This document shows positions 1-64,000 of a DNA stretch of 64,000 nt, one piece after another (within the stretch, counting starts at the first letter, position 1; each line of letters starts with the position of its first letter). A program made the translations under genes and the position numbers. Source of the stretch: an uncultured Candidatus Saccharibacteria bacterium (GTDB lineage Bacteria; Patescibacteriota; Saccharimonadia; Saccharimonadales; JACDBH01); NCBI GenBank assembly GCA_964490245.1, contig CAZBAF010000002.1, forward strand, positions 2,456 to 66,455, in the 5' to 3' direction. Below the pieces are notes generated by a model. The model searched no databases, was not told where the DNA came from, and saw nothing but the letters and a program-made list of their open reading frames with translations.

Positions 1-522
1 ATGATGGTGACGCTTGACGGGTATTTTGAGGGCAAGGACCACGACATTTCATGGCACAATACTGACGAAGAGTTTATAGAATTTTCCGACAAACAGCTGG
101 ACGAGGTTGATACCCTTGTATTTGGCCGCAAAACCTACGAAATGATGGCTGATTTTTGGCCGGCGCAGCAGGCTCAGGATGCCGAACACAGCACGGCCAC
201 CCGCATGAATAGACTGCAAAAAGTGGTGTTTTCGCGCAATCCGCTCGACGTCACCTGGCAAAACACCGCGGTCTCTCACGATCTTGAAGCAAAGATCAAA
301 GAACTGAAGTCACAGACCGGCAAGGATATCGCCGTACTGGGCAGCTCGCATCTGGGCAAGGAACTGATCGAAGCCGGGCTTTTGGATGAGCTAAGACTTA
401 TGGTTAATCCGGTGTTTATTGGCGGCGGCTCGCCCCTGTTCGAAGGACTCACCAAAAATTTGCAACTTAAAAGCACCCGCACTTTCCAAAACGGTAACGT
501 ACTTTTAACCTACACCATCTAA
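1..522 (+). CDS. dihydrofolate reductase family protein (RibD C-terminal domain type)
   Basis: 173-aa track ORF. The blocks LVFGRKTYEMMADFWP and IAVLGSSHLGKELIEAGLLDELRLMVNPVFIGGG are recalled from RibD_C/YwjB-like reductases. The ORF touches the window edge, so the true start may lie upstream. Confidence 0.7.
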   Translation: MMVTLDGYFEGKDHDISWHNTDEEFIEFSDKQLDEVDTLVFGRKTYEMMADFWPAQQAQDAEHSTATRMNRLQKVVFSRNPLDVTWQNTAVSHDLEAKIKELKSQTGKDIAVLGSSHLGKELIEAGLLDELRLMVNPVFIGGGSPLFEGLTKNLQLKSTRTFQNGNVLLTYTI

Positions 523-609
523 GCAGGTTAAGGTTACAGCTGAAGACCCTTACGCACAGCGCGCTGTAATTTTAAAGTCCTGACTTACATAATTTGCTAT
601 GATGAATCT

Positions 610-981
610 ATGAAACCAACAACCGTTGACGAATATATTAACGGCTTTTCTGGCGATAAAAAGACCAGGTTATTAGAGCTGCGCAAGATCGTCCAAGCAT
701 CCCTGCCCAATACACAGGAGGCTATCAAGTGGGGCGATCCGGCAGTACTGGACCAGGACGGCATGATTCTGGCATCTTATGGCGCTTTTAAAAACCACAT
801 GAATCTGGTCGTCACCCCCAGCACAAAGCAGGCCTTTGAACCCCGACTAACCGAATACACAACCGGCAAAGGCTCGGTGCAGTTGCCCTACGACAAGCCG
901 CTGCCCGCCGATTTGATTAAAGAGATACTTGCCTACCGTCTGAACGAATATCGGACTTCGGGCGTCAAGTGGATATCATAA
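610..981 (+). CDS. DUF1801 (YdhG-like) domain protein
   Basis: 123-aa ORF. TVDEYINGF...RLLELRKIV and the AIKWG.P pattern are typical of DUF1801 by recall. Confidence 0.6.
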   Translation: MKPTTVDEYINGFSGDKKTRLLELRKIVQASLPNTQEAIKWGDPAVLDQDGMILASYGAFKNHMNLVVTPSTKQAFEPRLTEYTTGKGSVQLPYDKPLPADLIKEILAYRLNEYRTSGVKWIS

Positions 982-1092
982 AACACTGCATCATAAAGCA
1001 CGAGGCAGCACTAGACCCGGCATTGCAGTGATGGGCTTAATTATATAAGCCACGACGAACACAGACTTGCGGCCGGCCCGTATACTAATAGT

Positions 1093-1542
1093 ATGGCTAA
1101 AAAACCACGGCCATCACACTCGGCAGAAGAGTTTGGGCTCGACGTCTTATCGGGGGAGGCCGATATGTTTAAATGGTTTTTGCTTTGCTATTTGTTTGGC
1201 AAGCCGATCCGGTCTGACACAGCAGTCGACACCTGGCGATTGTTCCTCAAAAAGGGCTTTGATAATCCGATGGTAATTGCCGCAGCGCAAGAGCATGAAC
1301 TGGTGCGCGCACTTAACCGCGGCGGCTACACCCGCTACCAGCATGTGACCGCGCGCGGCCTGCAGACCTGCATGGACCAGCTGATCCGCGGATACGAGGG
1401 TTCGCTGTTTTTAATGCTGGAAAACAGCGCCAATGAGGACGAGTTTGCAAAAAGACTTAAAGAGCTTTTCGGAGTCGGCCCAAAGGTGGCCGAAATCTTC
1501 ATGCGTGAGACAGCAGAACTTTTCGCGCGCCGGGCCGAGTAG
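1093..1542 (+). CDS. hypothetical protein with helix-hairpin-helix-like C-terminus
   Basis: 149-aa ORF. LKELFGVGPKVAEIFMRE resembles an HhH DNA-binding motif. No function can be assigned. Confidence 0.45.
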   Translation: MAKKPRPSHSAEEFGLDVLSGEADMFKWFLLCYLFGKPIRSDTAVDTWRLFLKKGFDNPMVIAAAQEHELVRALNRGGYTRYQHVTARGLQTCMDQLIRGYEGSLFLMLENSANEDEFAKRLKELFGVGPKVAEIFMRETAELFARRAE

Positions 1543-1588
1543 CTTGTTATACTAAACGCAACGCTAAAATTAGGTAAAGGAGATACTC

Positions 1589-1966
1589 ATGGCAGACAAA
1601 GTAAGTTGGTTTGAACTACCCGCAGACGACACCGCACGGGCGGGAAAATTCTATGCCGATGTGTTTGGCTGGGCCACGTCTGACATGGGCGGCGGCAGCC
1701 TGATGGTAACAAGCGTCGATGCCGACGAACAGGGCGTGCCAAGCGAACCGGGCGTTATTAACGGTGACATTTCGCCGCGCAGCCAGGCCTTTGACAAGCC
1801 GCTGATCGTTATCACGGTTGAGGACATAGATGCCAAGATAAAAATGGTCGAAGCAGCCGGCGGCAAAGTCGCCCTGCCGCCCACCCAGCCAGAGGGAGCG
1901 AGTATGATCTGGGCCATCGTGACGGACACCGAGGGCAATAACGTCGGCATCCTCCAGAATCTCTAG
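1589..1966 (+). CDS. VOC (glyoxalase/bleomycin-resistance fold) family protein
   Basis: 125-aa ORF preceded by an AAGGAGA SD. WFELPADD..AGKFYADVFGW and TDTEGNNVGILQ are classic VOC-family termini. Confidence 0.75.
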   Translation: MADKVSWFELPADDTARAGKFYADVFGWATSDMGGGSLMVTSVDADEQGVPSEPGVINGDISPRSQAFDKPLIVITVEDIDAKIKMVEAAGGKVALPPTQPEGASMIWAIVTDTEGNNVGILQNL

Positions 1967-2012
1967 CGGCTGTTCAGACATCTTCAAAAACAGCTCCGGA
2001 CAACTTGGACCC

Positions 2013-2555
2013 TTATGTATCTGCGACTGCAATATCTTCGGGCCCGACATCATACGCCAACATTACCTCGGGGCGGTGGTAGCTGCCATCATATTCTTCG
2101 AGCGGCACCAGCCGCTTCCAGTACGCCGCCGCCAGCTTATGTGCGCCGGCCGTGTCACCTTGCAGCAGACATTCTTTAACACCGTCGTACGTATCAAGAT
2201 CGCTCACAAAGCCGCCGCCCGGCCGAGGCGTGACTTTAAGCAATATGTACCCCGGATCTTGAGAAATATTGTCCGGACTTTTGCGCATGCCAGAGGTGAT
2301 ATCTGCCACTTTACCATCCTCAGCCATATAGCAATAAATGTTTGTCTGCCGGTCTACGCCCAGGCTGATAAGCTCCTTCGAGCGAAAGCTGTTTAAGAAC
2401 TTATCGGTTTTATTGATGGCCTTATCGCGCTTGCCGCCGCCCGAACCCTGGGACAGGCCGTTAGCCAATACGCTGCCGAGCTTATCCCGTTCAACTTCGT
2501 GATACAAAACCATAAACCTATTGTAGCCTACCCTCAAGCCGAAATTTGTAAGCAA
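2013..2555 (-). CDS. hypothetical protein
   Basis: 180-aa ORF with no better overlapping ORF. The start may be the internal Met at 2513 (MVLYHEVERDK...). No family recognised. Confidence 0.5.
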   Translation of the reverse strand: MLTNFGLRVGYNRFMVLYHEVERDKLGSVLANGLSQGSGGGKRDKAINKTDKFLNSFRSKELISLGVDRQTNIYCYMAEDGKVADITSGMRKSPDNISQDPGYILLKVTPRPGGGFVSDLDTYDGVKECLLQGDTAGAHKLAAAYWKRLVPLEEYDGSYHRPEVMLAYDVGPEDIAVADT

Positions 2556-2612
2556 ACGTCCTCACATAAAAATTTTATTGAGCTGCAGCCAAACCTCTGC
2601 TAACCTGACGCC

Positions 2613-3086
2613 ATGAAGCAACAGCGCTACACCATGCTTAACCGATCAGCGACCCTGATCCTGCGGGTGGCCCTTGTCGCCTTGTCGGCGATTGTACTGG
2701 CATTATACATATTCGCTTTGCCTGCCATGTGGAGAGGCGTCTCTGCCGAGTATCCGGACATAACCTTCGTCTTCTACGGCATTATTGCTGCACTTTATGC
2801 AGCTGCGCTGCCGTTTTTCTACGCGCTTTATCAGGCTATGATAGTCATCAATCTTATCGATACAAATAATGCTTTCTCAAAACGCTCTGTTAAGGCACTC
2901 AAAAACATTACGCTGAGCGGCGTCGTGATCAGCCTGATCTTTGCCGCTACTTTACCGCTGCTTTACGTGTGGGCTCAACACGATGATGCCCCGGGCCTTA
3001 TTGTTATAGGCATGCTGTTTACCGGAGCCTCTCTTACCGTATCGGCTTTTGCGGCTGTTTTGGAACGGCTGTTCCGGCTTCGTTAA
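2613..3086 (+). CDS. DUF2975-like integral membrane protein
   Basis: 157-aa ORF with four hydrophobic helices. The NAFSKRSVKALKNI segment between helices is as in DUF2975 proteins. Confidence 0.55.
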   Translation: MKQQRYTMLNRSATLILRVALVALSAIVLALYIFALPAMWRGVSAEYPDITFVFYGIIAALYAAALPFFYALYQAMIVINLIDTNNAFSKRSVKALKNITLSGVVISLIFAATLPLLYVWAQHDDAPGLIVIGMLFTGASLTVSAFAAVLERLFRLR

Positions 3087-3152
3087 TCTGAATTTTGTCT
3101 ATTTCACACACTTTTGCGGCATGTCTCTGCACGCACCGCGCTATTCTGATGT

Positions 3153-4814
3153 CTACGGTTTTGCCGCTCCCTGCAAACGCTCCAGTAATTGCACGGCCTC
3201 CGCTTCATCCATAATGCGCGTCTGCAGATCGCGGTCATAAACTGTCGGCGTCAATCTGGTCTGCACCAACATACTGTCAACAAAATAGTGGGTCAGAATA
3301 ATGCCCCGCTCTGTGCCCGGCCATTGCACCTGATCAAAATACATATTACCCAGACCGTAGTAAATCGGCTTGCCGTTATAAAGCTCGTACGTCTGCGGCT
3401 GGTGTGCCGAAGTGCCCACCACCATATCGGCACCCATGTCGATCACCTGCCGAAAAACCTCTGCCTGATTGGGGATAGGGGCATCGCACTGCGGATACTC
3501 GACGTAGCCGGCGGGATAGGCGTAACATTCATAAAACTGGATATCAACAATGACAAAACTATTGCCGGCTTTGGCCGCTTCTATGTCGGTTTTAACCTGT
3601 TCAAGATTAAAGCCATTGGCGCCCGCACTGTCGGGCCCAGCCAGCGCACCGCTGCCCGGACCATCGGCATAATTATAACCCAGCAACGTCAGGCTGCTGC
3701 CTTTTTGCTGCGCCACAAACGGCTTGGCGGCCTCAACGGCATTAAGACCGCCGCCAAAGGTATTCCAGCCTAAACTATGGTACAGCTCTATTGAAGCAGC
3801 GTTATATTCTGCCCCATAGTCATTGTTGTGATTGCCGGTCAGCTCAACCACGTCCACACCGCTGCTTTTAAGCACCTCAATCATCTCGGGCGGCGCACAA
3901 AAGCGGATTTCATGCAGGGCGCAGTTTGGCATAAACGATACCTCGTTCGAAACGTGTGTAATGTCAGCCGCCGCCAAAAAATCGCCAATCTTTTCACTAA
4001 AATAAGTCGCGTCAGGCACCGATCGGAGCCTAACCATCATGGCGCGCGTCAGCGCCGTAACACCTGTTTGCTTAAAGCTCAGCACCCTGTCTTTGCCGGG
4101 CAGATTATTGAGCTTAAGATCGGCAAAAACCCCGGCATCATCGCCCTCAAAAACCGCCTGCCTAAACAGCGCGCCGCTAGTAAACGAATCCAGATAATAA
4201 TCACCGTTCAGCTGCAATAACTTGAGCCTGCTGTTCAGCCGGTGCGCCGGTATAAGCGCCACCTGGTCAGCCCCAATCTCTTCCACCGGCCCTTCCAGCA
4301 CCCCTATGGTAGCAGCCTGTCTGTCCAGCGCCTCGGCAATACCGGTTTTTACTTTTTGGTCAACATCAACGGGCAGCAGCAGCTCTAGTTCTGACAGCTC
4401 GGCTTCCGTAACGCTCTGGCGGGAGGCGCTGGACGCCGTAACCGGCACATACGCCATCAACAGCGGCGCGTTATCGGCCGTCAGGCTTGTGCCAGCCCGT
4501 ACCTGCACATCACCCCCGATTGATTTTTGCTGCTCGGCAACCGCGCGCGTAATAATATCTTTCTCGCTTTCAGTCAGCGTATCTGCAAATTGCAGCCGGT
4601 TAGCCGCCTGGCCGCCTGCATTGTTACGCGCAAGAAGATAGACGGCCCCACCTGCCACAAGCACAATAAGCACAGCGGCCACAAGCATCCACAGCCTGCC
4701 GGGTCGCGGCCTTACACCATCTGACCGATACACACTCCCACGCATACTAATAGTGTACCATCCCGGCAGCAGTCCCCGGACATGCCGAACACACCTCAAA
4801 AAGTAACCGCCCAT
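3153..4814 (-). CDS. CapA family (metallophosphatase-like, poly-gamma-glutamate capsule synthesis type) membrane-anchored protein
   Basis: 553-aa ORF with an N-terminal TM helix (LWMLVAAVLIVLVAGGAVYLL). CapA-type blocks are HVSNEVSF, ELTGNHNNDYG and VVGTSAHQPQ. The start is uncertain; an alternative Met lies at 4745. Confidence 0.8.
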   Translation of the reverse strand: MGGYFLRCVRHVRGLLPGWYTISMRGSVYRSDGVRPRPGRLWMLVAAVLIVLVAGGAVYLLARNNAGGQAANRLQFADTLTESEKDIITRAVAEQQKSIGGDVQVRAGTSLTADNAPLLMAYVPVTASSASRQSVTEAELSELELLLPVDVDQKVKTGIAEALDRQAATIGVLEGPVEEIGADQVALIPAHRLNSRLKLLQLNGDYYLDSFTSGALFRQAVFEGDDAGVFADLKLNNLPGKDRVLSFKQTGVTALTRAMMVRLRSVPDATYFSEKIGDFLAAADITHVSNEVSFMPNCALHEIRFCAPPEMIEVLKSSGVDVVELTGNHNNDYGAEYNAASIELYHSLGWNTFGGGLNAVEAAKPFVAQQKGSSLTLLGYNYADGPGSGALAGPDSAGANGFNLEQVKTDIEAAKAGNSFVIVDIQFYECYAYPAGYVEYPQCDAPIPNQAEVFRQVIDMGADMVVGTSAHQPQTYELYNGKPIYYGLGNMYFDQVQWPGTERGIILTHYFVDSMLVQTRLTPTVYDRDLQTRIMDEAEAVQLLERLQGAAKP

Positions 4815-4852
4815 ATCCTTAACAGAGGTTTTTTGATAAAATAGTCCGGAAT

Positions 4853-4926
4853 GGCGCCGTGGCCGAGGGGTTAGGCAGAGCTCTGCAAAAGCTCGTACAG
4901 CGGTTCAAGTCCGCTCGGTGCCTCCA
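4853..4926 (+). tRNA. tRNA-Cys (GCA)
   Basis: Hand-folded cloverleaf. Acceptor GGCGCCG/CGGTGCC, anticodon stem GAGCT/AGCTC with loop CTGCAAA, T arm AGCGG-TTCAAGT-CCGCT, encoded CCA. Confidence 0.85.
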
Positions 4927-4968
4927 TATCACTCTATAAGAAGTGTCTCTTTGCAATCATTGTTTAAT

Positions 4969-5053
4969 GGGCGAGTGCTGGAATGGTAGACAGTCAGCAC
5001 TTAAAATGCTGTGGCCAAAAGCCGTGTGGGTTCAAGTCCCACCTCGCCCACCA
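4969..5053 (+). tRNA. tRNA-Leu (TAA)
   Basis: Acceptor GGGCGAG/CTCGCCC, anticodon stem CAGCA/TGCTG with loop CTTAAAA, long variable arm, T loop TTCAAGT, encoded CCA. Confidence 0.9.
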
Positions 5054-5084
5054 CGGTTATTTATGCTATAATGGCCCCTGTTTT

Positions 5085-5170
5085 GCGCGAGTGGCGGAAT
5101 GGTAGACGCGCTACTTTGAGGTGGTAGTGGGAGCAATCCTGTGGAGGTTCAAGTCCTCTCTCGCGCACCA
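5085..5170 (+). tRNA. tRNA-Leu (GAG)
   Basis: Acceptor GCGCGAG/CTCGCGC, anticodon stem CTACT/GGTAG with loop TTGAGGT, long variable arm, T arm GGAGG-TTCAAGT-CCTCT, encoded CCA. Confidence 0.85.
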
Positions 5171-5182
5171 TATTTGTACATA

Positions 5183-5208
5183 AGTCCAGTTTTTTTACTG
5201 GACTTTTT
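5183..5208 (+). terminator. rho-independent terminator after the tRNA cluster
   Basis: Stem AGTCCAGT / ACTGGACT with a T6 loop, followed by a T run. Confidence 0.6.
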
Positions 5209-5331
5209 GCTTGCCACTGAGCCTTGAACCTTAGCGCTAACCAACCAGAGAATGCGTATACAGATTCAGAGAAACACTTCAAGCAGAAATGCTTCTCTAG
5301 CGTGAACTCAGAGTGCCACTGGCACTCTTCG

Positions 5332-5393
5332 GGTTCAAGTCCTCTCATCCGCACCAGATAAAAACACCAAGCCGAAAGGTTTGGTGTTTTTAT
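5332..5393 (+). repeat. 62-bp copy of the 3' 25 nt of tRNA-Leu(CAG) plus its terminator hairpin (tRNA fragment)
   Basis: Identical by eye to 8030-8091 (GGTTCAAGTCCTCTCATCCGCACCAGATAAAAACACCAAGCCGAAAGGTTTGGTGTTTTTAT). No complementary 5' acceptor strand (GCGGATG) lies upstream, so it is not a functional tRNA. Confidence 0.85.
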
Positions 5394-5514
5394 ATTTAAT
5401 GGCAGCAACCCAGCCCTGTGGCCGTATTATTGTCCTGTTTTACTTAACGTAACCCGTCCACGTTCTAGTTCGTGCATCACGGCAGAACATATAAACCCCT
5501 AAAGGTCCTTTATT

Positions 5515-6153
5515 CTAATTGATGACGATGGTTTTTATGAATGCCGGGAGAGAACTTTCAATCTTTTGGACGGTCCATTCTTTATCGCCTTCACAAACGG
5601 TGTCGCCGCAAAGCGCCGGCAGGGATAGCTGATATACCTGGTTATTCTTTAACACCAGTACCCTGTACTGCCCGTCACCGCCGTCACCGGTCACATAGGT
5701 GGCGGTAGGATGGACGCCTTCAACTTTTGATTCGCTGTTTTTTACGAGGTTTGAGTCCCGTACGATACTTGGATTCCCGCTGTTGTCCATGTCAATTGTC
5801 TGCCATGCCTGGGCAGAGGTTGAATACCGCACCCAAACCGGCGCACCGTATCCCACAGGAATATTCTCGTCTGCAGCAAACTTCTCAACCTCAACCCCTT
5901 GCTGCCATCCCGCCGGAACCGCAAACTCAACACCTTCGGCGGATTTTTCTTCCCAGCCGGCAGGTATCTCCGGCTTGAATGCATTACCAGCCTGCTGTTT
6001 GTTTTGGCTAACGTTCGTCTGAGTTGCCTGGTTATTGCTGGAATCTGATTTCTGTCTGTCCCACACCAGCCAACCGACCGCAGCGACCAGCCCCAACAGC
6101 ACAATCACGACCAGCAGCTCTACGGTGCTGAAGCCTTTTTGATGTTTACGTAT
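5515..6153 (-). CDS. type IV pilin / pseudopilin-like protein (prepilin-type N-terminal signal)
   Basis: The track ORF 5515-6108 begins at an internal GTG. The same frame read upstream gives (ATA)RKHQKG-FSTVELLVVIVLLGLVAAVGWLVW, i.e. a basic leader, G|F, Glu at +5 and a hydrophobic helix. An in-frame TAA lies at 6163-6165 and no ATG/GTG/TTG lies between it and the motif. An AAGGTGGG SD sits at 6157-6164 just before ATA 6151-6153. The start is therefore uncertain. Confidence 0.6.
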   Translation of the reverse strand: MRKHQKGFSTVELLVVIVLLGLVAAVGWLVWDRQKSDSSNNQATQTNVSQNKQQAGNAFKPEIPAGWEEKSAEGVEFAVPAGWQQGVEVEKFAADENIPVGYGAPVWVRYSTSAQAWQTIDMDNSGNPSIVRDSNLVKNSESKVEGVHPTATYVTGDGGDGQYRVLVLKNNQVYQLSLPALCGDTVCEGDKEWTVQKIESSLPAFIKTIVIN

Positions 6154-6171
6154 ATACCCACCTTAATTATA

Positions 6172-7809
6172 TTATGTTCGCGGCAAGTGATCATACAGGT
6201 GCGCCATGGTATATTCGCTGCGCAGCAGCGGCTTAAGACCCTCCAGATCAACACCGGTCTTAACGCCCGGGTTGAGCGTACCATGCGGGTCAAAAATGGC
6301 CTTTACCTGGCAAAACAGATCATACACTTCCTGGCCGTATACATACGGCAGATATGGTGCGCGCAGCCGCCCGTCGCCGTGCTCGGCAGTGGTCGAACCG
6401 CCTAAATCAATCACCAGTTTGTAATAATCGTTCATAAGCTTAAAGATCTTCTGCCGGTCGCCCAGCTGACCCAGATCAAGCATCGGCTGCATGTGCAGGT
6501 TGCCGTTACCGGCGTGACCCCACAATGCCACCTGCAGATGATGCTTTTCGAACAAGGTATAAATACTCTCGACATACTCGCCAAATTTGGCTGTGGGCAC
6601 AATGCCGTCCTCTACAATCGGCAGCGCCCGAATACCGCCCTCGTGATAGGCGGTGATTGCAGCTGCCGACTGACGAAGCTTCCAGATCTGCTCTTGCTGC
6701 TCGGGGCTGGACTCCAGACGACAGTCCGAGTTATAGCGTTCGAGGATTTTCTTTGCCTTTTTGACCATGCGCTTTTGCACCCGCGCGTTGGCGTCATCAA
6801 ACTCGATTAGTAGCATGAGTTTGCGGAAGGGCTTTTCGATCAGCCCCTTGAGCTGGTTGGGGTTGGTTTTGTCGATAAAGTTAAGCAGATTAATATCAAT
6901 CATCTCTAGTGCGCTGGGCAGCGCCGGCAGCTCGCGTATCTCTTGGATGGCTTTGGCAGCCTCTTCGATATCATCAAACGGCGCCAGGATAAGCGAGGTG
7001 TGCGGGTTAAAGCTTTCGGTCTCGACAATCGCCTCAGTCACAATCCCCAGCGTACCCTGCGAGCCCACAAACAGCGGCGTCAGGTCAAACGAGCCGTCCT
7101 TGCGCTTGATATCAATCAGATTATAACCGGCTGCATTCATGCGAATATCTTTGCGCGTCTGCTCGATCAATGACTTGTTTTCTTCGATTAGGGTATCCAG
7201 GGCACGGTACACTTCGCCCTCGAACGTATTCAGCCCCATCTTCTTGCCCAGTTCGCGCTTGCCGATGCGGCGCGACTCGATTACCTCGCCGTTAGCCAGC
7301 ACTACCCTCAGTGAGCGGACATAATCTCTCATCGAACCATATTTAATACTTTTTTCACCGCCGGCATTATTGCCGATAGCACCGCCAACCGTGCTGTATT
7401 CAAGCGAGGCCGGAAACGGCGGCAAAAAGCGGCCATGCGTATGCAGCGTCTGTTGCAGCTTGCCAAAGTTAAGCCCCGGCTGCAGAGCCACGCTGCCGCT
7501 CTTGGGGTCGAGTTCGAGCACCTTGTTCATGTGGGCCGGAAACACCATCATTACACCGCTGCCCAGCGCAGCACCAGACCGGTCCGTGCCCGACCCGCGC
7601 GCAGTAACAGGAATCACACGGCCGCGCTCGGCCAGCTGCCAGGTAAAGCGTGCTGTTTTGCGCACATCGTTTTCGTTGCGCGGATATACAACAATAGCCG
7701 GCGTAAGCGTAAATATGCTCGTATCCGTCGCAAAATAGCGACGTGCATCCGCGCTGGTTATGACTTCGCCGACAAGGTGTTCCTGCAGATAATGTGCAAC
7801 TTTACTCAT
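6172..7809 (-). CDS. FAD-binding oxidoreductase (GlcD / D-lactate dehydrogenase-like, FAD_binding_4 + FAD-oxidase_C)
   Basis: ARGSGTDRSGAALG, GYNLIDI, GSQGTLGIVTEA, GGSTTAEHGDGRLR and FDPHGTLNPG are characteristic blocks. The probable start is the Met at 7809 (MSKVAHYLQEHL...) rather than the track start 7926. Confidence 0.8.
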   Translation of the reverse strand: MSKVAHYLQEHLVGEVITSADARRYFATDTSIFTLTPAIVVYPRNENDVRKTARFTWQLAERGRVIPVTARGSGTDRSGAALGSGVMMVFPAHMNKVLELDPKSGSVALQPGLNFGKLQQTLHTHGRFLPPFPASLEYSTVGGAIGNNAGGEKSIKYGSMRDYVRSLRVVLANGEVIESRRIGKRELGKKMGLNTFEGEVYRALDTLIEENKSLIEQTRKDIRMNAAGYNLIDIKRKDGSFDLTPLFVGSQGTLGIVTEAIVETESFNPHTSLILAPFDDIEEAAKAIQEIRELPALPSALEMIDINLLNFIDKTNPNQLKGLIEKPFRKLMLLIEFDDANARVQKRMVKKAKKILERYNSDCRLESSPEQQEQIWKLRQSAAAITAYHEGGIRALPIVEDGIVPTAKFGEYVESIYTLFEKHHLQVALWGHAGNGNLHMQPMLDLGQLGDRQKIFKLMNDYYKLVIDLGGSTTAEHGDGRLRAPYLPYVYGQEVYDLFCQVKAIFDPHGTLNPGVKTGVDLEGLKPLLRSEYTMAHLYDHLPRT

Positions 7810-7966
7810 CTGAATATGCGTCTTCCTGGTAGAGTCTGCTCGTTTTAGCTGGTTTCTGGTAGCATCATAGCATAAACACTCGCAAATGTGGCCATCAAAA
7901 GAAAACAAAAAGTCCGCAATAGACATTTGCCAAAACGAGCAACACAGAGTACAATGACCTCTGTTC

Positions 7967-8054
7967 GCGGATGTGGCGGAATTGGTAGACGCGCTAGCTT
8001 CAGGAGCTAGTGAGCATTACGCTCGTGGAGGTTCAAGTCCTCTCATCCGCACCA
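7967..8054 (+). tRNA. tRNA-Leu (CAG)
   Basis: Acceptor GCGGATG/CATCCGC, anticodon stem CTAGC/GCTAG with loop TTCAGGA, long variable arm, T loop TTCAAGT, encoded CCA. Confidence 0.9.
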
Positions 8055-8091
8055 GATAAAAACACCAAGCCGAAAGGTTTGGTGTTTTTAT
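8030..8091 (+). repeat. second copy of the 62-bp repeat (tRNA-Leu(CAG) 3' end plus terminator hairpin AAAACACCAA/TTGGTGTTTT)
   Basis: Identical by eye to 5332-5393. Positions 8058-8091 also act as the rho-independent terminator of the tRNA. Confidence 0.85.
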
Positions 8092-8333
8092 CTAGTTCAC
8101 CACGTATGAACCTTAGCGCTCTACAAGCTGATAAGTCTGTACAGCTTCATTACACTAAACAAGCTGAGCAGATTTTTGAGGTTTTTATCTTTTTAGCGCT
8201 GTGCTATTGTTCTTATTATACATCTTAGCACACTTCATTGATTTTGTCAAGTACTTTTTACGTATACCCCTGTAAACTGACTCATTAAGCAGCTCATTTA
8301 GAGGGCATTGTGCCAAGATTTAATTAAGACAGG

Positions 8334-10112
8334 CTAGTCAACAACAGCGCGGTCGGTGCGGACCATCCACTGCTCGACCTTGTTAAAGCGGTCAGTCGGG
8401 CTATTGATGCTTTTTAGATCAAGGTTATAGACCTTTGTATAGGTAGTGTAGGTAAAGCGTGGCCGGTACAGGGCAATGGCCGGCGCATCGGCTTTCCATG
8501 TCTCTAAGAATGGTAGATACTTGGCAGCACGCAGTTCGGGATCTATGCGCGTGCGCCCGGCCTCGAGTGCCTCGTCGATATCGGTGGAATTGTAATCAGA
8601 GAAGTTCAGCCGCCGCTGCGAACGCACATCAGCCTGCGAGCTGTGCCAATACGCAAACTGATCGGGGTCAAGCCCCATAAGGATGCCGTACATCAAAAGA
8701 TCGTAACTTCTTTCGTCAATAACAGTCTGCAGGTCCCTTTGCGCCATAGAATTGACCGAAAGATTAACCCCGATTGACCGCCACTGCCGCTGCAGCTGCT
8801 TGGCTACGGCAGCGTACTCGGCAGAGTTGAGCGTGTAGAGGGTAAGACTGAGCGGCTCGCCGTCTTTTTGCCGCATGCCGCTGTCCTGATCCACGTGCCA
8901 ACCGGCCTCGTCGAGCAGGGCGGCGGCTGCATCGATGTCGAGACCCTGCTGAAGTACGTTCTCGTTATAGCCAAGATGTTCGGGCAAGAGCGGCCCGCCA
9001 ACCGGTATGGCCGGCTGGCTGATCTGGCGCAGCAGGTCGCCGCGATTAGTGGCCATAGTCAGCGCCCGCCTGACCTTGCTATCCTGCAGCGCCGGTTGCG
9101 TGGTTCTGAAAAATACCATGACACTGCCGGTCAGCGGCACGCGCAGCTCCTCTGCCTGTTCGCCGTGAAGCGGCATTGACTGCACGCCTACCACGGCGTT
9201 AAGCTCGCCGCTTTCGAAACTTTTAATAAGCTTGGGCTCTTCCAAAAACGCCCGGATAATAAACTCGGACAGCTTTGGGCGACCCTTGTGATACTGGTCA
9301 TAGGCGCTGAGGGCAATTCTTTGCTCGCGCTCTTGCGGTGTGTCACCCACCACTTCTACACCACCCCAGCGGAAGGGCCCCGTCCCCACCGGCTCGATGG
9401 TGTTAAACAACGAGCCGCGCAAATCGGCCGCCGGCACATCCTTAAGCAGGTGCTTGGGTATGATCCCGCTTGTCAGCGAGTGCGGAAACGACGCCAGCAC
9501 GTTGGGCAGCGTGAACTCAACCGTATATTCATCGGGCGATGCCACCTTAATGCCCTGCCAGCTGGCAAAAAACGGCGAACGGGCGTCGGGATTCTGGATG
9601 GTCTTAAAGGTAAAAACCACGTCCTCGGCGGTAAGCGGCCGGCCGTCGTGCCAGCGGATGTCTTGTTTGAGGTTGACGGTGTAGATCTTGCCCGTCTCGT
9701 CCACCGACCACTTCTCTGCCAGCTCGGGGGTCAGGTGATTGTCGGCATCATAGCTGAGCAGTCCAGAGAACAGCAGGCGCGACACGCTGGCATCGACATC
9801 ACTGGAGGCAAAAATCGGGTTGGCGTTGGTGTAGGTGCCGACAATGCCCTCGCTGTAGACACCGCCCGCAATGGGTACGAGCTTAAGATAATAATCGCCC
9901 AGCGCCCGTGTCTGCACCACCAGCGCGCCGATCAACGCCACGATAAGCAATATCCACGCCAGCAAAAAACGCCTGACTTCATACAATCTGCCCAGCCGTC
10001 TAAAAAAATGCTTGTCCAGACTCTCTTCGGTATGTGAGCCGATGTCTTCAATCTGCCGCTGACGGCGGCGGACTGTACGGCGCCAGCGCAGTTTTGTCGT
10101 CCGGTCAATCAT
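8334..10112 (-). CDS. ABC transporter substrate-binding protein, family 5 (peptide/nickel type), N-terminally membrane anchored
   Basis: 592-aa ORF. IRWHDGRPLTAEDVVFTF and the overall SBP_bac_5 pattern are present. An Arg-rich N-terminus is followed by a TM helix (FLLAWILLIVALIGALVV). No permease or ATPase genes are adjacent. Confidence 0.8.
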   Translation of the reverse strand: MIDRTTKLRWRRTVRRRQRQIEDIGSHTEESLDKHFFRRLGRLYEVRRFLLAWILLIVALIGALVVQTRALGDYYLKLVPIAGGVYSEGIVGTYTNANPIFASSDVDASVSRLLFSGLLSYDADNHLTPELAEKWSVDETGKIYTVNLKQDIRWHDGRPLTAEDVVFTFKTIQNPDARSPFFASWQGIKVASPDEYTVEFTLPNVLASFPHSLTSGIIPKHLLKDVPAADLRGSLFNTIEPVGTGPFRWGGVEVVGDTPQEREQRIALSAYDQYHKGRPKLSEFIIRAFLEEPKLIKSFESGELNAVVGVQSMPLHGEQAEELRVPLTGSVMVFFRTTQPALQDSKVRRALTMATNRGDLLRQISQPAIPVGGPLLPEHLGYNENVLQQGLDIDAAAALLDEAGWHVDQDSGMRQKDGEPLSLTLYTLNSAEYAAVAKQLQRQWRSIGVNLSVNSMAQRDLQTVIDERSYDLLMYGILMGLDPDQFAYWHSSQADVRSQRRLNFSDYNSTDIDEALEAGRTRIDPELRAAKYLPFLETWKADAPAIALYRPRFTYTTYTKVYNLDLKSINSPTDRFNKVEQWMVRTDRAVVD

Positions 10113-10146
10113 ACTGGGAGATACTCACCCTTATCATTTGTGTTGT

Positions 10147-10362
10147 TTAGAGCCAGATAATGTTTGCCATCAACGACAGTGAAAAAACGATCACTAGAAA
10201 AATCGTTATGTTGTGCAGGGACTTTTCGGAGCCGCGGCGAACCGTATTAACCTCTCCGCCGCCGCCAAGACCGGCACCCAGACTGGCGCCCCTTGTTTGC
10301 ATCAGGATTAAGATTATCAATAACGCACCGGACACCAATGTAATATAGTTTGCTATTGTCAT
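10147..10362 (-). CDS. secG: preprotein translocase subunit SecG
   Basis: 71 aa with two TM helices. LILMQTRGASLGAGLGGGGE is the SecG signature. Confidence 0.85.
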   Translation of the reverse strand: MTIANYITLVSGALLIILILMQTRGASLGAGLGGGGEVNTVRRGSEKSLHNITIFLVIVFSLSLMANIIWL

Positions 10363-10721
10363 ACTTCCTCTACTATGGCCGTAACCAGATAATTTACCAG
10401 ACCTATTATAACACCAGCCAGCATGGCGGCGCCAAAACTTCTTACTTCCAGCGAGCTGTACAGCGCACTGGCAAGCATAACCATCAGGCCGTTGACCACA
10501 ATCATAAACAAGCCCAGGCTGAACAAAATTGCCGGCAGGCTCAGCAGCACCACCAACGGCTTTATGAGCGTGTTCACAATGGCCAGCACCAGACCTGCGA
10601 TGATAACAATGCCGGCCTCGCCCCCATAATCAATGCTGCCCCTTAAAAAACCGGCGGCAATCCACAGTCCGAGGCTGCAGACAAACCATCTCAGCAAGAA
10701 ACGTCTGAACGGACTTCTCAT
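10359..10721 (-). CDS. phage holin family protein (superfamily IV, 4-TM, PF04020-like)
   Basis: 120 aa with four TM helices. IKPLVVLLSLPAILFSLGLFMIVVNGLMVML matches the family core by recall. There is a 4-nt overlap with secG. Confidence 0.6.
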   Translation of the reverse strand: MRSPFRRFLLRWFVCSLGLWIAAGFLRGSIDYGGEAGIVIIAGLVLAIVNTLIKPLVVLLSLPAILFSLGLFMIVVNGLMVMLASALYSSLEVRSFGAAMLAGVIIGLVNYLVTAIVEEV

Positions 10722-10739
10722 ACGGCATTTAATTGTAGG

Positions 10740-11963
10740 CTACAACAGGGTTCGGGGCAAGTTATCACTCAGTATTTGGGCGCCGTCGGCCGTAATAAGA
10801 ATATCGTCCTCAATGCGCACCCCGATGTCCTCTTCCGGGATGTAGATGCCGGGTTCGACAGTCAGCACCATGCCGACAGACAGCGGCATATCATAATCGG
10901 CGGCATCATGAGTATCCAATCCCAAGAAGTGCGAGGCCAGATGGGGGTAGTATTTCTTAAGTTTTTGTTTGTCGCCTGCGTCATCAAGCAGCTTAAGGCG
11001 CTTGAGCTCCTGGGCCATAATATGATCGACCTGCTTTTCGTATTCGCGCATTTTGACGCCTGGTTTGAGCAGCGCAATTGCGGCTGTATGAACCCTTAGT
11101 ACCGCCTCGTAGACGGCCCGCTGCCGCCTGGTCGGAGGGCTTAATACATAGGTGCGGGTAATATCGGCACTGTAGTTGTGCAGCTCGGCGCCCGCATCTA
11201 TCAGTACAAACTCGTCGGCGGCCAGCGGCTGATCATTATTGATGTAATGAATCGTGGCTGCCCGGCGGCCGCCCGCAATAATCGGCTGATAAGCATGCCC
11301 TGCGGCCCCGCGGCGTATGAACTCGCGAGTAATATCAGCCATCAGTTCGCGCTCGGTGCGGTACGACGAGAGTTTGCGCTGGATTTTGGCGAGTGTATCA
11401 GCGGTGATTTTTATCGCACCGTTAAGCGCCTTTAGCTCCTCTGCCTGCTTGACCTGGCGCTGTCGGGCCAGGTTTTTGCGTATATCGACTATCTCCAGCT
11501 TGCGGTGCTTGCCCAGCGCTTCAAGCAGCGCTGCCCGGGCCGGGTTGGCATAGAAGCCAAAATGCTCATAGTATGCCTCGGCCGGGGCAATGGTGTGAAC
11601 TTTTTTGTATTTTTTGAGCAGTTTATCCAGCCGCAGCCAGCCGTCATGGAACTCTTCGATCTCTTTAATGCCCGAACGGGCCTTGAGTTGCCGCTTGTCG
11701 ACTGCCCCATCCCACTGGTCGCGGTGTTCGGCGCGGCGCGGCTCGATCAGAAACGTGCTTGTGCCGTTTATAACCAGCACGTAATCCGGCTCTTCCAGTC
11801 CCGTCAAATACCAAAAATTGCTGTCTTGCCTAAACGGAAAAGTAGTATCAGCGCTGCGCTGCAGCAGGCCATGCGCCGCCAGCACAATCAGCTGGGAGTC
11901 GAGCGTTTGCTGAAGACGTTCACGGTTCGCGGCAAAAAAATCAGACGTAAATGGATCTGTCAT
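10740..11963 (-). CDS. Xaa-Pro aminopeptidase (M24B family)
   Basis: 407 aa. HFLGLDTHD and GMVLTVEPGIYIPEEDIGVRIEDDILIT are the metal-ligand blocks, and a creatinase-like N domain is present. Confidence 0.85.
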   Translation of the reverse strand: MTDPFTSDFFAANRERLQQTLDSQLIVLAAHGLLQRSADTTFPFRQDSNFWYLTGLEEPDYVLVINGTSTFLIEPRRAEHRDQWDGAVDKRQLKARSGIKEIEEFHDGWLRLDKLLKKYKKVHTIAPAEAYYEHFGFYANPARAALLEALGKHRKLEIVDIRKNLARQRQVKQAEELKALNGAIKITADTLAKIQRKLSSYRTERELMADITREFIRRGAAGHAYQPIIAGGRRAATIHYINNDQPLAADEFVLIDAGAELHNYSADITRTYVLSPPTRRQRAVYEAVLRVHTAAIALLKPGVKMREYEKQVDHIMAQELKRLKLLDDAGDKQKLKKYYPHLASHFLGLDTHDAADYDMPLSVGMVLTVEPGIYIPEEDIGVRIEDDILITADGAQILSDNLPRTLL

Positions 11964-11977
11964 AAAAGATGTCCGGA

Positions 11978-13483
11978 TTATAACCCACCTTTGCGGTTTG
12001 CGCGAAGGTACTGCCGCAGGATAGCCGCCTTCTTTTCGCCAATTGCATGGATAAGCTCGTCCTTACGCGCCTGTTCAATGCCGCGGTAGCTGCCAAAGAT
12101 CTTTAACAGCTTGCGGCGGGTGACCGGGCCAATTGACGGTATTTCGTCCAGCAGACTGCTGGTCTGACGCTTTGTTTTAAGCGTGCTGTGATAACTAACC
12201 GCAAACCTATGCGACTCGTCCCGAATACGCTGCAGCAGTTTGACGATGTGGCTGGCTTGGGGCAGCCGGACTGAGAAATAATGATCTTCTTCTAAAACAG
12301 TGCCGCTGAGTGCCGTCAGTTTATTGCGATTTAGTTGCAAATAAGGCCAGTCTTTTTTGATAATTATCTCTTCAAATTGCTTGGCAAGGCCTATGGCCGG
12401 CCGCTGAATGTTTTTTTGCGACAAAATCTTAATTGCGCTGCCCAGTTGCCCTTTGCCACCGTCTATTAAGAAAAGATCCGGCAGCGGCCAGGCTTTGGCG
12501 TTTTTTTCGCTTAAACGCCGGGTCAGCACCTCTGCCATATGGGCAAAATCATCGTTGCCCGGCAGACGCATTTTAAACTTGCGGTAGGCACCCTTGTCCG
12601 ACACGCCGTTACTGAACACCACCATACTAGCCACCGTGTCGACACCGGACATGTGCGATATGTCATAGCCTTCGATACGCCGCGGTATTTTATCCAAGCC
12701 CAATAGTTCGGCTAGATCATTCAGCGCGTGGTCGCGACTCAGATCCATGGCCTCTTTATCGCTAAAGATTACCTGCTTATTGAGATTTTTAAGCGAGAAC
12801 AGTTCGTTGCGTAGGGTAGCGGCCAGTTCAAAATCCTGCTGCCTGGCGGCAGCTTGCATCTCGCGCTCCAACTGATTAATAAGCTGTGTGCGCTCGCCGC
12901 GCAGGTACATGATTAATTTCTTTAGCTGCTCTTTATACGCCTTGCTGTCGAGCTGACCTGTCTCTGGCCCAGGACACAGGCCCAGATGATACTGCAGACA
13001 TGCCCGCTTGGGCAGAATGGTGTGGGTGGAATACGGGAAGATTTTTCGCAGATACTTGAGTGCACGCTTTACACTAAAACCAGCCAGATAGGGTCCCAGA
13101 TACAGCGCGCCGTCATCCAGCGGCCGGCGTGTATAGGTAACGCTCGGATAAACGCTTTTCATGTCAATCCGGACGTACAGATTGGATTTATCATCGCGCA
13201 GCAAAATGTTAAAGCGCGGCATGTAGCGCCTGATCATTTCCGCTTCCAAAAATAGCGCGTCTATTTCGGATTCGGTCTCTATCCAGTCAACGTCGGCTAT
13301 TTCGCTGACCAGCACCTCTGTTTTTGGGTCACGGTTGCGGCTGGCCTGAAAATACTGCCGAACCCGGTTGCGCAGCACCGCCGCCTTGCCCACATAGATA
13401 ATCTCCCCGGCGGCATTTTTATGAAAATACACTCCGGGACTTTTGGGCAATTCAGACAGTTTTTGGCGCACACTTTCGGTCAT
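11978..13483 (-). CDS. uvrC: excinuclease ABC subunit C (compact, 501 aa)
   Basis: Contains GIY-YIG (GVYFHKNAAGEIIYVGKAAVLRNRVRQYF), a UVR domain (FELAATLRNELFSL), an endonuclease domain and a C-terminal (HhH)2 (IPSIGPVTRRKLLKIFGS). Confidence 0.9.
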   Translation of the reverse strand: MTESVRQKLSELPKSPGVYFHKNAAGEIIYVGKAAVLRNRVRQYFQASRNRDPKTEVLVSEIADVDWIETESEIDALFLEAEMIRRYMPRFNILLRDDKSNLYVRIDMKSVYPSVTYTRRPLDDGALYLGPYLAGFSVKRALKYLRKIFPYSTHTILPKRACLQYHLGLCPGPETGQLDSKAYKEQLKKLIMYLRGERTQLINQLEREMQAAARQQDFELAATLRNELFSLKNLNKQVIFSDKEAMDLSRDHALNDLAELLGLDKIPRRIEGYDISHMSGVDTVASMVVFSNGVSDKGAYRKFKMRLPGNDDFAHMAEVLTRRLSEKNAKAWPLPDLFLIDGGKGQLGSAIKILSQKNIQRPAIGLAKQFEEIIIKKDWPYLQLNRNKLTALSGTVLEEDHYFSVRLPQASHIVKLLQRIRDESHRFAVSYHSTLKTKRQTSSLLDEIPSIGPVTRRKLLKIFGSYRGIEQARKDELIHAIGEKKAAILRQYLRANRKGGL

Positions 13484-13713
13484 ACGTACGTATTATCTCA
13501 AGAGTGCCAGTGTCTCTACAAGCCGAGGTAGTCTGCAAGGGGTGTTTCTTGAATGAAATTTACTTCTGCACCAGGGCTTCGGTGTGCCCGCCTTTGAAGA
13601 AGTATCTTTTGACCTTACCGATCCCTCAGACCAGGCCGAAATAATCAACTTGATACAGCAAAATTGCGATTACGTGGCCGGCAGAGGCTCTAACTTCTAG
13701 ATTACAACACTGT

Positions 13714-14574
13714 TTAAGCGGACATGGGTTTTACGGCCTTAGTGCACGGCTCGCACACGACGTGCAGTTTGCGGCGGATGTTGGTTGAGTTGATCTGATT
13801 GCTGGTTTTAGCGCCGCAGTTCTCGCATTCGGCAATATCTTTTGCCTTATCTGAAAAGCCCATTTGCATGCGGTTATCGAATACGAACAACTTGCCTTCC
13901 CAGTAGCCGTCATCACCGTATTTTTCGCCGTATTTTACGATACCGCCGTCAAGCTGATACACCTCTTTGTAGCCGCGGTGTCGCATCAGTACGCTCAGGA
14001 TTTCGCAGCGGATTCCGCCCGTGCAGTAGGTCACAATCGGCCGGTCTTTATATTTACTGATCTCGCCCTCTTCAATATCTTTTATAAAATCACGACTGGT
14101 GGCAACATTGGGAACAATGGTGTTTTTAAAACGACCGATTTGCGCCTCGTACATATTGCGGCCGTCATAAAAAATAACTTCGTCACCGCGCTCCTGCATG
14201 AGCCTGTGCAATGCGGCCGGTTTTAGGTGTCTGCCACCGCCCACCAGACCGCTTTCGTTGACAACCAGCTCGTCAGCCGCATCAAATGCCACGATTTCCG
14301 GCTTAACCTTTACGCGCAGTTTTGGAAAATGCTCCGTGCCGCCGTCGCTCCATTTGTAGGTAATGCCCTTAAATTTTGGGTGCAGGTTCATTTGCTTGAC
14401 ATAACTTTTCAGCGCTTTCATGTCGCCGCCAAGCGTGCCGTTAATACCATGCGGGCTGATTAAAATACGTCCCTTCAAACCCAGTGCCTCGCACAATGTG
14501 CGCTGCCAGAACATAACCGTTTCAGGATCGGCTACCGGCACAAACTTATAGTAGAGGATAATTTTTTCCATCAA
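13714..14574 (-). CDS. trhO: rhodanese-related tRNA uridine(34) hydroxylase TrhO (UPF0176/YceA)
   Basis: 286 aa. ILYYKF.P. N-terminus, rhodanese active-site loop YCTGGIRCE and a C-terminal Cys cluster. Confidence 0.85.
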   Translation of the reverse strand: MMEKIILYYKFVPVADPETVMFWQRTLCEALGLKGRILISPHGINGTLGGDMKALKSYVKQMNLHPKFKGITYKWSDGGTEHFPKLRVKVKPEIVAFDAADELVVNESGLVGGGRHLKPAALHRLMQERGDEVIFYDGRNMYEAQIGRFKNTIVPNVATSRDFIKDIEEGEISKYKDRPIVTYCTGGIRCEILSVLMRHRGYKEVYQLDGGIVKYGEKYGDDGYWEGKLFVFDNRMQMGFSDKAKDIAECENCGAKTSNQINSTNIRRKLHVVCEPCTKAVKPMSA

Positions 14575-14602
14575 CCTTACATTTTACAATTTAATAACGC
14601 AC

Positions 14603-14631
14603 TTGTCATCCAAAAGCTTTTTGCCTATACT
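14603..14631 (+). promoter_or_regulatory. candidate sigma70-type promoter (TTGTCA-17-TATACT) for the ABC exporter gene
   Basis: -35 TTGTCA at 14603-14608, a 17-nt spacer, and -10 TATACT at 14626-14631. It lies about 165 nt upstream of the ATG at 14797. Confidence 0.4.
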
Positions 14632-14796
14632 GAACTCTAGCTTTTTATTACTAATTGAGGCGGCAAAAAACCTGGCCAGTCGGGGAAAGTCATGACTGGT
14701 ACCCACACCAAAACCAACAAACAGCCTGAGCCCATCAGGCATACATAGATCAACTATTAATTTATAACGCACGGCCACCAGGGAGGAGCCGTTGCC

Positions 14797-16587
14797 ATGC
14801 CGATGTCAAAACCACAAAAAACCAAACAGGTGGTTCGCTTTTACTGGAACACTGCCAAGCGCCATAAACTGTCGCTTCTGCTTGCAGGTATTTTTATCCC
14901 TATGGCGGTTATTGGTAACAACTTGCTGCCGCCGCTTATCCTGGCGCACGTGCTTAACCGGCTGAGCACTCAGGATTTTACTGCCGGCGATTTGTGGCAG
15001 AGCTTTGGTACCGAAATCATGTTATACGCGCTGGTAGTCTTTGGTGCCGGCACGGTTTTATGGCGGCTTGTCGATGCCGTAGTCTGGCGGCTTGAGGCAA
15101 ATGTCTTAAGAGAGCTGTCCCAGCAGGTGTTCCGGCATCTTGCTGAACAAAGCGCCAGCTTTCATGCCGACAACTTTAGCGGGTCGCTGGTGTCGCAGAA
15201 CAATAAACTCATGTCTGCATATATACGTATTGCTGATACAACCTTTTTTGGCACCATTCCGCTGATTGTCTCGATCGTTGCCTCGGCCGCGATTCTTGCT
15301 ACCAAAAGTCCTTATTTTGCCGCAGCGCTGATTGTTTTTGTAATCATCTATATAACTGTCGCGTTTTTGGTCACGGCATCGACCCGCCGCGTCAGCGCCG
15401 AGCATGCCGCCGCCGAAAGCAGGCAGACCGGTTATCTGGCCGACGCCATCACCAACGCTATGGCAATTAAAAGTTTTGCCACCGACGAACGTGAATTCGA
15501 GGCGTACGCAAAAGTTACCGATAAGACGCGTGGCCATCTGCTTAGACTCATGAAGCGGGTGCAGATTCAGATGCTCTACTTTACCAGCATGACCAGCACC
15601 ATCACTGTTGCTTCGCTTGTTTTTGCACTGCTGAGTGTCGTGCACTTCAATGCCGATATTGCGACGGCTTTTTTGATCTTCAACTATACGACGCTTATTG
15701 TACGGGAACTGTTTCAGTTCAGTAATCAGGCGCTTCGGGCCTATAACCGCTCAATTGGCGATGCCTCAGAAATGGTTGCCATCCTCAATACAAAACCGGA
15801 GGTCACTGATACCGACTCGCCCGAACAGCCGGCAATTGTCCGCGGAGCAGTTGAGTTTCGGGATGTTGTTTTCCGGCACAATGATGCACATATACCTATA
15901 TTTAATAAGCTGAGTGTCCGCATAAAGCCAGGCGAAAAAATCGGCCTGGTCGGCCATTCGGGCTCGGGTAAGACAACACTTACCCGGCTGCTGCTGCGCT
16001 TTTCTGACGTGCAAAAAGGCGCCATATTAATTGACGATCAGAATATTCGGAAAATCACCCAGAATGATCTGCGCGCGGCGATTGCCTATGTCCCACAGGA
16101 GCCGCTGCTGTTTCACCGCACCATCGCCGAAAATATCGGCTACAGTGATCCGCACGCCAACCGCGAACAAATCGAGGCAATTGCGCGTCAGGCCAATGCT
16201 GCCGGCTTCATTGAAAAACTGCCAAAAGGCTACGATACCATTGTCGGCGAGCGGGGCATCAAGCTATCCGGCGGGCAACGTCAAAGGATTGCCATAGCCC
16301 GCGCCATGCTCAAGAACGCGCCCATTCTGGTCCTGGATGAAGCAACCAGTGCGCTGGACTCGGAAAGTGAAGAACTGATCCAGGATGCGCTCTGGAAATT
16401 GATGGAAGGCCGTACGGCAATCGTGATCGCCCACCGACTCAGCACTATTCAAAAAATGGACAGAATCCTCGTAATGGATGAAGGAGAAATAGTTGAAGAA
16501 GGCACCCACAACGAACTGATCAGACGCGAAAACGGCGTCTATGCCAACTTATGGCAAAAACAATCCGGAGGTTTCTTGGAGGAATAG
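14797..16587 (+). CDS. ABC transporter ATP-binding protein/permease (MsbA/multidrug exporter type, fused TMD-NBD)
   Basis: 596 aa. Six-helix TMD, Walker A GHSGSGKTT, signature LSGGQRQRIAIARA and Walker B ILVLDEATSALD. A GGGAGGAG SD precedes the start. Confidence 0.85.
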   Translation: MPMSKPQKTKQVVRFYWNTAKRHKLSLLLAGIFIPMAVIGNNLLPPLILAHVLNRLSTQDFTAGDLWQSFGTEIMLYALVVFGAGTVLWRLVDAVVWRLEANVLRELSQQVFRHLAEQSASFHADNFSGSLVSQNNKLMSAYIRIADTTFFGTIPLIVSIVASAAILATKSPYFAAALIVFVIIYITVAFLVTASTRRVSAEHAAAESRQTGYLADAITNAMAIKSFATDEREFEAYAKVTDKTRGHLLRLMKRVQIQMLYFTSMTSTITVASLVFALLSVVHFNADIATAFLIFNYTTLIVRELFQFSNQALRAYNRSIGDASEMVAILNTKPEVTDTDSPEQPAIVRGAVEFRDVVFRHNDAHIPIFNKLSVRIKPGEKIGLVGHSGSGKTTLTRLLLRFSDVQKGAILIDDQNIRKITQNDLRAAIAYVPQEPLLFHRTIAENIGYSDPHANREQIEAIARQANAAGFIEKLPKGYDTIVGERGIKLSGGQRQRIAIARAMLKNAPILVLDEATSALDSESEELIQDALWKLMEGRTAIVIAHRLSTIQKMDRILVMDEGEIVEEGTHNELIRRENGVYANLWQKQSGGFLEE

Positions 16588-16643
16588 TCCGGCAAACGAT
16601 GTTTTGCAGCAAGAACGGCTGGGACCGGCGCTGACAATTAAAA

Positions 16644-16669
16644 ATGCCGCAAGCCCGAGCTTGCGGCAT
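16644..16669. terminator. bidirectional rho-independent terminator between convergent genes
   Basis: Perfect 11-bp stem ATGCCGCAAGC / GCTTGCGGCAT with loop CCGA, flanked by an A-run upstream and a T-run downstream. Confidence 0.7.
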
Positions 16670-16696
16670 TTTTGGACTATATCCTCTTGAACTAGA

Positions 16697-17362
16697 CTAC
16701 TCGGCTTTGTCAGCCTCTGACTCGGCTTCGTCTGTGTCCTGAGCGGACTCTACGTCACCGGCTTCTCTGGTCTCTTCAAGGGCGGCGTCAGCTTCTGCAA
16801 TCTGATCACGCGGCACCTGTACATCGGCAACCATGGTCTCAGGATCGGTCATCATAGTCACGCCTTCCGGCAGCTTAATATCCGCCACGGTCACTTTGTC
16901 GCCTTCCTCGGCAAGCTTGGCGCCAGGTACGAACAGCTCGCTTGGCAGGTTGCCAGGCAATGCCTCGACAATAACCGTATCCAGGTTTTGCAGAACCAGC
17001 AGGCTGATCTTTTCGGCCGGAATCTCGCCCTCAATCTTCACAGGCACTTCGGCCTCAACTTTTTCGTTGCGCTTGACGGCATGGAAGCCGACGTGACGCA
17101 GAGTGTTTTTAACCGGATCGAGATCAACATCTTTAATCATGGCCAGGTGCTTTTTGCCGTCAACCTCCAGCTCCACCGGGTGGTGCTTGCCGGCCTGATT
17201 GTACACTTTAGCCAGCTCGAGCTGATCGGCCTTCAAAGCCTGCGAGGGCTTGCCGCGCTCATACATATTGGCCGGTACAAAGCCATCGCGCCGCAGCGCC
17301 TTAACAGATTTACCAATTTCTTTCCGTTCGGTCAGTTTCAGCGTAATTGTATCGCCGCCCAT
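16697..17362 (-). CDS. rplY: 50S ribosomal protein L25 / general stress protein Ctc
   Basis: 221 aa. LKLTERKEIGKSVKALRRDGFVPANMY N-terminus, two-domain Ctc form, acidic C-terminal tail. Confidence 0.85.
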   Translation of the reverse strand: MGGDTITLKLTERKEIGKSVKALRRDGFVPANMYERGKPSQALKADQLELAKVYNQAGKHHPVELEVDGKKHLAMIKDVDLDPVKNTLRHVGFHAVKRNEKVEAEVPVKIEGEIPAEKISLLVLQNLDTVIVEALPGNLPSELFVPGAKLAEEGDKVTVADIKLPEGVTMMTDPETMVADVQVPRDQIAEADAALEETREAGDVESAQDTDEAESEADKAE

Positions 17363-17510
17363 GTATTCCCTCTCTTATTATCATGCTTTAGTATACCAGA
17401 TTTGGGCACATTCCGCATTACGAGCCGGCGCATAACGCCCTGTCGGCTCGCCCTGCAGTGCCAAAATAGCCTGCGGCTAAAGCCCGGGTTTATAGTAAAC
17501 TATAATCCAG

Positions 17511-18191
17511 ATGTTTGAATCATCACGACTTGTCACCGTCTTTGCCAGTTCGTCCATCACCGAGCGTATTACCGAGTGGTCTATTCGGGTTATGGAACTG
17601 CTGGGGGGACCGGGAGCAGCCTTTTTAATTGCGCTTGAGAATATTTTTCCGCCATTGCCCAGCGAGATTATTCTACCGCTGGCTGGCTTTACTGCCAGCC
17701 AGGGGAGTATACATTTTGTCAGCATGGTTGTTTGGACCACGATCGGTTCGCTTGTCGGTGCAGTCGTCCTGTACCACATTGGTGCCTGGCTCGGCCGGGA
17801 GAGAGTTCGTCATCTTGCCCGCAAACTGCCCCTTGTTAAGGTGGCTGATATCAACAAAGCCGAACACTGGTTTACCAAGCACGAAAACCAGGCCGTGTTT
17901 ATCGGACGCATGATCCCTGTGGTACGAAGCCTTATCTCAATCCCGGCCGGAATCGAAAAAATGCCGATGAAATTGTTTATCGCCTACAGCGCCGCCGGCA
18001 GCCTGATATGGAACAGTGCACTCATCAGCGCCGGCTATTTGCTTGGTGAGCAGTGGCACATTGTCGAAGCTTACGTAGGTGTCCTGCAGTACCTTGTTAT
18101 TGCCGTGTTCGTCATCTTTGTGTCACGTTTTGTGCTGACGCGCCTGGCAAAACGACGCCAGCGAAAGCTGGCCGCCGCAGCCGATAAATAG
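17511..18191 (+). CDS. DedA family membrane protein
   Basis: 226 aa. ENIFPPLPSEIILPLAGF and FIGRMIPVVRSLISIPAG are DedA/SNARE-associated blocks. Confidence 0.8.
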   Translation: MFESSRLVTVFASSSITERITEWSIRVMELLGGPGAAFLIALENIFPPLPSEIILPLAGFTASQGSIHFVSMVVWTTIGSLVGAVVLYHIGAWLGRERVRHLARKLPLVKVADINKAEHWFTKHENQAVFIGRMIPVVRSLISIPAGIEKMPMKLFIAYSAAGSLIWNSALISAGYLLGEQWHIVEAYVGVLQYLVIAVFVIFVSRFVLTRLAKRRQRKLAAAADK

Positions 18192-18202
18192 CCGGATATT
18201 AA

Positions 18203-21013
18203 CTAGAGAAACTTTTTGAGGAACCGGCCGGTGTGGCTGTGCGGGGTTTTTGCAACCTGCTCGGGCGTACCGGTCGCGACCACGGCGCCGCCCTTATCGC
18301 CGCCCTCTGGGCCCATATCAATGATATGATCAGCTGATTTTATGACATCCAGATTGTGCTCAATAATGACCATGCTGTTGCCGGTATCAACCAAAGCATG
18401 CAACACCTCAAGCAGCTTCTTCACATCCGCCATGTGCAGTCCGGTGGTCGGCTCGTCAAGGATGTACAGCGTACGGCCGGTGGCCCGGCGCGATAGCTCG
18501 GTAGCCAGTTTAATGCGCTGGGCTTCGCCGCCGGACAGCGTAGTCGCCGGCTGGCCCAGACCGATATAGCCAAGCCCTACATCCACCAAAGTCTGCAACT
18601 TTTTCGCAATTACGGGCATGTTTTCAAAGAACTCCAGCGCCTGCTCTACAGTCATTGCCAGGACATCGCTAATGGTCTTGCCTTTATAGTGGATCTCTAA
18701 CGCCTCGCGGTTATAGCGCTTGCCGTGACAGACTTCGCACGGCACGTAGACATCGGGCAGAAAATGCATTTCTATCTTGATGATGCCGTCACCGGTACAG
18801 TTTTCGCAGCGCCCGCCTTTAACATTAAAGCTGAAGCGTCCGGCCTTGTAGCCGCGGATTTTGGCCTCAGGCGTGCTGGCAAACAGCTCGCGGATAGGCG
18901 TAAACAAGCCAGTGTAAGTCGCAGGGTTACTGCGCGGCGTCCGCCCGATGGGCGACTGGTCGATGACGATTGCCTTATCCAGCTCTTTAATACCCTCAAT
19001 ATCGTCGTGTCTGCCCGGCACCATATTGGCACGCATCAACCGGGCCTGCAGTTCTTTGGCCAGAATATCATTGATCAGACTGGATTTGCCCGAGCCGCTG
19101 ACTCCACTGACAACCACAAGTTGCCCAAGCGGAATCTCGACATCAACATTTTTCAGATTATTTTCGCGCGCGCCTTTAATACGCAGCGCTTTACCGTTGC
19201 CTTTGCGGCGCTGCTTGGGCGTTGCAATGGATTCTTCGCCGCGCAGGTATCTGCCGGTTATACTTTTTTCGCTGCGGGCAACCTCCTGCGGCGTGCCGGT
19301 CGCGACTATCCGGCCGCCATGCACACCCGCACCCGGACCGATATCAACCAGAAAATCCGCCGTTCTGATAGTGTCTTCATCGTGCTCGACCACAATAACC
19401 GTATTGCCCAGATCCCGCAGATGCTCAAGCGTCTTGATAAGCCGCTCATTATCACGCTGATGCAGACCGATACTCGGCTCGTCGAGTACATACAGCACAC
19501 CCATCAGACCGGATCCGATTTGCGTAGCCAATCTGATGCGCTGTGCCTCGCCGCCGCTTAATGACACGGCGCTGCGCGCCAGGTTGAGGTAATTGAGTCC
19601 GACATCCTGCATAAACTTAAGCCGGGCATTGATCTCTTTAAGTATTTGTTCGGCAATATGATGCTCTTTTTCGTCGAGCTTCAGGCCTGCAAATGTCTCT
19701 ATTGCGTCATCAATCGAAAGCTCGCAGACGTCCATAATAGACAAGTTATTGACTGTTATAGCCAACACCTCGGGCTTTAAACGCCGGCCTTTGCACACTG
19801 CACATGGCCGTTCCTGCATAAAGCGTTCGATATCACGGCGAATAAAATCACTGTCGGTTTCTTTGTGGCGTCGTTCCAGGTTTGGTATCACGCCTTCGTA
19901 TGTCGTCGTAAAGCTGCGGCCGGTGCCCAAACTGACACTGTATGTCTGATTGCCGGTGCCATAGAGAATACGCTCCAGATCCTGAGACTTCAGCTCGCCC
20001 GTTGGCACATGCAGGCTAAAGCCATATGCGTCCGCCACCGCCTGCATTTTTTTCATGTACCACGCATCTACCGTAATGCGGTTAAACGGACGGATAGCAC
20101 CCTCGGCAATAGTCAGTCGGCCGTTCGGAATCACCAGATCGGGATCAACTTCAAGACGGCTGCCCAGGCCCGTACAGACCGGACAGGCGCCGTGCGGACT
20201 GTTAAAACTGAAAGTACGCGGCTCAAGCTCCGGAATTGACACGTCGGGGTGGTCAACACAGGCATAGCGCAGACTATAGACGGTATCCTCCTCGGTGTCG
20301 GCATGATGTACCTTCAGCTTGCCGTCAGCCAGATCCAGCGCCTGCTCTACACTCTGCGCCAGACGCGACCGCGAAGCCTCGTCATTAATCAATCGGTCAA
20401 CCACGATCTCTATGGTGTGTTTGTAATTTTTATCAAGATCAGGAAACTCGTCCAGCGCATAGATCACCCCGTCCACCCGCACACGGGCAAAACCGAGTCG
20501 CATAAACTGCTCGGGGATATGTTCGAAGGCACCCTTTTTGTCTATCACCACCGGCGCCAGCACAATCAGCTTGGCGCTTTCGGGCAGCCGGGTAATTTGC
20601 TCAATAATATTCTGCGTCGTTTGCCGCGTCACCGCCTTGCCACAAATCGGACAGTGCGGCGTCCCAATGCGCGCATACAGCAGGCGCAGGTAATCATAAA
20701 TCTCGGTGACGGTGGCAACGGTACTGCGGGGGTTGCGGCTGGTGGATTTTTGATCTATCGAAATGGCCGGACTTAAGCCGTCTATCTGATCGACATCGGG
20801 TTTTTCCATAATACCTAAGAATTGCCGCGCATAGCTGCTTAAAGATTCGACGTAGCGGCGCTGGCCCTCGGCGTAAATGGTATCAAACGCCAGGCTGGAC
20901 TTGCCCGACCCGGACAAGCCCGTAATCACGACCAGTTTCTCGCGCGGGATCTTAAGATCAACGTCTTTAAGATTATGTTCGCGTGCACCCTTAACAACAA
21001 TAAAATCTGCCAA
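18203..21013 (-). CDS. uvrA: excinuclease ABC subunit A
   Basis: 936 aa. [23 protein letters not shown], two ABC signatures (LSGGEAQR), zinc-finger Cys clusters and a second Walker [11 protein letters not shown]. Confidence 0.95.
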
Positions 21014-21071
21014 AATCCACTCTCCTTAAACGGACAGATTATACATGAAAAAACCGTTTTTATCCACTGTG

Positions 21072-21842
21072 TCAGCTTGACACATGAATACTTATCCGGG
21101 GCTCATGGGCACGAACATACAGAGGGAAAATGGATGACATATCTGATGACAGGTGGCGCAAAAAGCGCTCGGTCTGTTCGTACGGCGCAGCCATATCCAG
21201 CGTAGCAAATGGGATTTGCAAGCTCTGTGGACTAACCGGATAAGCCACCCCTTTGGATATACTCCCGAGAACTGCCGCGCTCTCTTTTGCCTGCTTTACT
21301 AAAATAGCGGTAGCCTCATCAGCAATATCAGGCACCAGCGTTAACTCCACTCCGCCATTCGCTACCTCGCCCAGAAAGCGGTAGCTTACCTGGCTAATTT
21401 TTACACGCAAATCATCCGGATTCGGATGGCCTGCCTCTAGTTGTATTTTATTAAGGGTTGATTTCAAAGGTGCGATATCGAAAGAACTATCATCTGTTTT
21501 GCGTTTATCACGATGCTTTTTAGGCACCTCCTTACCTTCACGCAACACGCGGGCTGCACTGCTGAATGGATTTTCAGAATGTGTGGCAGGAATAGTATAT
21601 CTCTCAAGCAAGGGTAGCCTGAGCCCGTCCGGGGTAAAAACACGGCAAAATTGCGGCGACGCACCTACGTGGTACTGGTTTTCTTCGCCTTCTATCTCTT
21701 TATCTGTAATGGTCACAAGGACAGAAACATTGTCATTCTGGAACACGACGCTTGCAATTTTGTTTGCCTTGTTCAAGAAATCGCTGGCGTTACTGATCGG
21801 TCTGACCGCCTCTAAATAGGTTAAGTCCTGCATACGTCTCAT
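21072..21842 (-). CDS. hypothetical protein
   Basis: 256-aa ORF with no signal peptide or TM and no family recognised. Single lines hand-count at lower G+C (about 45-47%). Confidence 0.5.
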   Translation of the reverse strand: MRRMQDLTYLEAVRPISNASDFLNKANKIASVVFQNDNVSVLVTITDKEIEGEENQYHVGASPQFCRVFTPDGLRLPLLERYTIPATHSENPFSSAARVLREGKEVPKKHRDKRKTDDSSFDIAPLKSTLNKIQLEAGHPNPDDLRVKISQVSYRFLGEVANGGVELTLVPDIADEATAILVKQAKESAAVLGSISKGVAYPVSPQSLQIPFATLDMAAPYEQTERFLRHLSSDMSSIFPLYVRAHEPRISIHVSS

Positions 21843-21895
21843 ATTGTGCGCCTATATAATTATCTAGACTACTGCGCAAATTATAGCATTAATGA

Positions 21896-22714
21896 CTAGC
21901 TTCTGTACGGTTTGTTTTCGTTATAGAATGCCTTCGGCGGATGCAGCGCAACCCTGGTCGGCACATCCGCTCCGCGCACCGCCACTTCTGACAAAGATGC
22001 AAAAGCATCAAACACGCTCATGTGCGGCCGCCGCCTGCGGTCTACCAAGCTTACATCGTAGCCCTCTTCTTTCCAAAAGCCCCACGTCGCCTCCATCTCC
22101 TCTGTCAAAATTTCTTCATGATCCCGCGCAAAGACTAAAGAGACATCACACTTACCAAACGGTTCTGGACTTTGGCCGACATTAAAGATCCCGTCGATCC
22201 ATTTACGTTCAGAGCGCTCCCGATCAAACAACAAATCCGAACCATTAGCCGCCTGAGCCTGCACCTGCGCCTCTTGAAAGCTATTATCCCTCACAAAATC
22301 ATGATAATCACGCTTGATCCGATTTAAAATCTGGAATAGTCTGCGATTAACAAGCGTACTGCCTTCATAGAGATCCGGATGCTTCTTTGCCAGCATTCTG
22401 CCTGCTTCGTTAGCGGTGACAAATGTCACAACGATACTGCCATATGCCTTTGCTTTCCCCCTGTTGTAGTTCTTAGCTCCGACTTCGTCTAAATAGTCAT
22501 GCCAGCTGTCCTTTAGCACAATGTTAGAGTCTGAGTTGCTTCTGTTGACTGCCCGACCCATGCTGAGCTGCGGGCGGATCCTCTGGGGCGTGAGCACACC
22601 GCGGGCCTCGCCGATCCTATGAAATGTATCAGAATCTGCCACATTATAGCTGCCAAAATTATGCGAGGATTCCGCCATTTCAATACCCCGTTCTACTTTA
22701 GTTGTAGTATACAA
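21896..22714 (-). CDS. hypothetical protein
   Basis: 272-aa ORF with a TTG start at 22714 preceded by GGGAG. An alternative ATG lies at 22678 (MAESSHNF...). No family recognised. Confidence 0.5.
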   Translation of the reverse strand: MYTTTKVERGIEMAESSHNFGSYNVADSDTFHRIGEARGVLTPQRIRPQLSMGRAVNRSNSDSNIVLKDSWHDYLDEVGAKNYNRGKAKAYGSIVVTFVTANEAGRMLAKKHPDLYEGSTLVNRRLFQILNRIKRDYHDFVRDNSFQEAQVQAQAANGSDLLFDRERSERKWIDGIFNVGQSPEPFGKCDVSLVFARDHEEILTEEMEATWGFWKEEGYDVSLVDRRRRPHMSVFDAFASLSEVAVRGADVPTRVALHPPKAFYNENKPYRS

Positions 22715-22782
22715 AGAGTAAGGACTCCCGACAAACCGGTTACGTTGTAAAATAAGCTTTTTAGCTCTGCTATACTGGTTAC

Positions 22783-23232
22783 ATGCGACGTATGAAACGT
22801 TATGGGAAAATTATTGTCTTTGATACGCTCGCGGTCTTTTGTTTTATCGGCGTCATTCTGTTCGGCTGGCTGCCGGGACCGGGCGGCATACCGCTGTTCC
22901 TGCTTGGCTTAAGCCTTTTAGCGGTCAATCACGACTGGGCCGAGCGCTGGTTGAACACGGCAAAACATAAAGGGGTAAGTTTTCGTAAATGGCTGTTCCC
23001 CAATAAGGCCTGGGTCAAAAACACCTATGATGTTGCTGCCGTTGCACTGATCTGTGCGGCCGGTGCGGTACTGGTGACTTCTCAGAACCGGTTTATCGAA
23101 GGTGCGGCTGTTGTGATTATCACCTCAAGCTTGTTTGTGTTTTTAATTAACCGCGACCGTTTCGGCTCATTTACCAACCTGCTCAGAAAAATAAAACGAA
23201 AATACCGTAAGCATTTTATAGAATCTAATTGA
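22783..23232 (+). CDS. PGPGW-domain membrane protein
   Basis: 149 aa. WLPGPGGIPLFLLGLSLLAV matches the PGPGW transmembrane motif. Confidence 0.6.
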   Translation: MRRMKRYGKIIVFDTLAVFCFIGVILFGWLPGPGGIPLFLLGLSLLAVNHDWAERWLNTAKHKGVSFRKWLFPNKAWVKNTYDVAAVALICAAGAVLVTSQNRFIEGAAVVIITSSLFVFLINRDRFGSFTNLLRKIKRKYRKHFIESN

Positions 23233-23282
23233 TTTTATATAAATAAAGTACTATAATACAGCCAACTTAAGAGGTGGCTGTG

Positions 23283-23474
23283 ATGCTTCAATTTATTGTC
23301 CTGGGCTATGTTCCGGGTACTTCTGTTCAACTTTCCTTCACCGATATCCTGCTGCTTGCCGGCACAGGGCTTGCTGTTGCCTGTCTTGCCTTTTACTGGA
23401 TCAAATACCAGAACCGGCGCAGGCTCAGCCACGCCATCCCGCACTCTCTCGAGCTTAATCAACACGCTCAGTAA
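23283..23474 (+). CDS. small hydrophobic protein (hypothetical)
   Basis: The ATG at 23283 is preceded by a GAGGTGG SD (23271-23277). About 63 aa with two hydrophobic helices. Confidence 0.4.
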   Translation: MLQFIVLGYVPGTSVQLSFTDILLLAGTGLAVACLAFYWIKYQNRRRLSHAIPHSLELNQHAQ

Positions 23475-23715
23475 AGACGACCAGACGCTCGTCAAACGTA
23501 TTGCGGTCTTTATTAAACCTGCCGCTGCAGGTAATGAGATTGAGCCCCTGTTTTTCTGAATTGACGGGACTAAGAGCGGCGCCTAAGTCAACTTCGTCTG
23601 CAGGGTAGCGGCGTCTATCCACCACGCGGTAGGCTAGGACGCTGCCGTCGCCTTTTTCGAGCTTGATTTCGGCTCCGGCCGTTAGCTTATGCAGGCGCTC
23701 AGGTTCAGGCTGGCA
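23455..23715 (-). pseudogene. sortase C-terminal fragment (no start codon, N-terminal two-thirds missing)
   Basis: An open frame not in the track reads ...AGAEIKLEKGDGSVLAYRVVDRRRYPADEVDLGAALSPVNSEKQGLNLITCSGRFNKDRNTFDERLVVFTERVD*. It carries the sortase catalytic L-I-T-C motif and the downstream conserved Arg (ERLVVF). The frame is closed by TAA at 23716-23718 and overlaps the 3' end of the 258-aa surface protein gene. Confidence 0.6.
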
Positions 23716-24458
23716 TTATTGCCAACCGTGGTGCCGCCGGCGGATGTGCCGACAAGCCTATTGCTGGCACTAAAGCTGCCGTCTGTAAAGCTCAGGTTTC
23801 CGGCAAAGTCATCAAAATTTACATGGTAAGGGGTGATATCCCCGGGCCCTTTAAACGCGAGCGTCCCCGAGCCAGTGGGCGCAGAGTTGAAGTATATCAG
23901 GTTATTTTGGGCACTCTGCAGCGTAAGTGTGTATGTTGACACATTGACTGTACCGGAGCCGTCCGGAGGGCCGATAATCAGCGTACTTTCATCAGACGGA
24001 GCCGAGGAGCTGGAAACAATACTGACATTCGCGCCCGCTATCAGATCAAGCGTTACCTGTGCCACGCAACCGCCGGTCGCATCATAGGTAAGACTGCCGG
24101 TCAGGGTGATAGAGTTGCCGGCCAGTGTGTATGCCAGTGACGTGCAGTCATTGTTGGTGCCGGTAAACTGAATGCCCGCAAAGCTCGTACCTTCCGGTAA
24201 ATCGTTAAAAGGATGCCTGTTAGCCGACGCAACCGTCATCGGAAACACCAGGCTATCCCCGGCCTCTGGTACCGTGCTGTTGTCACAGCCGGTCCAGTTA
24301 TCCGAGGTACTAAAGTTATCGTCCTCACCAGCACCCGTCCAGGTACAGGTATCGGCTGCGGCACCGGCCAGTCCCGGCGTCCATACCGCCAGCGCCGAAA
24401 CCGCCAATACAAAGGCCATTACAAATAGATTTAGTTTTTTAATACTGTTTGTTTTCAT
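23682..24458 (-). CDS. secreted surface protein with autotransporter-associated beta-strand (PATR-like) repeats, apparently C-terminally truncated
   Basis: 258 aa with a strong SD (AAGGAGGGG). Signal peptide MKTNSIKKLNLFVMAFVLAVSALA, then CTWTGAGEDDNFSTSDNWTGC and repetitive beta-helix-like sequence. It ends abruptly (…NLSACIS*) with no wall-sorting or anchor signal. Confidence 0.6.
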   Translation of the reverse strand: MKTNSIKKLNLFVMAFVLAVSALAVWTPGLAGAAADTCTWTGAGEDDNFSTSDNWTGCDNSTVPEAGDSLVFPMTVASANRHPFNDLPEGTSFAGIQFTGTNNDCTSLAYTLAGNSITLTGSLTYDATGGCVAQVTLDLIAGANVSIVSSSSAPSDESTLIIGPPDGSGTVNVSTYTLTLQSAQNNLIYFNSAPTGSGTLAFKGPGDITPYHVNFDDFAGNLSFTDGSFSASNRLVGTSAGGTTVGNNASLNLSACIS

Positions 24459-24584
24459 TTTAACCCCTCCTTATTCATAAGGGTTGCACGTTTTTTTGAT
24501 TAAGGTGCAGTTGTATAAACTTAAGCATTACTATAGGCACGATATGGACAGACTGCAAATAATCGTGTCTGACTTTTCTACAGT

Positions 24585-26021
24585 TTACTGATCGGCCACG
24601 GGCAGAATACTCTCGCCGTACAGCTGCAGCTCCTGCAGCAAAAACTGCTGGTGGCTGGTCAGCCCTTCACGCGCCGCCAGTTCGCTCAGACGCACAAAGT
24701 ACCGTTCGGCCCGGCTTGGCCTGCCGCCCAGCAGCCGGGCGCGGCGAAAAGCCTCCCAGGCCGTCTGCTCGTCTGTTGTCAACAGCTTGGGGAAGTTGCG
24801 CGCTTTATACAGCGGAAATAATTTGGTCAGCCGGGGATCGGAAAAATCAGGCTCCAGCGAGGAGATTTCGTCGTCATCGGCCGCACGCACTACCGACATG
24901 ACCGTTTTGTCTTTGTCACCTATAAATCCGTCATACAGCTGCGTATCCACGTCCTGTTCGTCAGCTAAAAAGCTGGTCTGACGCTGTTTATCCAACAGGC
25001 CAAGCGCCGCACACAGCTGTTTATACAGGTCCGGATACTCAGCCAGCGCCTTGCGATGGGCGGTGATGGTCTCCATATCAAGCTGCAGCCGCTCCTGACT
25101 GGCATTGTCAAGCACACCCAACGGCGCCACGGCCGGGCAACGGTTAAACTGCAGTGTCTTAACCGGAAAACGCTGCGTCTCGTCCTCGACACGCTGGTGC
25201 CAGGCCGCCGCCAGTTCGGCCGGTGACATGCCGGCAATATCGGCCGGATTACGCCGCAGATCATAGACCAGCACTCCCTGCTTGCCGGGGTGTTCGCCTA
25301 ACACTGTAACCAGCGTGGTCTTTTGATAGATACTTGGATACTTACCGCTGGTATAAACAAATATGTCGTTCTGGGACGCCAGCTCCTTAACCTTGTTCTT
25401 GTTACGCAGTTGCAGTAAAAAATCAAAGAGCTTCGGCTGCTTGTTGCGTATCAGCCGGGCCACGGCAATGGTTGCATTGACGTCGCTGAGAGCATCGTGA
25501 GCATTGTTGTGTACAAGCTTATTCACAGACGTCAGCAGCTCCAGGCGGTTACTGGGGCGCCCGTCAGCCGCGAACGGCCACTCAATACCGTCCGGCCGCA
25601 GCGCCCGTGTCATACGAATCATATCAAGCAAATCCCACCGGCTGCGTCCGTCCCGCCAGCTCCATTCATAGGCGTCATAAAAGTTGCGGTACAGCGCAAA
25701 GCGCATAAACTCATCATCAAACCGCACATTGTTATAGCCAATAAAAACTGTGTCCGGCAGGGCAATTTGGTCGGCAAAGTAACGTAAAAACTCTGCCTCG
25801 CTCAGACCGTCAGCGCGCGTCGCCTGAGGCGTGATACCGGTAACCAGAATGGCGTCAGGTTCGGGCAGGATATCATCTGTCAGCCGGATCAGAATATTGT
25901 CCGGCTCGCTGACGGGTTTGAGGTTTATATCGGTGCGCTGACCGGCAAACTGCATAATCCGGCCGTCGCGCGGACTGACGCTGCTTGTCTCAAGGTCATA
26001 AAAATAAAAACTGACAGCCAT
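24585..26021 (-). CDS. sbcB: exodeoxyribonuclease I (SbcB-like DEDDh exonuclease)
   Basis: 478 aa. FYDLETSSVSPRDGRIMQFAGQRTD (ExoI motif), H..AHDALSDV (ExoIII motif) and ExoI C-terminal domains. Confidence 0.85.
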   Translation of the reverse strand: MAVSFYFYDLETSSVSPRDGRIMQFAGQRTDINLKPVSEPDNILIRLTDDILPEPDAILVTGITPQATRADGLSEAEFLRYFADQIALPDTVFIGYNNVRFDDEFMRFALYRNFYDAYEWSWRDGRSRWDLLDMIRMTRALRPDGIEWPFAADGRPSNRLELLTSVNKLVHNNAHDALSDVNATIAVARLIRNKQPKLFDFLLQLRNKNKVKELASQNDIFVYTSGKYPSIYQKTTLVTVLGEHPGKQGVLVYDLRRNPADIAGMSPAELAAAWHQRVEDETQRFPVKTLQFNRCPAVAPLGVLDNASQERLQLDMETITAHRKALAEYPDLYKQLCAALGLLDKQRQTSFLADEQDVDTQLYDGFIGDKDKTVMSVVRAADDDEISSLEPDFSDPRLTKLFPLYKARNFPKLLTTDEQTAWEAFRRARLLGGRPSRAERYFVRLSELAAREGLTSHQQFLLQELQLYGESILPVADQ

Positions 26022-26117
26022 TGGTACTTACCAGTCTATCACCTCTTGTCGCACCCTACACGACCCTATCTTTCTATTATACCATACTTGTCAATAATCT
26101 GTCAAGTTTCGCAGCGT

Positions 26118-27404
<1,287 letters not shown>

Positions 27405-27445
27405 TTATACAACATTACGACCCCTTATGCCAGCCCGGAACCAGT

Positions 27446-28552
27446 CTAGCCGCGCGAGATAAACCAGTCGTAGTTACTGACCGGTATCCAGCCGCTGTAG
27501 CCAACCTGGCCCCAGCCTGCCACACCGTTCATATCAGAAATCCGCATCATCGTGCCATCGGCCGATACTTCTTCAACAATTGCCACGTGACCCAGGTAGT
27601 GATAGCGCGTTGTCTGGGCAATGGCCCCAACCCGCGGGACCTTGCCCACCACCCAGCCCGGCGTCGTCTGGGCGTATGCAGCCCAGGTGCGGGCATTACC
27701 CCAGCCGCCCGGAGCGCCGGCTTTCATGGCAGCATAATAGGTACACCAGCCAAAGGGATAGCCGCCCCCGCCCCGATACACCAGCGAATAGGTAGCCCGC
27801 GGTGCCGGCCGCTGACCATTAGGGATAAAGATGGTTTCGCCCTCTTTGATGCCGGTCAGTTCAATATCGTTAAAGACTGTGATTTGCCGTGCCGAGGCCT
27901 TGTACAGCTGCGCCAGCTTGTCGACGGTGTCACCGCTGCGCACGGTATAGACGATTCCGTTGAGCGGCGGGATGGTAAGTGTGGTGCCGACCCGGAGATT
28001 GTCGCTGGTCAGATTGTTCGACCAGCGTACCGTGTCGGACGTTACCCCGAACTGCTCGGCTATCTTGGTGACTGTATCACCCTCTACGGTTACGTATTGC
28101 TTGATGTCGGCTTTGGTTTTTATGTCCGGGCTGAGGATTTGCGGCTTGAAGGCAAAGTCCCTTCCGGTAACCGAGGTATTAAGCGCCAACCTGACGTCAT
28201 CAGCCAGGTTCACAACCGATAACTCCTCAGGCATGCTCGTCATACGGGCAATATTAACGGCAATATCGGTTGCGGTCAGCGTATCGAGCGGATTAGAGAC
28301 GCGAGTCTCCTGAGCGGTGTTAAAAGCCCGGTAAGCCGACGGCTTGCTGACATGAGAGCTTTTAACCACGACCAGGCCGGCGATAACCAATATCGCCAGG
28401 TTGCCGACCACCAGGCCGTATCTAATCAGACGCTTGTGACCAAAGCGCCGTACAAACCTCGACCAAGAACGCGGCCGGGACGCCCGACCCCCACCCTCGG
28501 TGACGGTTACCACCGGGGAGCGTTTGATAATTTTAGGAAATTTACGAATCAT
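27446..28552 (-). CDS. LysM-repeat / CHAP-domain peptidoglycan hydrolase, N-terminally anchored
   Basis: 368 aa. TM helix, two LysM repeats (YVTVEGDTVTKIAEQFGV, YTVRSGDTVDKLAQLY) and a CHAP domain (GWCTYYAA...GHVAIVEEV). Confidence 0.8.
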   Translation of the reverse strand: MIRKFPKIIKRSPVVTVTEGGGRASRPRSWSRFVRRFGHKRLIRYGLVVGNLAILVIAGLVVVKSSHVSKPSAYRAFNTAQETRVSNPLDTLTATDIAVNIARMTSMPEELSVVNLADDVRLALNTSVTGRDFAFKPQILSPDIKTKADIKQYVTVEGDTVTKIAEQFGVTSDTVRWSNNLTSDNLRVGTTLTIPPLNGIVYTVRSGDTVDKLAQLYKASARQITVFNDIELTGIKEGETIFIPNGQRPAPRATYSLVYRGGGGYPFGWCTYYAAMKAGAPGGWGNARTWAAYAQTTPGWVVGKVPRVGAIAQTTRYHYLGHVAIVEEVSADGTMMRISDMNGVAGWGQVGYSGWIPVSNYDWFISRG

Positions 28553-28763
28553 TTACTCCTCTTTGCAAACGATCCTGAAGAGGTATCACCTGCGTTAAAG
28601 AGACTTTTGTTTTATTAAAAAAAGACCATCACCTTGCAGCTCTGGTCGACAGATTTCAAAGTTCATTCTATGCATTACCGCGCCGTCGGGGCAAAAAAGC
28701 GGTTTTGCAGCACAAATAGTACCAAAATTACACCGGCCGGTCAACAGCAGTACCCTGTTCGTT

Positions 28764-29900
28764 CTAGTGCACACGGTAGATAAAGTTCTGGAACAAACCA
28801 TGTGCTGGCACCCAGTCCGGAGTCCGTCCCACCCGGTTAAAGCCTGCCAGCCCGTTCATGTCTGAATACTTTATGAAATACTGGCCGTTTTCTTCTTTGA
28901 CATCTTCAACGATACCCACATGCCCCAGTGACCAGCCCAGGCCCCCGCCGGGGATACCGGTTGTCTGGGCAATAGCACCCGGTACCGGCACCTTACTGAC
29001 CATCCAGCCCGGCGTTTTAGCTGCATTGACTGCCCAGGTCCGCGCATGGCCCCAGCCTGTCGGAGCGCCGCTGCGGCCGGCTGCATAGTACGTACACCAG
29101 CCCGGATCGTAGCCGTTGCTGCCATAGCGGGCAAAGAAACTGAATACCGGTGCCGGTTTTTGGGCATTGGGCAGGAAAATCCGTGCGCCGGGCTGCAGAC
29201 CGGTCAGCTCGGCATCGTTAAAGACGATAATCTGGCTGGCAGAGGTGCGGTAGGTCTCGGCAAGACGTTCCGGCGTATCACCGCTGCGTACCGTATACAG
29301 CATGCCGTCCATAGGCGGAATAAACAGCTTTTGGCCGGCCTGCAGCGTGTCGTTGGCCAGATCATTCGACCATTTTATACTGTCGGACGTAATACCAAAC
29401 CTGCCGGCAAGCGCACTGACGGTATCGCCCTCGACCGCAATATATTCGACTGAATCCGCCATGGTTTTTATATTGGTTGTAACGATTTGCGGTAATTGCA
29501 CGACCTCTGATGCCACCACAGTGGTTGCCAGCTCGGCATTGATGGTGTCGGCATAATTGGTAACGGCTGTTGTTTCATGCAGCCCGGCCATGCGGGCAAT
29601 ATTGACGGCAATATCGGCGGCAGAAAGAGAATCCAGCGGGCTGGAAACCGCCTTTGCAGTGGTGCTGTGCACACCATAGCCGGCGTTATCAGTGGTATAA
29701 ATCAGGGCCGCATAGCTGACAGAGCCGATAATCAGCAGGTTTACCACAACCAGCACCGGACGCAGCAGCCACGAGCGGCGCTTTTTAGCTGCAGCCGGGC
29801 GGCGGTAGAAGCCGGCAGGCGCCGGAGAAGACGGCGGCAGTTCGTTCCTGACCGGAGCGAGACTTTTAATTTTGGGGACTTTCTTTGGGAGTAGATCCAA
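28764..29900 (-). CDS. LysM-repeat / CHAP-domain peptidoglycan hydrolase (paralog of 27446-28552)
   Basis: 378 aa with the same architecture. LysM repeats YIAVEGDTVSALAGRFGI and YTVRSGDTPERLAETY; CHAP domain GWCTYYAA...GHVGIVEDV. Confidence 0.8.
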   Translation of the reverse strand: MDLLPKKVPKIKSLAPVRNELPPSSPAPAGFYRRPAAAKKRRSWLLRPVLVVVNLLIIGSVSYAALIYTTDNAGYGVHSTTAKAVSSPLDSLSAADIAVNIARMAGLHETTAVTNYADTINAELATTVVASEVVQLPQIVTTNIKTMADSVEYIAVEGDTVSALAGRFGITSDSIKWSNDLANDTLQAGQKLFIPPMDGMLYTVRSGDTPERLAETYRTSASQIIVFNDAELTGLQPGARIFLPNAQKPAPVFSFFARYGSNGYDPGWCTYYAAGRSGAPTGWGHARTWAVNAAKTPGWMVSKVPVPGAIAQTTGIPGGGLGWSLGHVGIVEDVKEENGQYFIKYSDMNGLAGFNRVGRTPDWVPAHGLFQNFIYRVH

Positions 29901-29986
29901 GAATCACCTGCTAAAACTTATTTTAACCAGCCATAAACAATTTTGACTTCAAAATTGTACCAGTTCGGTGCGGCGCGCGTCAATCA

Positions 29987-31039
29987 CTAACCGCGGCACT
30001 GATCTTCCGGCCGCGCCACGCCATGCTGAGTCTTTAAGGCTTCATGCTGTTCATTTGTCTGGCTAAAGCGCGTCACGCAGTCCCGGCCGGCTACAAAATA
30101 CAGGTAATCCGTGTCCGAAGGGTTGGTGACAGCCGTAAGCGAACTCAAACTGACATTGCTGATCGGGCCCGGCGGCAGACCGGCAATAGCGTAGGTGTCG
30201 TACTCTGGAGGATAATTGTCGGTCGCATTTGACTGCAGCATCATGCCAATCTGGAGCCGCTTCAAAAACACCTGCGCCGCCTTAGCCCGGTTATCTGTCG
30301 GCAGCCCGTCTTTATCAACTGCGCCAACCTCGCGCTCGACAATTGAAGCCAGGATAATCCCCTGATAGACACTCAGCCCCTGAGCCGCCATGCCGGCACG
30401 TATCTCAGGTGTCAGCGCACTGGCCATTTCGTCCAAAGCCAGTTTAATAACCGTTTCGGGGCGGGTTGTGCCGGGCAAAAACTCGTACGAATCAGGGAAC
30501 AGAAACCCCTCCAGGCTCGCCCCCTCCGGCTTGTCAACCAGTGCCGGGTGACCGGTATACTGCGCGGGATTAAAGGCCTGCTCGACCTCTGCCTCTGTAA
30601 AGCCCTTTTTGATAAAGTCCGCCTTGATATTGGCGAGATTATATCCCGGTATGATGGTAAACAAATTAGCCGCTACCCTCCCCTCTGTCAGGATCTGCAC
30701 AATCTCCTGTACGCTCTGTGACTGCTTAAGACTATAAGTGCCTGCCTTGATTTTTTCCTCCAGCCCGCTGATCTTCACGTACTGCGTAAAAGAACGGGTC
30801 GAGCGTATCAGCTGTTTGTCGCTGAGCCCCTGGGCAATCCGTGCCGGCGTATCGCCGCTTTGGACCACAAAGGTTATCTCGGTATCAGCCGACGGATCTA
30901 TGGGTTTAAGCCCCTGCTCATAAAGAGCCTTGAGCCCGAAAAACGCCGCCACACCGGCCAACACAACCGTGATAGCCAGAAACAACATTAACTTTGGCCA
31001 TCGGCGCTTGGCGGCTGCGCCGGCACGATATGACTTCAT
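29987..31039 (-). CDS. mltG: endolytic transglycosylase MltG (YceG-like)
   Basis: The probable start is the Met at 31039 (MKSYRAGAAAKRRWPKLMLFLAITVVL...). TM anchor, LysM-like domain, LEGFLFPDSYEF and GLPPGPISN blocks. The track start 31174 would overlap ruvX. Confidence 0.8.
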   Translation of the reverse strand: MKSYRAGAAAKRRWPKLMLFLAITVVLAGVAAFFGLKALYEQGLKPIDPSADTEITFVVQSGDTPARIAQGLSDKQLIRSTRSFTQYVKISGLEEKIKAGTYSLKQSQSVQEIVQILTEGRVAANLFTIIPGYNLANIKADFIKKGFTEAEVEQAFNPAQYTGHPALVDKPEGASLEGFLFPDSYEFLPGTTRPETVIKLALDEMASALTPEIRAGMAAQGLSVYQGIILASIVEREVGAVDKDGLPTDNRAKAAQVFLKRLQIGMMLQSNATDNYPPEYDTYAIAGLPPGPISNVSLSSLTAVTNPSDTDYLYFVAGRDCVTRFSQTNEQHEALKTQHGVARPEDQCRG

Positions 31040-31136
31040 GTCTTCAGCCCCCTTTTGGCTGGCCAGATGCGGCCACCGCGCGCCAGCCTGTCCCCTGACT
31101 TGATATCCCGGATCTGGTGACAATAACCGGTGCGGC

Positions 31137-31562
31137 TCATGCGACACGCTCCTGTTCGGTTTGCAAAAAATCACGCAGTATCAGGCAGGCAGCCTCGGCA
31201 TCAATATCGCCCTGCGTATACGGCTTGCCGCGGCGCTTGAGGACCGCCTCAGCCTCTACGGATGTTCCGGCTTCGTCCTGCATTACCACCGGAATGGACA
31301 TGCTTTTTTGCAGCTGTGCTGCAAACTGACGACTGCGGGCCGTCTGCTCGGTCTCGGCACTTTGCAGATTGCGCGGCAATCCGACCACTATGGTCGAGAC
31401 GTTTTCTTTCTGCGCCAGTTCGCGAATGCGCCCGAACACATCCCCCACCGCCTGCCTGTCAAGGGTCAAAAGCGGAGCCGGCAGCCGCGCAACAGACGAG
31501 GCCAGCGCCACGCCAATACGCCGCTCGCCCACATCCAGTGCCATGATATACCTAGCGTCCAT
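31137..31562 (-). CDS. ruvX: Holliday junction resolvase RuvX (YqgF)
   Basis: ALDVGERRIGVALAS, IVVGLPRN and DEAGTS are YqgF blocks. The start is ambiguous among Met codons at 31589, 31562 and 31544. Confidence 0.8.
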   Translation of the reverse strand: MDARYIMALDVGERRIGVALASSVARLPAPLLTLDRQAVGDVFGRIRELAQKENVSTIVVGLPRNLQSAETEQTARSRQFAAQLQKSMSIPVVMQDEAGTSVEAEAVLKRRGKPYTQGDIDAEAACLILRDFLQTEQERVA

Positions 31563-33258
31563 TGCCGTCTGCTGCCTGGTCCTGCTCACCGGTATGCTTG
31601 ATTTCTATGGTGATTTTTTTGGCGGCTTTCGGGGTCGAATAGACCCAGAACGGACTGTATTCGATCAGCACATCATCGACACCCGGCTGCTGGTCAAGAT
31701 ACTGCTCGACTTCGCCGCGCTTTTTACCGCGCACCGCTTCTTTGATTGCATCCACATCAATCTCCGGCCCGGCCGTCACAGAGGTGCGGAAGCTAATAAA
31801 CGCCTCGTTCGGGTTTGGCTGGTTATTGAGCCGCATGATCGCCGAATCAATTCCGTCATCACTGATGGACTGTTTTTCGAGATCAATCTCTTCATCGATG
31901 TCGGCTTTGATAACCTCCACCAGATCGGCGCGCTCGATGCCCAGCATGGTGTAGGTTATTTCGGCTTTTACTACCACCTCATCTGACTCTTCGTCTACCG
32001 CCGGTGTGGCTTCGGCTGCCGGATCGCCTGCGCGCTTGGTTTCGGTCAGGGCAAGCAACTCATCTGCGTCAAACAGCGCGCCCAGTTCTTCGTCGATCTG
32101 TGCGTTCAGCCGCTCGGTAATCCGGTTAAGTGCAGTATCGATATCTTTTTGGCTGACTATTTTGACGATTTTTGATGTACCGCCCGAGAATCCCGAACTG
32201 TTACTGCCGCTCACCCCTGAAAAACCGGCCACTGTGAAGTTGCGCCCATTGCCTATGTTATAGGAGTCGCCATTCTGAGCAGCCCGTACTTCCACCGTAT
32301 CGGTAAAGCGGCAAGGACCGCTGGCATGATTGTCCAGACGCGCCGTTTCCTGGGTAATAAAGTTGAGGCCGCCCGTACTGACAGCCGTACCTGAGGGCAC
32401 TACCGTACTGTCACCGGTCGCGCACGGCACCGACAACGTCACCTCGCCCTCTGCCCTGGTGCCGTCGTCGCGCTCGCCGGTAGCCGGCAATGTCTCGGTG
32501 TCGGTCTTTTTGACTTCTTTCAGTACAGCCGGCACGCGTCCCGCCTCAGCATCAACTGTTGTCTGTGTGGTTGAGGCCGTAAAATCAAATGAACTGACCA
32601 CTGATGTGGTGTCCGTCGCAATAACAATATTGGCCTTAGGCAGCACCACAAACGCCACATACCAGCCGGCCAGCAGCAAAACCAGCCCCAGGCCCGCCAG
32701 GAAAAAACCGAGGCGGAATTTCTCAAAGTTTGGCACCCGCAGGTGCTTCTGACGCTTTGGCTTGACAGCCGCAGCGCCGGATGCCGGTGGTTCAACCTGC
32801 AGGTTATCAAGCTCGATTGTTTCGGTGTCGTCATCGCGGGCAGGAGCGGCAGCCAGGGCACCGATACTGGCCGTTTTGTCCAGAACCACGTCTTCTTCAT
32901 CGCCGATAGTTTCGGTTTCGTCGTCGGCACCCGGCTGCCGGGGCGGCGGCGGAATCTCCGGCTTGCTCTGCAGGCTCTTTGCCACATGCAGCCCGGCTGC
33001 GCCGGCCAGCGGCATCAGACCAGTCTCGGACGTTATCAGCACCACGCTTTTCTTGGTGCTTTGGGCGGCTTTTTTGAGCAGCTTCATATTAACCACGCTC
33101 TGCAGGGCAGTAGCGCGCTTGGGCAGGACCAGGGCAACTATCTTTTGATCAGACTTTTTGACCTTGTCGATAATATTGGTGATCTCGTCATCAACATCGA
33201 CATAGACAGTCTCTTTGTTGCCTGCGGTTTTGCTTGGTGCGTTCTTTTTTGTGGCCAT
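31552..33258 (-). CDS. hypothetical bitopic membrane protein (568 aa) downstream of ftsA
   Basis: Cytoplasmic N-domain (VYVDVDDEITNIIDKVKKSDQKIVALVLPKRATALQSVVNMKLLKK), a Pro/Asp-rich linker, one TM helix (FFLAGLGLVLLLAGWYVAFVVL) and a large extracytoplasmic domain. No family name assigned. Confidence 0.6.
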   Translation of the reverse strand: MATKKNAPSKTAGNKETVYVDVDDEITNIIDKVKKSDQKIVALVLPKRATALQSVVNMKLLKKAAQSTKKSVVLITSETGLMPLAGAAGLHVAKSLQSKPEIPPPPRQPGADDETETIGDEEDVVLDKTASIGALAAAPARDDDTETIELDNLQVEPPASGAAAVKPKRQKHLRVPNFEKFRLGFFLAGLGLVLLLAGWYVAFVVLPKANIVIATDTTSVVSSFDFTASTTQTTVDAEAGRVPAVLKEVKKTDTETLPATGERDDGTRAEGEVTLSVPCATGDSTVVPSGTAVSTGGLNFITQETARLDNHASGPCRFTDTVEVRAAQNGDSYNIGNGRNFTVAGFSGVSGSNSSGFSGGTSKIVKIVSQKDIDTALNRITERLNAQIDEELGALFDADELLALTETKRAGDPAAEATPAVDEESDEVVVKAEITYTMLGIERADLVEVIKADIDEEIDLEKQSISDDGIDSAIMRLNNQPNPNEAFISFRTSVTAGPEIDVDAIKEAVRGKKRGEVEQYLDQQPGVDDVLIEYSPFWVYSTPKAAKKITIEIKHTGEQDQAADGNGR

Positions 33259-33266
33259 GTTTACAC

Positions 33267-34556
33267 TTATACGCTTAGTAAACGGTTAATTCTTTCCTTT
33301 ATTGAGCCTGCCTTATGGTTGGGGTTCTGCTGATTAAGCGTATCAACCCCCACCCGGAGCAATCCCATCGCGGTTATGAATGTATGGTCGTCTACCGCGC
33401 CGGTTTTGTCAATAATTCCTGCTACCTGTCCCGGCTCGATGTGGTGCACGGCCGGCTTTCGTGTAAAAGGCAGCCCTGTGTACCAGTCTGACCTGGCAAG
33501 CTCTTCCATCAGCATATCCAAAGAAGACCCGCCGCCGCAAAGCAGGATACGGTGCGGCAGATGATCCAGCTTGGTAAACTCGCCCAATGCCAATTCGACG
33601 CCGCTTACCCAGACCTCCAGTGTCTTGCGCAGCGCCTCGGTAATCTGCGCCTTTTTATGCGCGGGTATTTTGTTCGAATCAACAGCCAGCTTGAGCGTTT
33701 CGGCCTGATCAAAATCCGTTGACATCTCGCGCTCGATGGACTTGGTAAATGCGCGGCCGCCGATACCGAACATCTTGGTACCCTCAACGCCGCCCTCGTT
33801 CAGGACGGCAATATCGGTCGTGCCGCCGCCCACATCCATCAAAATAGCACTCATACTGGCGTTCGGGTCATTGCCGACCACGCTGCGGGCCACCGCAAAC
33901 GGCTCGGCCGCCACCGCCAGCAGATCGAGATCAAGCTCGCCAGCTGTCCGTTCCAGCGCGCCAATATGCACTAACGGTGCAAAAGCGGTATAAAGTTGTA
34001 TTAGAACATCACGGCCCTGAAAGCCCAACGGGCTGCTGACCACATAGCCATCAATTGTAATGTTGACCAACGCACTGTTGACCAGCCGGATCTCGACCTC
34101 TTTGCCGCCCAGTTCCCACGCCAGTTGGGCCTTGGCTTTTTCAAGTGCCCTGGCCTGCACCATGCCGATAATTCTTTCGACTTCAGGCATATCCAGAGGT
34201 TTGCTGGGCTCCTTGCGCGTAAACTTTACGGTTGTGGTCGTACCCTTTACCAGCTCGCCGGCAATCCCGATGACTGCTCCGCGCACGCTGACTCCGGCCA
34301 TTTTTTCGGCTTGAGCCAGCGCCTCGTCACAGTTTGCCACCACACCGGCAATATCGGCAATTGCCCCCGCCTGCATATCAGCCTGATGCTGGTGCGCCCG
34401 GCCGACCCCGACAATTTCTATCTCGTCGCCCTTGACACGGCCCAGCAGCGCTTTGACATTTTCGGTTCCGATATCCAGCGCAATGATATGTTCCGGCAGC
34501 GCCTCTGCAGGCGCGGCTGAGGCGCCCGGCTTTAATCTCTTCAAATGCTTAAGCAT
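33267..34556 (-). CDS. ftsA: cell division protein FtsA (actin-like ATPase)
   Basis: 429 aa. IIALDIGTENVKALLG (phosphate 1), ILMDVGGGTTDIAVL (phosphate 2) and LCGGGSSL (adenosine) motifs. Confidence 0.8.
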   Translation of the reverse strand: MLKHLKRLKPGASAAPAEALPEHIIALDIGTENVKALLGRVKGDEIEIVGVGRAHQHQADMQAGAIADIAGVVANCDEALAQAEKMAGVSVRGAVIGIAGELVKGTTTTVKFTRKEPSKPLDMPEVERIIGMVQARALEKAKAQLAWELGGKEVEIRLVNSALVNITIDGYVVSSPLGFQGRDVLIQLYTAFAPLVHIGALERTAGELDLDLLAVAAEPFAVARSVVGNDPNASMSAILMDVGGGTTDIAVLNEGGVEGTKMFGIGGRAFTKSIEREMSTDFDQAETLKLAVDSNKIPAHKKAQITEALRKTLEVWVSGVELALGEFTKLDHLPHRILLCGGGSSLDMLMEELARSDWYTGLPFTRKPAVHHIEPGQVAGIIDKTGAVDDHTFITAMGLLRVGVDTLNQQNPNHKAGSIKERINRLLSV

Positions 34557-34583
34557 ACTCCGTTTTATTGTAACACGAACGCA

Positions 34584-35105
34584 TTACAGAGCTTTGCCAC
34601 CTGCCGCTTCTTCTGCACGGTTTCTATCGTATTGTGCAACTCTCAATGCCACGCTCCAACGCTCTACCCAGGCCGGGTCGCATAATAGCGGCGAATAAAC
34701 ATATTCTGAGCCGGCACCGACCGGCAGCTGATCGACTACCAGCCTTTCAAGTGACACAAGCTCGTGGGGCCGGATCAGCGCCTCAGCCAGAGCTGCTGCC
34801 TCTACTTCACATTCCGTGCTGACAGCCACGCTGCCGACTGCGGGCCGCACCCGTCTGTACTGTGTACATTCCTGCACTACATCATTGACAGCTCTGTCAT
34901 ATACCGCCCGAAGTGAGTTCCACAGCAAAAGCTCGGTATTGGAATCAGCTTTCATCCGTGCCCACTTTACCTCTACAACACTTCCTGCCAGCCACAGATA
35001 CCCCTCGAGTGGTTTGGGCGGCAAGTCTCGATGTGTCAAAAAATAATCATACCGGCTTTGGCTGTCAAACAGTTCTGCAAACCGCTCAGCAGAAACTCTT
35101 GTCAT
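34584..35105 (-). CDS. hypothetical protein
   Basis: 173-aa ORF with no TM or signal and no family recognised. Its ATG lies 13 nt after the stop of a duplicated alaS 3' fragment. Confidence 0.5.
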   Translation of the reverse strand: MTRVSAERFAELFDSQSRYDYFLTHRDLPPKPLEGYLWLAGSVVEVKWARMKADSNTELLLWNSLRAVYDRAVNDVVQECTQYRRVRPAVGSVAVSTECEVEAAALAEALIRPHELVSLERLVVDQLPVGAGSEYVYSPLLCDPAWVERWSVALRVAQYDRNRAEEAAGGKAL

Positions 35106-35118
35106 AGCTTAAAGACCC

Positions 35119-35172
35119 CTAAGCCAACACCGCCTTAATGCGTCTGATGCCGGCGCTGGAGGCTTCTTCTTT
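35119..35172 (-). pseudogene. duplicated 3'-terminal fragment of alaS (encodes KEEASSAGIRRIKAVLA*)
   Basis: Positions 35124-35172 match 35267-35315 (the real alaS 3' end, KEEASSAGIRRIKAVLQ*) at about 43 of 49 positions by eye. The 3'-most 23 nt on the plus strand (CCGGCGCTGGAGGCTTCTTCTTT) are identical. Confidence 0.6.
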
Positions 35173-35261
35173 ACAGCGTTGCCGTATGAGACACCTACCA
35201 GCAGGTTTCTCATCGCGCCGGCAAAATGAAATACATTTTGTCGGGCTGCTCTTCCCGGTCA

Positions 35262-37154
35262 TTACTGCAACACCGCCTTTATTCTTCTGATTCCGGCGCT
35301 GGAGGCTTCTTCTTTGATGATTTTGAAAGTTTTGCCGTCTTCGGCCAGCTGGGCCGTGTGGTCAACGTGCGGGCCGCCGCAGATTTCAAAGCTGAAAGGC
35401 CGTTCCGCCGGATCAGATTTGGGATCTTTCATCGAGTAGACTTTGACCGTGTCGCCGTAGCGGTCGCCAAACTGCCCCAGCGCACCCAAAGGACCGGTGG
35501 CTTCCTCGGTTGGATATTCCGCCCAGCTGACCTGGAGATCTTTTTTGATCTGCTCGTTTACAATTTCTTCAACCCTGTCCAGTTGTTCGCGGGTGACTTT
35601 TTCGGGATGGCTAAAGTCAAAGCGCAGACGCTCTTCAGTGATGTTGCTGCCGTTTTGGATCACATGATCACCCAGCACATCGCGCAGCGCCTGATACATC
35701 AGGTGCGTCGCGGTGTGGTATTTCTTGTGCTGCATGGTCTGGCCGCCCAAGCCGCCCTTAAAAGTTCCCTTAGCCGCAGTCTGGCTGCGGGCGCGCTGCT
35801 GGGCCATTTTCTCATCAAAAACCTTACGCCAATCGTCCGGGACAGCAATATCCTGCTTGTATGCTTCTTCGATACTTAATTCAACCGGAAAACCATAGGT
35901 GTCATACAGCTTGAAAAGCTCGTCGCCGGTCAGGCCGTTTTCTTTTAATTTTTCGAGCTCTTTAATGCCTTTACGCAGCGTTTGCCGGAAAGCCTTCTCT
36001 TCTTTTATCAAGATTTCTACGACTTTGTCGCGATTTTCTTTGACTTCCGGATAATCCGCCTCATACAGATCGGCAATCACCGGCACGACCTCTTGCATGA
36101 AGTTTTGTTCGATACCAAGCCCGAAAGCAAACCGGATAGCCCGGCGCATCAGCCGGCGCATCACATAGCCCTGTTCTTTGTTGCTCGGCGTCACGCCGTC
36201 AACAGCTAAAAAGGTCGCTGCGCGCAGATGGTCGGCAATGACGCGCATGCTTGTGGTATAGCTGTCATAGGATTTGCCGCTTAATGACTCGAGCCTGTCT
36301 ATAATCGGTGCCAGCACGCTGATCTTAAAGACATCCGGACTGTCTAAGCTTGCCGCAGCAATACGCTCCAGACCGCCGCCAAAATCGACGTTTTGTTTGG
36401 GCAGCTTTTCAAAACCGGACTCTGTGCGCAAATATTCCATAAAAACCGAGTTACCGATCTCCATATAGCGGCCGCAATCACAGTTGGGGTGGCAGTTTTC
36501 GCCAAAACTTTTGTCATGTTCGATGTGCTCAAACAAATAGAACACCTCGCTGTCAGGACCGCAGGGCTCACCAACCTTAACCTGCGCCGGCGCGCCATTG
36601 CGGCTCCACCAGTTTTTCTCGTCGTAAAAGAAAATCCGGCCGCCCTGTTCGCCGACTTTATAGCCATTCTCTTCCGAACCAATCTCTACCTGTTTGGCAT
36701 CGATACCCTTAGCCGCAAACAGTTTACTCCAGATTTCGGCACCCTCGGTATCTTTTGGTATATCCCATTCCGGAAAACCGCTGCAGCAGGTTACATAAAT
36801 GCGCTTCGGGTCAAGCCCGACAACATCAGTCAAAAATTCAAAAAACCACGGCAGCTGCTCTGCTTTAAAATAGTCGCCGAGCGACCAGTTGCCCAGCATC
36901 TCAAAAAACGTCGTATGGCGGTTGTCGCCGATATCGTCAATGTCCTGAGCGCGCAGGCACGTCTGGCTGTTCACCAGCCGGGTGCCCTTTGGGTGCGGCT
37001 CGCCCAACAGATAGGGGATTAACGGCTGCATACCGCTGCCGGTAAACAGTGTGGTCGGGTCGTTGTACGGCACTAAAAGCGCACGCGGTACAACCGCATG
37101 CCCGCGCTCTTCAAAAAACCCCAAGTAAGCTTTACGTATTTCTTGTGCTGTCAT
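35262..37154 (-). CDS. alaS: alanine--tRNA ligase (compact form: catalytic + tRNA-recognition + editing domains, no C-Ala domain)
   Basis: MTAQEIRKAYLGFFEERGH..., FTGSGMQP, editing-domain HTATHLMYQALR and CGGPHV. About 630 aa versus about 870 for typical bacterial AlaRS. The probable start is 37154; the track start is 37175. Confidence 0.9.
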   Translation of the reverse strand: MTAQEIRKAYLGFFEERGHAVVPRALLVPYNDPTTLFTGSGMQPLIPYLLGEPHPKGTRLVNSQTCLRAQDIDDIGDNRHTTFFEMLGNWSLGDYFKAEQLPWFFEFLTDVVGLDPKRIYVTCCSGFPEWDIPKDTEGAEIWSKLFAAKGIDAKQVEIGSEENGYKVGEQGGRIFFYDEKNWWSRNGAPAQVKVGEPCGPDSEVFYLFEHIEHDKSFGENCHPNCDCGRYMEIGNSVFMEYLRTESGFEKLPKQNVDFGGGLERIAAASLDSPDVFKISVLAPIIDRLESLSGKSYDSYTTSMRVIADHLRAATFLAVDGVTPSNKEQGYVMRRLMRRAIRFAFGLGIEQNFMQEVVPVIADLYEADYPEVKENRDKVVEILIKEEKAFRQTLRKGIKELEKLKENGLTGDELFKLYDTYGFPVELSIEEAYKQDIAVPDDWRKVFDEKMAQQRARSQTAAKGTFKGGLGGQTMQHKKYHTATHLMYQALRDVLGDHVIQNGSNITEERLRFDFSHPEKVTREQLDRVEEIVNEQIKKDLQVSWAEYPTEEATGPLGALGQFGDRYGDTVKVYSMKDPKSDPAERPFSFEICGGPHVDHTAQLAEDGKTFKIIKEEASSAGIRRIKAVLQ

Positions 37155-37307
37155 AATGTAAGTACCTTTATTCAAAGTTAATAAACGCTGGCTACATTGC
37201 AGCTATCCGCGCATGCCGTAGAAGTACCGTAATGCAAAAATCTCATTACTTGTACTGTAACAGAGGTGGCCGGTTTTGCCAACGAATGCAAATCAAACCA
37301 ATTAAGC

Positions 37308-37336
37308 TTGACAACATCTAATTTATTTGCTATAAT
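37308..37336 (+). promoter_or_regulatory. perfect consensus sigma70 promoter TTGACA-17-TATAAT with no obvious downstream plus-strand gene
   Basis: TTGACA at 37308-37313, a 17-nt spacer, and TATAAT at 37331-37336. It points into the 3' end of the convergent minus-strand gene 37366-38568. Confidence 0.5.
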
Positions 37337-37365
37337 AAAAAGATAGGCTCTCAAAAATAAAAACC

Positions 37366-38568
37366 CTACCGCGGTGAAACGCGGATAATCCTGTCCTGCC
37401 CGCCGGAATTGTCGGTTGTTATAAAGAGATCGCCGCCGGGAGCCATCCGCACTGTGCGAATGCGACCAAAGTCAGTCAAAAGTTCTTGCTGGCTGCGCAC
37501 GCTGCCGTCCTCGGCAATATCCAGCAGACGGACGTGCTGGCCCTTCAGGGTTGCCATGACCAGCCGGCCCTGCCATAAACCCCAGCGTTCGTGCTGCAAA
37601 ATAGCTATACCTGACGGCGCGATGGTCGGCGAACCTGACCGCCATACCGGCTCATGGGCATCGGGGTATCTGTCCAAATCCGTCATTGGCACTGATTCGT
37701 CATAACGGCCGTCCTGACCGTTTGGATCCCAACCGAAGTTACCGGACCGCAGCCAGTTGATTTCATCATCACGATCAGGCCCATGCTCGGCCGTAAAACC
37801 GCGCGCACCGTTTGCCAACGGCTGATCCAGCACCACCAGACCCTGTACATTGCGGTGCCCATAGCTGTAAATACGCGGATCAAACGGTGCACCCAGATTG
37901 CCGCTTGCAGCCTGACCATCACGATCAACGCGCAGCACCTTACTGGCCAGACTGGCCGGGTTTTGCGGTGCGGCACCCAGTGCCGAATCGCCCGTGCCGA
38001 TCCACAAAACCCCCTCGCTATCCATATGCAGGCGGCAGCCGGAGTGTCGGCCGCCCTGACTCTCGATGTCGGTGATAATCTCGGTTATTTCGCCTATAGA
38101 CCGGTTGTCCGGCTGCAAAACAAAACGCCCCACACGCACACTGCGCACCGGACCGGCCGCGTTATAGCAGGCATACATGGTGCGGTTATCGGCAAAACTG
38201 CTATCCAGCGCCAGGCCCAGCAGCCCGCCTTCGCCCCCGGCCTGCACCATAGGCAGTTCGGCAATCTGCCAGTCCTCGCCGGTGTCAATATCCAGGCCAT
38301 ACAGTCGCCCGGCGCGCTCGCTAAACACTGCCGTCGTCTCGTTGATAAAAACCATATCCCAGATATGCGAATAACCTTCGGCTGCTGTGCTGATGCTCAG
38401 CTCCGGTGCGTCCGGCTCGACATCACTCACAGGCGGACTGTCCGGTGCGGCCTGCTCAGTCCGGCTGCCGTAAACAAGCAAGCCGACGCCCAGCACGATC
38501 AGCACAATACCGATTATTGCCCAGATAATACGTGCTTTTGTTGACACCTCATACATATGTCCGGCCAT
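37366..38568 (-). CDS. PQQ-dependent sugar dehydrogenase (soluble glucose/sorbosone dehydrogenase-like beta-propeller), N-terminally anchored
   Basis: 400 aa. TM helix, then GGLLGLALD, HSGCRLHMDSEGVLWIGTGD, YSYGHRNVQGL and EHGPDRDDEIN blocks. Confidence 0.8.
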   Translation of the reverse strand: MAGHMYEVSTKARIIWAIIGIVLIVLGVGLLVYGSRTEQAAPDSPPVSDVEPDAPELSISTAAEGYSHIWDMVFINETTAVFSERAGRLYGLDIDTGEDWQIAELPMVQAGGEGGLLGLALDSSFADNRTMYACYNAAGPVRSVRVGRFVLQPDNRSIGEITEIITDIESQGGRHSGCRLHMDSEGVLWIGTGDSALGAAPQNPASLASKVLRVDRDGQAASGNLGAPFDPRIYSYGHRNVQGLVVLDQPLANGARGFTAEHGPDRDDEINWLRSGNFGWDPNGQDGRYDESVPMTDLDRYPDAHEPVWRSGSPTIAPSGIAILQHERWGLWQGRLVMATLKGQHVRLLDIAEDGSVRSQQELLTDFGRIRTVRMAPGGDLFITTDNSGGQDRIIRVSPR

Positions 38569-38625
38569 ACATCCAGCATAGACGACCTGATAGGCTTGGG
38601 CAATATCAAAGTGCCCGCGCCGCCC

Positions 38626-41247
38626 TTACGCCCCGTACATAAACGCCGCATCATATGCGCCGATATTTTTGGTCGATACCACAGGATGCCCGGCAACAGA
38701 CAAATCACGCAGCGGTTTGGGCAAGGTGACAGACACCGGCGACCCGGTGGTGTTGACATACACCCAGCCAAGCGTATAGGCGCGGGTCTTTACACCCGGC
38801 TCGACCTCTGGAATATCATCCCAGGTTGCGTAGTTGGCGCGCGGGCGGCCCAGATTCATTAAAAACTCCTGCTCAATCGTAGACTTGTAATCCAGTCCCC
38901 ACTCTGTCAAAAACTGTTGGTTGCGTGAACCGCGCCAGCCTAAGAGAAAATGCCCGTAACACCAGCGGCGGTAATGCGCCAGATCAGCCGCGCTGATATT
39001 GCCCGCTCCGGTAGGAGGCGAGTCAAACACCGTGCCCACTAAACCGTTCTGTCCGCTTTTTGCCCATACGCATGCCTTGTAATCATTGGCGCAGATGGTC
39101 ATCCACTGATTACGCTGGGCTGTGGTTTTTGCTATCTGCACGCTGGGATTATTCAGCCAGAACTCAAGCACCGACATATCGAGCGCACCGGAGGCTATAA
39201 CCGAAAGCTGATAAGGATCCTGCGGATTTGCCTGAGCCGCCAGGTTATTGCCGATAATATACTGCGGACCGGGTATGCCGGCCGTCGTCATAAAAGACCG
39301 AAAGTCATGCATCTTATGAATCTGCATGGCCGCCAGACTGGCATTGGTATGCATGGTGTCGGGATCGATCACCGAAGGCACCCCAACCAGCGACCAGGGC
39401 CTGACATCATAGCCGTAGCTATCCGACTGATTATAAAAATTGGTTCCGGTAATATCCACGTACAGTGCGTTGACGCTCTTGATATCGCTGCCGGCAGACG
39501 CATACCCGCTCCATCCGGCAGGCGCCGGCTGATCCGGGTCGGTAGTCTGCGGAACATTTGCGGGGTTACCAGCCCGGTCAAATTCGAGCATTTCCATGAT
39601 ACGCCGCTTGGCCACCCACTCGGTGGCGCGCTTTTTGACATCCTCGGTCAGACGCTGATCCAAAGCCAGCACATAGCGCAGCGCTCTGTCCGCCCTGTTC
39701 ACCGCCGGGGTACCCGCAAAAGTGGCGTCAGCTCCTTCAGAGATTGAGCCGACATACACCGGTGCAAACACCTTTGCGTCGTCAGCATGGCTGGCGGCCG
39801 TGGTACCCCACATGCCGCGCACCACTGTCAGTGTCACGATACCGGCAACCGGCCCGCTCACCGCGGTAATCCCCATAATCTCATCATCAATCCGCACCCA
39901 GTGCACGCACTCGGCGGAACTGACCGATACAACCGAAGCATTACTGACGGCTGGATCGCCCGGGCGCGGCGCCCGGAAAGGCCATGAATCCGGCGCCCGC
40001 GAGTAACTGGTGGCTGCTCCGGTAGTGGTTAAATCAAGTACACTGCCCCCTGCGGTTTCGGCCACCTGAAAGGTGTTGGTATCGGGGTTTCTAACAAAAT
40101 ATTCCGTACCGGCAACAAGCGGCGAGGGCAGATTATTGCCCGAAAAATACACCGACTCATTAGCACTCAGCCCATGACCATTGGCCGTCAATCGATCCGT
40201 CCCGGTATTGACGGAGGAGATACCGGCAGTCGGTTTATGTAAGTGAGCTGCATAAAGCTGTACGGTAGTGGTTGCGGCATCGATACCGCCGCTCAGCCGT
40301 GCGGCATGCTCGATCACCGAAGCATCATCGATATAATGGGTTTCGCCGTTAGCGGGCGGGCCGGTCCATCTGACCTGCAACGCAAACCAGGCGGCACCGG
40401 CGGGCGCAACCGCCGTCACGGTGCGCTGCGTCCAGCTGGCGCCGTCGGCGCTCGCACTGCCCGCAGAAGTTTGAATGGTGGCAAAGCTTGCATCCAGCCA
40501 GCGGATTTCGGCCGCGCAGGAGCGGCCGGTGGTCTGGGCCTTTACCCACAGACTGCCGGTTACTTTCATGCCTTCAAAGGCAGCCATCGACGTACCGCTG
40601 GAAATACCGGTAGATGCCACCATCTGTCCGGCCGAAGCACCCATTGTCACCGCCAGACAAGCCGAACCGTTCCGCGGTGCAGTGCCGATAGAAGGCGTGC
40701 TGCTGGTCACAATAGTCGCCGATACGCCGTTTGGCGCCCGCGCATTCCAGAAGTTCTGGCTGCTGCCCTCAAATCCGGCCTCGTCACGTCCGCTGCCGGA
40801 CAAATCCACGGTCAGCCTCTCAGCCGAACGTGCCTCAATCGGGCTGCCGGGATAAAAAACCGCCATTGCCAGCGGGTAGTGCGCCTCCAGATCAGGCGCT
40901 TCTTCGAATCGTGTTTGCATAACGTACGAACCATGTCCGTAGGTGCTGGTGATCATGCCGGCCGCCGTTAACTTCTGCCCTAATGATGTGGGTGAAGTTC
41001 CTTTGTTTTTTTCTCCGCACCACAGATTATACGAACCTGCCGTCGTATGGTTTTCGCTATGCATGCGGGTCAGATAGCGGCTCAGCTCGGTTATGACGTG
41101 GGGTTGCGAGTCGGCAGCCTGGTTAAGGGCGGTGGCTGCAGGAATATCACTCGCTGTCACAATGGTAGCCAACGGTATGGTGGGCCGCTTGGGTGGGGTT
41201 GAGAGTGAAGCAGCCTGCCGAGCCCGGCCTGCAGCCCCTAGACTCAT
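38626..41247 (-). CDS. 873-aa tail-fibre/depolymerase-like protein (CBM4/9-like lectin domain + C-terminal GHL/TIM-barrel-like domain), no signal peptide
   Basis: The region ...FWNARAPNGVSATIV...SLWVKAQTTGRSCAAEIRWLD...WTQRTVTAVAPAGAAWFALQVRW...THYIDDASVIEH resembles a CBM4/9 jelly roll. The C-terminal about 330 aa looks glycoside-hydrolase-like by recall. The ATG overlaps the upstream stop (ATGA). Confidence 0.55.
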   Translation of the reverse strand: MSLGAAGRARQAASLSTPPKRPTIPLATIVTASDIPAATALNQAADSQPHVITELSRYLTRMHSENHTTAGSYNLWCGEKNKGTSPTSLGQKLTAAGMITSTYGHGSYVMQTRFEEAPDLEAHYPLAMAVFYPGSPIEARSAERLTVDLSGSGRDEAGFEGSSQNFWNARAPNGVSATIVTSSTPSIGTAPRNGSACLAVTMGASAGQMVASTGISSGTSMAAFEGMKVTGSLWVKAQTTGRSCAAEIRWLDASFATIQTSAGSASADGASWTQRTVTAVAPAGAAWFALQVRWTGPPANGETHYIDDASVIEHAARLSGGIDAATTTVQLYAAHLHKPTAGISSVNTGTDRLTANGHGLSANESVYFSGNNLPSPLVAGTEYFVRNPDTNTFQVAETAGGSVLDLTTTGAATSYSRAPDSWPFRAPRPGDPAVSNASVVSVSSAECVHWVRIDDEIMGITAVSGPVAGIVTLTVVRGMWGTTAASHADDAKVFAPVYVGSISEGADATFAGTPAVNRADRALRYVLALDQRLTEDVKKRATEWVAKRRIMEMLEFDRAGNPANVPQTTDPDQPAPAGWSGYASAGSDIKSVNALYVDITGTNFYNQSDSYGYDVRPWSLVGVPSVIDPDTMHTNASLAAMQIHKMHDFRSFMTTAGIPGPQYIIGNNLAAQANPQDPYQLSVIASGALDMSVLEFWLNNPSVQIAKTTAQRNQWMTICANDYKACVWAKSGQNGLVGTVFDSPPTGAGNISAADLAHYRRWCYGHFLLGWRGSRNQQFLTEWGLDYKSTIEQEFLMNLGRPRANYATWDDIPEVEPGVKTRAYTLGWVYVNTTGSPVSVTLPKPLRDLSVAGHPVVSTKNIGAYDAAFMYGA

Positions 41248-41780
41248 GCCATGTCCTCACCGGCTACAAAACCAAACCACGTTGACCCCCCGTTGATAGT
41301 CAAAAACGAAAGAATACTCACCGCATTACCGGTGGTGGGCAGAGTTGGCGCCGCGCCAGCCGACCACTTAACGCTGCCTGGCCAGGTGACCGTCCGGCCG
41401 CCGGTACCATCCTGAGAGACAAACAATGTAAACGAACACATCACCCCGTTGGTCGCTCCTGAAAAGGCAAATGTGCAATTGCCGGTCAGCGTGATATTAA
41501 ATACGCTGCCGCTGGCCAGATTAACCGTATAGGACGACCCCGAGTTGGCACTGACGACTGTTTCCTTGCCGCCGCCGACGCGTGAAAGTTTTTCCTGGTC
41601 GAGCTCCTGGATTGCCGATTGTACATTCGATGCCGAAACATCACCCCCGGGGGTTATCTGCACATTACTGGCATTAACCGGCTTAAGACTGCCGTCATTA
41701 TTGTGTGAAACCTGCAGATATTCATTCAGAATACCTCCCCAGGTTCCGGCATCCTGGCCGGGAACGGGCAAACGCGCCAT
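41244..41780 (-). CDS. 178-aa phage minor-tail / tail-fibre-like protein
   Basis: The N-terminus MARLPVPGQDAGTWGGILNEYLQVSHNNDGSLK matches the P.PG.D.G.WG..LN..L motif recalled from actinophage tail proteins. The remainder is beta-rich. Confidence 0.55.
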   Translation of the reverse strand: MARLPVPGQDAGTWGGILNEYLQVSHNNDGSLKPVNASNVQITPGGDVSASNVQSAIQELDQEKLSRVGGGKETVVSANSGSSYTVNLASGSVFNITLTGNCTFAFSGATNGVMCSFTLFVSQDGTGGRTVTWPGSVKWSAGAAPTLPTTGNAVSILSFLTINGGSTWFGFVAGEDMA

Positions 41781-41832
41781 ACTTTTTATATCCTGATTAT
41801 GCTTTTAGCATAGCAAGCAAAGCCGTGGTTGG

Positions 41833-43035
41833 CTAGGGCCTGGTGACAATTCCGCCGCCCAAAACCCGATCACCACTATAGAGCACTGCCGACTGACCGG
41901 GGGTAACGGCCCTGATGTCTTCGGATAACGCTATATCTAGCGTGTCTACGCCATATGTAGCGTGCTCTTTTGCATGGGGCACTATATCTAACGTGCCCCT
42001 GATAAGCGGTGCCCGGTGGCGCACCCTCACCTCTATTGCCTGGCCGGCCGCCTCCGGCTCGTTAATCCAGTGGACCGAGCCAAGCGTCAGGCGGTCGCTC
42101 CACAGCCGGGCATCCTGAAGATCGGTTGTTACATACACTTCGTTTTTTTCCATGTTCTTGCCCACGACATAGTAAGGCAGCCCGGCCCCCACCCCAAGCC
42201 AATGCCGCTGGCCGATGGTGTAGTAAATGGCGCCGTCATGCCGGCCCAGCACCCTGCCGTCCTGATCAATAATGTCGCCAGGCGGCTGCTCGCCCAACTC
42301 GTGCCGCAGAAAATCCTTGATCCCTACCTTACCGACAAAGCAAATGCCCATACTTTCTTTCTTGCCCGCTGTTGCCAGACCGAACTTACGGGCCAGCTCG
42401 CGGACCTCCGGCTTGGTGTAATCCCCTAGCGGGAACAGTGTCTTGCTCAGCGCCTCCTCCGTGACGCGGTACAAAAAATAGGTTTGGTCTTTGTTGCTAT
42501 CCTTTGCAGTCAGCAGCACGGCTTTCGGCGGGCGCGGATCTGGCGAACCGGAATGCGAAGAGTCTTGGGGGCGCAAAGGAGACGCATCAACCGCGCCCTG
42601 TGCCTGCGTACCGGGGTCGAGGGCACTGTCATGGTCATCAGCTGCATGCCGGACGCGGGCATAGTGGCCGGTGGCAACCAGGTCAGCACCGTCAGCCAGT
42701 GCCGTCTCCAAAAATAGCTTAAACTTGATCTCCTGGTTGCACATGATATCGGGGTTGGGCGTGCGGCCGGCCTTATACTCGGCAATCATGTAGTCAACCA
42801 CTTTTTGACGATACTGGGTCTCAAAATCATACAGCTTGAACGGTATACCCAGACGCACTGCCACCCGCTTGGCATCATTAAAATCCTGCCGCCATGGGCA
42901 CTCAAAGCCAGGCAGATCCTGGCTCCAGTTCTTCATATACACACCCGTCACGTCATAGCCCTGCTCCTTTAACAAAGCAGCCGTCACGCTTGAATCCACA
43001 CCTCCGCTGAGGCCAACATACACCTTCTTCACCAT
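41833..43035 (-). CDS. mnmA: tRNA 2-thiouridine(34) synthase MnmA (with about 40-aa low-complexity insertion)
   Basis: 400 aa. PP-loop VGLSGGVDSSV, NPDIMCN, ATGHYAR and KDQTYFL blocks. Confidence 0.9.
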   Translation of the reverse strand: MVKKVYVGLSGGVDSSVTAALLKEQGYDVTGVYMKNWSQDLPGFECPWRQDFNDAKRVAVRLGIPFKLYDFETQYRQKVVDYMIAEYKAGRTPNPDIMCNQEIKFKLFLETALADGADLVATGHYARVRHAADDHDSALDPGTQAQGAVDASPLRPQDSSHSGSPDPRPPKAVLLTAKDSNKDQTYFLYRVTEEALSKTLFPLGDYTKPEVRELARKFGLATAGKKESMGICFVGKVGIKDFLRHELGEQPPGDIIDQDGRVLGRHDGAIYYTIGQRHWLGVGAGLPYYVVGKNMEKNEVYVTTDLQDARLWSDRLTLGSVHWINEPEAAGQAIEVRVRHRAPLIRGTLDIVPHAKEHATYGVDTLDIALSEDIRAVTPGQSAVLYSGDRVLGGGIVTRP

Positions 43036-43058
43036 AAACTTATTTTAACATATTTCTT

Positions 43059-43080
43059 AACTTTCTAGGTTCTGACCCCA
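43059..43080. repeat. left 22-bp inverted repeat flanking the Y1 transposase gene (AACTTTCTAGGTTCTGACCCCA)
   Basis: Perfect reverse complement of 43766-43787. Confidence 0.85.
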
Positions 43081-43120
43081 GAAACTTCAAAATTATGGTG
43101 TGGTATGGTATTTTTGAGAT

Positions 43121-43738
43121 ATGCCAGCAAAGAATACGGTTCGGGCCTTTCAAAATGACGGCTTTTATCATGTTTATAATCGCGGGGTGAATAAGCAACC
43201 CGTTTTTCTAGACGACGCTGACTATCGGGCTTTTCTCAATCTACTCAAAAGATATCTGTCAGCCGAGCCGGTAGCCCATCCCAAAAACGGCGTCTACCCT
43301 ACCTACGTAAGCCAGGTCGAGCTGCTTGCCTACTGCCTGATGCCGAATCACTTTCACCTACTGCTCTATCAGCTTGATGATAACGGTGTAGCTTTGCTGC
43401 TCAAGGCTGTTGCGACATCATACGGTATGTACTTCAACAAAAAGTACGAGCGAGTCGGCCCGGTATTCCAAGGAAGATTCAAGGCGAGCAGTATTAACCA
43501 CGACGCATATTTACACCACGTCAGCCGCTACATTCACCTGAATCCGCGCGATTACGGCAACTGGCCCTACTCCAGCCTCCCCTGTTATCTCGGCACGCAC
43601 AATGCCCCGTGGATAAAACCAGCAAGAGTATTGGAGCTTTTCGATAACAATGCCGAACAGTATCTAACATTCATACAGGACTACGAAGAACAAAAAGAAC
43701 TACTGGACGAACTCAAATACGAACTCGCTGACAAATAG
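43121..43738 (+). mobile_element. IS200/IS605-type Y1 (HUH) transposase, REP-associated tyrosine transposase (RayT)-like
   Basis: 205 aa. FYHVYNRG, HUH motif PNHFHLLL, GPVFQGRFK and the catalytic Tyr region HVSRYIHLNP. Flanked by 22-bp perfect inverted repeats. Confidence 0.8.
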
Positions 43739-43765
43739 CCTATTATGACATAATTTCTAAGTTTA

Positions 43766-43787
43766 TGGGGTCAGAACCTAGAAAGTT
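43766..43787. repeat. right 22-bp inverted repeat (TGGGGTCAGAACCTAGAAAGTT), followed by a tandem CTAGAAAGTT duplication
   Basis: Perfect reverse complement of 43059-43080. CTAGAAAGTT occurs twice in tandem (43778-43797). Confidence 0.85.
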
Positions 43788-43795
43788 CTAGAAAG

Positions 43796-44701
43796 TTATT
43801 TGTCGATGGGGATGATGCGGTGCTTCATGCGGTAGCGGACACGCTTGAGCTGGTATTTTTTGCCCAGCCAGAAAGAAGAGAGCAGCAGCGGGAACATGAG
43901 CAGCGACGGCTGCCACAGTACCCTGGTGCGAATGACCGTCGGCTCGCCCCCACCGGCAGATGCGGCACCGGTGCCCAGCTCGCCGTTAGCGATACCTACC
44001 AGCTGCAGGAACGCTGATTCGCCATCTGCGTCCGTGGCCTTTATAGTTACACGGTAAACACCCGGCCGCTCATAAATGTGCTTGATATCAAAAGTTCCGG
44101 GGGCATTCTGAGTGAGCAGATCGTTTTTGCCGTCACCCCATTCGATGCTGACCGCATACGGACCGCGGCCGCCGCTGATCGTTATCGGCCACACCAGCTC
44201 GGTGCCCGGATCGGCACCCCGGCGGGCAAAGTTGCTGGTCAGCGTAATCCGCTGCGCCACCTGATCAGGCGAGCCAGGAACCGGCGGCACATCGATTGCA
44301 TAGGTTACCGTGCGGCGGTTGGATTCGGGACTGGCCTGGTCCAGCTCATCATACTGACGGGCCACCAGCTCATTGGATCCCGGGAACAAGTCTATTTGCA
44401 TTTCATAACTGCCGCCCTCACACATGGCCGCACCGCCAAAGACATTATTCTTGAATATCCTGACCATGAGCCCGTCTGTACACAGACCCGTTACCGCCAC
44501 CGGTATTTCCTCAAACACCTGTCCGTCGGCCGGAATAGCAATTGTCGGCGCATCAGTCGGTGGCGGCTGCTGTATACGCCCCTGCATACCAATACCCTGA
44601 TCACTGGGGTTAGTCTGCGGCTGGGACTGCTGCGCCAGCGCCGTAACTGGCAGCATTAGTACCAGCAGCACGCTTGCAAATAGGATTTGGAGCTTTCTCA
44701 T
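43796..44701 (-). CDS. secreted PKD-domain protein with C-terminal membrane anchor
   Basis: 301 aa. Signal peptide MRKLQILFASVLLVLMLPVTALA, PKD block SIEWGDGKNDL...HIYERPGVYRVTIKATDADGE, then a C-terminal TM helix and basic tail. Confidence 0.7.
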   Translation of the reverse strand: MRKLQILFASVLLVLMLPVTALAQQSQPQTNPSDQGIGMQGRIQQPPPTDAPTIAIPADGQVFEEIPVAVTGLCTDGLMVRIFKNNVFGGAAMCEGGSYEMQIDLFPGSNELVARQYDELDQASPESNRRTVTYAIDVPPVPGSPDQVAQRITLTSNFARRGADPGTELVWPITISGGRGPYAVSIEWGDGKNDLLTQNAPGTFDIKHIYERPGVYRVTIKATDADGESAFLQLVGIANGELGTGAASAGGGEPTVIRTRVLWQPSLLMFPLLLSSFWLGKKYQLKRVRYRMKHRIIPIDK

Positions 44702-44952
44702 GGATGTTTATACCTATAGTAACCTGAGAGCTTTAGCATTACCAGCCCATCTCCGTACCACCTGTATCATATAATCCATTGCTGAAAAAAACGATTCAGA
44801 CTTAGGCTTGCTTCGGTGCAATCTGCGGAACGCAAGGGAGCCGTATATACGCTACGGTAACCGCGTACTGCAAAGGCTCAAATCACAACAAGCCAAGAGG
44901 CAAACGGGCAACTAGCCCTGCCAGACGGCAGGCTTGCCGATCCTAAATCGTT

Positions 44953-45999
44953 TTAACGGCGGCGGGTCTTGCGGCTGCGCACTTCCTTGACCCGGCGCAT
45001 GACATACACCACAACCCCGGCCAGTATCAAAAGACCAGCCACAATCACGGCCACAAACCACCAGGGCAGATACCAGAAAGTGGTTTTAGCAGTTATTTCG
45101 CGGGTTTCGTTGCCGTTTTCGCCATAGAGGATAGACAGCTCGGCAGTATAGCGGCCCGGGCTTAGTTTTTCTGTATCGCCGCAAACGATGGTATTAATAT
45201 CCGTGCCGGTGTTTGTAGTCTGGGTAACATCCTCGGGGTTAATACAGGCGTCAAAACGTCGGGTCTGACCGCGCAGCGCCAGCTGATCGCGGGGGTTGGC
45301 ATCCCTGATAGTATAGACTTCTTCACCCGAGAAATTACGTACCACAATATTGCCGGTCGGCTGCTCGGCGATGTTACCGTCGTTCTTAAGCCGATAGGCC
45401 AATACCCGCGGACGCTCGCCAAAATACAGACCCTTAAAGACGCCGTCCCGGCCGCTCTGGTCCGGCACAAAAGCGCCGAACTGCAGGAGCGTCAGCCGCT
45501 GATGAGCCTTGCCGGGCACCTTAACAAACACCAGGCTCACGCCGCTGGCGGCAATGTTGACCTGTGTGTCAGAGGTAGGACCCACTGCGGCGTATTCAAT
45601 CGCACTATAGTAGCTGCCGGCACCAATATCTGAAGGCATTTCTATGGTTATAGGTACGCGTATGGTTTCGTTGGGGTTGATCGTTATTTGATCGGGCAGT
45701 TGGATGTAGTTTTTGAGTGACCAGGCAGTACGCTCGGTGCTGTTGCGCATCAACAGCGGCGACCCTGATTCGTCCTGGGCTTGAAAATCCACAATGCGCA
45801 AACTCAGATTAAGCGGCTCGGTCTGATGCCGGTTGGTGACGGTTAAGGTGTCGCTGACCGATCTGCCGGGCTGCAGATTATAATCTTTGCGTGGCTGAAT
45901 AGCCAGCGCGTTCGACTGGCCGCTGACGCTGCCGAGCTGCACGAACACAAAGCCGGCCAACACAGCCGTGACTGCCAATAGCCTAAACAACTTTCTCAT
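44953..45999 (-). CDS. DUF916/DUF3324-like (CscA-type) cell-surface protein: signal peptide, two beta-sandwich halves, C-terminal TM + Arg-rich tail
   Basis: 348 aa. YNLQPGRSVSDTLTVTNRHQTEPLNLSL..., ...IRVPITIEMPSDIGAGSYYSAI, ...LSPGRYTAELSILYG, then the TM WWFVAVIVAGLLILAGVVVYV and tail RRVKEVRSRKTRRR. The architecture is recalled from WxL-locus partner proteins of Lactobacillales. Confidence 0.55.
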   Translation of the reverse strand: MRKLFRLLAVTAVLAGFVFVQLGSVSGQSNALAIQPRKDYNLQPGRSVSDTLTVTNRHQTEPLNLSLRIVDFQAQDESGSPLLMRNSTERTAWSLKNYIQLPDQITINPNETIRVPITIEMPSDIGAGSYYSAIEYAAVGPTSDTQVNIAASGVSLVFVKVPGKAHQRLTLLQFGAFVPDQSGRDGVFKGLYFGERPRVLAYRLKNDGNIAEQPTGNIVVRNFSGEEVYTIRDANPRDQLALRGQTRRFDACINPEDVTQTTNTGTDINTIVCGDTEKLSPGRYTAELSILYGENGNETREITAKTTFWYLPWWFVAVIVAGLLILAGVVVYVMRRVKEVRSRKTRRR

Positions 46000-46090
46000 C
46001 TATCCCCTCTCTTTGTATGTAAAAACATTAGAATTACGCCTAGTCTACCATACCGCCGCCGCATACCGCCAACGTATTTATGGCAACAAT

Positions 46091-47158
46091 TTAGAAAGCT
46101 GCCGTACAGATAAAAGCAATCGTCGTATTGTAAATTCCGCTGGGCTGGTCGGGCGGCACATTGACGATATAGGTAACAGTATAGGTATTGAACGTTGTGC
46201 CGGTTGCGGCACTGGCAACGATATCACCGTCAACAAACTTAAACATATCCGGCACATCGTATTCGGCCGCCACCACGCCGATGCCGGCGCCAAACGCATC
46301 CTGGCCCAGGGCAGGATTGGTATTGGCGCGCAGATTAAGGCCGAACTGCGGCGTGCCGGGGGCGTTGGCCGACAACACACCAAGCGGGGCGATGGTTTTA
46401 TTGCCGGCAGTCATGGTGCTGCCGTTTATGGTTACTACGTAGCCGCCCTGGGCGTTGGTGGCCACCCCAAACTGTGAGGTCGCACTGTCTTCGACCGCAG
46501 GGGACAGTTCGTCATAGTCTATAAAGTTACCGTCGACGTTTTCGCACCACTCGTCAACAGTCAAAGCCGCACAAAAGAATAAATAAGGCGGCACCTCGGT
46601 GGTGATGACGATAGGCTCGGCGGTCGCGTTGGTAACGCTGGCCATATGTGTCGCCGTGCCGGTGGCATCTGTTGAGGTATAGGTGAATATCTGCACAAAA
46701 AACCGCATGTGCACGCCCGTTGGGTTGATCATGTTTTCAAACTCAAACGAATACTGCCCGGTGCCTGTCATGCCGGCTGCCCCGCGCGATAACACAATCT
46801 CGTTAACGCTCTGCGAAGCAATCGAAAACCCGCCCAGCGCTCCGGATTGATTGGTCAACACTGCCTGACCAAAATCACCGGGCGGAGTTACGGCACACGG
46901 ATCGGTGACATAGGCGTCGCTGCACAGCAGCAACCGTACCGAACCAATAGAAGTATTTGTGGGCCAGCGCCAGCGAAACAAATAATCAGTGGCTGCACCC
47001 GGTTCGGTCGTACCAATGGTCAAGCTGCGATCAAACACACGCGGATAATCTGCATATACCCGGCCTATCTGTATAGCCACAATCAACACCGCAAACAAAA
47101 CAAAAGCGATCAATACCCAAACCATTCGGCCCGCACGGTTATAGACCTTACTGCTCAT
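46091..47158 (-). CDS. secreted beta-rich protein, paralog family member (355 aa)
   Basis: N-terminal anchor/signal. Shares RSLTIG, C..(9)..C, FFVQIFT, IVITT and TPQFGLNL blocks and a terminal strand GIYNTTIAFICTAAF* with the two upstream genes. Confidence 0.6.
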   Translation of the reverse strand: MSSKVYNRAGRMVWVLIAFVLFAVLIVAIQIGRVYADYPRVFDRSLTIGTTEPGAATDYLFRWRWPTNTSIGSVRLLLCSDAYVTDPCAVTPPGDFGQAVLTNQSGALGGFSIASQSVNEIVLSRGAAGMTGTGQYSFEFENMINPTGVHMRFFVQIFTYTSTDATGTATHMASVTNATAEPIVITTEVPPYLFFCAALTVDEWCENVDGNFIDYDELSPAVEDSATSQFGVATNAQGGYVVTINGSTMTAGNKTIAPLGVLSANAPGTPQFGLNLRANTNPALGQDAFGAGIGVVAAEYDVPDMFKFVDGDIVASAATGTTFNTYTVTYIVNVPPDQPSGIYNTTIAFICTAAF

Positions 47159-47198
47159 GCTCTTTATTCTACACGAGCCGCTCAGTTACGGACAAAAG

Positions 47199-47237
47199 TA
47201 AAACCGACCCCTTTGGAGCTATGTCCGGGGTCGGTTT
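47199..47237 (-). terminator. strong hairpin after the 417-aa paralog gene
   Basis: 12-bp stem AAAACCGACCCC / GGGGTCGGTTTT with a 15-nt loop. On the minus strand it is followed by ACTTTTGT. Confidence 0.5.
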
Positions 47238-47277
47238 TATGTAGAAGCTATGTTCTATATTTGTATCTGCTATGAGA

Positions 47278-48531
47278 TTAGTAGGTCGGGACCGCTGAGT
47301 ACACAATGGTTGTGCTATAGGTACCAGAGGTGGTTGTAGGACTGATGTTGGCGACATAGCGCACAGCTACAGTCTTACACTCGGTATAGCCGGCAGTGCT
47401 TGCAATGGTGGTGGGGGTGTTGGCAGCGAATGAGAACTGTGCACCACCCGCGGTTAGTGCGCCTGAGCCGTTCGCATAGCCGGCAGCTGGGGTCAGGGCA
47501 CCATTAGCGCCCAGATTGGTTGCCGTATCCACATACTGGAACTGCAAGGGGCTATCACTACTTGCAACCATGACAGGGGCAGCAACACCTTCACCACCGC
47601 TTACTGTATCGATTGCCAGACCAAACTGTTCGGTGCCCGGACTGCTCTCGACACCGGTGCCGATTGGGTTGATGTCAGGGTCGTTGAGAGGATCGTTACC
47701 TTTGCGCAAGGTATCACCCTCGTACTGCACCACGACACCGCTTGCAGCGTTGGTATACAGACGGAAGGCAGAGTAGTTATCGTATGCCTGCAACAGTGAC
47801 AGGGTCTGCTCATCGGGATCACCCAAAGTGATTGCACCGCTACCCTCTAGTGGTGAACAGCTGGCGCCTGGGTCATCTACTTCACCAAAATCACCGGTAG
47901 TAGAGAAGCCAAGCGTTTCAGCCACGCGTGTGGTGATGTAGATACCTTCAGTGATTGAGCTGGCCACTGTGCCGTCATCTACGAGGTCGTCCCAGTCGGC
48001 TGTGTCAGGGTCGTCGTCGCTGTGCGTAGAGATGCGCACAAAGAAAGTGCCGAGGGTCTCGGGGTTTTTAACACCCACGATAGTGAAAGAGACATTACCG
48101 GCAATGTTCTGTGCTGCATCGGTGTTAACAAGCCTAACCGTATTGGCTGAGGCAGCACCTATTTCCCAGTCGTTGTTCAGTACCGCGACACCGCCAAGCG
48201 TTACGTTTGTGGCATCCATGTCAGCTACTGCCGTACAAGGTCCGATAGCCTCCTGGCAGTAGCGCAGCAATATAGACTGCACAGGGGTAGTGGTAGCGGT
48301 TGTAAACGCAAATGTATGATCTGCCTCTGCACCGTTGGTTTCGCTTCCGGGGTCGCCGTCCGCCACATCACCCGCCAGGGTGCTGCTGAGTGTCAGACTG
48401 CGATTGGTCACCTGCGCAGCCTGAGCTGTGCTGAAGAACGATGCAAAGTTCACCACCAGCAGCAACGCCGTAAAGCTCAAGGCTGCCAGGAGAGCCGTCG
48501 ATCGTTTCAGCGAAATTGCATAATTACTCAT
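47278..48531 (-). CDS. secreted beta-rich protein, paralog family member (417 aa, candidate major subunit)
   Basis: AAGGAGA SD and a signal peptide ending AQA. Blocks RSLTLSS, C..(6)..C, FFVRIST, IYITT and TEQFGLAI, with terminal strand GTYSTTIVYSAVPTY*. Confidence 0.6.
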   Translation of the reverse strand: MSNYAISLKRSTALLAALSFTALLLVVNFASFFSTAQAAQVTNRSLTLSSTLAGDVADGDPGSETNGAEADHTFAFTTATTTPVQSILLRYCQEAIGPCTAVADMDATNVTLGGVAVLNNDWEIGAASANTVRLVNTDAAQNIAGNVSFTIVGVKNPETLGTFFVRISTHSDDDPDTADWDDLVDDGTVASSITEGIYITTRVAETLGFSTTGDFGEVDDPGASCSPLEGSGAITLGDPDEQTLSLLQAYDNYSAFRLYTNAASGVVVQYEGDTLRKGNDPLNDPDINPIGTGVESSPGTEQFGLAIDTVSGGEGVAAPVMVASSDSPLQFQYVDTATNLGANGALTPAAGYANGSGALTAGGAQFSFAANTPTTIASTAGYTECKTVAVRYVANISPTTTSGTYSTTIVYSAVPTY

Positions 48532-48644
48532 GCACTATTCTCCTTTGTTTTACTTTTTATTTTAGGTGTTACCTGACGGCTAAGATACCAAAACCCTTAT
48601 GCCTGCGCAAGTATTTTATAGAACCACTTATCCACAATTTTATT

Positions 48645-49379
48645 TTAAAACGTGGCAATTGCCTGCACGACCAGCACTGTTTTATATTGGCCGCCCGGCG
48701 TAGCGTTTGAGATATTGGCAATAATAGAAATAGTGTAGCCGGTTTCGCCGCTGTCGCGTTCGCTTTGGGCAATAATGTCGCCGCTAACAAATTTAAAGTG
48801 ATCTTCAGTGTTGTAACCGGGCGCTGCTTCGCCGAAAGAGAAAGTCTCGTCCGGTGACAGCGACGGATTGGCACCAATACCCGGATTGCTGTTGGCAACC
48901 AGATTAATACCAAACTGCTCGGTGCCGGGCTGAGACAAGCTGGGCGAGTTAAGCGCGGTCAGCGCATGCTGCGCACCGCTGCTGTTGGTTGGCGTGGCGC
49001 CATAGATCTTCACCACATATCCATCGGTTAAATAGTTAATGACCCGAAAGTTGGCACTGGCTGCGGCCGTACCAGACGTGTTCAGAACACCCAGGTCTAT
49101 TAAGTAATTTGAGACACTGACCTCGATAAAAGGCTCGCCCGGCGTACCAAACCCGCCGTCTGTCTGAAAGTTTTCGCTGCTGGTTCCGCCCACTGCCGTA
49201 CCGCCGATTGACTGATCGGCACAGTATTCGTCGCTGCAAGCATCCAGCTCGCCACCGCCGCCTATGAATATTTCGTCAACCCGAAAATTAGGCGATGTGT
49301 GTTGGGCATATGTCACTGCCGGCACCGCCAACAGCAGCAATAGCGTCACTACCCCCAGTCGCACGATGCGAGATTTCAT
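48645..49379 (-). CDS. secreted beta-rich protein, paralog family member (244 aa)
   Basis: The probable start is the Met at 49379 (MKSRIVRLGVVTLLLLLAVPAVTYA|QH). ACSDEYC pair, TEQFGINL and terminal strand GQYKTVLVVQAIATF*. The track start is 49481. Confidence 0.6.
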   Translation of the reverse strand: MKSRIVRLGVVTLLLLLAVPAVTYAQHTSPNFRVDEIFIGGGGELDACSDEYCADQSIGGTAVGGTSSENFQTDGGFGTPGEPFIEVSVSNYLIDLGVLNTSGTAAASANFRVINYLTDGYVVKIYGATPTNSSGAQHALTALNSPSLSQPGTEQFGINLVANSNPGIGANPSLSPDETFSFGEAAPGYNTEDHFKFVSGDIIAQSERDSGETGYTISIIANISNATPGGQYKTVLVVQAIATF

Positions 49380-49622
49380 AAGCGTTATTATAAGTCGATA
49401 TCGTCTATCAAGTCTACACACCGCTCTAGCCCTAAGCGCCGCACGCATGCCAAAGTTACCCTTAGACTTTTTGGGGGCCATCAGTTATGATAGTCCTTAA
49501 AGAACAAGCATTATGTATCCCGTGAGAAACTACCAGATCAGACTGCGTTTAGTAGCGGTTGAAATACCGTTAACGGCTTCGGGTACCCGCCAGCGGGCAG
49601 GAAGGGCCGGTTCTTAAGATCC

Positions 49623-50726
49623 ATGAATGACGAAAACAAACAGCCCGAAGGCGCAACCGGCGAACCGGCGCAGAACCAGAAGTCAGACAAGTCACCTGAG
49701 GAGCTGATGGGCCAGGTCAGCCAGGCTGACGGCTCGCTGGAATCCGGACACAAACAATCGGCGGTTGACGCCATGGCCGACGCCTCTACGACCGAAACCG
49801 ACCCCGCTGCCGTGCCTAAAAAGCCCGAGGCAAAGGGTTTTAAAAAGATCATCGGCAAGGTTAATGTCTACCTGCTGTTATTTATTTTGCTGCTGGTTGT
49901 TGCGGGGGCGGTCTTTTTGGTCATGTATTACATGAATAAGCGCGAAACCGCCGTCAGACTTGAAACTACCCAGCTCACCCAAGAAACTCTTGAAGAACTT
50001 AAAACCAGCGATGCAATTGTAGGCGACCCGCGCCAGATCCTGACCATCGAATCAAACGCCGTCATTACCGGCAAAGTGGTGATGCGCGACACGCTGGATA
50101 TAGCCGGCGCCTTAAGCATCGGCGGGCCGCTCAGCATCCCCAGTATTCAGGCCGGCGGTAACGGTACCTTTGGCAGTCTGCAAACCAATGACCTGCAGGC
50201 AGCCGGCAATGTCGGCATTGGCGGGGTGCTGGATGTAGTGGGCGTGGTTACCTTAGGCAACAACCTGACGGTGGCCGGCGACATTAATGGCGGCGGCCGG
50301 CTGGATGTGGGCGGCCAGGCAACCATAGGCGGTAACCTCAACGTCAACGGCATTATCTCGGCCATCGGTATCAACTTTAATGAGATATCCATCAACCGCA
50401 TTAATATTACCGGCTCCAACCCGACCGTATCTGTCGGCGGGGCAGCCGGCGGCGGCGCAACCGCCAGCGTGAACGGTACCGACACAGCCGCCACCGTAAC
50501 TATCAACACCGGCGGCGGCACCGGCGCAGGCATTCTGGCGACCATAACCTTTACCGGCGCCTTCAACAGCAATAACCCGCACCCCGTCCTGACGCCGAAC
50601 GGACCCGGCTGCGCGCATATTTCGTATTATGTGACCAATATAAGCGCCACGCAGTTTTCGATTGCCAGCGCTAATAATCCGCCGCCAGGGGTAACCTGCC
50701 GGTTTAATTATATTGTTATTAATTAA
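49623..50726 (+). CDS. membrane-anchored protein with parallel beta-helix-like Gly/Asn/Val repeats
   Basis: 367 aa. Acidic cytoplasmic N-terminus, one TM (VYLLLFILLLVVAGAVFLVMYY), then repeats such as GNVGIGGVLDVVGVVTLGNNLTVAGDINGGGRLDVGGQATIGGNLNVNG. Confidence 0.55.
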   Translation: MNDENKQPEGATGEPAQNQKSDKSPEELMGQVSQADGSLESGHKQSAVDAMADASTTETDPAAVPKKPEAKGFKKIIGKVNVYLLLFILLLVVAGAVFLVMYYMNKRETAVRLETTQLTQETLEELKTSDAIVGDPRQILTIESNAVITGKVVMRDTLDIAGALSIGGPLSIPSIQAGGNGTFGSLQTNDLQAAGNVGIGGVLDVVGVVTLGNNLTVAGDINGGGRLDVGGQATIGGNLNVNGIISAIGINFNEISINRINITGSNPTVSVGGAAGGGATASVNGTDTAATVTINTGGGTGAGILATITFTGAFNSNNPHPVLTPNGPGCAHISYYVTNISATQFSIASANNPPPGVTCRFNYIVIN

Positions 50727-50935
50727 GGTTTTGGATTATTAGGGTTTTTCGGTAAGCCCCTGCGGGGGCTTGACCCCATCTCTTTTATTTAAAATAATTT
50801 CAATTAACCATCTCAATGTTTTGCCGCTTTTCTTTTTAAGAGTAAGCAAAAGATTGACTCTTTTTCATAACTTCTTGTAGTCAAGAAGCAACCCCATACC
50901 TTTTTGTATCGACAAAAAGGTATGCCAAAAAGCTC

Positions 50936-51100
50936 GGCCGGCCCACCTGCCGTGACTCGGCTTGTTGTTCAAAAATACAATACGAAAGGCGGACTCCTTT
51001 CAGTCGGCCCCAATAGTTTCATATTTGAGTATTGGGGCTGACGCCTTGCTCTCTATTGTATTTTTGACGAACACCCGAATCAGGACAGGTGGGCATGGCC
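50936..51100 (+). ncRNA. candidate structured RNA: about 165-nt long imperfect hairpin (strand and identity uncertain)
   Basis: The left arm GGCCGGCCCACCTGCCGTGACTCGGCTTGTTGTTCAAAAATACAATACGAAAGGCG pairs with the right arm CGCCTTGCTCTCTATTGTATTTTTGACGAACACCCGAATCAGGACAGGTGGGCATGGCC. The inner stem is GTCGGCCCCAATA / TATTGGGGCTGAC. It is followed by a plus-strand terminator. Confidence 0.3.
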
Positions 51101-51113
51101 AGAACAAGCTGAA

Positions 51114-51136
51114 GCCCGCTAAAGCGGGCATTTTTT
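51114..51136 (+). terminator. rho-independent terminator (plus-strand oriented)
   Basis: GCCCGC-TAAA-GCGGGC followed by ATTTTTT. Confidence 0.6.
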
Positions 51137-51156
51137 AATGGGCGGCTTTGTCGCCT

Positions 51157-51190
51157 TTATCTTCTATCCTCTATTAACTATTATCTATCA
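51157..51190. repeat. heptad-phased CTAT array (4 units)
   Basis: CTAT occurs at 51164, 51171, 51178 and 51185, i.e. at exact 7-nt spacing. It lies downstream of atpC. Confidence 0.6.
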
Positions 51191-51208
51191 GCTAAGCAGG
51201 CCGGTGTA

Positions 51209-51520
51209 CTACACATCCAAAAACACAATAACCTGATCGGCCTTTACATGCATAACCGCGCGGTTGATGCGGATGATTTTGTCGCCGGTAGGCGCGACGA
51301 TTTTCATCTCGCAGGCACTGACAAGCGTCATAAAGTTATGGTGACGCGGCAGGATATCAAACGGCCCGGTGTGGTTTTCGGCGCTGATGCTGTAAGCCGG
51401 CTCATCAAAATAGTTCTGAAACGGCGAATAGACCTTTACCCGCATCAGCGGCTGGCCCTTGTCGTCCTTTAGCTCTTCGGTCGGCGGTTTTTTGGAGTCG
51501 TTTTTATCCTTCTTGGCCAT
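51209..51520 (-). CDS. atpC: F0F1 ATP synthase subunit epsilon (N-terminal beta-sandwich only)
   Basis: 103 aa. VKVYSPFQNYFDEPAYSISAENHTGPFDILPRHHNFMTLV fits the epsilon pattern. It has a Lys-rich N-terminal extension and no C-terminal helical hairpin. Confidence 0.8.
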   Translation of the reverse strand: MAKKDKNDSKKPPTEELKDDKGQPLMRVKVYSPFQNYFDEPAYSISAENHTGPFDILPRHHNFMTLVSACEMKIVAPTGDKIIRINRAVMHVKADQVIVFLDV

Positions 51521-51624
51521 ATCTTACCTGTCTAAGCACTAGTTGATGAGTGAAATCTGAGCCTTGAGGCAAGCAGCTTCATACAGCACCTGCCACATAG
51601 TAAGTATTATCCATGAAATTCCTG

Positions 51625-53834
<2,210 letters not shown>

Positions 53835-53852
53835 GAGGCATACTCCGTACGC

Positions 53853-53887
53853 ATAGATGATAAGTAATAGATAATAGGCAATAGATG
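53853..53887. repeat. heptad-phased ATAG array (5 units) in the atpA-atpG intergenic spacer
   Basis: ATAGATG ATAAGTA ATAGATA ATAGGCA ATAGATG. Confidence 0.6.
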
Positions 53888-53892
53888 ATTTG

Positions 53893-55584
53893 TCATTTCT
53901 TGACCTCGGCTTCCTGCTTGACCTCTGTAACCGTGCCATCCTTATCGACCTGGATGGGGCGAACCTCGGCGTCTTCTTCTTTGTCGGCGGTGTTTTTCTG
54001 CTTGGCCTCTTCGAGTGCCTTCTTGGCTTCTGCTTCGTCTTTGTTTTGGGCAGTTTCAGCCGGCTTATCACCTGCGGCCGCATCATCGGCCTTTGGGGTT
54101 TCGGCCGGGGCAGCAGCGTCCGCCTGCGGCGTAGTCGGCGCCGGAGTTGCCGTCGCCAGCAGACAATCATTCTGCAGCTGGTCGCGAACACGCTTAAAGG
54201 TCTCGTCATTGTCGTCCGTCACCTGCTTGGCTGCCTCGCGGACTTTTTCTTTCATTTTCTTGACGTCAAGCAGGGCCGTGTCATCCATGTTCAGCACAAT
54301 GTCGAACATTAGCTGCTGCTCCATAAAGTTATAGGTGACCGTCGGCGGCTGGTTAAAAATCTCAAGAATACTCTTACCGCGCGCCAGATCCTTATGGGCG
54401 CTCAGGGCCAACTCAGATCCAAAGTGTGCATATTCCTCGGCCTGACGATAGGTGGCCAGCGCTTTCATGGCAGCCACAGTGTGGCCTTTTTGGCGTTTGT
54501 TCTGCCCTACGCCGCCAACACGCGTCACACTTAGACCGGTTGATACCGCCGGCCGGTTTCCGCTTAAAAACACCTGCAGGTCCATGATCCACTGTCCGTC
54601 AGTGATTGACATAATGTTGGTCGGCAGATAGGCGGTAATGTCGTTATTGGGGGTCAGCACCAGCGGCAGACAGGTTAGTGTCTTATGATTGCGGGCCAGC
54701 TTACCGGCCCGCTCCAGCAGACTGGAGTGCGCATAGAACATGTCGCCCGGGTACGAATCACGTCCGGGACTGGTATTGGACATCAACGCGACTTCGCGAT
54801 ACGCCTGGGCGTGGCTGGTCAGATCGTCATAAATAATCAGTGTCTCCTGATCACACACCTGCCACAGATATTCCGCCATGGCGCAGCCAACATACGGCGC
54901 CAGGTAGGTCATAATTAGCGATTCGAACAATGTCGACACGATAACAATGGTGTTTTTTAGCGAGTCGGTGTCGTTTAAGCGGGTCATCAGCTCATCAATG
55001 TCGCTGCGGCGCTTGGCAATCAGCACATAGACAGTGATAATATCAGTACTTTTCTGATTAATGGCAATCTGGGTGGCCAGGGCGGTCTTGCCGGTTTTAT
55101 TATCACCCAGGATAGCCAAACGCTGCCCGCGCACAATCGGGAACAGGCCGTCTACCGCGACCACACCGGTCTCGAGCTGTAGATCCAGCATTTCACGCTC
55201 AAAAATCGGCGGTGCCGGATTGAACACCGGCCAAACATCATCAACCGCAATCGGGCCTTTTCCGTCCAGCGGCTCGCCCATAACGTTCACCACCCGACCG
55301 ACAAAATCCTTGCCCACCTTGGTCACCAATTTGTCGTACTGCGTCACGGCAACCATGCCAACCTTTAGTTTCTCAGTTCCCAAATGCAGCACCAGCACGT
55401 GATCATCCAGAACATGGTGGATGAACCCCTTGCTACCGTCCTCAAACATGACAATGGCGTGGGCATTAGCCGGCTGCAGACCTTTCACCATAATGATGTA
55501 CTGGTTGACTCCAATCACCTCACCGACAGGATTGCCCTGCTCGATCAGCTTTTGAAAGTGTTTGTTTGTCCCGGCCTCGCTCAT
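53893..55584 (-). CDS. atpA: F0F1 ATP synthase subunit alpha with about 87-aa Ala/Pro/Lys/Glu-rich C-terminal extension
   Basis: 563 aa. Walker A GDNKTGKTALA and typical alpha blocks (PGRDSYPGDMFYAHSSLLERA). The extension begins near ATATPAPTTPQ. Confidence 0.95.
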   Translation of the reverse strand: MSEAGTNKHFQKLIEQGNPVGEVIGVNQYIIMVKGLQPANAHAIVMFEDGSKGFIHHVLDDHVLVLHLGTEKLKVGMVAVTQYDKLVTKVGKDFVGRVVNVMGEPLDGKGPIAVDDVWPVFNPAPPIFEREMLDLQLETGVVAVDGLFPIVRGQRLAILGDNKTGKTALATQIAINQKSTDIITVYVLIAKRRSDIDELMTRLNDTDSLKNTIVIVSTLFESLIMTYLAPYVGCAMAEYLWQVCDQETLIIYDDLTSHAQAYREVALMSNTSPGRDSYPGDMFYAHSSLLERAGKLARNHKTLTCLPLVLTPNNDITAYLPTNIMSITDGQWIMDLQVFLSGNRPAVSTGLSVTRVGGVGQNKRQKGHTVAAMKALATYRQAEEYAHFGSELALSAHKDLARGKSILEIFNQPPTVTYNFMEQQLMFDIVLNMDDTALLDVKKMKEKVREAAKQVTDDNDETFKRVRDQLQNDCLLATATPAPTTPQADAAAPAETPKADDAAAGDKPAETAQNKDEAEAKKALEEAKQKNTADKEEDAEVRPIQVDKDGTVTEVKQEAEVKK

Positions 55585-56321
55585 GCCGCAGCCTCCTGCC
55601 CAGGCTGGGCTGGCGCCGCAGACTCTGCCGGCGCTTCAACCGGTGCCATCATGCCACCACCATCGGCCGCAGGTGTTGATAGACCTTCGTCAAGCCGCTC
55701 TATTGCCTTGACCAGCTTGATCTTGGTTTTTTCAAAGCGGCCGCGAAAACTGAAATCAAAAAACTTATTTGTCGTCCGTACCGTACAGCCGGCCGCCAGC
55801 TCGGGCCGCAAACCGACCGTCAGCAGCGTGTAGGCATGCAGGTTGGCGCGGTACCACTCCAGCAGCTTGGCGGTAAAATCACTGCTTGCCTCTGACGGAA
55901 AGCTCATATGGACAACCGGCGCCTTGGTCTTAAGCTGGGTCAAAAACGCCTTGAGCTTATCCCGGTCTTCGGCATGGATCATATTCAAACCATTAGCCTG
56001 CGACAGGCTGTCGAGTACCAGACTGAGTGTGGGCAGCGGCTTGTCCTTGCTGCCGCGCAGGCCCTCCTGGTGAAAAAAATCGTTGATTTTGTCTATCTCG
56101 CGGAGTGCTTTGCCCACATCACTGCGCGACACTACCGCTGTTGGCAAAACCAGGCCGGCCGGCTGCGCCGGCGACGCATTTGCCTGAGGCGCTACCGGCT
56201 CAGCCGCCGGCAGCGACGCATCAGAGTCCGTCACCTGGGGACGGCCCATGGCCTGCTGACGGTCATAATGAGCCGCCTGCGAAGCCTGAGGCTGGTGCTG
56301 ATTGCGGGTCTCAGGCGCCAC
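55581..56321 (-). CDS. atpH: F0F1 ATP synthase subunit delta (OSCP-like) with low-complexity N-terminal extension
   Basis: 246 aa, in the operon position between b and alpha. The C-terminal half (…VVHMSFPSEASSDFTAKLLEWYR…AAGCTVRTTNKFFDFSFRGRFEKTKIKL) fits the delta pattern. It overlaps atpA by 4 nt. Confidence 0.6.
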   Translation of the reverse strand: MAPETRNQHQPQASQAAHYDRQQAMGRPQVTDSDASLPAAEPVAPQANASPAQPAGLVLPTAVVSRSDVGKALREIDKINDFFHQEGLRGSKDKPLPTLSLVLDSLSQANGLNMIHAEDRDKLKAFLTQLKTKAPVVHMSFPSEASSDFTAKLLEWYRANLHAYTLLTVGLRPELAAGCTVRTTNKFFDFSFRGRFEKTKIKLVKAIERLDEGLSTPAADGGGMMAPVEAPAESAAPAQPGQEAAA

Positions 56322-56940
56322 TCCTGATATCCTCCACCATCACCTCCTTGTTAGCCTCCAGCTCGCCCAGGATATATTCAAGCTGATCACTCAGATCAAT
56401 TTCGCTGCCGATTGCATCCAGGACATAGTGGTTAACAATCTCCCCCATATTCTCTTCAAAACGCTTGATCAGCCGTTCGCGCTGTGCGTCAACCTCGGCC
56501 TGGAGTTTCTGGCGCAGAATCTGCCGCTCCTCCTCAAGCGCCACCTGAGTCTTCTGCATCGCATCCATTGCCTGCTTTTTGGCATCCTCAATTGACTGCT
56601 CGTATTTGGCAAATTCCTCCTGCAGGGTTTTGGTGATCTCCTGCTTCATGTACTCGTTGATCTGACTGGTTGTCAGACGCAGATCCTGCTGCAGGAACAT
56701 GGCGTTCTCGCCGATGATTTTCTCAAAATGCAGGCGGCCGCGGTTACGCAGCTCCTCGCGGAATTCATCGTTAAAGATACGCTCAACATCCTCATCAGCT
56801 GCCTGAACCAGTTCGTCTTTTGGATTGGTGCCTTTTTTGCCGGCCGGCGGCGCCGAACCAAGCCGCATAGCCACCCACACAAATGCCAGGGCAGTCATTG
56901 ACAGCGCCCCTATTACCAGTCCCAGCCCCCATGTGTTCAT
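56311..56940 (-). CDS. atpF: F0F1 ATP synthase subunit b-like (single N-terminal TM + long coiled coil)
   Basis: 209 aa. TM WGLGLVIGALSMTALAFVWVAM followed by a charged heptad-rich helix. Operon position is immediately upstream of delta. Confidence 0.55.
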   Translation of the reverse strand: MNTWGLGLVIGALSMTALAFVWVAMRLGSAPPAGKKGTNPKDELVQAADEDVERIFNDEFREELRNRGRLHFEKIIGENAMFLQQDLRLTTSQINEYMKQEITKTLQEEFAKYEQSIEDAKKQAMDAMQKTQVALEEERQILRQKLQAEVDAQRERLIKRFEENMGEIVNHYVLDAIGSEIDLSDQLEYILGELEANKEVMVEDIRSGA

Positions 56941-57088
56941 GTTCTTCTGCCCACCATTCTGCCTTATCTGTCCTTATGCATTGCGTACCCTGATGCAGCC
57001 CGAGCCAAAAACAGCGCCGCGGAATCAGCATGATTCCCATCGGTACCGGTTTTTACCCAAACTGTGCAACGTACGTAAGTCATAATGC

Positions 57089-57934
57089 TTATGCTCTTAG
57101 TAGTAAATATACCCCAACAACGCTGATAATGAAAACGATTAGACTGGTAAATATCACCTGAAGCAGACTTTTGAGAATACTTTTTTTGCTTAAAGGGTTG
57201 CGCCCGATAGCAATAATACTGCTGCGGATACCGGCATACAGGATTGCACCGGCAATGAAGGCACCAATCACGAATATTGCTGCACTTATATAGACTTTGG
57301 CCGGGCTGAGCGACTTGCCGGCGATAGCCTGTCCCAGACGGCCCAGCCATTCCGGCGTCACCGCGGCGCTTTTACTTAAAGGATTGCTGCCGATGGCAAT
57401 ATCCATCTGTATGCGGCCGATATTGACAGTGCGGGTATTGCCCTGCGTGTCAGTCAGCGTACTGGTGCCAACAACGCTGTCCTTGCCGTTAAAACCGGTT
57501 ACTGCCCGGCCGACAATCTCGCTCTGCTCATACGTCGCCCTCATTCCTATGCCGTTGAGAGCCGAGACGGTAATGTATTCGGTGGGATTAATGGCCCCCT
57601 CCTGATCGCTGACCAGTACATCATATCTTCCGACCGTGGCCACAAATGCCTGTTCTTCTTCGCCGGAAATAGTAATCGGGGATTCATTGGCGTCCACCAC
57701 CACACCTAAGATACGGTCCAGCTGATCGACGCTGATGGGCTCTACCTTGTTAGGTTCGCCCTCTTTTATGCCGACGATCATGCCGCGCTGCAGGACTTCG
57801 TCTGTGCCGTACCCCTGCGTCACGCTTTGTGCCAGCGTTGCGCCGGTGATATTGGCAACGATCAGAAAAGCCAGCGCAATGCCCGACATACACCGCTTAA
57901 AGGTCAGTAATTGCCTGATTTTGATACGTAACAT
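57089..57934 (-). CDS. secreted/anchored hypothetical protein with C-terminal ATP-synthase-c-like helical hairpin
   Basis: 281 aa. Signal peptide (…LIVANITGATLAQS), an extracytoplasmic domain, then VYISAAIFVIGAFIAGAILYAGIRSSIIAIGRNPLSKKSILKSLLQVIFTSLIVFIISVVGVYLLL, i.e. two TM helices joined by an R-N-P loop. Confidence 0.6.
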   Translation of the reverse strand: MLRIKIRQLLTFKRCMSGIALAFLIVANITGATLAQSVTQGYGTDEVLQRGMIVGIKEGEPNKVEPISVDQLDRILGVVVDANESPITISGEEEQAFVATVGRYDVLVSDQEGAINPTEYITVSALNGIGMRATYEQSEIVGRAVTGFNGKDSVVGTSTLTDTQGNTRTVNIGRIQMDIAIGSNPLSKSAAVTPEWLGRLGQAIAGKSLSPAKVYISAAIFVIGAFIAGAILYAGIRSSIIAIGRNPLSKKSILKSLLQVIFTSLIVFIISVVGVYLLLRA

Positions 57935-57983
57935 GCTTACGTCTAATTCTACAGCTGTTTACCCGTAAGCACAACCGCAGCGT

Positions 57984-59132
57984 CTACCGCAGTACAGAGG
58001 CGAGCGCTTTGAGCAGGGCGCTGACTGCTGCCTGATCGGTCTGGCGGCCAAAGGTGATCCTGAGCGAACTGCGGGCCGCCTCGTCGGGCAGGCCGATGGC
58101 GCCCAGCACATGTGACGGCTCATCAGAGCTGGCACTGCAGGCCGAACCGGTCGCAACCATCATGCCGCGCTCGTCCAGCTCCATCAGCAGACGCTCGTTA
58201 TCGGCGCCCGGGATGGTTATGTGCACGTTATTGGGCAGACGATGCGAACGGCTGCCATTGATACGTATATCGCTCCTGATGCTTGTCAGTTTGTCGAAAA
58301 AATCCGCCTGAAGCGCCTGCAGGCGCTCGGCTTCGGCTGTACGCAGACTCTGGGCTTCGGCCAGAGCAGCGCCAAAACCGGCAATTGCCGGAACGTTTTC
58401 TGTGCCGCTGCGCCAGCCCCTCTCCTGACCGCCGCCCAAAATCTGCGGCTTCAAAAGCACGCCACTCTTTACATACAAAATACCGGACTGCTTGGGCCCA
58501 TAGATTTTGCCACCGTTCAGTGTCATCAGATCCACGCCGAGACTGTTGACAAGCAGCGGCAGATAGTTTGCCGCCTGACAGGCGTCAGTGTGCACATACA
58601 GCGGCAACTGCCGGCCAGCGCCCGATTGATTGGCGCGCTCGGCACGGATTTTCTTAACAAGTGCGGCAATGTCACGCAGCGGCTGGATGGTGCCGATCTC
58701 GTTATTGGCGTACATGATACTTATCAGTACGGTGTCGTCATCAATCAGCTGCTCAAGCCTGGTTAGATTAATGCGTCCGTCGGGGTCAACCGGGGCGATT
58801 TTGTGATCATAATTGCCCGCTGGTGCCAGTACCGAATCGTGTTCGATAGCGCTCACCACACAGTTTTTGCCGGCAAAATGCTGCATCACGCCCTGAATAG
58901 CCAGATTATTGGCCTCAGTCCCGCCGGCGGTAAAAACCACCTCTGTCGGCCTGCACCCGAGCAGCGAGGCCACCTCTGTACGTACGCTATATATAGCGTG
59001 CCCTACGTTCTGAGACGCTATATATAGCGCCGACGGGTTATAAAACTGCTCAGAAAAATACGGCTGCATGGCTGCCAGCGCCGTATCGCTGAGTGGTGTT
59101 GCTGCTGCGTAATCAAAGTAAAGAATGTTCAT
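57984..59132 (-). CDS. cysteine desulfurase (class V aminotransferase, NifS/IscS-like)
   Basis: The probable start is the Met at 59132 (MNILYFDYAAATPL...). SAIEHDSV, the PLP-Lys region GGKIYGPKQSG and the active-site GSACSAS. The track start is 59177. Confidence 0.85.
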   Translation of the reverse strand: MNILYFDYAAATPLSDTALAAMQPYFSEQFYNPSALYIASQNVGHAIYSVRTEVASLLGCRPTEVVFTAGGTEANNLAIQGVMQHFAGKNCVVSAIEHDSVLAPAGNYDHKIAPVDPDGRINLTRLEQLIDDDTVLISIMYANNEIGTIQPLRDIAALVKKIRAERANQSGAGRQLPLYVHTDACQAANYLPLLVNSLGVDLMTLNGGKIYGPKQSGILYVKSGVLLKPQILGGGQERGWRSGTENVPAIAGFGAALAEAQSLRTAEAERLQALQADFFDKLTSIRSDIRINGSRSHRLPNNVHITIPGADNERLLMELDERGMMVATGSACSASSDEPSHVLGAIGLPDEAARSSLRITFGRQTDQAAVSALLKALASVLR

Positions 59133-59148
59133 GTGGTTATAGTCTATA

Positions 59149-59206
59149 GGTAATAGATGATAGATAATAGGTAGCAAATAATCTATTACCTATTACCCAT
59201 TACCCT
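59149..59206. repeat. inverted arrays of GGTAATA-type heptads
   Basis: GGTAATA GATGATA GATAATA GGTAGCA ... TTACCTA TTACCCA TTACCCT. The left and right halves are mutually complementary. Confidence 0.6.
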
Positions 59207-59582
59207 AAAGGTACGGGGCGTAAAGTGCGTGGATACGCTGCCGGTATTCCTGGGCGGCTGCCTGCAGCCGTTCGGCCTCAGCCCGGGTAACGCGCTGATA
59301 GGCCTGACCATCCTGAGCCTTCAAAATACCGTTTGGCCGCACATCATAACGCGTGGTGCGGACCCGCCGCTTACCGCTTGAGTCAGTCCATTCCTCGTGC
59401 CAGATCCAGGTTCGTTCGTCCAGACAAAAAAACTCACGGCGCGTTCCTGCCGGCACCGGGCCGAACAGCTCTCCGCCGATTTTGGCCTCGCGGCGAATGA
59501 GCGCACGGTACAGCTCGGCGGCACGCTCTTCGTGGCGCTGACTCTTGCGCGATCCGATCACTTTTTTAAGCAGCGAAGCCAT
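59205..59582 (-). CDS. hypothetical protein (about 125 aa)
   Basis: The probable start is the Met at 59582 (MASLLKKVIGSRKSQRHEERAAELYRALIRRE...). No family recognised. Confidence 0.5.
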   Translation of the reverse strand: MASLLKKVIGSRKSQRHEERAAELYRALIRREAKIGGELFGPVPAGTRREFFCLDERTWIWHEEWTDSSGKRRVRTTRYDVRPNGILKAQDGQAYQRVTRAEAERLQAAAQEYRQRIHALYAPYL

Positions 59583-59979
59583 AGGAGGTGTTGTCCCTGT
59601 CATCTTGCTCGCGGACAGCTTCCGGCTGGGCTGCCAGCAGCCGCCGCGCCTCGGCAATACGCCGCTGCCTGTCGGCTTCGTCCGGTGTCAATGTCTTATC
59701 AGTCGGCACTGTCTCTGTCTGGCCGGTCTGCTGCGGCAGCGGATACTCAGCCGTAGTCTTAGGGGCAAAATCAGCTGCAGGTCTTTCATTAACCAGGCCG
59801 TACTTGGGCACAAAATCAACGGTCGTACCCAGCGCCGGCTGGCCAATGGTGTCGTGAGGCGTGCCGAACAACACTGCGTCAGCTATGTATGCCACGGCAG
59901 CATCGGCAATCTCCGCCCTGACCTGCATGGGCGTTTTGTCCGGCGTCTGTTCTGGTGAGTAAGAAGTGGTTCCGTTCAT
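59566..59979 (-). CDS. hypothetical protein (137 aa)
   Basis: The ORF overlaps the tatD-family stop by 4 nt and the next gene by 17 nt, giving an operon-like arrangement. No family recognised. Confidence 0.45.
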   Translation of the reverse strand: MNGTTSYSPEQTPDKTPMQVRAEIADAAVAYIADAVLFGTPHDTIGQPALGTTVDFVPKYGLVNERPAADFAPKTTAEYPLPQQTGQTETVPTDKTLTPDEADRQRRIAEARRLLAAQPEAVREQDDRDNTSYGFAA

Positions 59980-60773
59980 ATACTGAATAATTTACGTGCG
60001 TTCGCAGTAGTGACGGCGGCCAGATCTTCGAGCTTTTCACCCCGTAAATCTGCCAAAAACTCCGCAACCGTCCGCACATGCTTAGGCTCACAGATTTTAC
60101 CACGATACGGGGCCGGGGTCAAGAAAGGCGCGTCTGTTTCAAGGAGTAATTTGCCAAGCGGTACGGCTTTTGCTGCCGCCAGCTGATCAGCGCGTTTTGT
60201 AAAAGTCATAATACCATTCAGACCCACATAAAGACCGCGTGACAGAATCTTTTCCAAATCGGCTCTATCAGACGTAAAGCTATGTACCACGCCCTGGACG
60301 CCCTGGTAATCATCAAGGATGGCAAAAAAGTCGTCAAATGCTTGCCCAGCATCTCCCGCTGAGGCTGCGGCATCCCGTACATGAAAAATAAGGGGCAGCT
60401 TATGCTCTAGCGCCAACTCCAGCTGATAGCGAAACAGCTTTTTCTGATCAGCCCGCGGTGAGTGCTCGTAATAATAATCCAGCCCTGTCTCGCCGATCGC
60501 CACAACTTTCGGTTTGGCAGCCAGGCCGCGGAATCGCTGTAATGCCTGCCGGTTATCGGCATACTGCGCCGCCTCATGCGGATGCAGACCGATGCTGGCC
60601 CAGACATTTTCATAGCGGGCCGCAAACTCGGGTGCAGCCGCCGAATTCGGCAGATCACACCCTACTACCAGCATCCTGTTCACCCCGGCCTGTACCGCAT
60701 TCTGAATCACTTCATCAACGTCCAGGGGATAATCAGCGAACTGGATATGGCAGTGGGTATCTGTCAGCTCCAT
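59976..60773 (-). CDS. TatD family metal-dependent hydrolase
   Basis: 265 aa. LTDTHCHI, GETGLDYYY, LIFHVRDA, HSFT and ETDAPFL blocks. Confidence 0.85.
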   Translation of the reverse strand: MELTDTHCHIQFADYPLDVDEVIQNAVQAGVNRMLVVGCDLPNSAAAPEFAARYENVWASIGLHPHEAAQYADNRQALQRFRGLAAKPKVVAIGETGLDYYYEHSPRADQKKLFRYQLELALEHKLPLIFHVRDAAASAGDAGQAFDDFFAILDDYQGVQGVVHSFTSDRADLEKILSRGLYVGLNGIMTFTKRADQLAAAKAVPLGKLLLETDAPFLTPAPYRGKICEPKHVRTVAEFLADLRGEKLEDLAAVTTANARKLFSI

Positions 60774-60785
60774 GGCGCCCTCGTA

Positions 60786-62252
60786 TTATGATTTATCTTT
60801 AGCGGTGTAATTCTCGATCTTCGGAAACAGAACGTTCTGAGGCTTGTGCAATATGCCGGCGGCAAAAATGTTTTTGATCGCCTGGGCAGTGTCCGGCAGG
60901 AAGGGGCTTAGCAGATCGGCTATCTCCAGCAGGTAGCCTGCAATATAAGCCAAAACCTCGCGCAGGTGTTCTTTGTCTTCGCCTTTGGCTATGACCCAGG
61001 GCTTTTGTTCTTCGATGTACTGATTCAGGCTCCGGATACGCTCCCAGACATCATCCAGCGCCCGGTCAAACCGGCAGTTTCTGATCGCTTCATGAAACTC
61101 GGCTACATCATGCCCGGCCGCAGGGATGTCGCCGATCAGGCCATCCTGGTATTTATCAATCATGACAATCGTGCGCTGCACGACATTACCCAGCTCGTTG
61201 GCAAGCTCGGTGTTGTAGGCGGTTTCAAACGCCTCCCAGCTGAAGTCGCCGTCGCCATAGCTTGGTATGTGCCGCAAGAAGTAGTAGCGGAAAGCATCAA
61301 CGCCGTATTCCTTGACAATATCTGCCGGCAAAACCACATTGCCCAGTGACTTGCTCATTTTCTGACCAGAAACATTCACAAAACCATGCACATACAGACT
61401 TTTTGGCAGAGGCAGCCCCAAAGCCAGCAAAATACCCGGCCAGATGGCGGCATGAAAACGTATAATATCCTTGCCAATTACCTGAACATCAGCCGGCCAG
61501 AATTTTTTAAAATCGCTATGCTCGGGATAGCCTAAGACCGTTATGTAATTAAGCAGCGCCTCGAACCAGACATACATAACCTGCTTGCTGTCGCCGGGCA
61601 CGGCAATACCCCAGCCGATCTTTTCTTTCGGGCGGCTGATACTTATATCCTGCAGCCCGTCACCCCTTATGAGCGACAGGATTTCATTCCGCCTGGTGTC
61701 CGGCACCACCTTAAACGTGCCTGTCTCTAAAGCTTCGCGGATCTGACTGGTGTATTTGCTGAGCCTGAAGAAATAATTCTCTTCTTCGACTTTTTCATAC
61801 GGACGCTTGTGGTTGGGGCACACGCCGCCGTTGGCCTTGACCTCTACCTCGGTAAAAAAGGCTTCGTCGCCCGTGCAGTACCAGCCGATATATTTGCTTT
61901 TATAAATATCTTCTTTGAGATTCTTCCAGACCACCTGGGCCCGCTGCTCATGACCCTTGTCGGTTGTCCTGATAAACCGGTCGTTGGAAATACCAAGTGT
62001 AGCCGCCAGATCATGGAACTTTGCTGAGTTTTTATCAGCCAGCTCAATCGGCTTAATCCCCAGCTCGGCAGCTTTTTCTTCAATCTTGCCGCCGTGCTCG
62101 TCGGTGCCGGTACTGAAAATAACGTCATGCCCGGACAAGCGCGCATAACGGGCAATCACATCAGCCAGCGTGATTTCATAGCCGAAACCAATGTGCGGCT
62201 CGCCATTGATGTAAGGGATAGAGGTGGTGACGTAAAAATGTTTGTTGGTCAT
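60786..62252 (-). CDS. metG: methionine--tRNA ligase (compact, 488 aa)
   Basis: HIGH-type PYINGEPHIGFGY, KMSKS (QKMSKSLGN) and an anticodon-binding helical domain. Confidence 0.95.
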   Translation of the reverse strand: MTNKHFYVTTSIPYINGEPHIGFGYEITLADVIARYARLSGHDVIFSTGTDEHGGKIEEKAAELGIKPIELADKNSAKFHDLAATLGISNDRFIRTTDKGHEQRAQVVWKNLKEDIYKSKYIGWYCTGDEAFFTEVEVKANGGVCPNHKRPYEKVEEENYFFRLSKYTSQIREALETGTFKVVPDTRRNEILSLIRGDGLQDISISRPKEKIGWGIAVPGDSKQVMYVWFEALLNYITVLGYPEHSDFKKFWPADVQVIGKDIIRFHAAIWPGILLALGLPLPKSLYVHGFVNVSGQKMSKSLGNVVLPADIVKEYGVDAFRYYFLRHIPSYGDGDFSWEAFETAYNTELANELGNVVQRTIVMIDKYQDGLIGDIPAAGHDVAEFHEAIRNCRFDRALDDVWERIRSLNQYIEEQKPWVIAKGEDKEHLREVLAYIAGYLLEIADLLSPFLPDTAQAIKNIFAAGILHKPQNVLFPKIENYTAKDKS

Positions 62253-62258
62253 TGGGGA

Positions 62259-62300
62259 GGTTAGTGATTAGTGGTTAGTGATTAAGGGCTAGTGGTTAGT
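62259..62300. repeat. heptad repeat array G[GA]TTAGT x6 immediately upstream of metG
   Basis: GGTTAGT GATTAGT GGTTAGT GATTAAG GGCTAGT GGTTAGT. Confidence 0.65.
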
Positions 62301-62452
62301 GAGTTGGGCCAGTGTTGTGTGACGGGACAAAGAAAGGAGCGGCCCCCGAGCCTCATCGCCTGTGACCTGATTGTCGCGATGCGTGTCATGAAGCTTATTT
62401 TACCACAGTTACACCATCAGCGCCAGATACGCCCGCTGTTTTGCCGGCAGTT

Positions 62453-63748
62453 TTATGAGCGGTCTTCCAGCAGGTCAAATTCACGCACCAGCTTAATGAA
62501 GACAGCATTCGTCCAGCCAAAACCGGTTTGCGACGGGTACACACCCTCGACAGGGTGACGCCGGGGGTTGACGACATTGTACTTTTCGAGAAAGTTGCCG
62601 TTGCGCTCGAACCACTGCAGATTGGTCTGCACCCACGACAGGGCAATGCGGCGTGCCTCTTCGTGGTAGCCGTATTTCCTCAGCCCCTCCACCACTATAT
62701 AATGCAGCGGCGCCCAGCCGTTCGGGAACGCCCACTGGGCCTTCAGCGAGCCGAACAGAACCGTCGTGTTAATCAGCGGTCTTGCCGTGGTGGCCAGGCC
62801 GCCCTTTTTCTCGAACCGTTTGAGGTTTTCGACCATCCGCTCGGCCTGCTCCTGCGATACCATACCGGCCCACATCGGGTAAAAACCGGCCAAAGACCAG
62901 ATATCGCCGATGGCCTTGCGCTGGTAATTATAATCAAAATAAAAACCGCGGATTCTGCCCCACATTAATTTATCCATGGCTTTTTTGCGCGCGTCGGCTT
63001 TGCGCAGCCATTCACGGGCCTTGTCTGCATTGCCGAATAGTTCCTCGGCCCGGGCAAAGTCTGTTTCGTATTTATAAAGCAAAGCATTCAGATCAACCGG
63101 CAGAAAGTCCAGGCATTTGCGCTCAAATCGCGGCGTCATGTCCCAGCCGCTTTCCGCCTCGGCAAGGTCGTGCAGCATATTGATGTCGTAATAGCGGCTT
63201 AGACCCTTGTGCACCAGGTGCCACTGCGGGTGCGCGTCATTCATCCAGACGCGCTCGTACTCTTCTTGGGCTATATCGATCTTTTGCTTCAGCCAGCTGT
63301 CATCTTTTTTATACGTGTCGTACAAATGGAAGATAAAGCTTGTCAAAACCGGCGGCTGCGAACGGCTGGTTGAATACATCCGCGATGCGTTGGGCACCAG
63401 GCCAAAGCGCTTAAACAGATATAGCAGGTTTTCGAGCATGCCCTCGGCCAGCTGCTGGTGGGCGCTGTCGTGCAGGCCGATGGCCGTAAAATAGCTGTCC
63501 CAGTAATACATTTCTTCAAACCGGAATTTGGCCGACGTATCCGCCGTGGGGATGACGTACGGGTGCGGCAAGCCCACAAGCGTACCGGTGTCTTCGGTGT
63601 GGCTCTGAATAAGCTGCGGCCAGTATCCGTCAATATACTCAAGGGCGCGTCGCAACTGCGCCTGATCAATACCTGATACACTGCGGCCGGTAAGCAGCCG
63701 GATTTTGTTGATGACCATATGGTATTGACTGTACCGTTTTTTGCGCAA
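62453..63748 (-). CDS. alpha,alpha-trehalase (glycoside hydrolase family 37)
   Basis: 431 aa. RSQPPVLTSF, ESGWDMTPRF, GGLATT, EKYNVV and GFGWTNAVF blocks. An alternative start lies at 63718. Confidence 0.8.
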   Translation of the reverse strand: MRKKRYSQYHMVINKIRLLTGRSVSGIDQAQLRRALEYIDGYWPQLIQSHTEDTGTLVGLPHPYVIPTADTSAKFRFEEMYYWDSYFTAIGLHDSAHQQLAEGMLENLLYLFKRFGLVPNASRMYSTSRSQPPVLTSFIFHLYDTYKKDDSWLKQKIDIAQEEYERVWMNDAHPQWHLVHKGLSRYYDINMLHDLAEAESGWDMTPRFERKCLDFLPVDLNALLYKYETDFARAEELFGNADKAREWLRKADARKKAMDKLMWGRIRGFYFDYNYQRKAIGDIWSLAGFYPMWAGMVSQEQAERMVENLKRFEKKGGLATTARPLINTTVLFGSLKAQWAFPNGWAPLHYIVVEGLRKYGYHEEARRIALSWVQTNLQWFERNGNFLEKYNVVNPRRHPVEGVYPSQTGFGWTNAVFIKLVREFDLLEDRS

Positions 63749-63806
63749 CTTGACAAAGGATTATGCACGAGCATAATATTAGTTATAAAACAAGGCCGAC
63801 TTAGCC

Positions 63807-64000
63807 ATGAGCAATGTTTTGTTTAAGACAACAACATCCACACTCTTTGCTCAGGTCGTCCGCGAATTTGACGAAAGCATGCTGCCCATCATGCCTGTCA
63901 ATAACGATTCCGGCCTTAACGTGCCGTTGGTAGCGGGTATTATCGGGGGCTGCCTGGCTCTTTTGGTCATTTTTTGGGTGGTCAAGCGTTTTCGGGCCCG
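63807..64000 (+). CDS. hypothetical membrane protein, 3'-truncated by window end
   Basis: The ATG at 63807 opens a frame that stays open to the window end (MSNVLFKTTTSTLFAQVVREFDESMLPIMPVNNDSGLNVPLVAGIIGGCLALLVIFWVVKRFRA...). One TM helix is visible. Confidence 0.4.
   Translation, partial: MSNVLFKTTTSTLFAQVVREFDESMLPIMPVNNDSGLNVPLVAGIIGGCLALLVIFWVVKRFRA

Follow-up and report, generated by a model that had tools for sequence, protein, structure and literature searches.

We conclude that the locus bounded in the window (the whole stretch of DNA analysed, 64,000 nucleotides) by an exonuclease I-like gene on one side and the gene of a small membrane protein on the other is very probably the scar of one recent internal deletion, ~1.8–1.9 kb in size, in a two-gene Saccharibacteria cassette. 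In relatives, the intact cassette encodes a surface protein of ~550 aa, predicted to be Sec-exported and all-beta, with a sorting signal at its C-terminus and, directly downstream on the same strand, a membrane-anchored class-F-like sortase. The deletion would span the cassette from substrate codon ~231 to sortase codon ~280 and leave the two reading frames out of register; the substrate gene would now stop after five foreign codons, giving a 258-aa protein, and the sortase would be cut down to its last 80 codons. Export of the 258-aa product would still be possible, while its membrane retention and its linkage to the wall would be lost. We infer that the cell continues to produce and secrete it, and that the surface protein has lost its wall anchoring through this event. 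The features of the locus, in window coordinates, are as follows.

24585..26021, − strand: exonuclease I-like gene, upstream boundary of the cassette site and synteny anchor
24559→24530, − strand: sigma-70-like site upstream of the 258-aa ORF (consensus match only)
24466..24472, − strand: AAGGAGG resembling a Shine-Dalgarno sequence, separated by 7 nt from the downstream ATG of the 258-aa ORF (consensus match only)
24458→23682, − strand: 258-aa ORF, truncated surface protein, ending in NLSACIS and a stop codon
23700..24458, − strand: native part of the surface-protein gene, 253 codons, corresponding to residues 1–230 in orthologues 556–562 aa long
23697..23702, − strand: probable deletion junction, between the last surface-protein codon (CTG, 23702–23700) and the first sortase codon (CGC, 23697–23695)
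23682..23699, − strand: out-of-frame tail of the 258-aa ORF, SACIS and TAA, in sortase-derived DNA (codon view)
23715→23458, stop 23455–23457, − strand: start-less sortase frame, reading CQPEPERLHKLTAGAEIKLEKGDGSVLAYRVVDRRRYPADEVDLGAALSPVNSEKQGLNLITCSGRFNKDRNTFDERLVVFTERVD
23455..23697, − strand: native part of the sortase C-terminal remnant, 80 codons and the stop, from the Pfam/NCBIfam matches and the alignment to locus L002 (see below)
23274..23474, + strand: small membrane-protein gene, 66 aa (MAVMLQFIVLGYVPGTSVQLSF...), downstream boundary of the site, without a Pfam family
22783–23232: PGPGW-domain gene, next after the small membrane-protein gene

The 258-aa protein starts with a signal-peptide-like sequence (MKTNSIKKLNLFVMAFVLAVSALAVWTPGLAGA/AAD), in which inspection reveals a basic n-region followed by a hydrophobic core and an AGA/AA site, and in which a helix is predicted by AlphaFold2 over residues 5–24. 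Its C-terminal end, ...NNASLNLSACIS and a stop, carries no sorting motif, membrane helix or basic tail, as judged by inspection and a pattern scan. This bears out an earlier sequence-only reading of this DNA, which had the ORF ending in NLSACIS without a sorting signal or membrane anchor. The same reading described the protein as PATR-like, a label for which we find no support: neither the 258-aa protein nor its full-length orthologues matched any Pfam family, PATR (PF12951) included, even at E ≤ 10. The AlphaFold2 model of the 258-aa protein is all-beta, at low confidence (pLDDT 59.7, from a 3-sequence alignment), and a Foldseek search of this low-confidence model against the PDB gave nothing significant (best E 2.3), with beta-helix proteins making up most of the matches.

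The second frame on the − strand, placed by the sequence-only reading at 23715→23458 with a stop at 23455–23457, has exactly these coordinates, and the 34-nt overlap with the end of the 258-aa ORF that had been reported for it is also correct. Its translation, open on the 5' side, reads ...RLHKLTAGAEIKLEKGDGSVLAYRVVDRRRYPADEVDLGAALSPVNSEKQGLNLITCSGRFNKDRNTFDERLVVFTERVD. The frame opens right after a stop (23716–23718) and does not begin with a start codon; the sole in-frame start is a GTG at 23625 (56 aa), ahead of which there is no ribosome-binding site, and the remnant was recorded by no gene caller. The match of this frame to the Pfam Sortase family (PF04203; E 5.9e-9, 36.2 bits, gathering score 26.6) is restricted to profile positions 55–125 of 125, and that to the NCBIfam class F sortase model (NF033748, 43.1 bits) covers positions 79–153 of 155. 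A phmmer search with the fragment gave 1332 matches at E ≤ 0.001 in 1.84 billion representative proteins; among the matches listed and longer than 200 aa, residues 7–85 of the fragment align with the very C-terminal end, the full proteins being 210–536 aa long. A word-indexed protein search with the 86-aa fragment as query returned no match; the matches came from the full HMMER scan.

Aligned with 18 intact relatives, the remnant is unchanged at all invariant positions of the region it covers, among them Cys63 and Arg77. The catalytic Cys motif reads GLNLITC, with the conserved Arg downstream. The fragment was thus rightly recognised from the sequence alone as part of a sortase with its catalytic Cys and Arg, as both the Pfam match and the invariance of the two residues confirm, and the NCBIfam model agrees. 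By tblastn it is 56% identical to residues 280–359 of the L002 sortase. A His-Cys-Arg triad is common to all sortases (PMC8225981). The break lies downstream of the conserved His of this family (DGHVSGP, alignment column 372), which the remnant does not have, and the membrane helix, which in intact relatives is found ~130–250 residues from the N-terminus, is missing as well. Deprived of a start codon, a membrane anchor and the catalytic His, the remnant cannot, judging from its sequence, be an active enzyme.

The site was compared with 160 related loci, retrieved from genome and metagenome collections by means of the exonuclease gene; where titles were available, nearly all of these loci belonged to Saccharibacteria or Saccharimonadales, and the best relatives showed 71% and 67% amino acid identity in the exonuclease. 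This exonuclease-anchored scan of genomes and metagenomes turned up no strain nearly identical to that of the window, whether with an intact locus or with the same one. The usual order in relatives is the exonuclease gene, then a convergent small membrane-protein gene ~40–80 nt further on, then the PGPGW gene, and the 66-aa membrane protein has tblastn matches in 89 of the 160 loci. A − strand ORF of 86 aa at 23235–23495 was discarded as spurious, the conserved gene at this place being the + strand 66-aa ORF. At its 3' end the 66-aa gene overlaps the 3' end of the sortase remnant by 20 nt, in convergent orientation, and the same convergent overlap, of a homologue of this gene with an intact sortase, is seen in the two loci that carry an intact two-gene cassette at the window's site. 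These two loci, L002 and L083, are the only ones to do so, the cassette being wholly absent from the same site in all 158 others. In the coordinates of the loci, the cassettes lie at the following positions.

L002, 2779–5622: 562-aa surface protein (2779–4467) and 369-aa sortase (4513–5622)
L083, 7635–10335: 556-aa surface protein and 325-aa sortase

The surface protein of L002 ends in ...VIDGPNTGFKRLVMANPAVVLGATVAAAGAVYYLARRYAFAKKRS (GPNTGF followed by a helix and KKRS), and that of L083 in ...VANTGFMLTMSNPFVIAAATAMLAGGAYVLSRRYAHAKVSK (VANTGF followed by a helix and a basic tail). In tblastn searches against the window, the L002 surface protein aligned over residues 2–230 with 36% identity, the alignment ending at 23700, and the L002 sortase aligned over residues 280–359 in another frame, starting at 23697. 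The two blocks of homology abut within 3 nt, which fits a single clean deletion of ~1.8–1.9 kb. The bases that encode SACIS and the stop in the surface-protein frame give E-R-L-H-K-L-T when translated in the sortase frame, where they align with RLHTL in the L002 enzyme. Compared with the intact loci, the DNA missing from the window is equivalent to L002 3469–5349 (1881 bp) or L083 8325–10095 (1771 bp). This stretch comprises the C-terminal ~330 residues of the substrate together with its sorting signal, the spacer, and ~250–280 codons from the start of the sortase gene; with these, the enzyme lost its variable N-terminal region, the membrane helix and the conserved His motif.

Alignment to L002 and L083 thus defines the junction at 23700/23697; these coordinates are the limits of homology to the two loci and, with the closest relative at 71% amino acid identity in the exonuclease, the exact breakpoints are approximate. 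It had been proposed from the sequence alone that a deletion removed the 3' part of a substrate gene together with the 5' two-thirds of its sortase. The intact pairs in L002 and L083 and the abutting homology blocks agree with the first part of this proposal and with the loss of the 5' part of the sortase gene, the extent of which had been set too low: the codons lost number 279 of 369 by L002 and 246 of 325 by L083, or about three quarters. No direct or inverted repeat and no microhomology is present at the junction in the window sequence.

A junction of this kind could also have been created by the assembler, had two places 1.8 kb apart been misjoined while the real genome carries an intact cassette. 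The sequence-only reading had offered such an artefact as its alternative, and it gains some ground from the fact that the window evidently comes from a metagenome-assembled genome. However, a separately assembled Logan contig of SRR7082966, 100% identical to the window over 23216–24473 (1258 bp), spans the junction and reproduces it exactly, which makes an artefact unlikely, even though this contig is the sole independent check and may derive from the same sequencing run. Further to that, a false join within one strain would require a k-mer common to both sites, and the junction has neither a direct nor an inverted repeat on which a de Bruijn graph could have collapsed. We consider the probability of a misassembly to be very small.

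The deletion, taken as real, looks recent. Hidden Markov models were trained on half of 233 intact family members over the C-terminal 80-residue region. They gave the remnant 112–113 bits, which ranks it at the 34th–50th percentile of those intact members that were kept out of training, a result slightly favoured by the fact that the family set was partly gathered by similarity to the fragment itself. Over the 80 sortase residues, identity to L083 is 41.8% for the remnant and 39.2% for the intact L002 enzyme; over the surface-protein part, it is 35.2% for the window and 34.7% for L002. Over the native 253 residues of the surface protein, seven intact homologues share 19 invariant columns, and all 19 are kept in the window. 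Neither remnant shows signs of neutral decay in the form of internal stops, frameshifts or lost conserved residues. Since both remnants score like intact members of the family, the deletion appears to be young relative to the divergence of the lineages of the window, L002 and L083. The undecayed state would also fit continued selection on the remaining parts; in the case of the start-less sortase piece, such selection is implausible.

If selection did act here, the short forms might be functional in their own right, that is, a secreted 258-aa protein maintained by selection, possibly together with a small sortase-derived peptide, and the locus would represent a new architecture and not decay. 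The strong Shine-Dalgarno sequence, the promoter-like site and the putative signal peptide kept by the 258-aa ORF would be expected under this scenario, as would the complete set of invariant columns in its sequence and the undecayed sortase remnant. However, a young deletion accounts equally well for the missing decay, and the short forms are confined to the window: they were found in no relative, either in 5.8 billion proteins or in the 160 syntenic loci, where the same short ORFs, if under evident purifying selection, would have spoken against a deletion. Every homologue of the surface protein that was seen in full is 378–562 aa long and carries a sorting signal. As to the sortase piece, it has no start supported by its context, no ribosome-binding site at GTG 23625, no His and no membrane anchor, and its absence from the gene callers' output points the same way. 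A functional role of the short forms is therefore very improbable in our view, and we retain the recent deletion as the explanation.

The overlap of the two frames raised the further question of a programmed −1 ribosomal frameshift, by which the surface protein and the sortase would be produced as a fusion. The sortase frame does stay open over the final 34 nt of the 258-aa ORF, relative to which it lies in the −1 frame. This candidate was rejected, as no slippery heptamer of the form X XXY YYZ exists in 23715–23685 and the product would be meaningless, a fusion with only half a sortase barrel and no His. The deletion junction fully explains the overlap, and in intact relatives the two are separate genes, leaving a programmed frameshift with a next to negligible probability.

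In a neighbour-joining tree of the exonuclease protein, a single-gene tree in which the deep nodes are poorly resolved, the lineages of the window, L002 and L083 lie dispersed in a single clade, and the other members of these lineages lack the cassette. The simplest reading of this pattern is a repeated complete loss of the cassette from an ancestral site, with the window as an incomplete loss observed at an early stage. In CPR bacteria, sortases are known to be common but unevenly distributed (PMC6744442).

A separate observation concerns the stretch beyond the PGPGW gene. Between this gene and uvrA, at window positions 21072–22714 on the − strand, two adjacent ORFs of 256 and 272 aa are found in DNA of somewhat lower GC content (about 44–52%). 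Neither ORF matches a Pfam family, and relatives lack homologues of them at the syntenic site, distant ones occurring only in L097 and L043; the stretch may be a second variable island. The tRNA genes of the window are ordinary:

4853–5170, + strand: tRNA cluster Cys-GCA, Leu-TAA, Leu-GAG
7967–8054, + strand: separate tRNA-Leu-CAG

Family members outside the window's site show the same arrangement of substrate and enzyme. Five further sortases of the family have a homologue of the surface protein upstream, 378–552 aa by the best judged starts and 33–39% identical to the L002 protein; one of these genes was called as 589 aa, with a start apparently placed too early. The five loci, in their own coordinates, are given below.

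L162, 2910–5636: substrate and class-F-like sortase
L164, 2860–5577: substrate and class-F-like sortase
L166, 2328–5059: substrate and class-F-like sortase
L167, 2196–5068: substrate and class-F-like sortase
L168, 2606–4804: substrate and class-F-like sortase

Together with L002 and L083, this places a homologous surface protein directly upstream of the sortase, on the same strand, in all seven intact loci, which represent several genomic contexts. All seven homologues carry a sorting signal composed of [P/A][D/N]TGF, a hydrophobic helix and an R/K-rich tail, the motif in the five further substrates, whose tails are Arg-rich, being SPDTGF (three), APDTGF (one) and APNTGF (one). A pattern scan of all collected loci and the window found this signal only in these substrates, apart from one spurious antisense ORF, and no other sortases or sorting-signal proteins are present within the 64-kb window. 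The position of the substrate directly upstream in seven of seven loci and the confinement of this type of signal to these proteins mark the pair as a unit in which a substrate goes together with a sortase dedicated to it. Going by the adjacency and the signal, and by analogy with the sortase–substrate pairs known from Gram-positive bacteria, the sortase presumably cleaves the signal of its neighbour and links the protein to peptidoglycan.

Class F is the best-scoring sortase class for the remnant and for its intact orthologues, though the remnant and even the intact L002 sortase (127.2 bits against NF033748) stay below the curated cut-off of 166 bits, and some family members bear the NCBI title 'class F sortase [Candidatus Saccharibacteria bacterium]'. 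The family sortases begin with a poorly conserved Pro/Ala/Lys/Arg-rich region of ~130–250 residues before the membrane helix (e.g. L002 4513–5622); in well-studied sortases the N-terminus is short, far shorter than in this family. The [P/A][D/N]TGF sorting motif, which differs from the canonical LPXTG/LAXTG, appears to be undescribed in the literature that we searched. A conserved Saccharibacteria cassette with this motif is a more interesting lead than the deletion scar itself.

One feature of the substrate family is noted here in its own right. Residues 38 and 58 of the 258-aa protein (window 24285–24347) are a pair of Cys in the motif (C)TWTG...DNF/W.T..NW..(C). Both are present in the window, L162, L164, L166, L167, L168, P0002 and P0003, and both are absent from L002 and L083; this co-occurrence across homologues suggests that the two may form a disulfide pair.

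What we describe is a well-documented case of gene loss in a reduced, host-dependent bacterium, in which one deletion very probably hit an enzyme together with its presumed substrate. For annotation purposes, the 258-aa ORF should be marked as a truncated gene, and a sortase pseudogene should be entered at 23455–23697. The patchy distribution of the cassette suggests that surface display is frequently remodelled in Saccharibacteria epibionts.

Saccharibacteria live attached to other bacteria. It is conceivable, and we put this forward only tentatively, that the cassette is an uncharacterised surface module, possibly a host-attachment factor, that is repeatedly lost from genomic sites or moved between them as the partner changes, and that the window captures a co-deletion by which a toxic build-up of the substrate was avoided. 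Depletion of the sortase in Actinomyces oris reportedly leads to a toxic accumulation of unprocessed substrate in the membrane. Removal of the membrane-retention signal and the sortase in the same event would keep unprocessed substrate from accumulating there.

With regard to known systems, the remnant resembles the class F sortases (NF033748; Cutibacterium/Propionibacterium acnes SrtF type) in its TLxTC-type Cys motif (NLITC) and the Arg downstream. It is unlike them in that this family has a long and variable N-terminal region, ~130–250 aa before the membrane helix, and in that the copy in the window is a C-terminal remnant only. The presumed substrates here end in [P/A][D/N]TGF, whereas the class F enzyme of P. 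acnes has been tied to LPXTG (PMC8225981). The intact cassette is similar to the dedicated sortase–substrate pairs of Gram-positive bacteria, with which it shares the adjacency on one strand and a substrate composed of a putative signal peptide, an xPxTG-like motif, a helix and a basic tail. It differs from those pairs in its host, a member of the Patescibacteria (Saccharibacteria), and in its substrate, an uncharacterised all-beta protein without a Pfam domain, and in the window the pair is broken. The scar itself is like the deletion-derived pseudogenes of reduced bacterial genomes, with which it has in common a partial syntenic homology, a missing start codon and an out-of-frame junction. 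Nothing essential sets it apart from these, the notable point being that both partners were disabled by a single event, and the feature is an ordinary recent deletion pseudogene of a sortase–substrate pair and not a new kind of system.

What the first reader, a model, noticed from the sequence alone, without database searches (positions are those of the whole stretch)
50871..51136. Highly structured 480-bp intergenic region: three hairpins, one about 165 nt long, then a plus-strand terminator (candidate ncRNA or MITE)
Seen: between the beta-helix gene (ends 50726) and atpC (ends 51209) there are four structures. (a) The hairpin CTTCTTG-TAGT-CAAGAAG (50871-50888). (b) A perfect 13-bp stem CATACCTTTTTGT-ATCG-ACAAAAAGGTATG (50895-50924). 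(c) A long imperfect hairpin at 50936-51100, whose arms share perfect blocks such as AAAAATACAATA/TATTGTATTTTT, GCCCACCTG/CAGGTGGGC and AAGGCG/CGCCTT, with an inner stem GTCGGCCCCAATA/TATTGGGGCTGAC. (d) GCCCGC-TAAA-GCGGGC followed by ATTTTTT (51114-51136), which is oriented for plus-strand termination. A long irregular hairpin with internal bulges ending in a terminator is the general shape of 6S RNA. Long terminal inverted repeats are also what a MITE looks like. Arm mismatches are mixed: some would be G-U on the minus strand and one on the plus strand, so covariation does not fix the strand.
Basis: partly seen in the sequence, partly recalled or inferred. Interest (0 to 1): 0.6.

Follow-up and report, generated by a model that had tools for sequence, protein, structure and literature searches.

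The report
Conserved four-hairpin RNA module in Saccharibacteria
The four hairpins are real and form one conserved unit, an undescribed structured RNA-like module found behind convergent genes in a group of Saccharibacteria; it is neither a recognisable 6S RNA nor a multi-copy mobile element, and its function is unknown.

Summary
They are not four separate things. They form one unit: P1 (7 bp), P2 (13 bp), P3 (165-nt hairpin) and P4 (GC hairpin plus U-run). I found the same architecture 13 more times in 11 loci from Saccharibacteria MAGs and metagenomes. Stems are kept by compensatory changes: P1/P2 are 94% paired, with 12 of 20 pairs changed on both sides. A few loop and linker motifs are conserved.

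No Rfam 15 family matches any member, even at E<=10, so 6S membership is not supported. The window holds one copy. In about 1 Mb of related loci, hits lie almost only in the intergenic region downstream of atpC. Arms covary rather than keep their sequence, so this is not a MITE.

The unit always follows the stop codon of a co-directional gene. It occurs in both orientations between atpC and its convergent neighbour. Three loci carry two tail-to-tail copies.

Best reading: a lineage-specific 3'-trailer RNA module ending in a bidirectional terminator, transcribed on the window + strand. The strand and the function remain unproven. Wobble statistics do not favour the + strand.

The parts
50753..50772 (+). 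GC-rich hairpin AAGCCCCTGCGGGGGCTT followed by a T-rich stretch. It is the probable terminator of the beta-helix gene (stop at 50726) and is not part of the conserved unit.
   Evidence: Fold of 50727-50900 and sequence. Not reported by the strict terminator scan.
50770..50798 (+). Promoter-like site TTGACC-17-AATAAT (10/12) pointing at the unit. It is a possible own promoter but is not statistically distinguishable from chance.
   Evidence: 2 sites found against 1.7 expected in shuffles. No conserved counterpart in homologues.
50813..50857 (+). Extra hairpin (TCAATGTTTTGC ... GCAAAAGATTGA) upstream of P1. It is specific to the window.
   Evidence: (I7).
50871..50888 (+).
   Evidence: In the family, 5 of 7 pairs change on both sides and 98.6% of cells are paired.
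50895..50924 (+). The core UUUUUG...CAAAAA is nearly invariant.
   Evidence: 7 of 13 pairs change on both sides.
50925..50935 (+). Conserved A-rich linker CCAAAAAGCTC (family consensus CAAAAGAGCUC). Its GCU pairs with AGC at 51108-51110 at the foot of P3.
   Evidence: Alignments; folds.
50936..51100 (+). It has a lower stem of about 45 rungs with a conserved internal loop (UGACU at 50954-50958 facing AAUCA at 51079-51083). Next comes helix AAGGCG/CGCCUU, then the unpaired 5'-side motif GGACUCCUUUC (from 50991), then a 13-bp apical stem with a 14-nt loop (51003-51042).
   Evidence: Against L039 copy a: 54 P3 pairs are all kept, with 11 double changes. The same architecture appears in all homologues.
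51101..51113 (+). Conserved purine-rich linker CAGAACAAGCTGA (family AAAAG[C/U]AGAA, running into the G of P4). On the minus strand it reads as the U-rich tail UUCAGCUUGUU after P4.
51114..51136 (+). It is an intrinsic terminator for the + strand unit and a probable terminator for atpC coming from the minus strand.
   Evidence: + strand terminator hit. Family comparison.
51140..51156 (.). Small hairpin GGGCGGCTTTGTCGCCT between P4 and the atpC stop. It is not conserved in homologues.

Best explanation
The four hairpins are one unit of about 270 nt: P1-P2-P3-P4. It belongs to an undescribed family of structured RNA modules restricted, as far as sampled, to a clade of Saccharibacteria (TM7, Patescibacteria).

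Shown: the unit is conserved in architecture, with compensatory changes in every helix. It has a few conserved unpaired motifs. It always begins 10-140 nt after the stop codon of a co-directional gene. It lies mostly in the gap between atpC and a convergent gene of unknown function. It occurs in both orientations there. In three loci it is present as two tail-to-tail copies.

Inferred: in the window it is transcribed on the + strand, either as the trailer of the beta-helix gene or from a weak promoter-like site at 50770-50798. It ends at P4. P4 works in both directions, so it also ends atpC transcription and keeps convergent transcription out of P3. P1-P3 then remain as a stable, largely double-stranded 3' RNA domain. 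This domain would protect the upstream message and/or be released as a small RNA that binds a protein through its conserved internal loops.

The orientation differences between genomes are best explained by inversion of the whole intergenic segment between the inverted P1-P2 ends of a two-copy ancestor, followed by loss of one copy.
For: Structure: z about -10, and unique in the window.

Family: the covariance model R1 of P1+P2 finds the window, L039 (twice), L008, L011, L067, L085, L087, L089 and L090 at E<=2e-9, and L021 and L023 more weakly. Every one continues into a long hairpin.

Covariation: P1/P2 in 10 sequences are 93.9% paired. 12 of 20 pairs change on both sides, no shuffle of 500 does as well, and slid controls give about 50%. 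Window against L039 copy a: 84 pairs are all kept, with 19 double changes; slid controls give 37-46%.

Synteny rather than dispersal: all confident R1 hits in about 1 Mb of atp loci lie downstream of atpC, and there is one copy in the window.

Position after a co-directional stop codon: atpC in L008, L011, L039a, L067 and L085; the convergent gene in the window, L039b, L021 and L023; a 172-aa ORF in L090.

Tail-to-tail pairs: L039, L085 and L023.

P4: the sense U-run is present in the single-copy loci (window, L008, L011). A conserved U-rich tail on the other strand is present in all members. The scan reports P4 of L039 on both strands. There is a G.U pair in P4 of L011 and L039b on the sense strand.
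Against: There is no transcript evidence of any kind.

The strand is not fixed. RNAalifold gives equal support on both strands (86 against 84 pairs), and z-scores of P3 are equal on both strands. With strand-neutral scoring of P3 in 12 members, isolated mismatches are A.C on the proposed sense strand 40 times and G.U only 17 times. P1/P2 are 92% Watson-Crick, with G.U and A.C at 4 cells each. That pattern fits a hairpin that must form on both strands, an antisense RNA, or homogenisation of the arms at DNA level better than it fits a one-strand RNA.

The unit is absent from this locus in many close relatives; in L091 the two genes are 1 nt apart. It is therefore dispensable here or located elsewhere.

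No conserved promoter was found, and the window's promoter-like site is at chance level.

The family sample is small (14 copies) and was found partly with a pattern derived from the family itself.
Confidence: 0.5

Rival explanations
1. The functional RNA is the other strand (window minus strand). The unit would then be the 3' trailer of atpC in the window, read as P4'-P3'-P2'-P1'.
For: More G.U than A.C on that strand in P3 (40 against 17). Lower MFE on that strand in 10 of 12 members. P2' followed by a U-containing tail is scored as terminator-like on that strand in L039.
Against: Z-scores are the same on both strands. Several of the A.C oppositions sit in a conserved internal loop rather than in helices. 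On that strand P4' with its conserved U-rich tail comes first and should stop transcription before P3'. In two-copy loci the P4s are about 12 nt apart, which leaves no room for divergent promoters. In L090 both flanking genes run in the sense direction.
Confidence: 0.2
2. It is a 6S-like RNA: a rod-shaped RNA with an open bubble that sequesters RNA polymerase holoenzyme.
For: P3 is a long irregular hairpin of 140-200 nt with a large asymmetric internal loop (20 nt / 11 nt in the window) and a terminator after it. Sequence drifts fast while the rod is kept. Two paralogous copies occur in some genomes, as in Bacillus (own knowledge). No 6S RNA of Saccharibacteria is reported in the searched literature.
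Against: No match to Rfam 6S or related models, even at E<=10, in five member regions. The loop is next to the apex, with only a 13-bp terminal stem. There are two additional conserved 5' hairpins. The unit abuts upstream stop codons. It is absent at this locus in many near relatives.
Confidence: 0.1
3. It is a mobile or formerly mobile palindromic element (MITE, REPIN/BIME-like or ERIC-like) that landed in a permissive convergent intergenic region.
For: Presence or absence varies among close relatives. It occurs in both orientations. It appears in other contexts in L089 and L090. Other unrelated hairpin modules share the same gap, also in both orientations.
Against: There is a single copy in 64 kb and no off-locus confident hits in about 1 Mb of related DNA. 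No matches in viral contigs. The arms differ in sequence between copies and covary, so no conserved terminal repeat exists for a transposase. Flanks of the window copy and of L008 show no shared target-site duplication. The two copies in L039 are as diverged as copies from different genomes.
Confidence: 0.08
4. It is a DNA-level palindrome. The arms are kept complementary by template switching or intramolecular gene conversion, or for a cruciform or protein-binding role. There is no specific RNA function beyond generic bidirectional termination.
For: Pairs are almost all Watson-Crick, and G.U is no commoner than A.C. Many other Saccharibacteria have unrelated, nearly perfect 100-160-nt palindromes starting 3-10 nt after atpC. 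That suggests a generic need for a big hairpin at this convergent junction.
Against: The conserved asymmetric architecture (P1, P2, linkers, internal loop, apex motif GGA(A)CUC) persists over AtpD identities of 65-92%. A generic palindrome would not keep such features. GC skew shows no terminus or origin here.
Confidence: 0.12

Closest known systems
6S RNA (ssrS; Rfam RF00013 and relatives)
   Same: A long, irregular, mostly double-stranded RNA of similar size. It has an internal open loop, fast sequence drift with a retained rod shape, and sometimes two paralogues.
   Different: No covariance-model match. The loop is not central. There are extra 5' hairpins P1 and P2. The unit abuts upstream genes and is patchy among close relatives.
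Bidirectional intrinsic terminators between convergent genes
   Same: P4 is a GC hairpin with U-rich sequence on both sides, placed between convergent genes. The location of the whole unit is the same.
   Different: The unit carries about 240 nt of additional conserved structure (P1-P3) that termination does not need.
3'-UTR-derived small RNAs and 3' stabiliser hairpins (e.g. REP/BIME in E. coli 3' UTRs; CpxQ/SroC-type sRNAs; own knowledge)
   Same: It begins just after a stop codon, ends at the gene's terminator and is highly structured.
   Different: It is not a high-copy repeat like REP. No processing site or target is known. It occurs in paired convergent copies.
MITEs and palindromic repeats (Correia, ERIC, RPE, REPIN)
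   Same: An imperfect long palindrome, intergenic, found in either orientation and with patchy presence.
   Different: Low copy number, syntenic, covarying arms, and no terminal-repeat sequence or target-site duplication.
Retron msr-msd RNA
   Same: Small 5' hairpins followed by a long hairpin.
   Different: No reverse transcriptase gene is adjacent, and a terminator follows the long hairpin directly.

Membership tests
6S RNA | Match to the Rfam covariance models for 6S and related families | tested here: not met
   No hit at gathering score. No 6S hit at E<=10 in window 50650-51300, L039 7760-8460, L085, L087 or L089.
6S RNA | Rod with a large central bubble flanked by a long closing stem and a long terminal stem | tested here: inconclusive
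   P3 has a 20/11-nt internal loop, but it lies next to a 13-bp apical stem rather than centrally. Part of it can pair as AAGGCG/CGCCUU.
6S RNA | Binds sigma-70 holoenzyme and templates product RNA | not testable with these tools
   Needs biochemistry.
MITE / palindromic repeat element | Many dispersed copies per genome | tested here: not met
   One copy in the 64-kb window by BLAST and by model R1. All confident hits in about 1 Mb of related loci lie downstream of atpC. Whole genomes could not be searched.
MITE / palindromic repeat element | Terminal inverted repeats conserved in sequence, flanked by target-site duplications | tested here: not met
   Arms differ between copies and covary. No duplication is shared by the flanks of the window and L008 copies.
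Intrinsic (Rho-independent) terminator | GC-rich stem-loop followed at once by a U-run | tested here: met
   P4 at 51114-51129 plus ATTTTTT is reported on +. The L011 P4 is reported on +. The L039 P4a is reported on both strands.
Retron non-coding RNA | Reverse transcriptase gene immediately downstream on the same strand | tested here: not met
   The neighbours are atpC and an ORF without a Pfam family, and neither is co-directional downstream.
Signal recognition particle RNA (large, Bacillus type) | Conserved domain IV apex (GNRA loop, symmetric and asymmetric loops) and a match to the Rfam SRP models | tested here: not met
   No SRP hit. The apical loop is 14 nt and variable.
New family proposed here (P1-P2-P3-P4 module) | P1 7 bp; P2 about 13 bp with UUUUUG/CAAAAA; A-rich linker; P3 140-200-nt hairpin with the YGAnU / AUCRG loop and the GGA(A)CUC apex motif; purine linker; P4 | tested here: met
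   The window copy has every element.

The most novel reading that the evidence does not exclude
P1-P3 is a stable, protein-binding regulatory RNA specific to Saccharibacteria. It could be a functional analogue of 6S RNA, or a CU-rich (anti-Shine-Dalgarno-like, CUCCUUU) regulator. It would be made from the 3' ends of convergent genes, kept as paired convergent paralogues, and shuffled by inversion between its own inverted ends.
Probability: 0.2. Interest if true: 0.7.

Novelty: new variant of a known kind. Interest (0 to 1): 0.5.

Why it matters
Saccharibacteria and other Patescibacteria have tiny genomes and almost no described regulatory RNAs. I found no paper on 6S or small RNAs in them. 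A module of about 270 nt with four conserved helices survives genome reduction and recurs behind the ATP synthase operon. It would be one of the few lineage-specific structured RNAs known in this group. The tail-to-tail pairs with shared bidirectional terminators also bear on how these bacteria end convergent transcription. If it is only an elaborate terminator, it is of modest interest.

Tried and rejected
- A global fold of 600 nt downstream of atpC in 80 loci was uninformative.
- RNALfold over whole loci timed out. The restricted run had poor specificity.
- My strand-neutral hairpin scan has a high noise floor. Its two other top hits in the window (15390, 29298) are noise, with z about -1.
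- MAFFT cannot align P3 across subtypes. This was true for the four-sequence alignment and for mini-hairpins with the apex replaced. P3 covariation is therefore documented only for window against L039a, plus per-sequence folds.
- Look-ups of four atpC homologues gave 11 loci without the unit.
- The exact-protein look-up of the window's AtpC failed.
- The metagenome pattern scan returned 6 chance hits among 10. The viral scan found nothing.
- Small ORFs inside the unit were rejected as coding. These include the 43-aa minus-strand ORF 51000-51131 and the 'MFLR...' frame starting at the RTG before P1. Stops and frames are not conserved.
- A dif site or replication terminus was rejected: the cumulative GC skew is monotonic.
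- Integron attC was rejected: the core-site motifs are absent by inspection of the P1/P2 sequences, and none of the ten neighbouring ORFs scanned has an integrase-type Pfam family.
- SRP RNA and retron were also considered and rejected.

Full report
**Observation.** The sequence is as described.
- Hairpin (a) is at 50871-50888.
- Hairpin (b) is at 50895-50924.
- The long hairpin (c) is at 50936-51100.
- Hairpin (d) plus ATTTTTT is at 51114-51136.

They lie in a 482-bp gap between two convergent ORFs. ORF 49623-50726(+) has no Pfam family. ORF 51209-51520(-) is the last gene of an atp operon on the minus strand (PF02823; the beta, gamma and alpha subunits lie upstream). The repeat finder recovers the quoted arms. 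Region 50860-51145 folds at -130.1 kcal/mol on + (shuffles -76.4 +/- 5.4, z -9.97) and at -135.8 on - (z -10.74). No other hairpin of this size exists in the window. The terminator scan reports (d) on +.

**Organism and known families.** A scan of one genome per species with the AtpD protein returned 80 loci, almost all titled Saccharibacteria or Saccharimonadales MAGs, at up to 92% identity. The window therefore comes from a member of that group. Rfam 15 finds only four tRNAs in the window at gathering score. In the intergenic region at E<=10 it finds only generic hairpin look-alikes such as miRNA precursors. The same holds for seven related loci at gathering score and for four member regions at E<=10. 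ARAGORN finds nothing here.

**A family.** BLAST and nhmmer first found L039 (CAZXOA010000005.1) with 72% identity over 247 nt. They also found the 5' part (hairpins a and b plus linker) in L008, L011 and L067.
- Folding each shows the same order of elements. There is a 7-bp hairpin (P1), a 13-bp hairpin (P2), and an A-rich linker (CAAAAGAGCUC). A 140-200-nt hairpin (P3) follows, then a purine linker (AAAAG[C/U]AGAA) and a GC hairpin (P4).
- A degenerate pattern spanning P1-P2 found four more members in metagenome contigs (L085, L087, L089, L090) and six chance hits. It found none in viral contigs.
- A covariance model of P1+P2 (R1) scores ten copies at E<=2e-9, and L021 and L023 more weakly. 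It finds exactly one copy in the window.
- L039 carries a second copy on the other strand. L085 and L023 also carry second, convergent copies.
- In total I count 14 copies in the window plus 11 loci.

**Covariation.** In the 10-sequence alignment of P1 and P2, 93.9% of cells pair, against about 50% when partners are slid. 12 of 20 pairs show changes on both sides, and no shuffle of 500 reaches the observed values. Between the window and L039 copy a, all 84 pairs of P1-P4 are kept, with 19 double changes and 5 one-sided G.U changes; slid controls give 37-46%. P3 cannot be aligned by sequence between subtypes. Each copy nevertheless forms the long hairpin, with z-scores from about -3 to -10 for most.

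Some motifs are conserved despite this drift:
- UUUUUG/CAAAAA in P2.
- The two linkers.
- An internal loop low in P3: YGAnU on the 5' arm facing AUCRG on the 3' arm.
- An unpaired GGA(A)CUC[C/U-rich] motif on the 5' side of the apex, GGACUCCUUUC in the window.

**Context.**
- In every copy with known flanks, P1 starts 10-140 nt after the stop codon of a gene on the same strand. In L023 it overlaps the stop. The gene is atpC in L008, L011, L039a, L067 and L085. It is the convergent neighbour in the window, L039b, L021 and L023. It is a 172-aa ORF in L090.
- Relative to atpC the unit therefore occurs in both orientations. The window copy is inverted compared with its closest homologue, L039a.
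- L089 and L090 show other gene neighbourhoods.
- Many close relatives lack the unit at this locus. In L091 the two genes are 1 nt apart. L097, L002 and L007 carry a different hairpin family. L003 and L006 carry others.
- More distant Saccharibacteria have unrelated, nearly perfect 100-160-nt hairpins starting 3-10 nt after atpC.

**P4.** In the single-copy loci P4 is followed by a U-run on the sense strand: AUUUUUU in the window, UAAUUUUU in L008 and AUUAUUUAU in L011. In all members the conserved purine linker before P4 reads UUCU(G/A)CUUUU on the other strand, which is a U-rich tail for P4 in the opposite direction. The scan reports P4a of L039 on both strands. In the two-copy loci the P4s are adjacent (about 12 nt apart in L039) or shared (L085). 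P4 is thus best read as a bidirectional terminator at the meeting point of two convergent transcription units.

**Strand.**
- For the + strand in the window: the P4 U-run, the tail-to-tail arrangement, the co-directional flanks in L090, and a G.U pair in P4 of L011 and L039b.
- Against: consensus folding supports both strands equally, and z-scores are equal. With strand-neutral scoring, isolated mismatches in P3 are A.C on the sense strand 40 times and G.U 17 times. P1/P2 are 92% Watson-Crick with equal G.U and A.C.
- Some of the A.C oppositions lie in the conserved internal loop, but the pattern is not that of a typical one-strand RNA.
- I put the + strand at roughly 65%.

**Interpretation.** The element is a conserved, low-copy, syntenic structured module.
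- It is not a member of any Rfam family.
- It is not a dispersed repeat.
- It is not coding: ORF frames and stops are not conserved.

The most economical mechanism has two parts. P1-P3 is transcribed as the trailer of the upstream gene and ends at P4. P4 also stops the convergent transcript.

Whether P1-P3 acts in cis (3' protection, insulation) or in trans (protein-binding or CU-rich seed RNA) cannot be decided here. The conserved loops argue for more than a terminator. The patchy distribution and the generic presence of big hairpins after atpC in other lineages argue for a cis role.

The swap of subtypes between the two sides of the gap is explained by inversion of the whole segment between the inverted P1-P2 ends of a two-copy ancestor, followed by loss of one copy. 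The window-type P3 lies after atpC in L039 but after the neighbour gene in the window. This inversion step is inference.

**Verdict.**
- Observation: confirmed.
The 6S and MITE ideas are not supported.
- Novelty: an undescribed family of a known general kind.
- Interest: moderate.

Noticed in passing
L039 7793-7821 (minus strand): A perfect sigma-70 consensus promoter, TTGACA-17-TATAAT with TG before the -10 (12/12). It lies between the atpC stop and P1 of copy a and points back into atpC, antisense to the atp operon.
   Followed up: no
L016 6278-6425; also L061, L028, L024, L075, L060, L064, L065, L043, L057, L062 just after atpC: Unrelated, nearly perfect 100-160-nt hairpins start 3-10 nt after the atpC stop in many Saccharibacteria. 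In L016 a stem of about 32 rungs, Watson-Crick apart from its wobbles, has all four wobbles as G.U on the atpC strand. L016 and L075 share a conserved apex.
   Followed up: partly
L002 7830-7890, L007 3650-3715, L097 2845-2910; inverted in L011 2750-2815: A second hairpin family (GAGACAACCATTCGCGGCCCC...GGGGACCCTCCGGATAGGTTTTC) occupies the same atpC-downstream gap, again in either orientation.
   Followed up: no
window 51209-51520 (-): The ATP synthase epsilon subunit is only 103 aa and matches only the N-terminal beta-sandwich domain (PF02823). The C-terminal helical domain seems to be missing.
   Followed up: no
window 46091-50726: Four consecutive ORFs (355, 417, 278 and 367 aa) have no Pfam family.
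   Followed up: no
window 8051-8096: A hairpin with 21-nt arms (90% complementary) starts at the 3' end of tRNA-Leu(cag). It is probably its terminator.
   Followed up: no
window 59135-59204: An inverted repeat with 27-nt arms (78% complementary) lies at the start of ORF 57984-59177(-).
   Followed up: no
L059 about 7760-7810: A tandem run of the heptamer CCACTAG lies directly after atpC.
   Followed up: no
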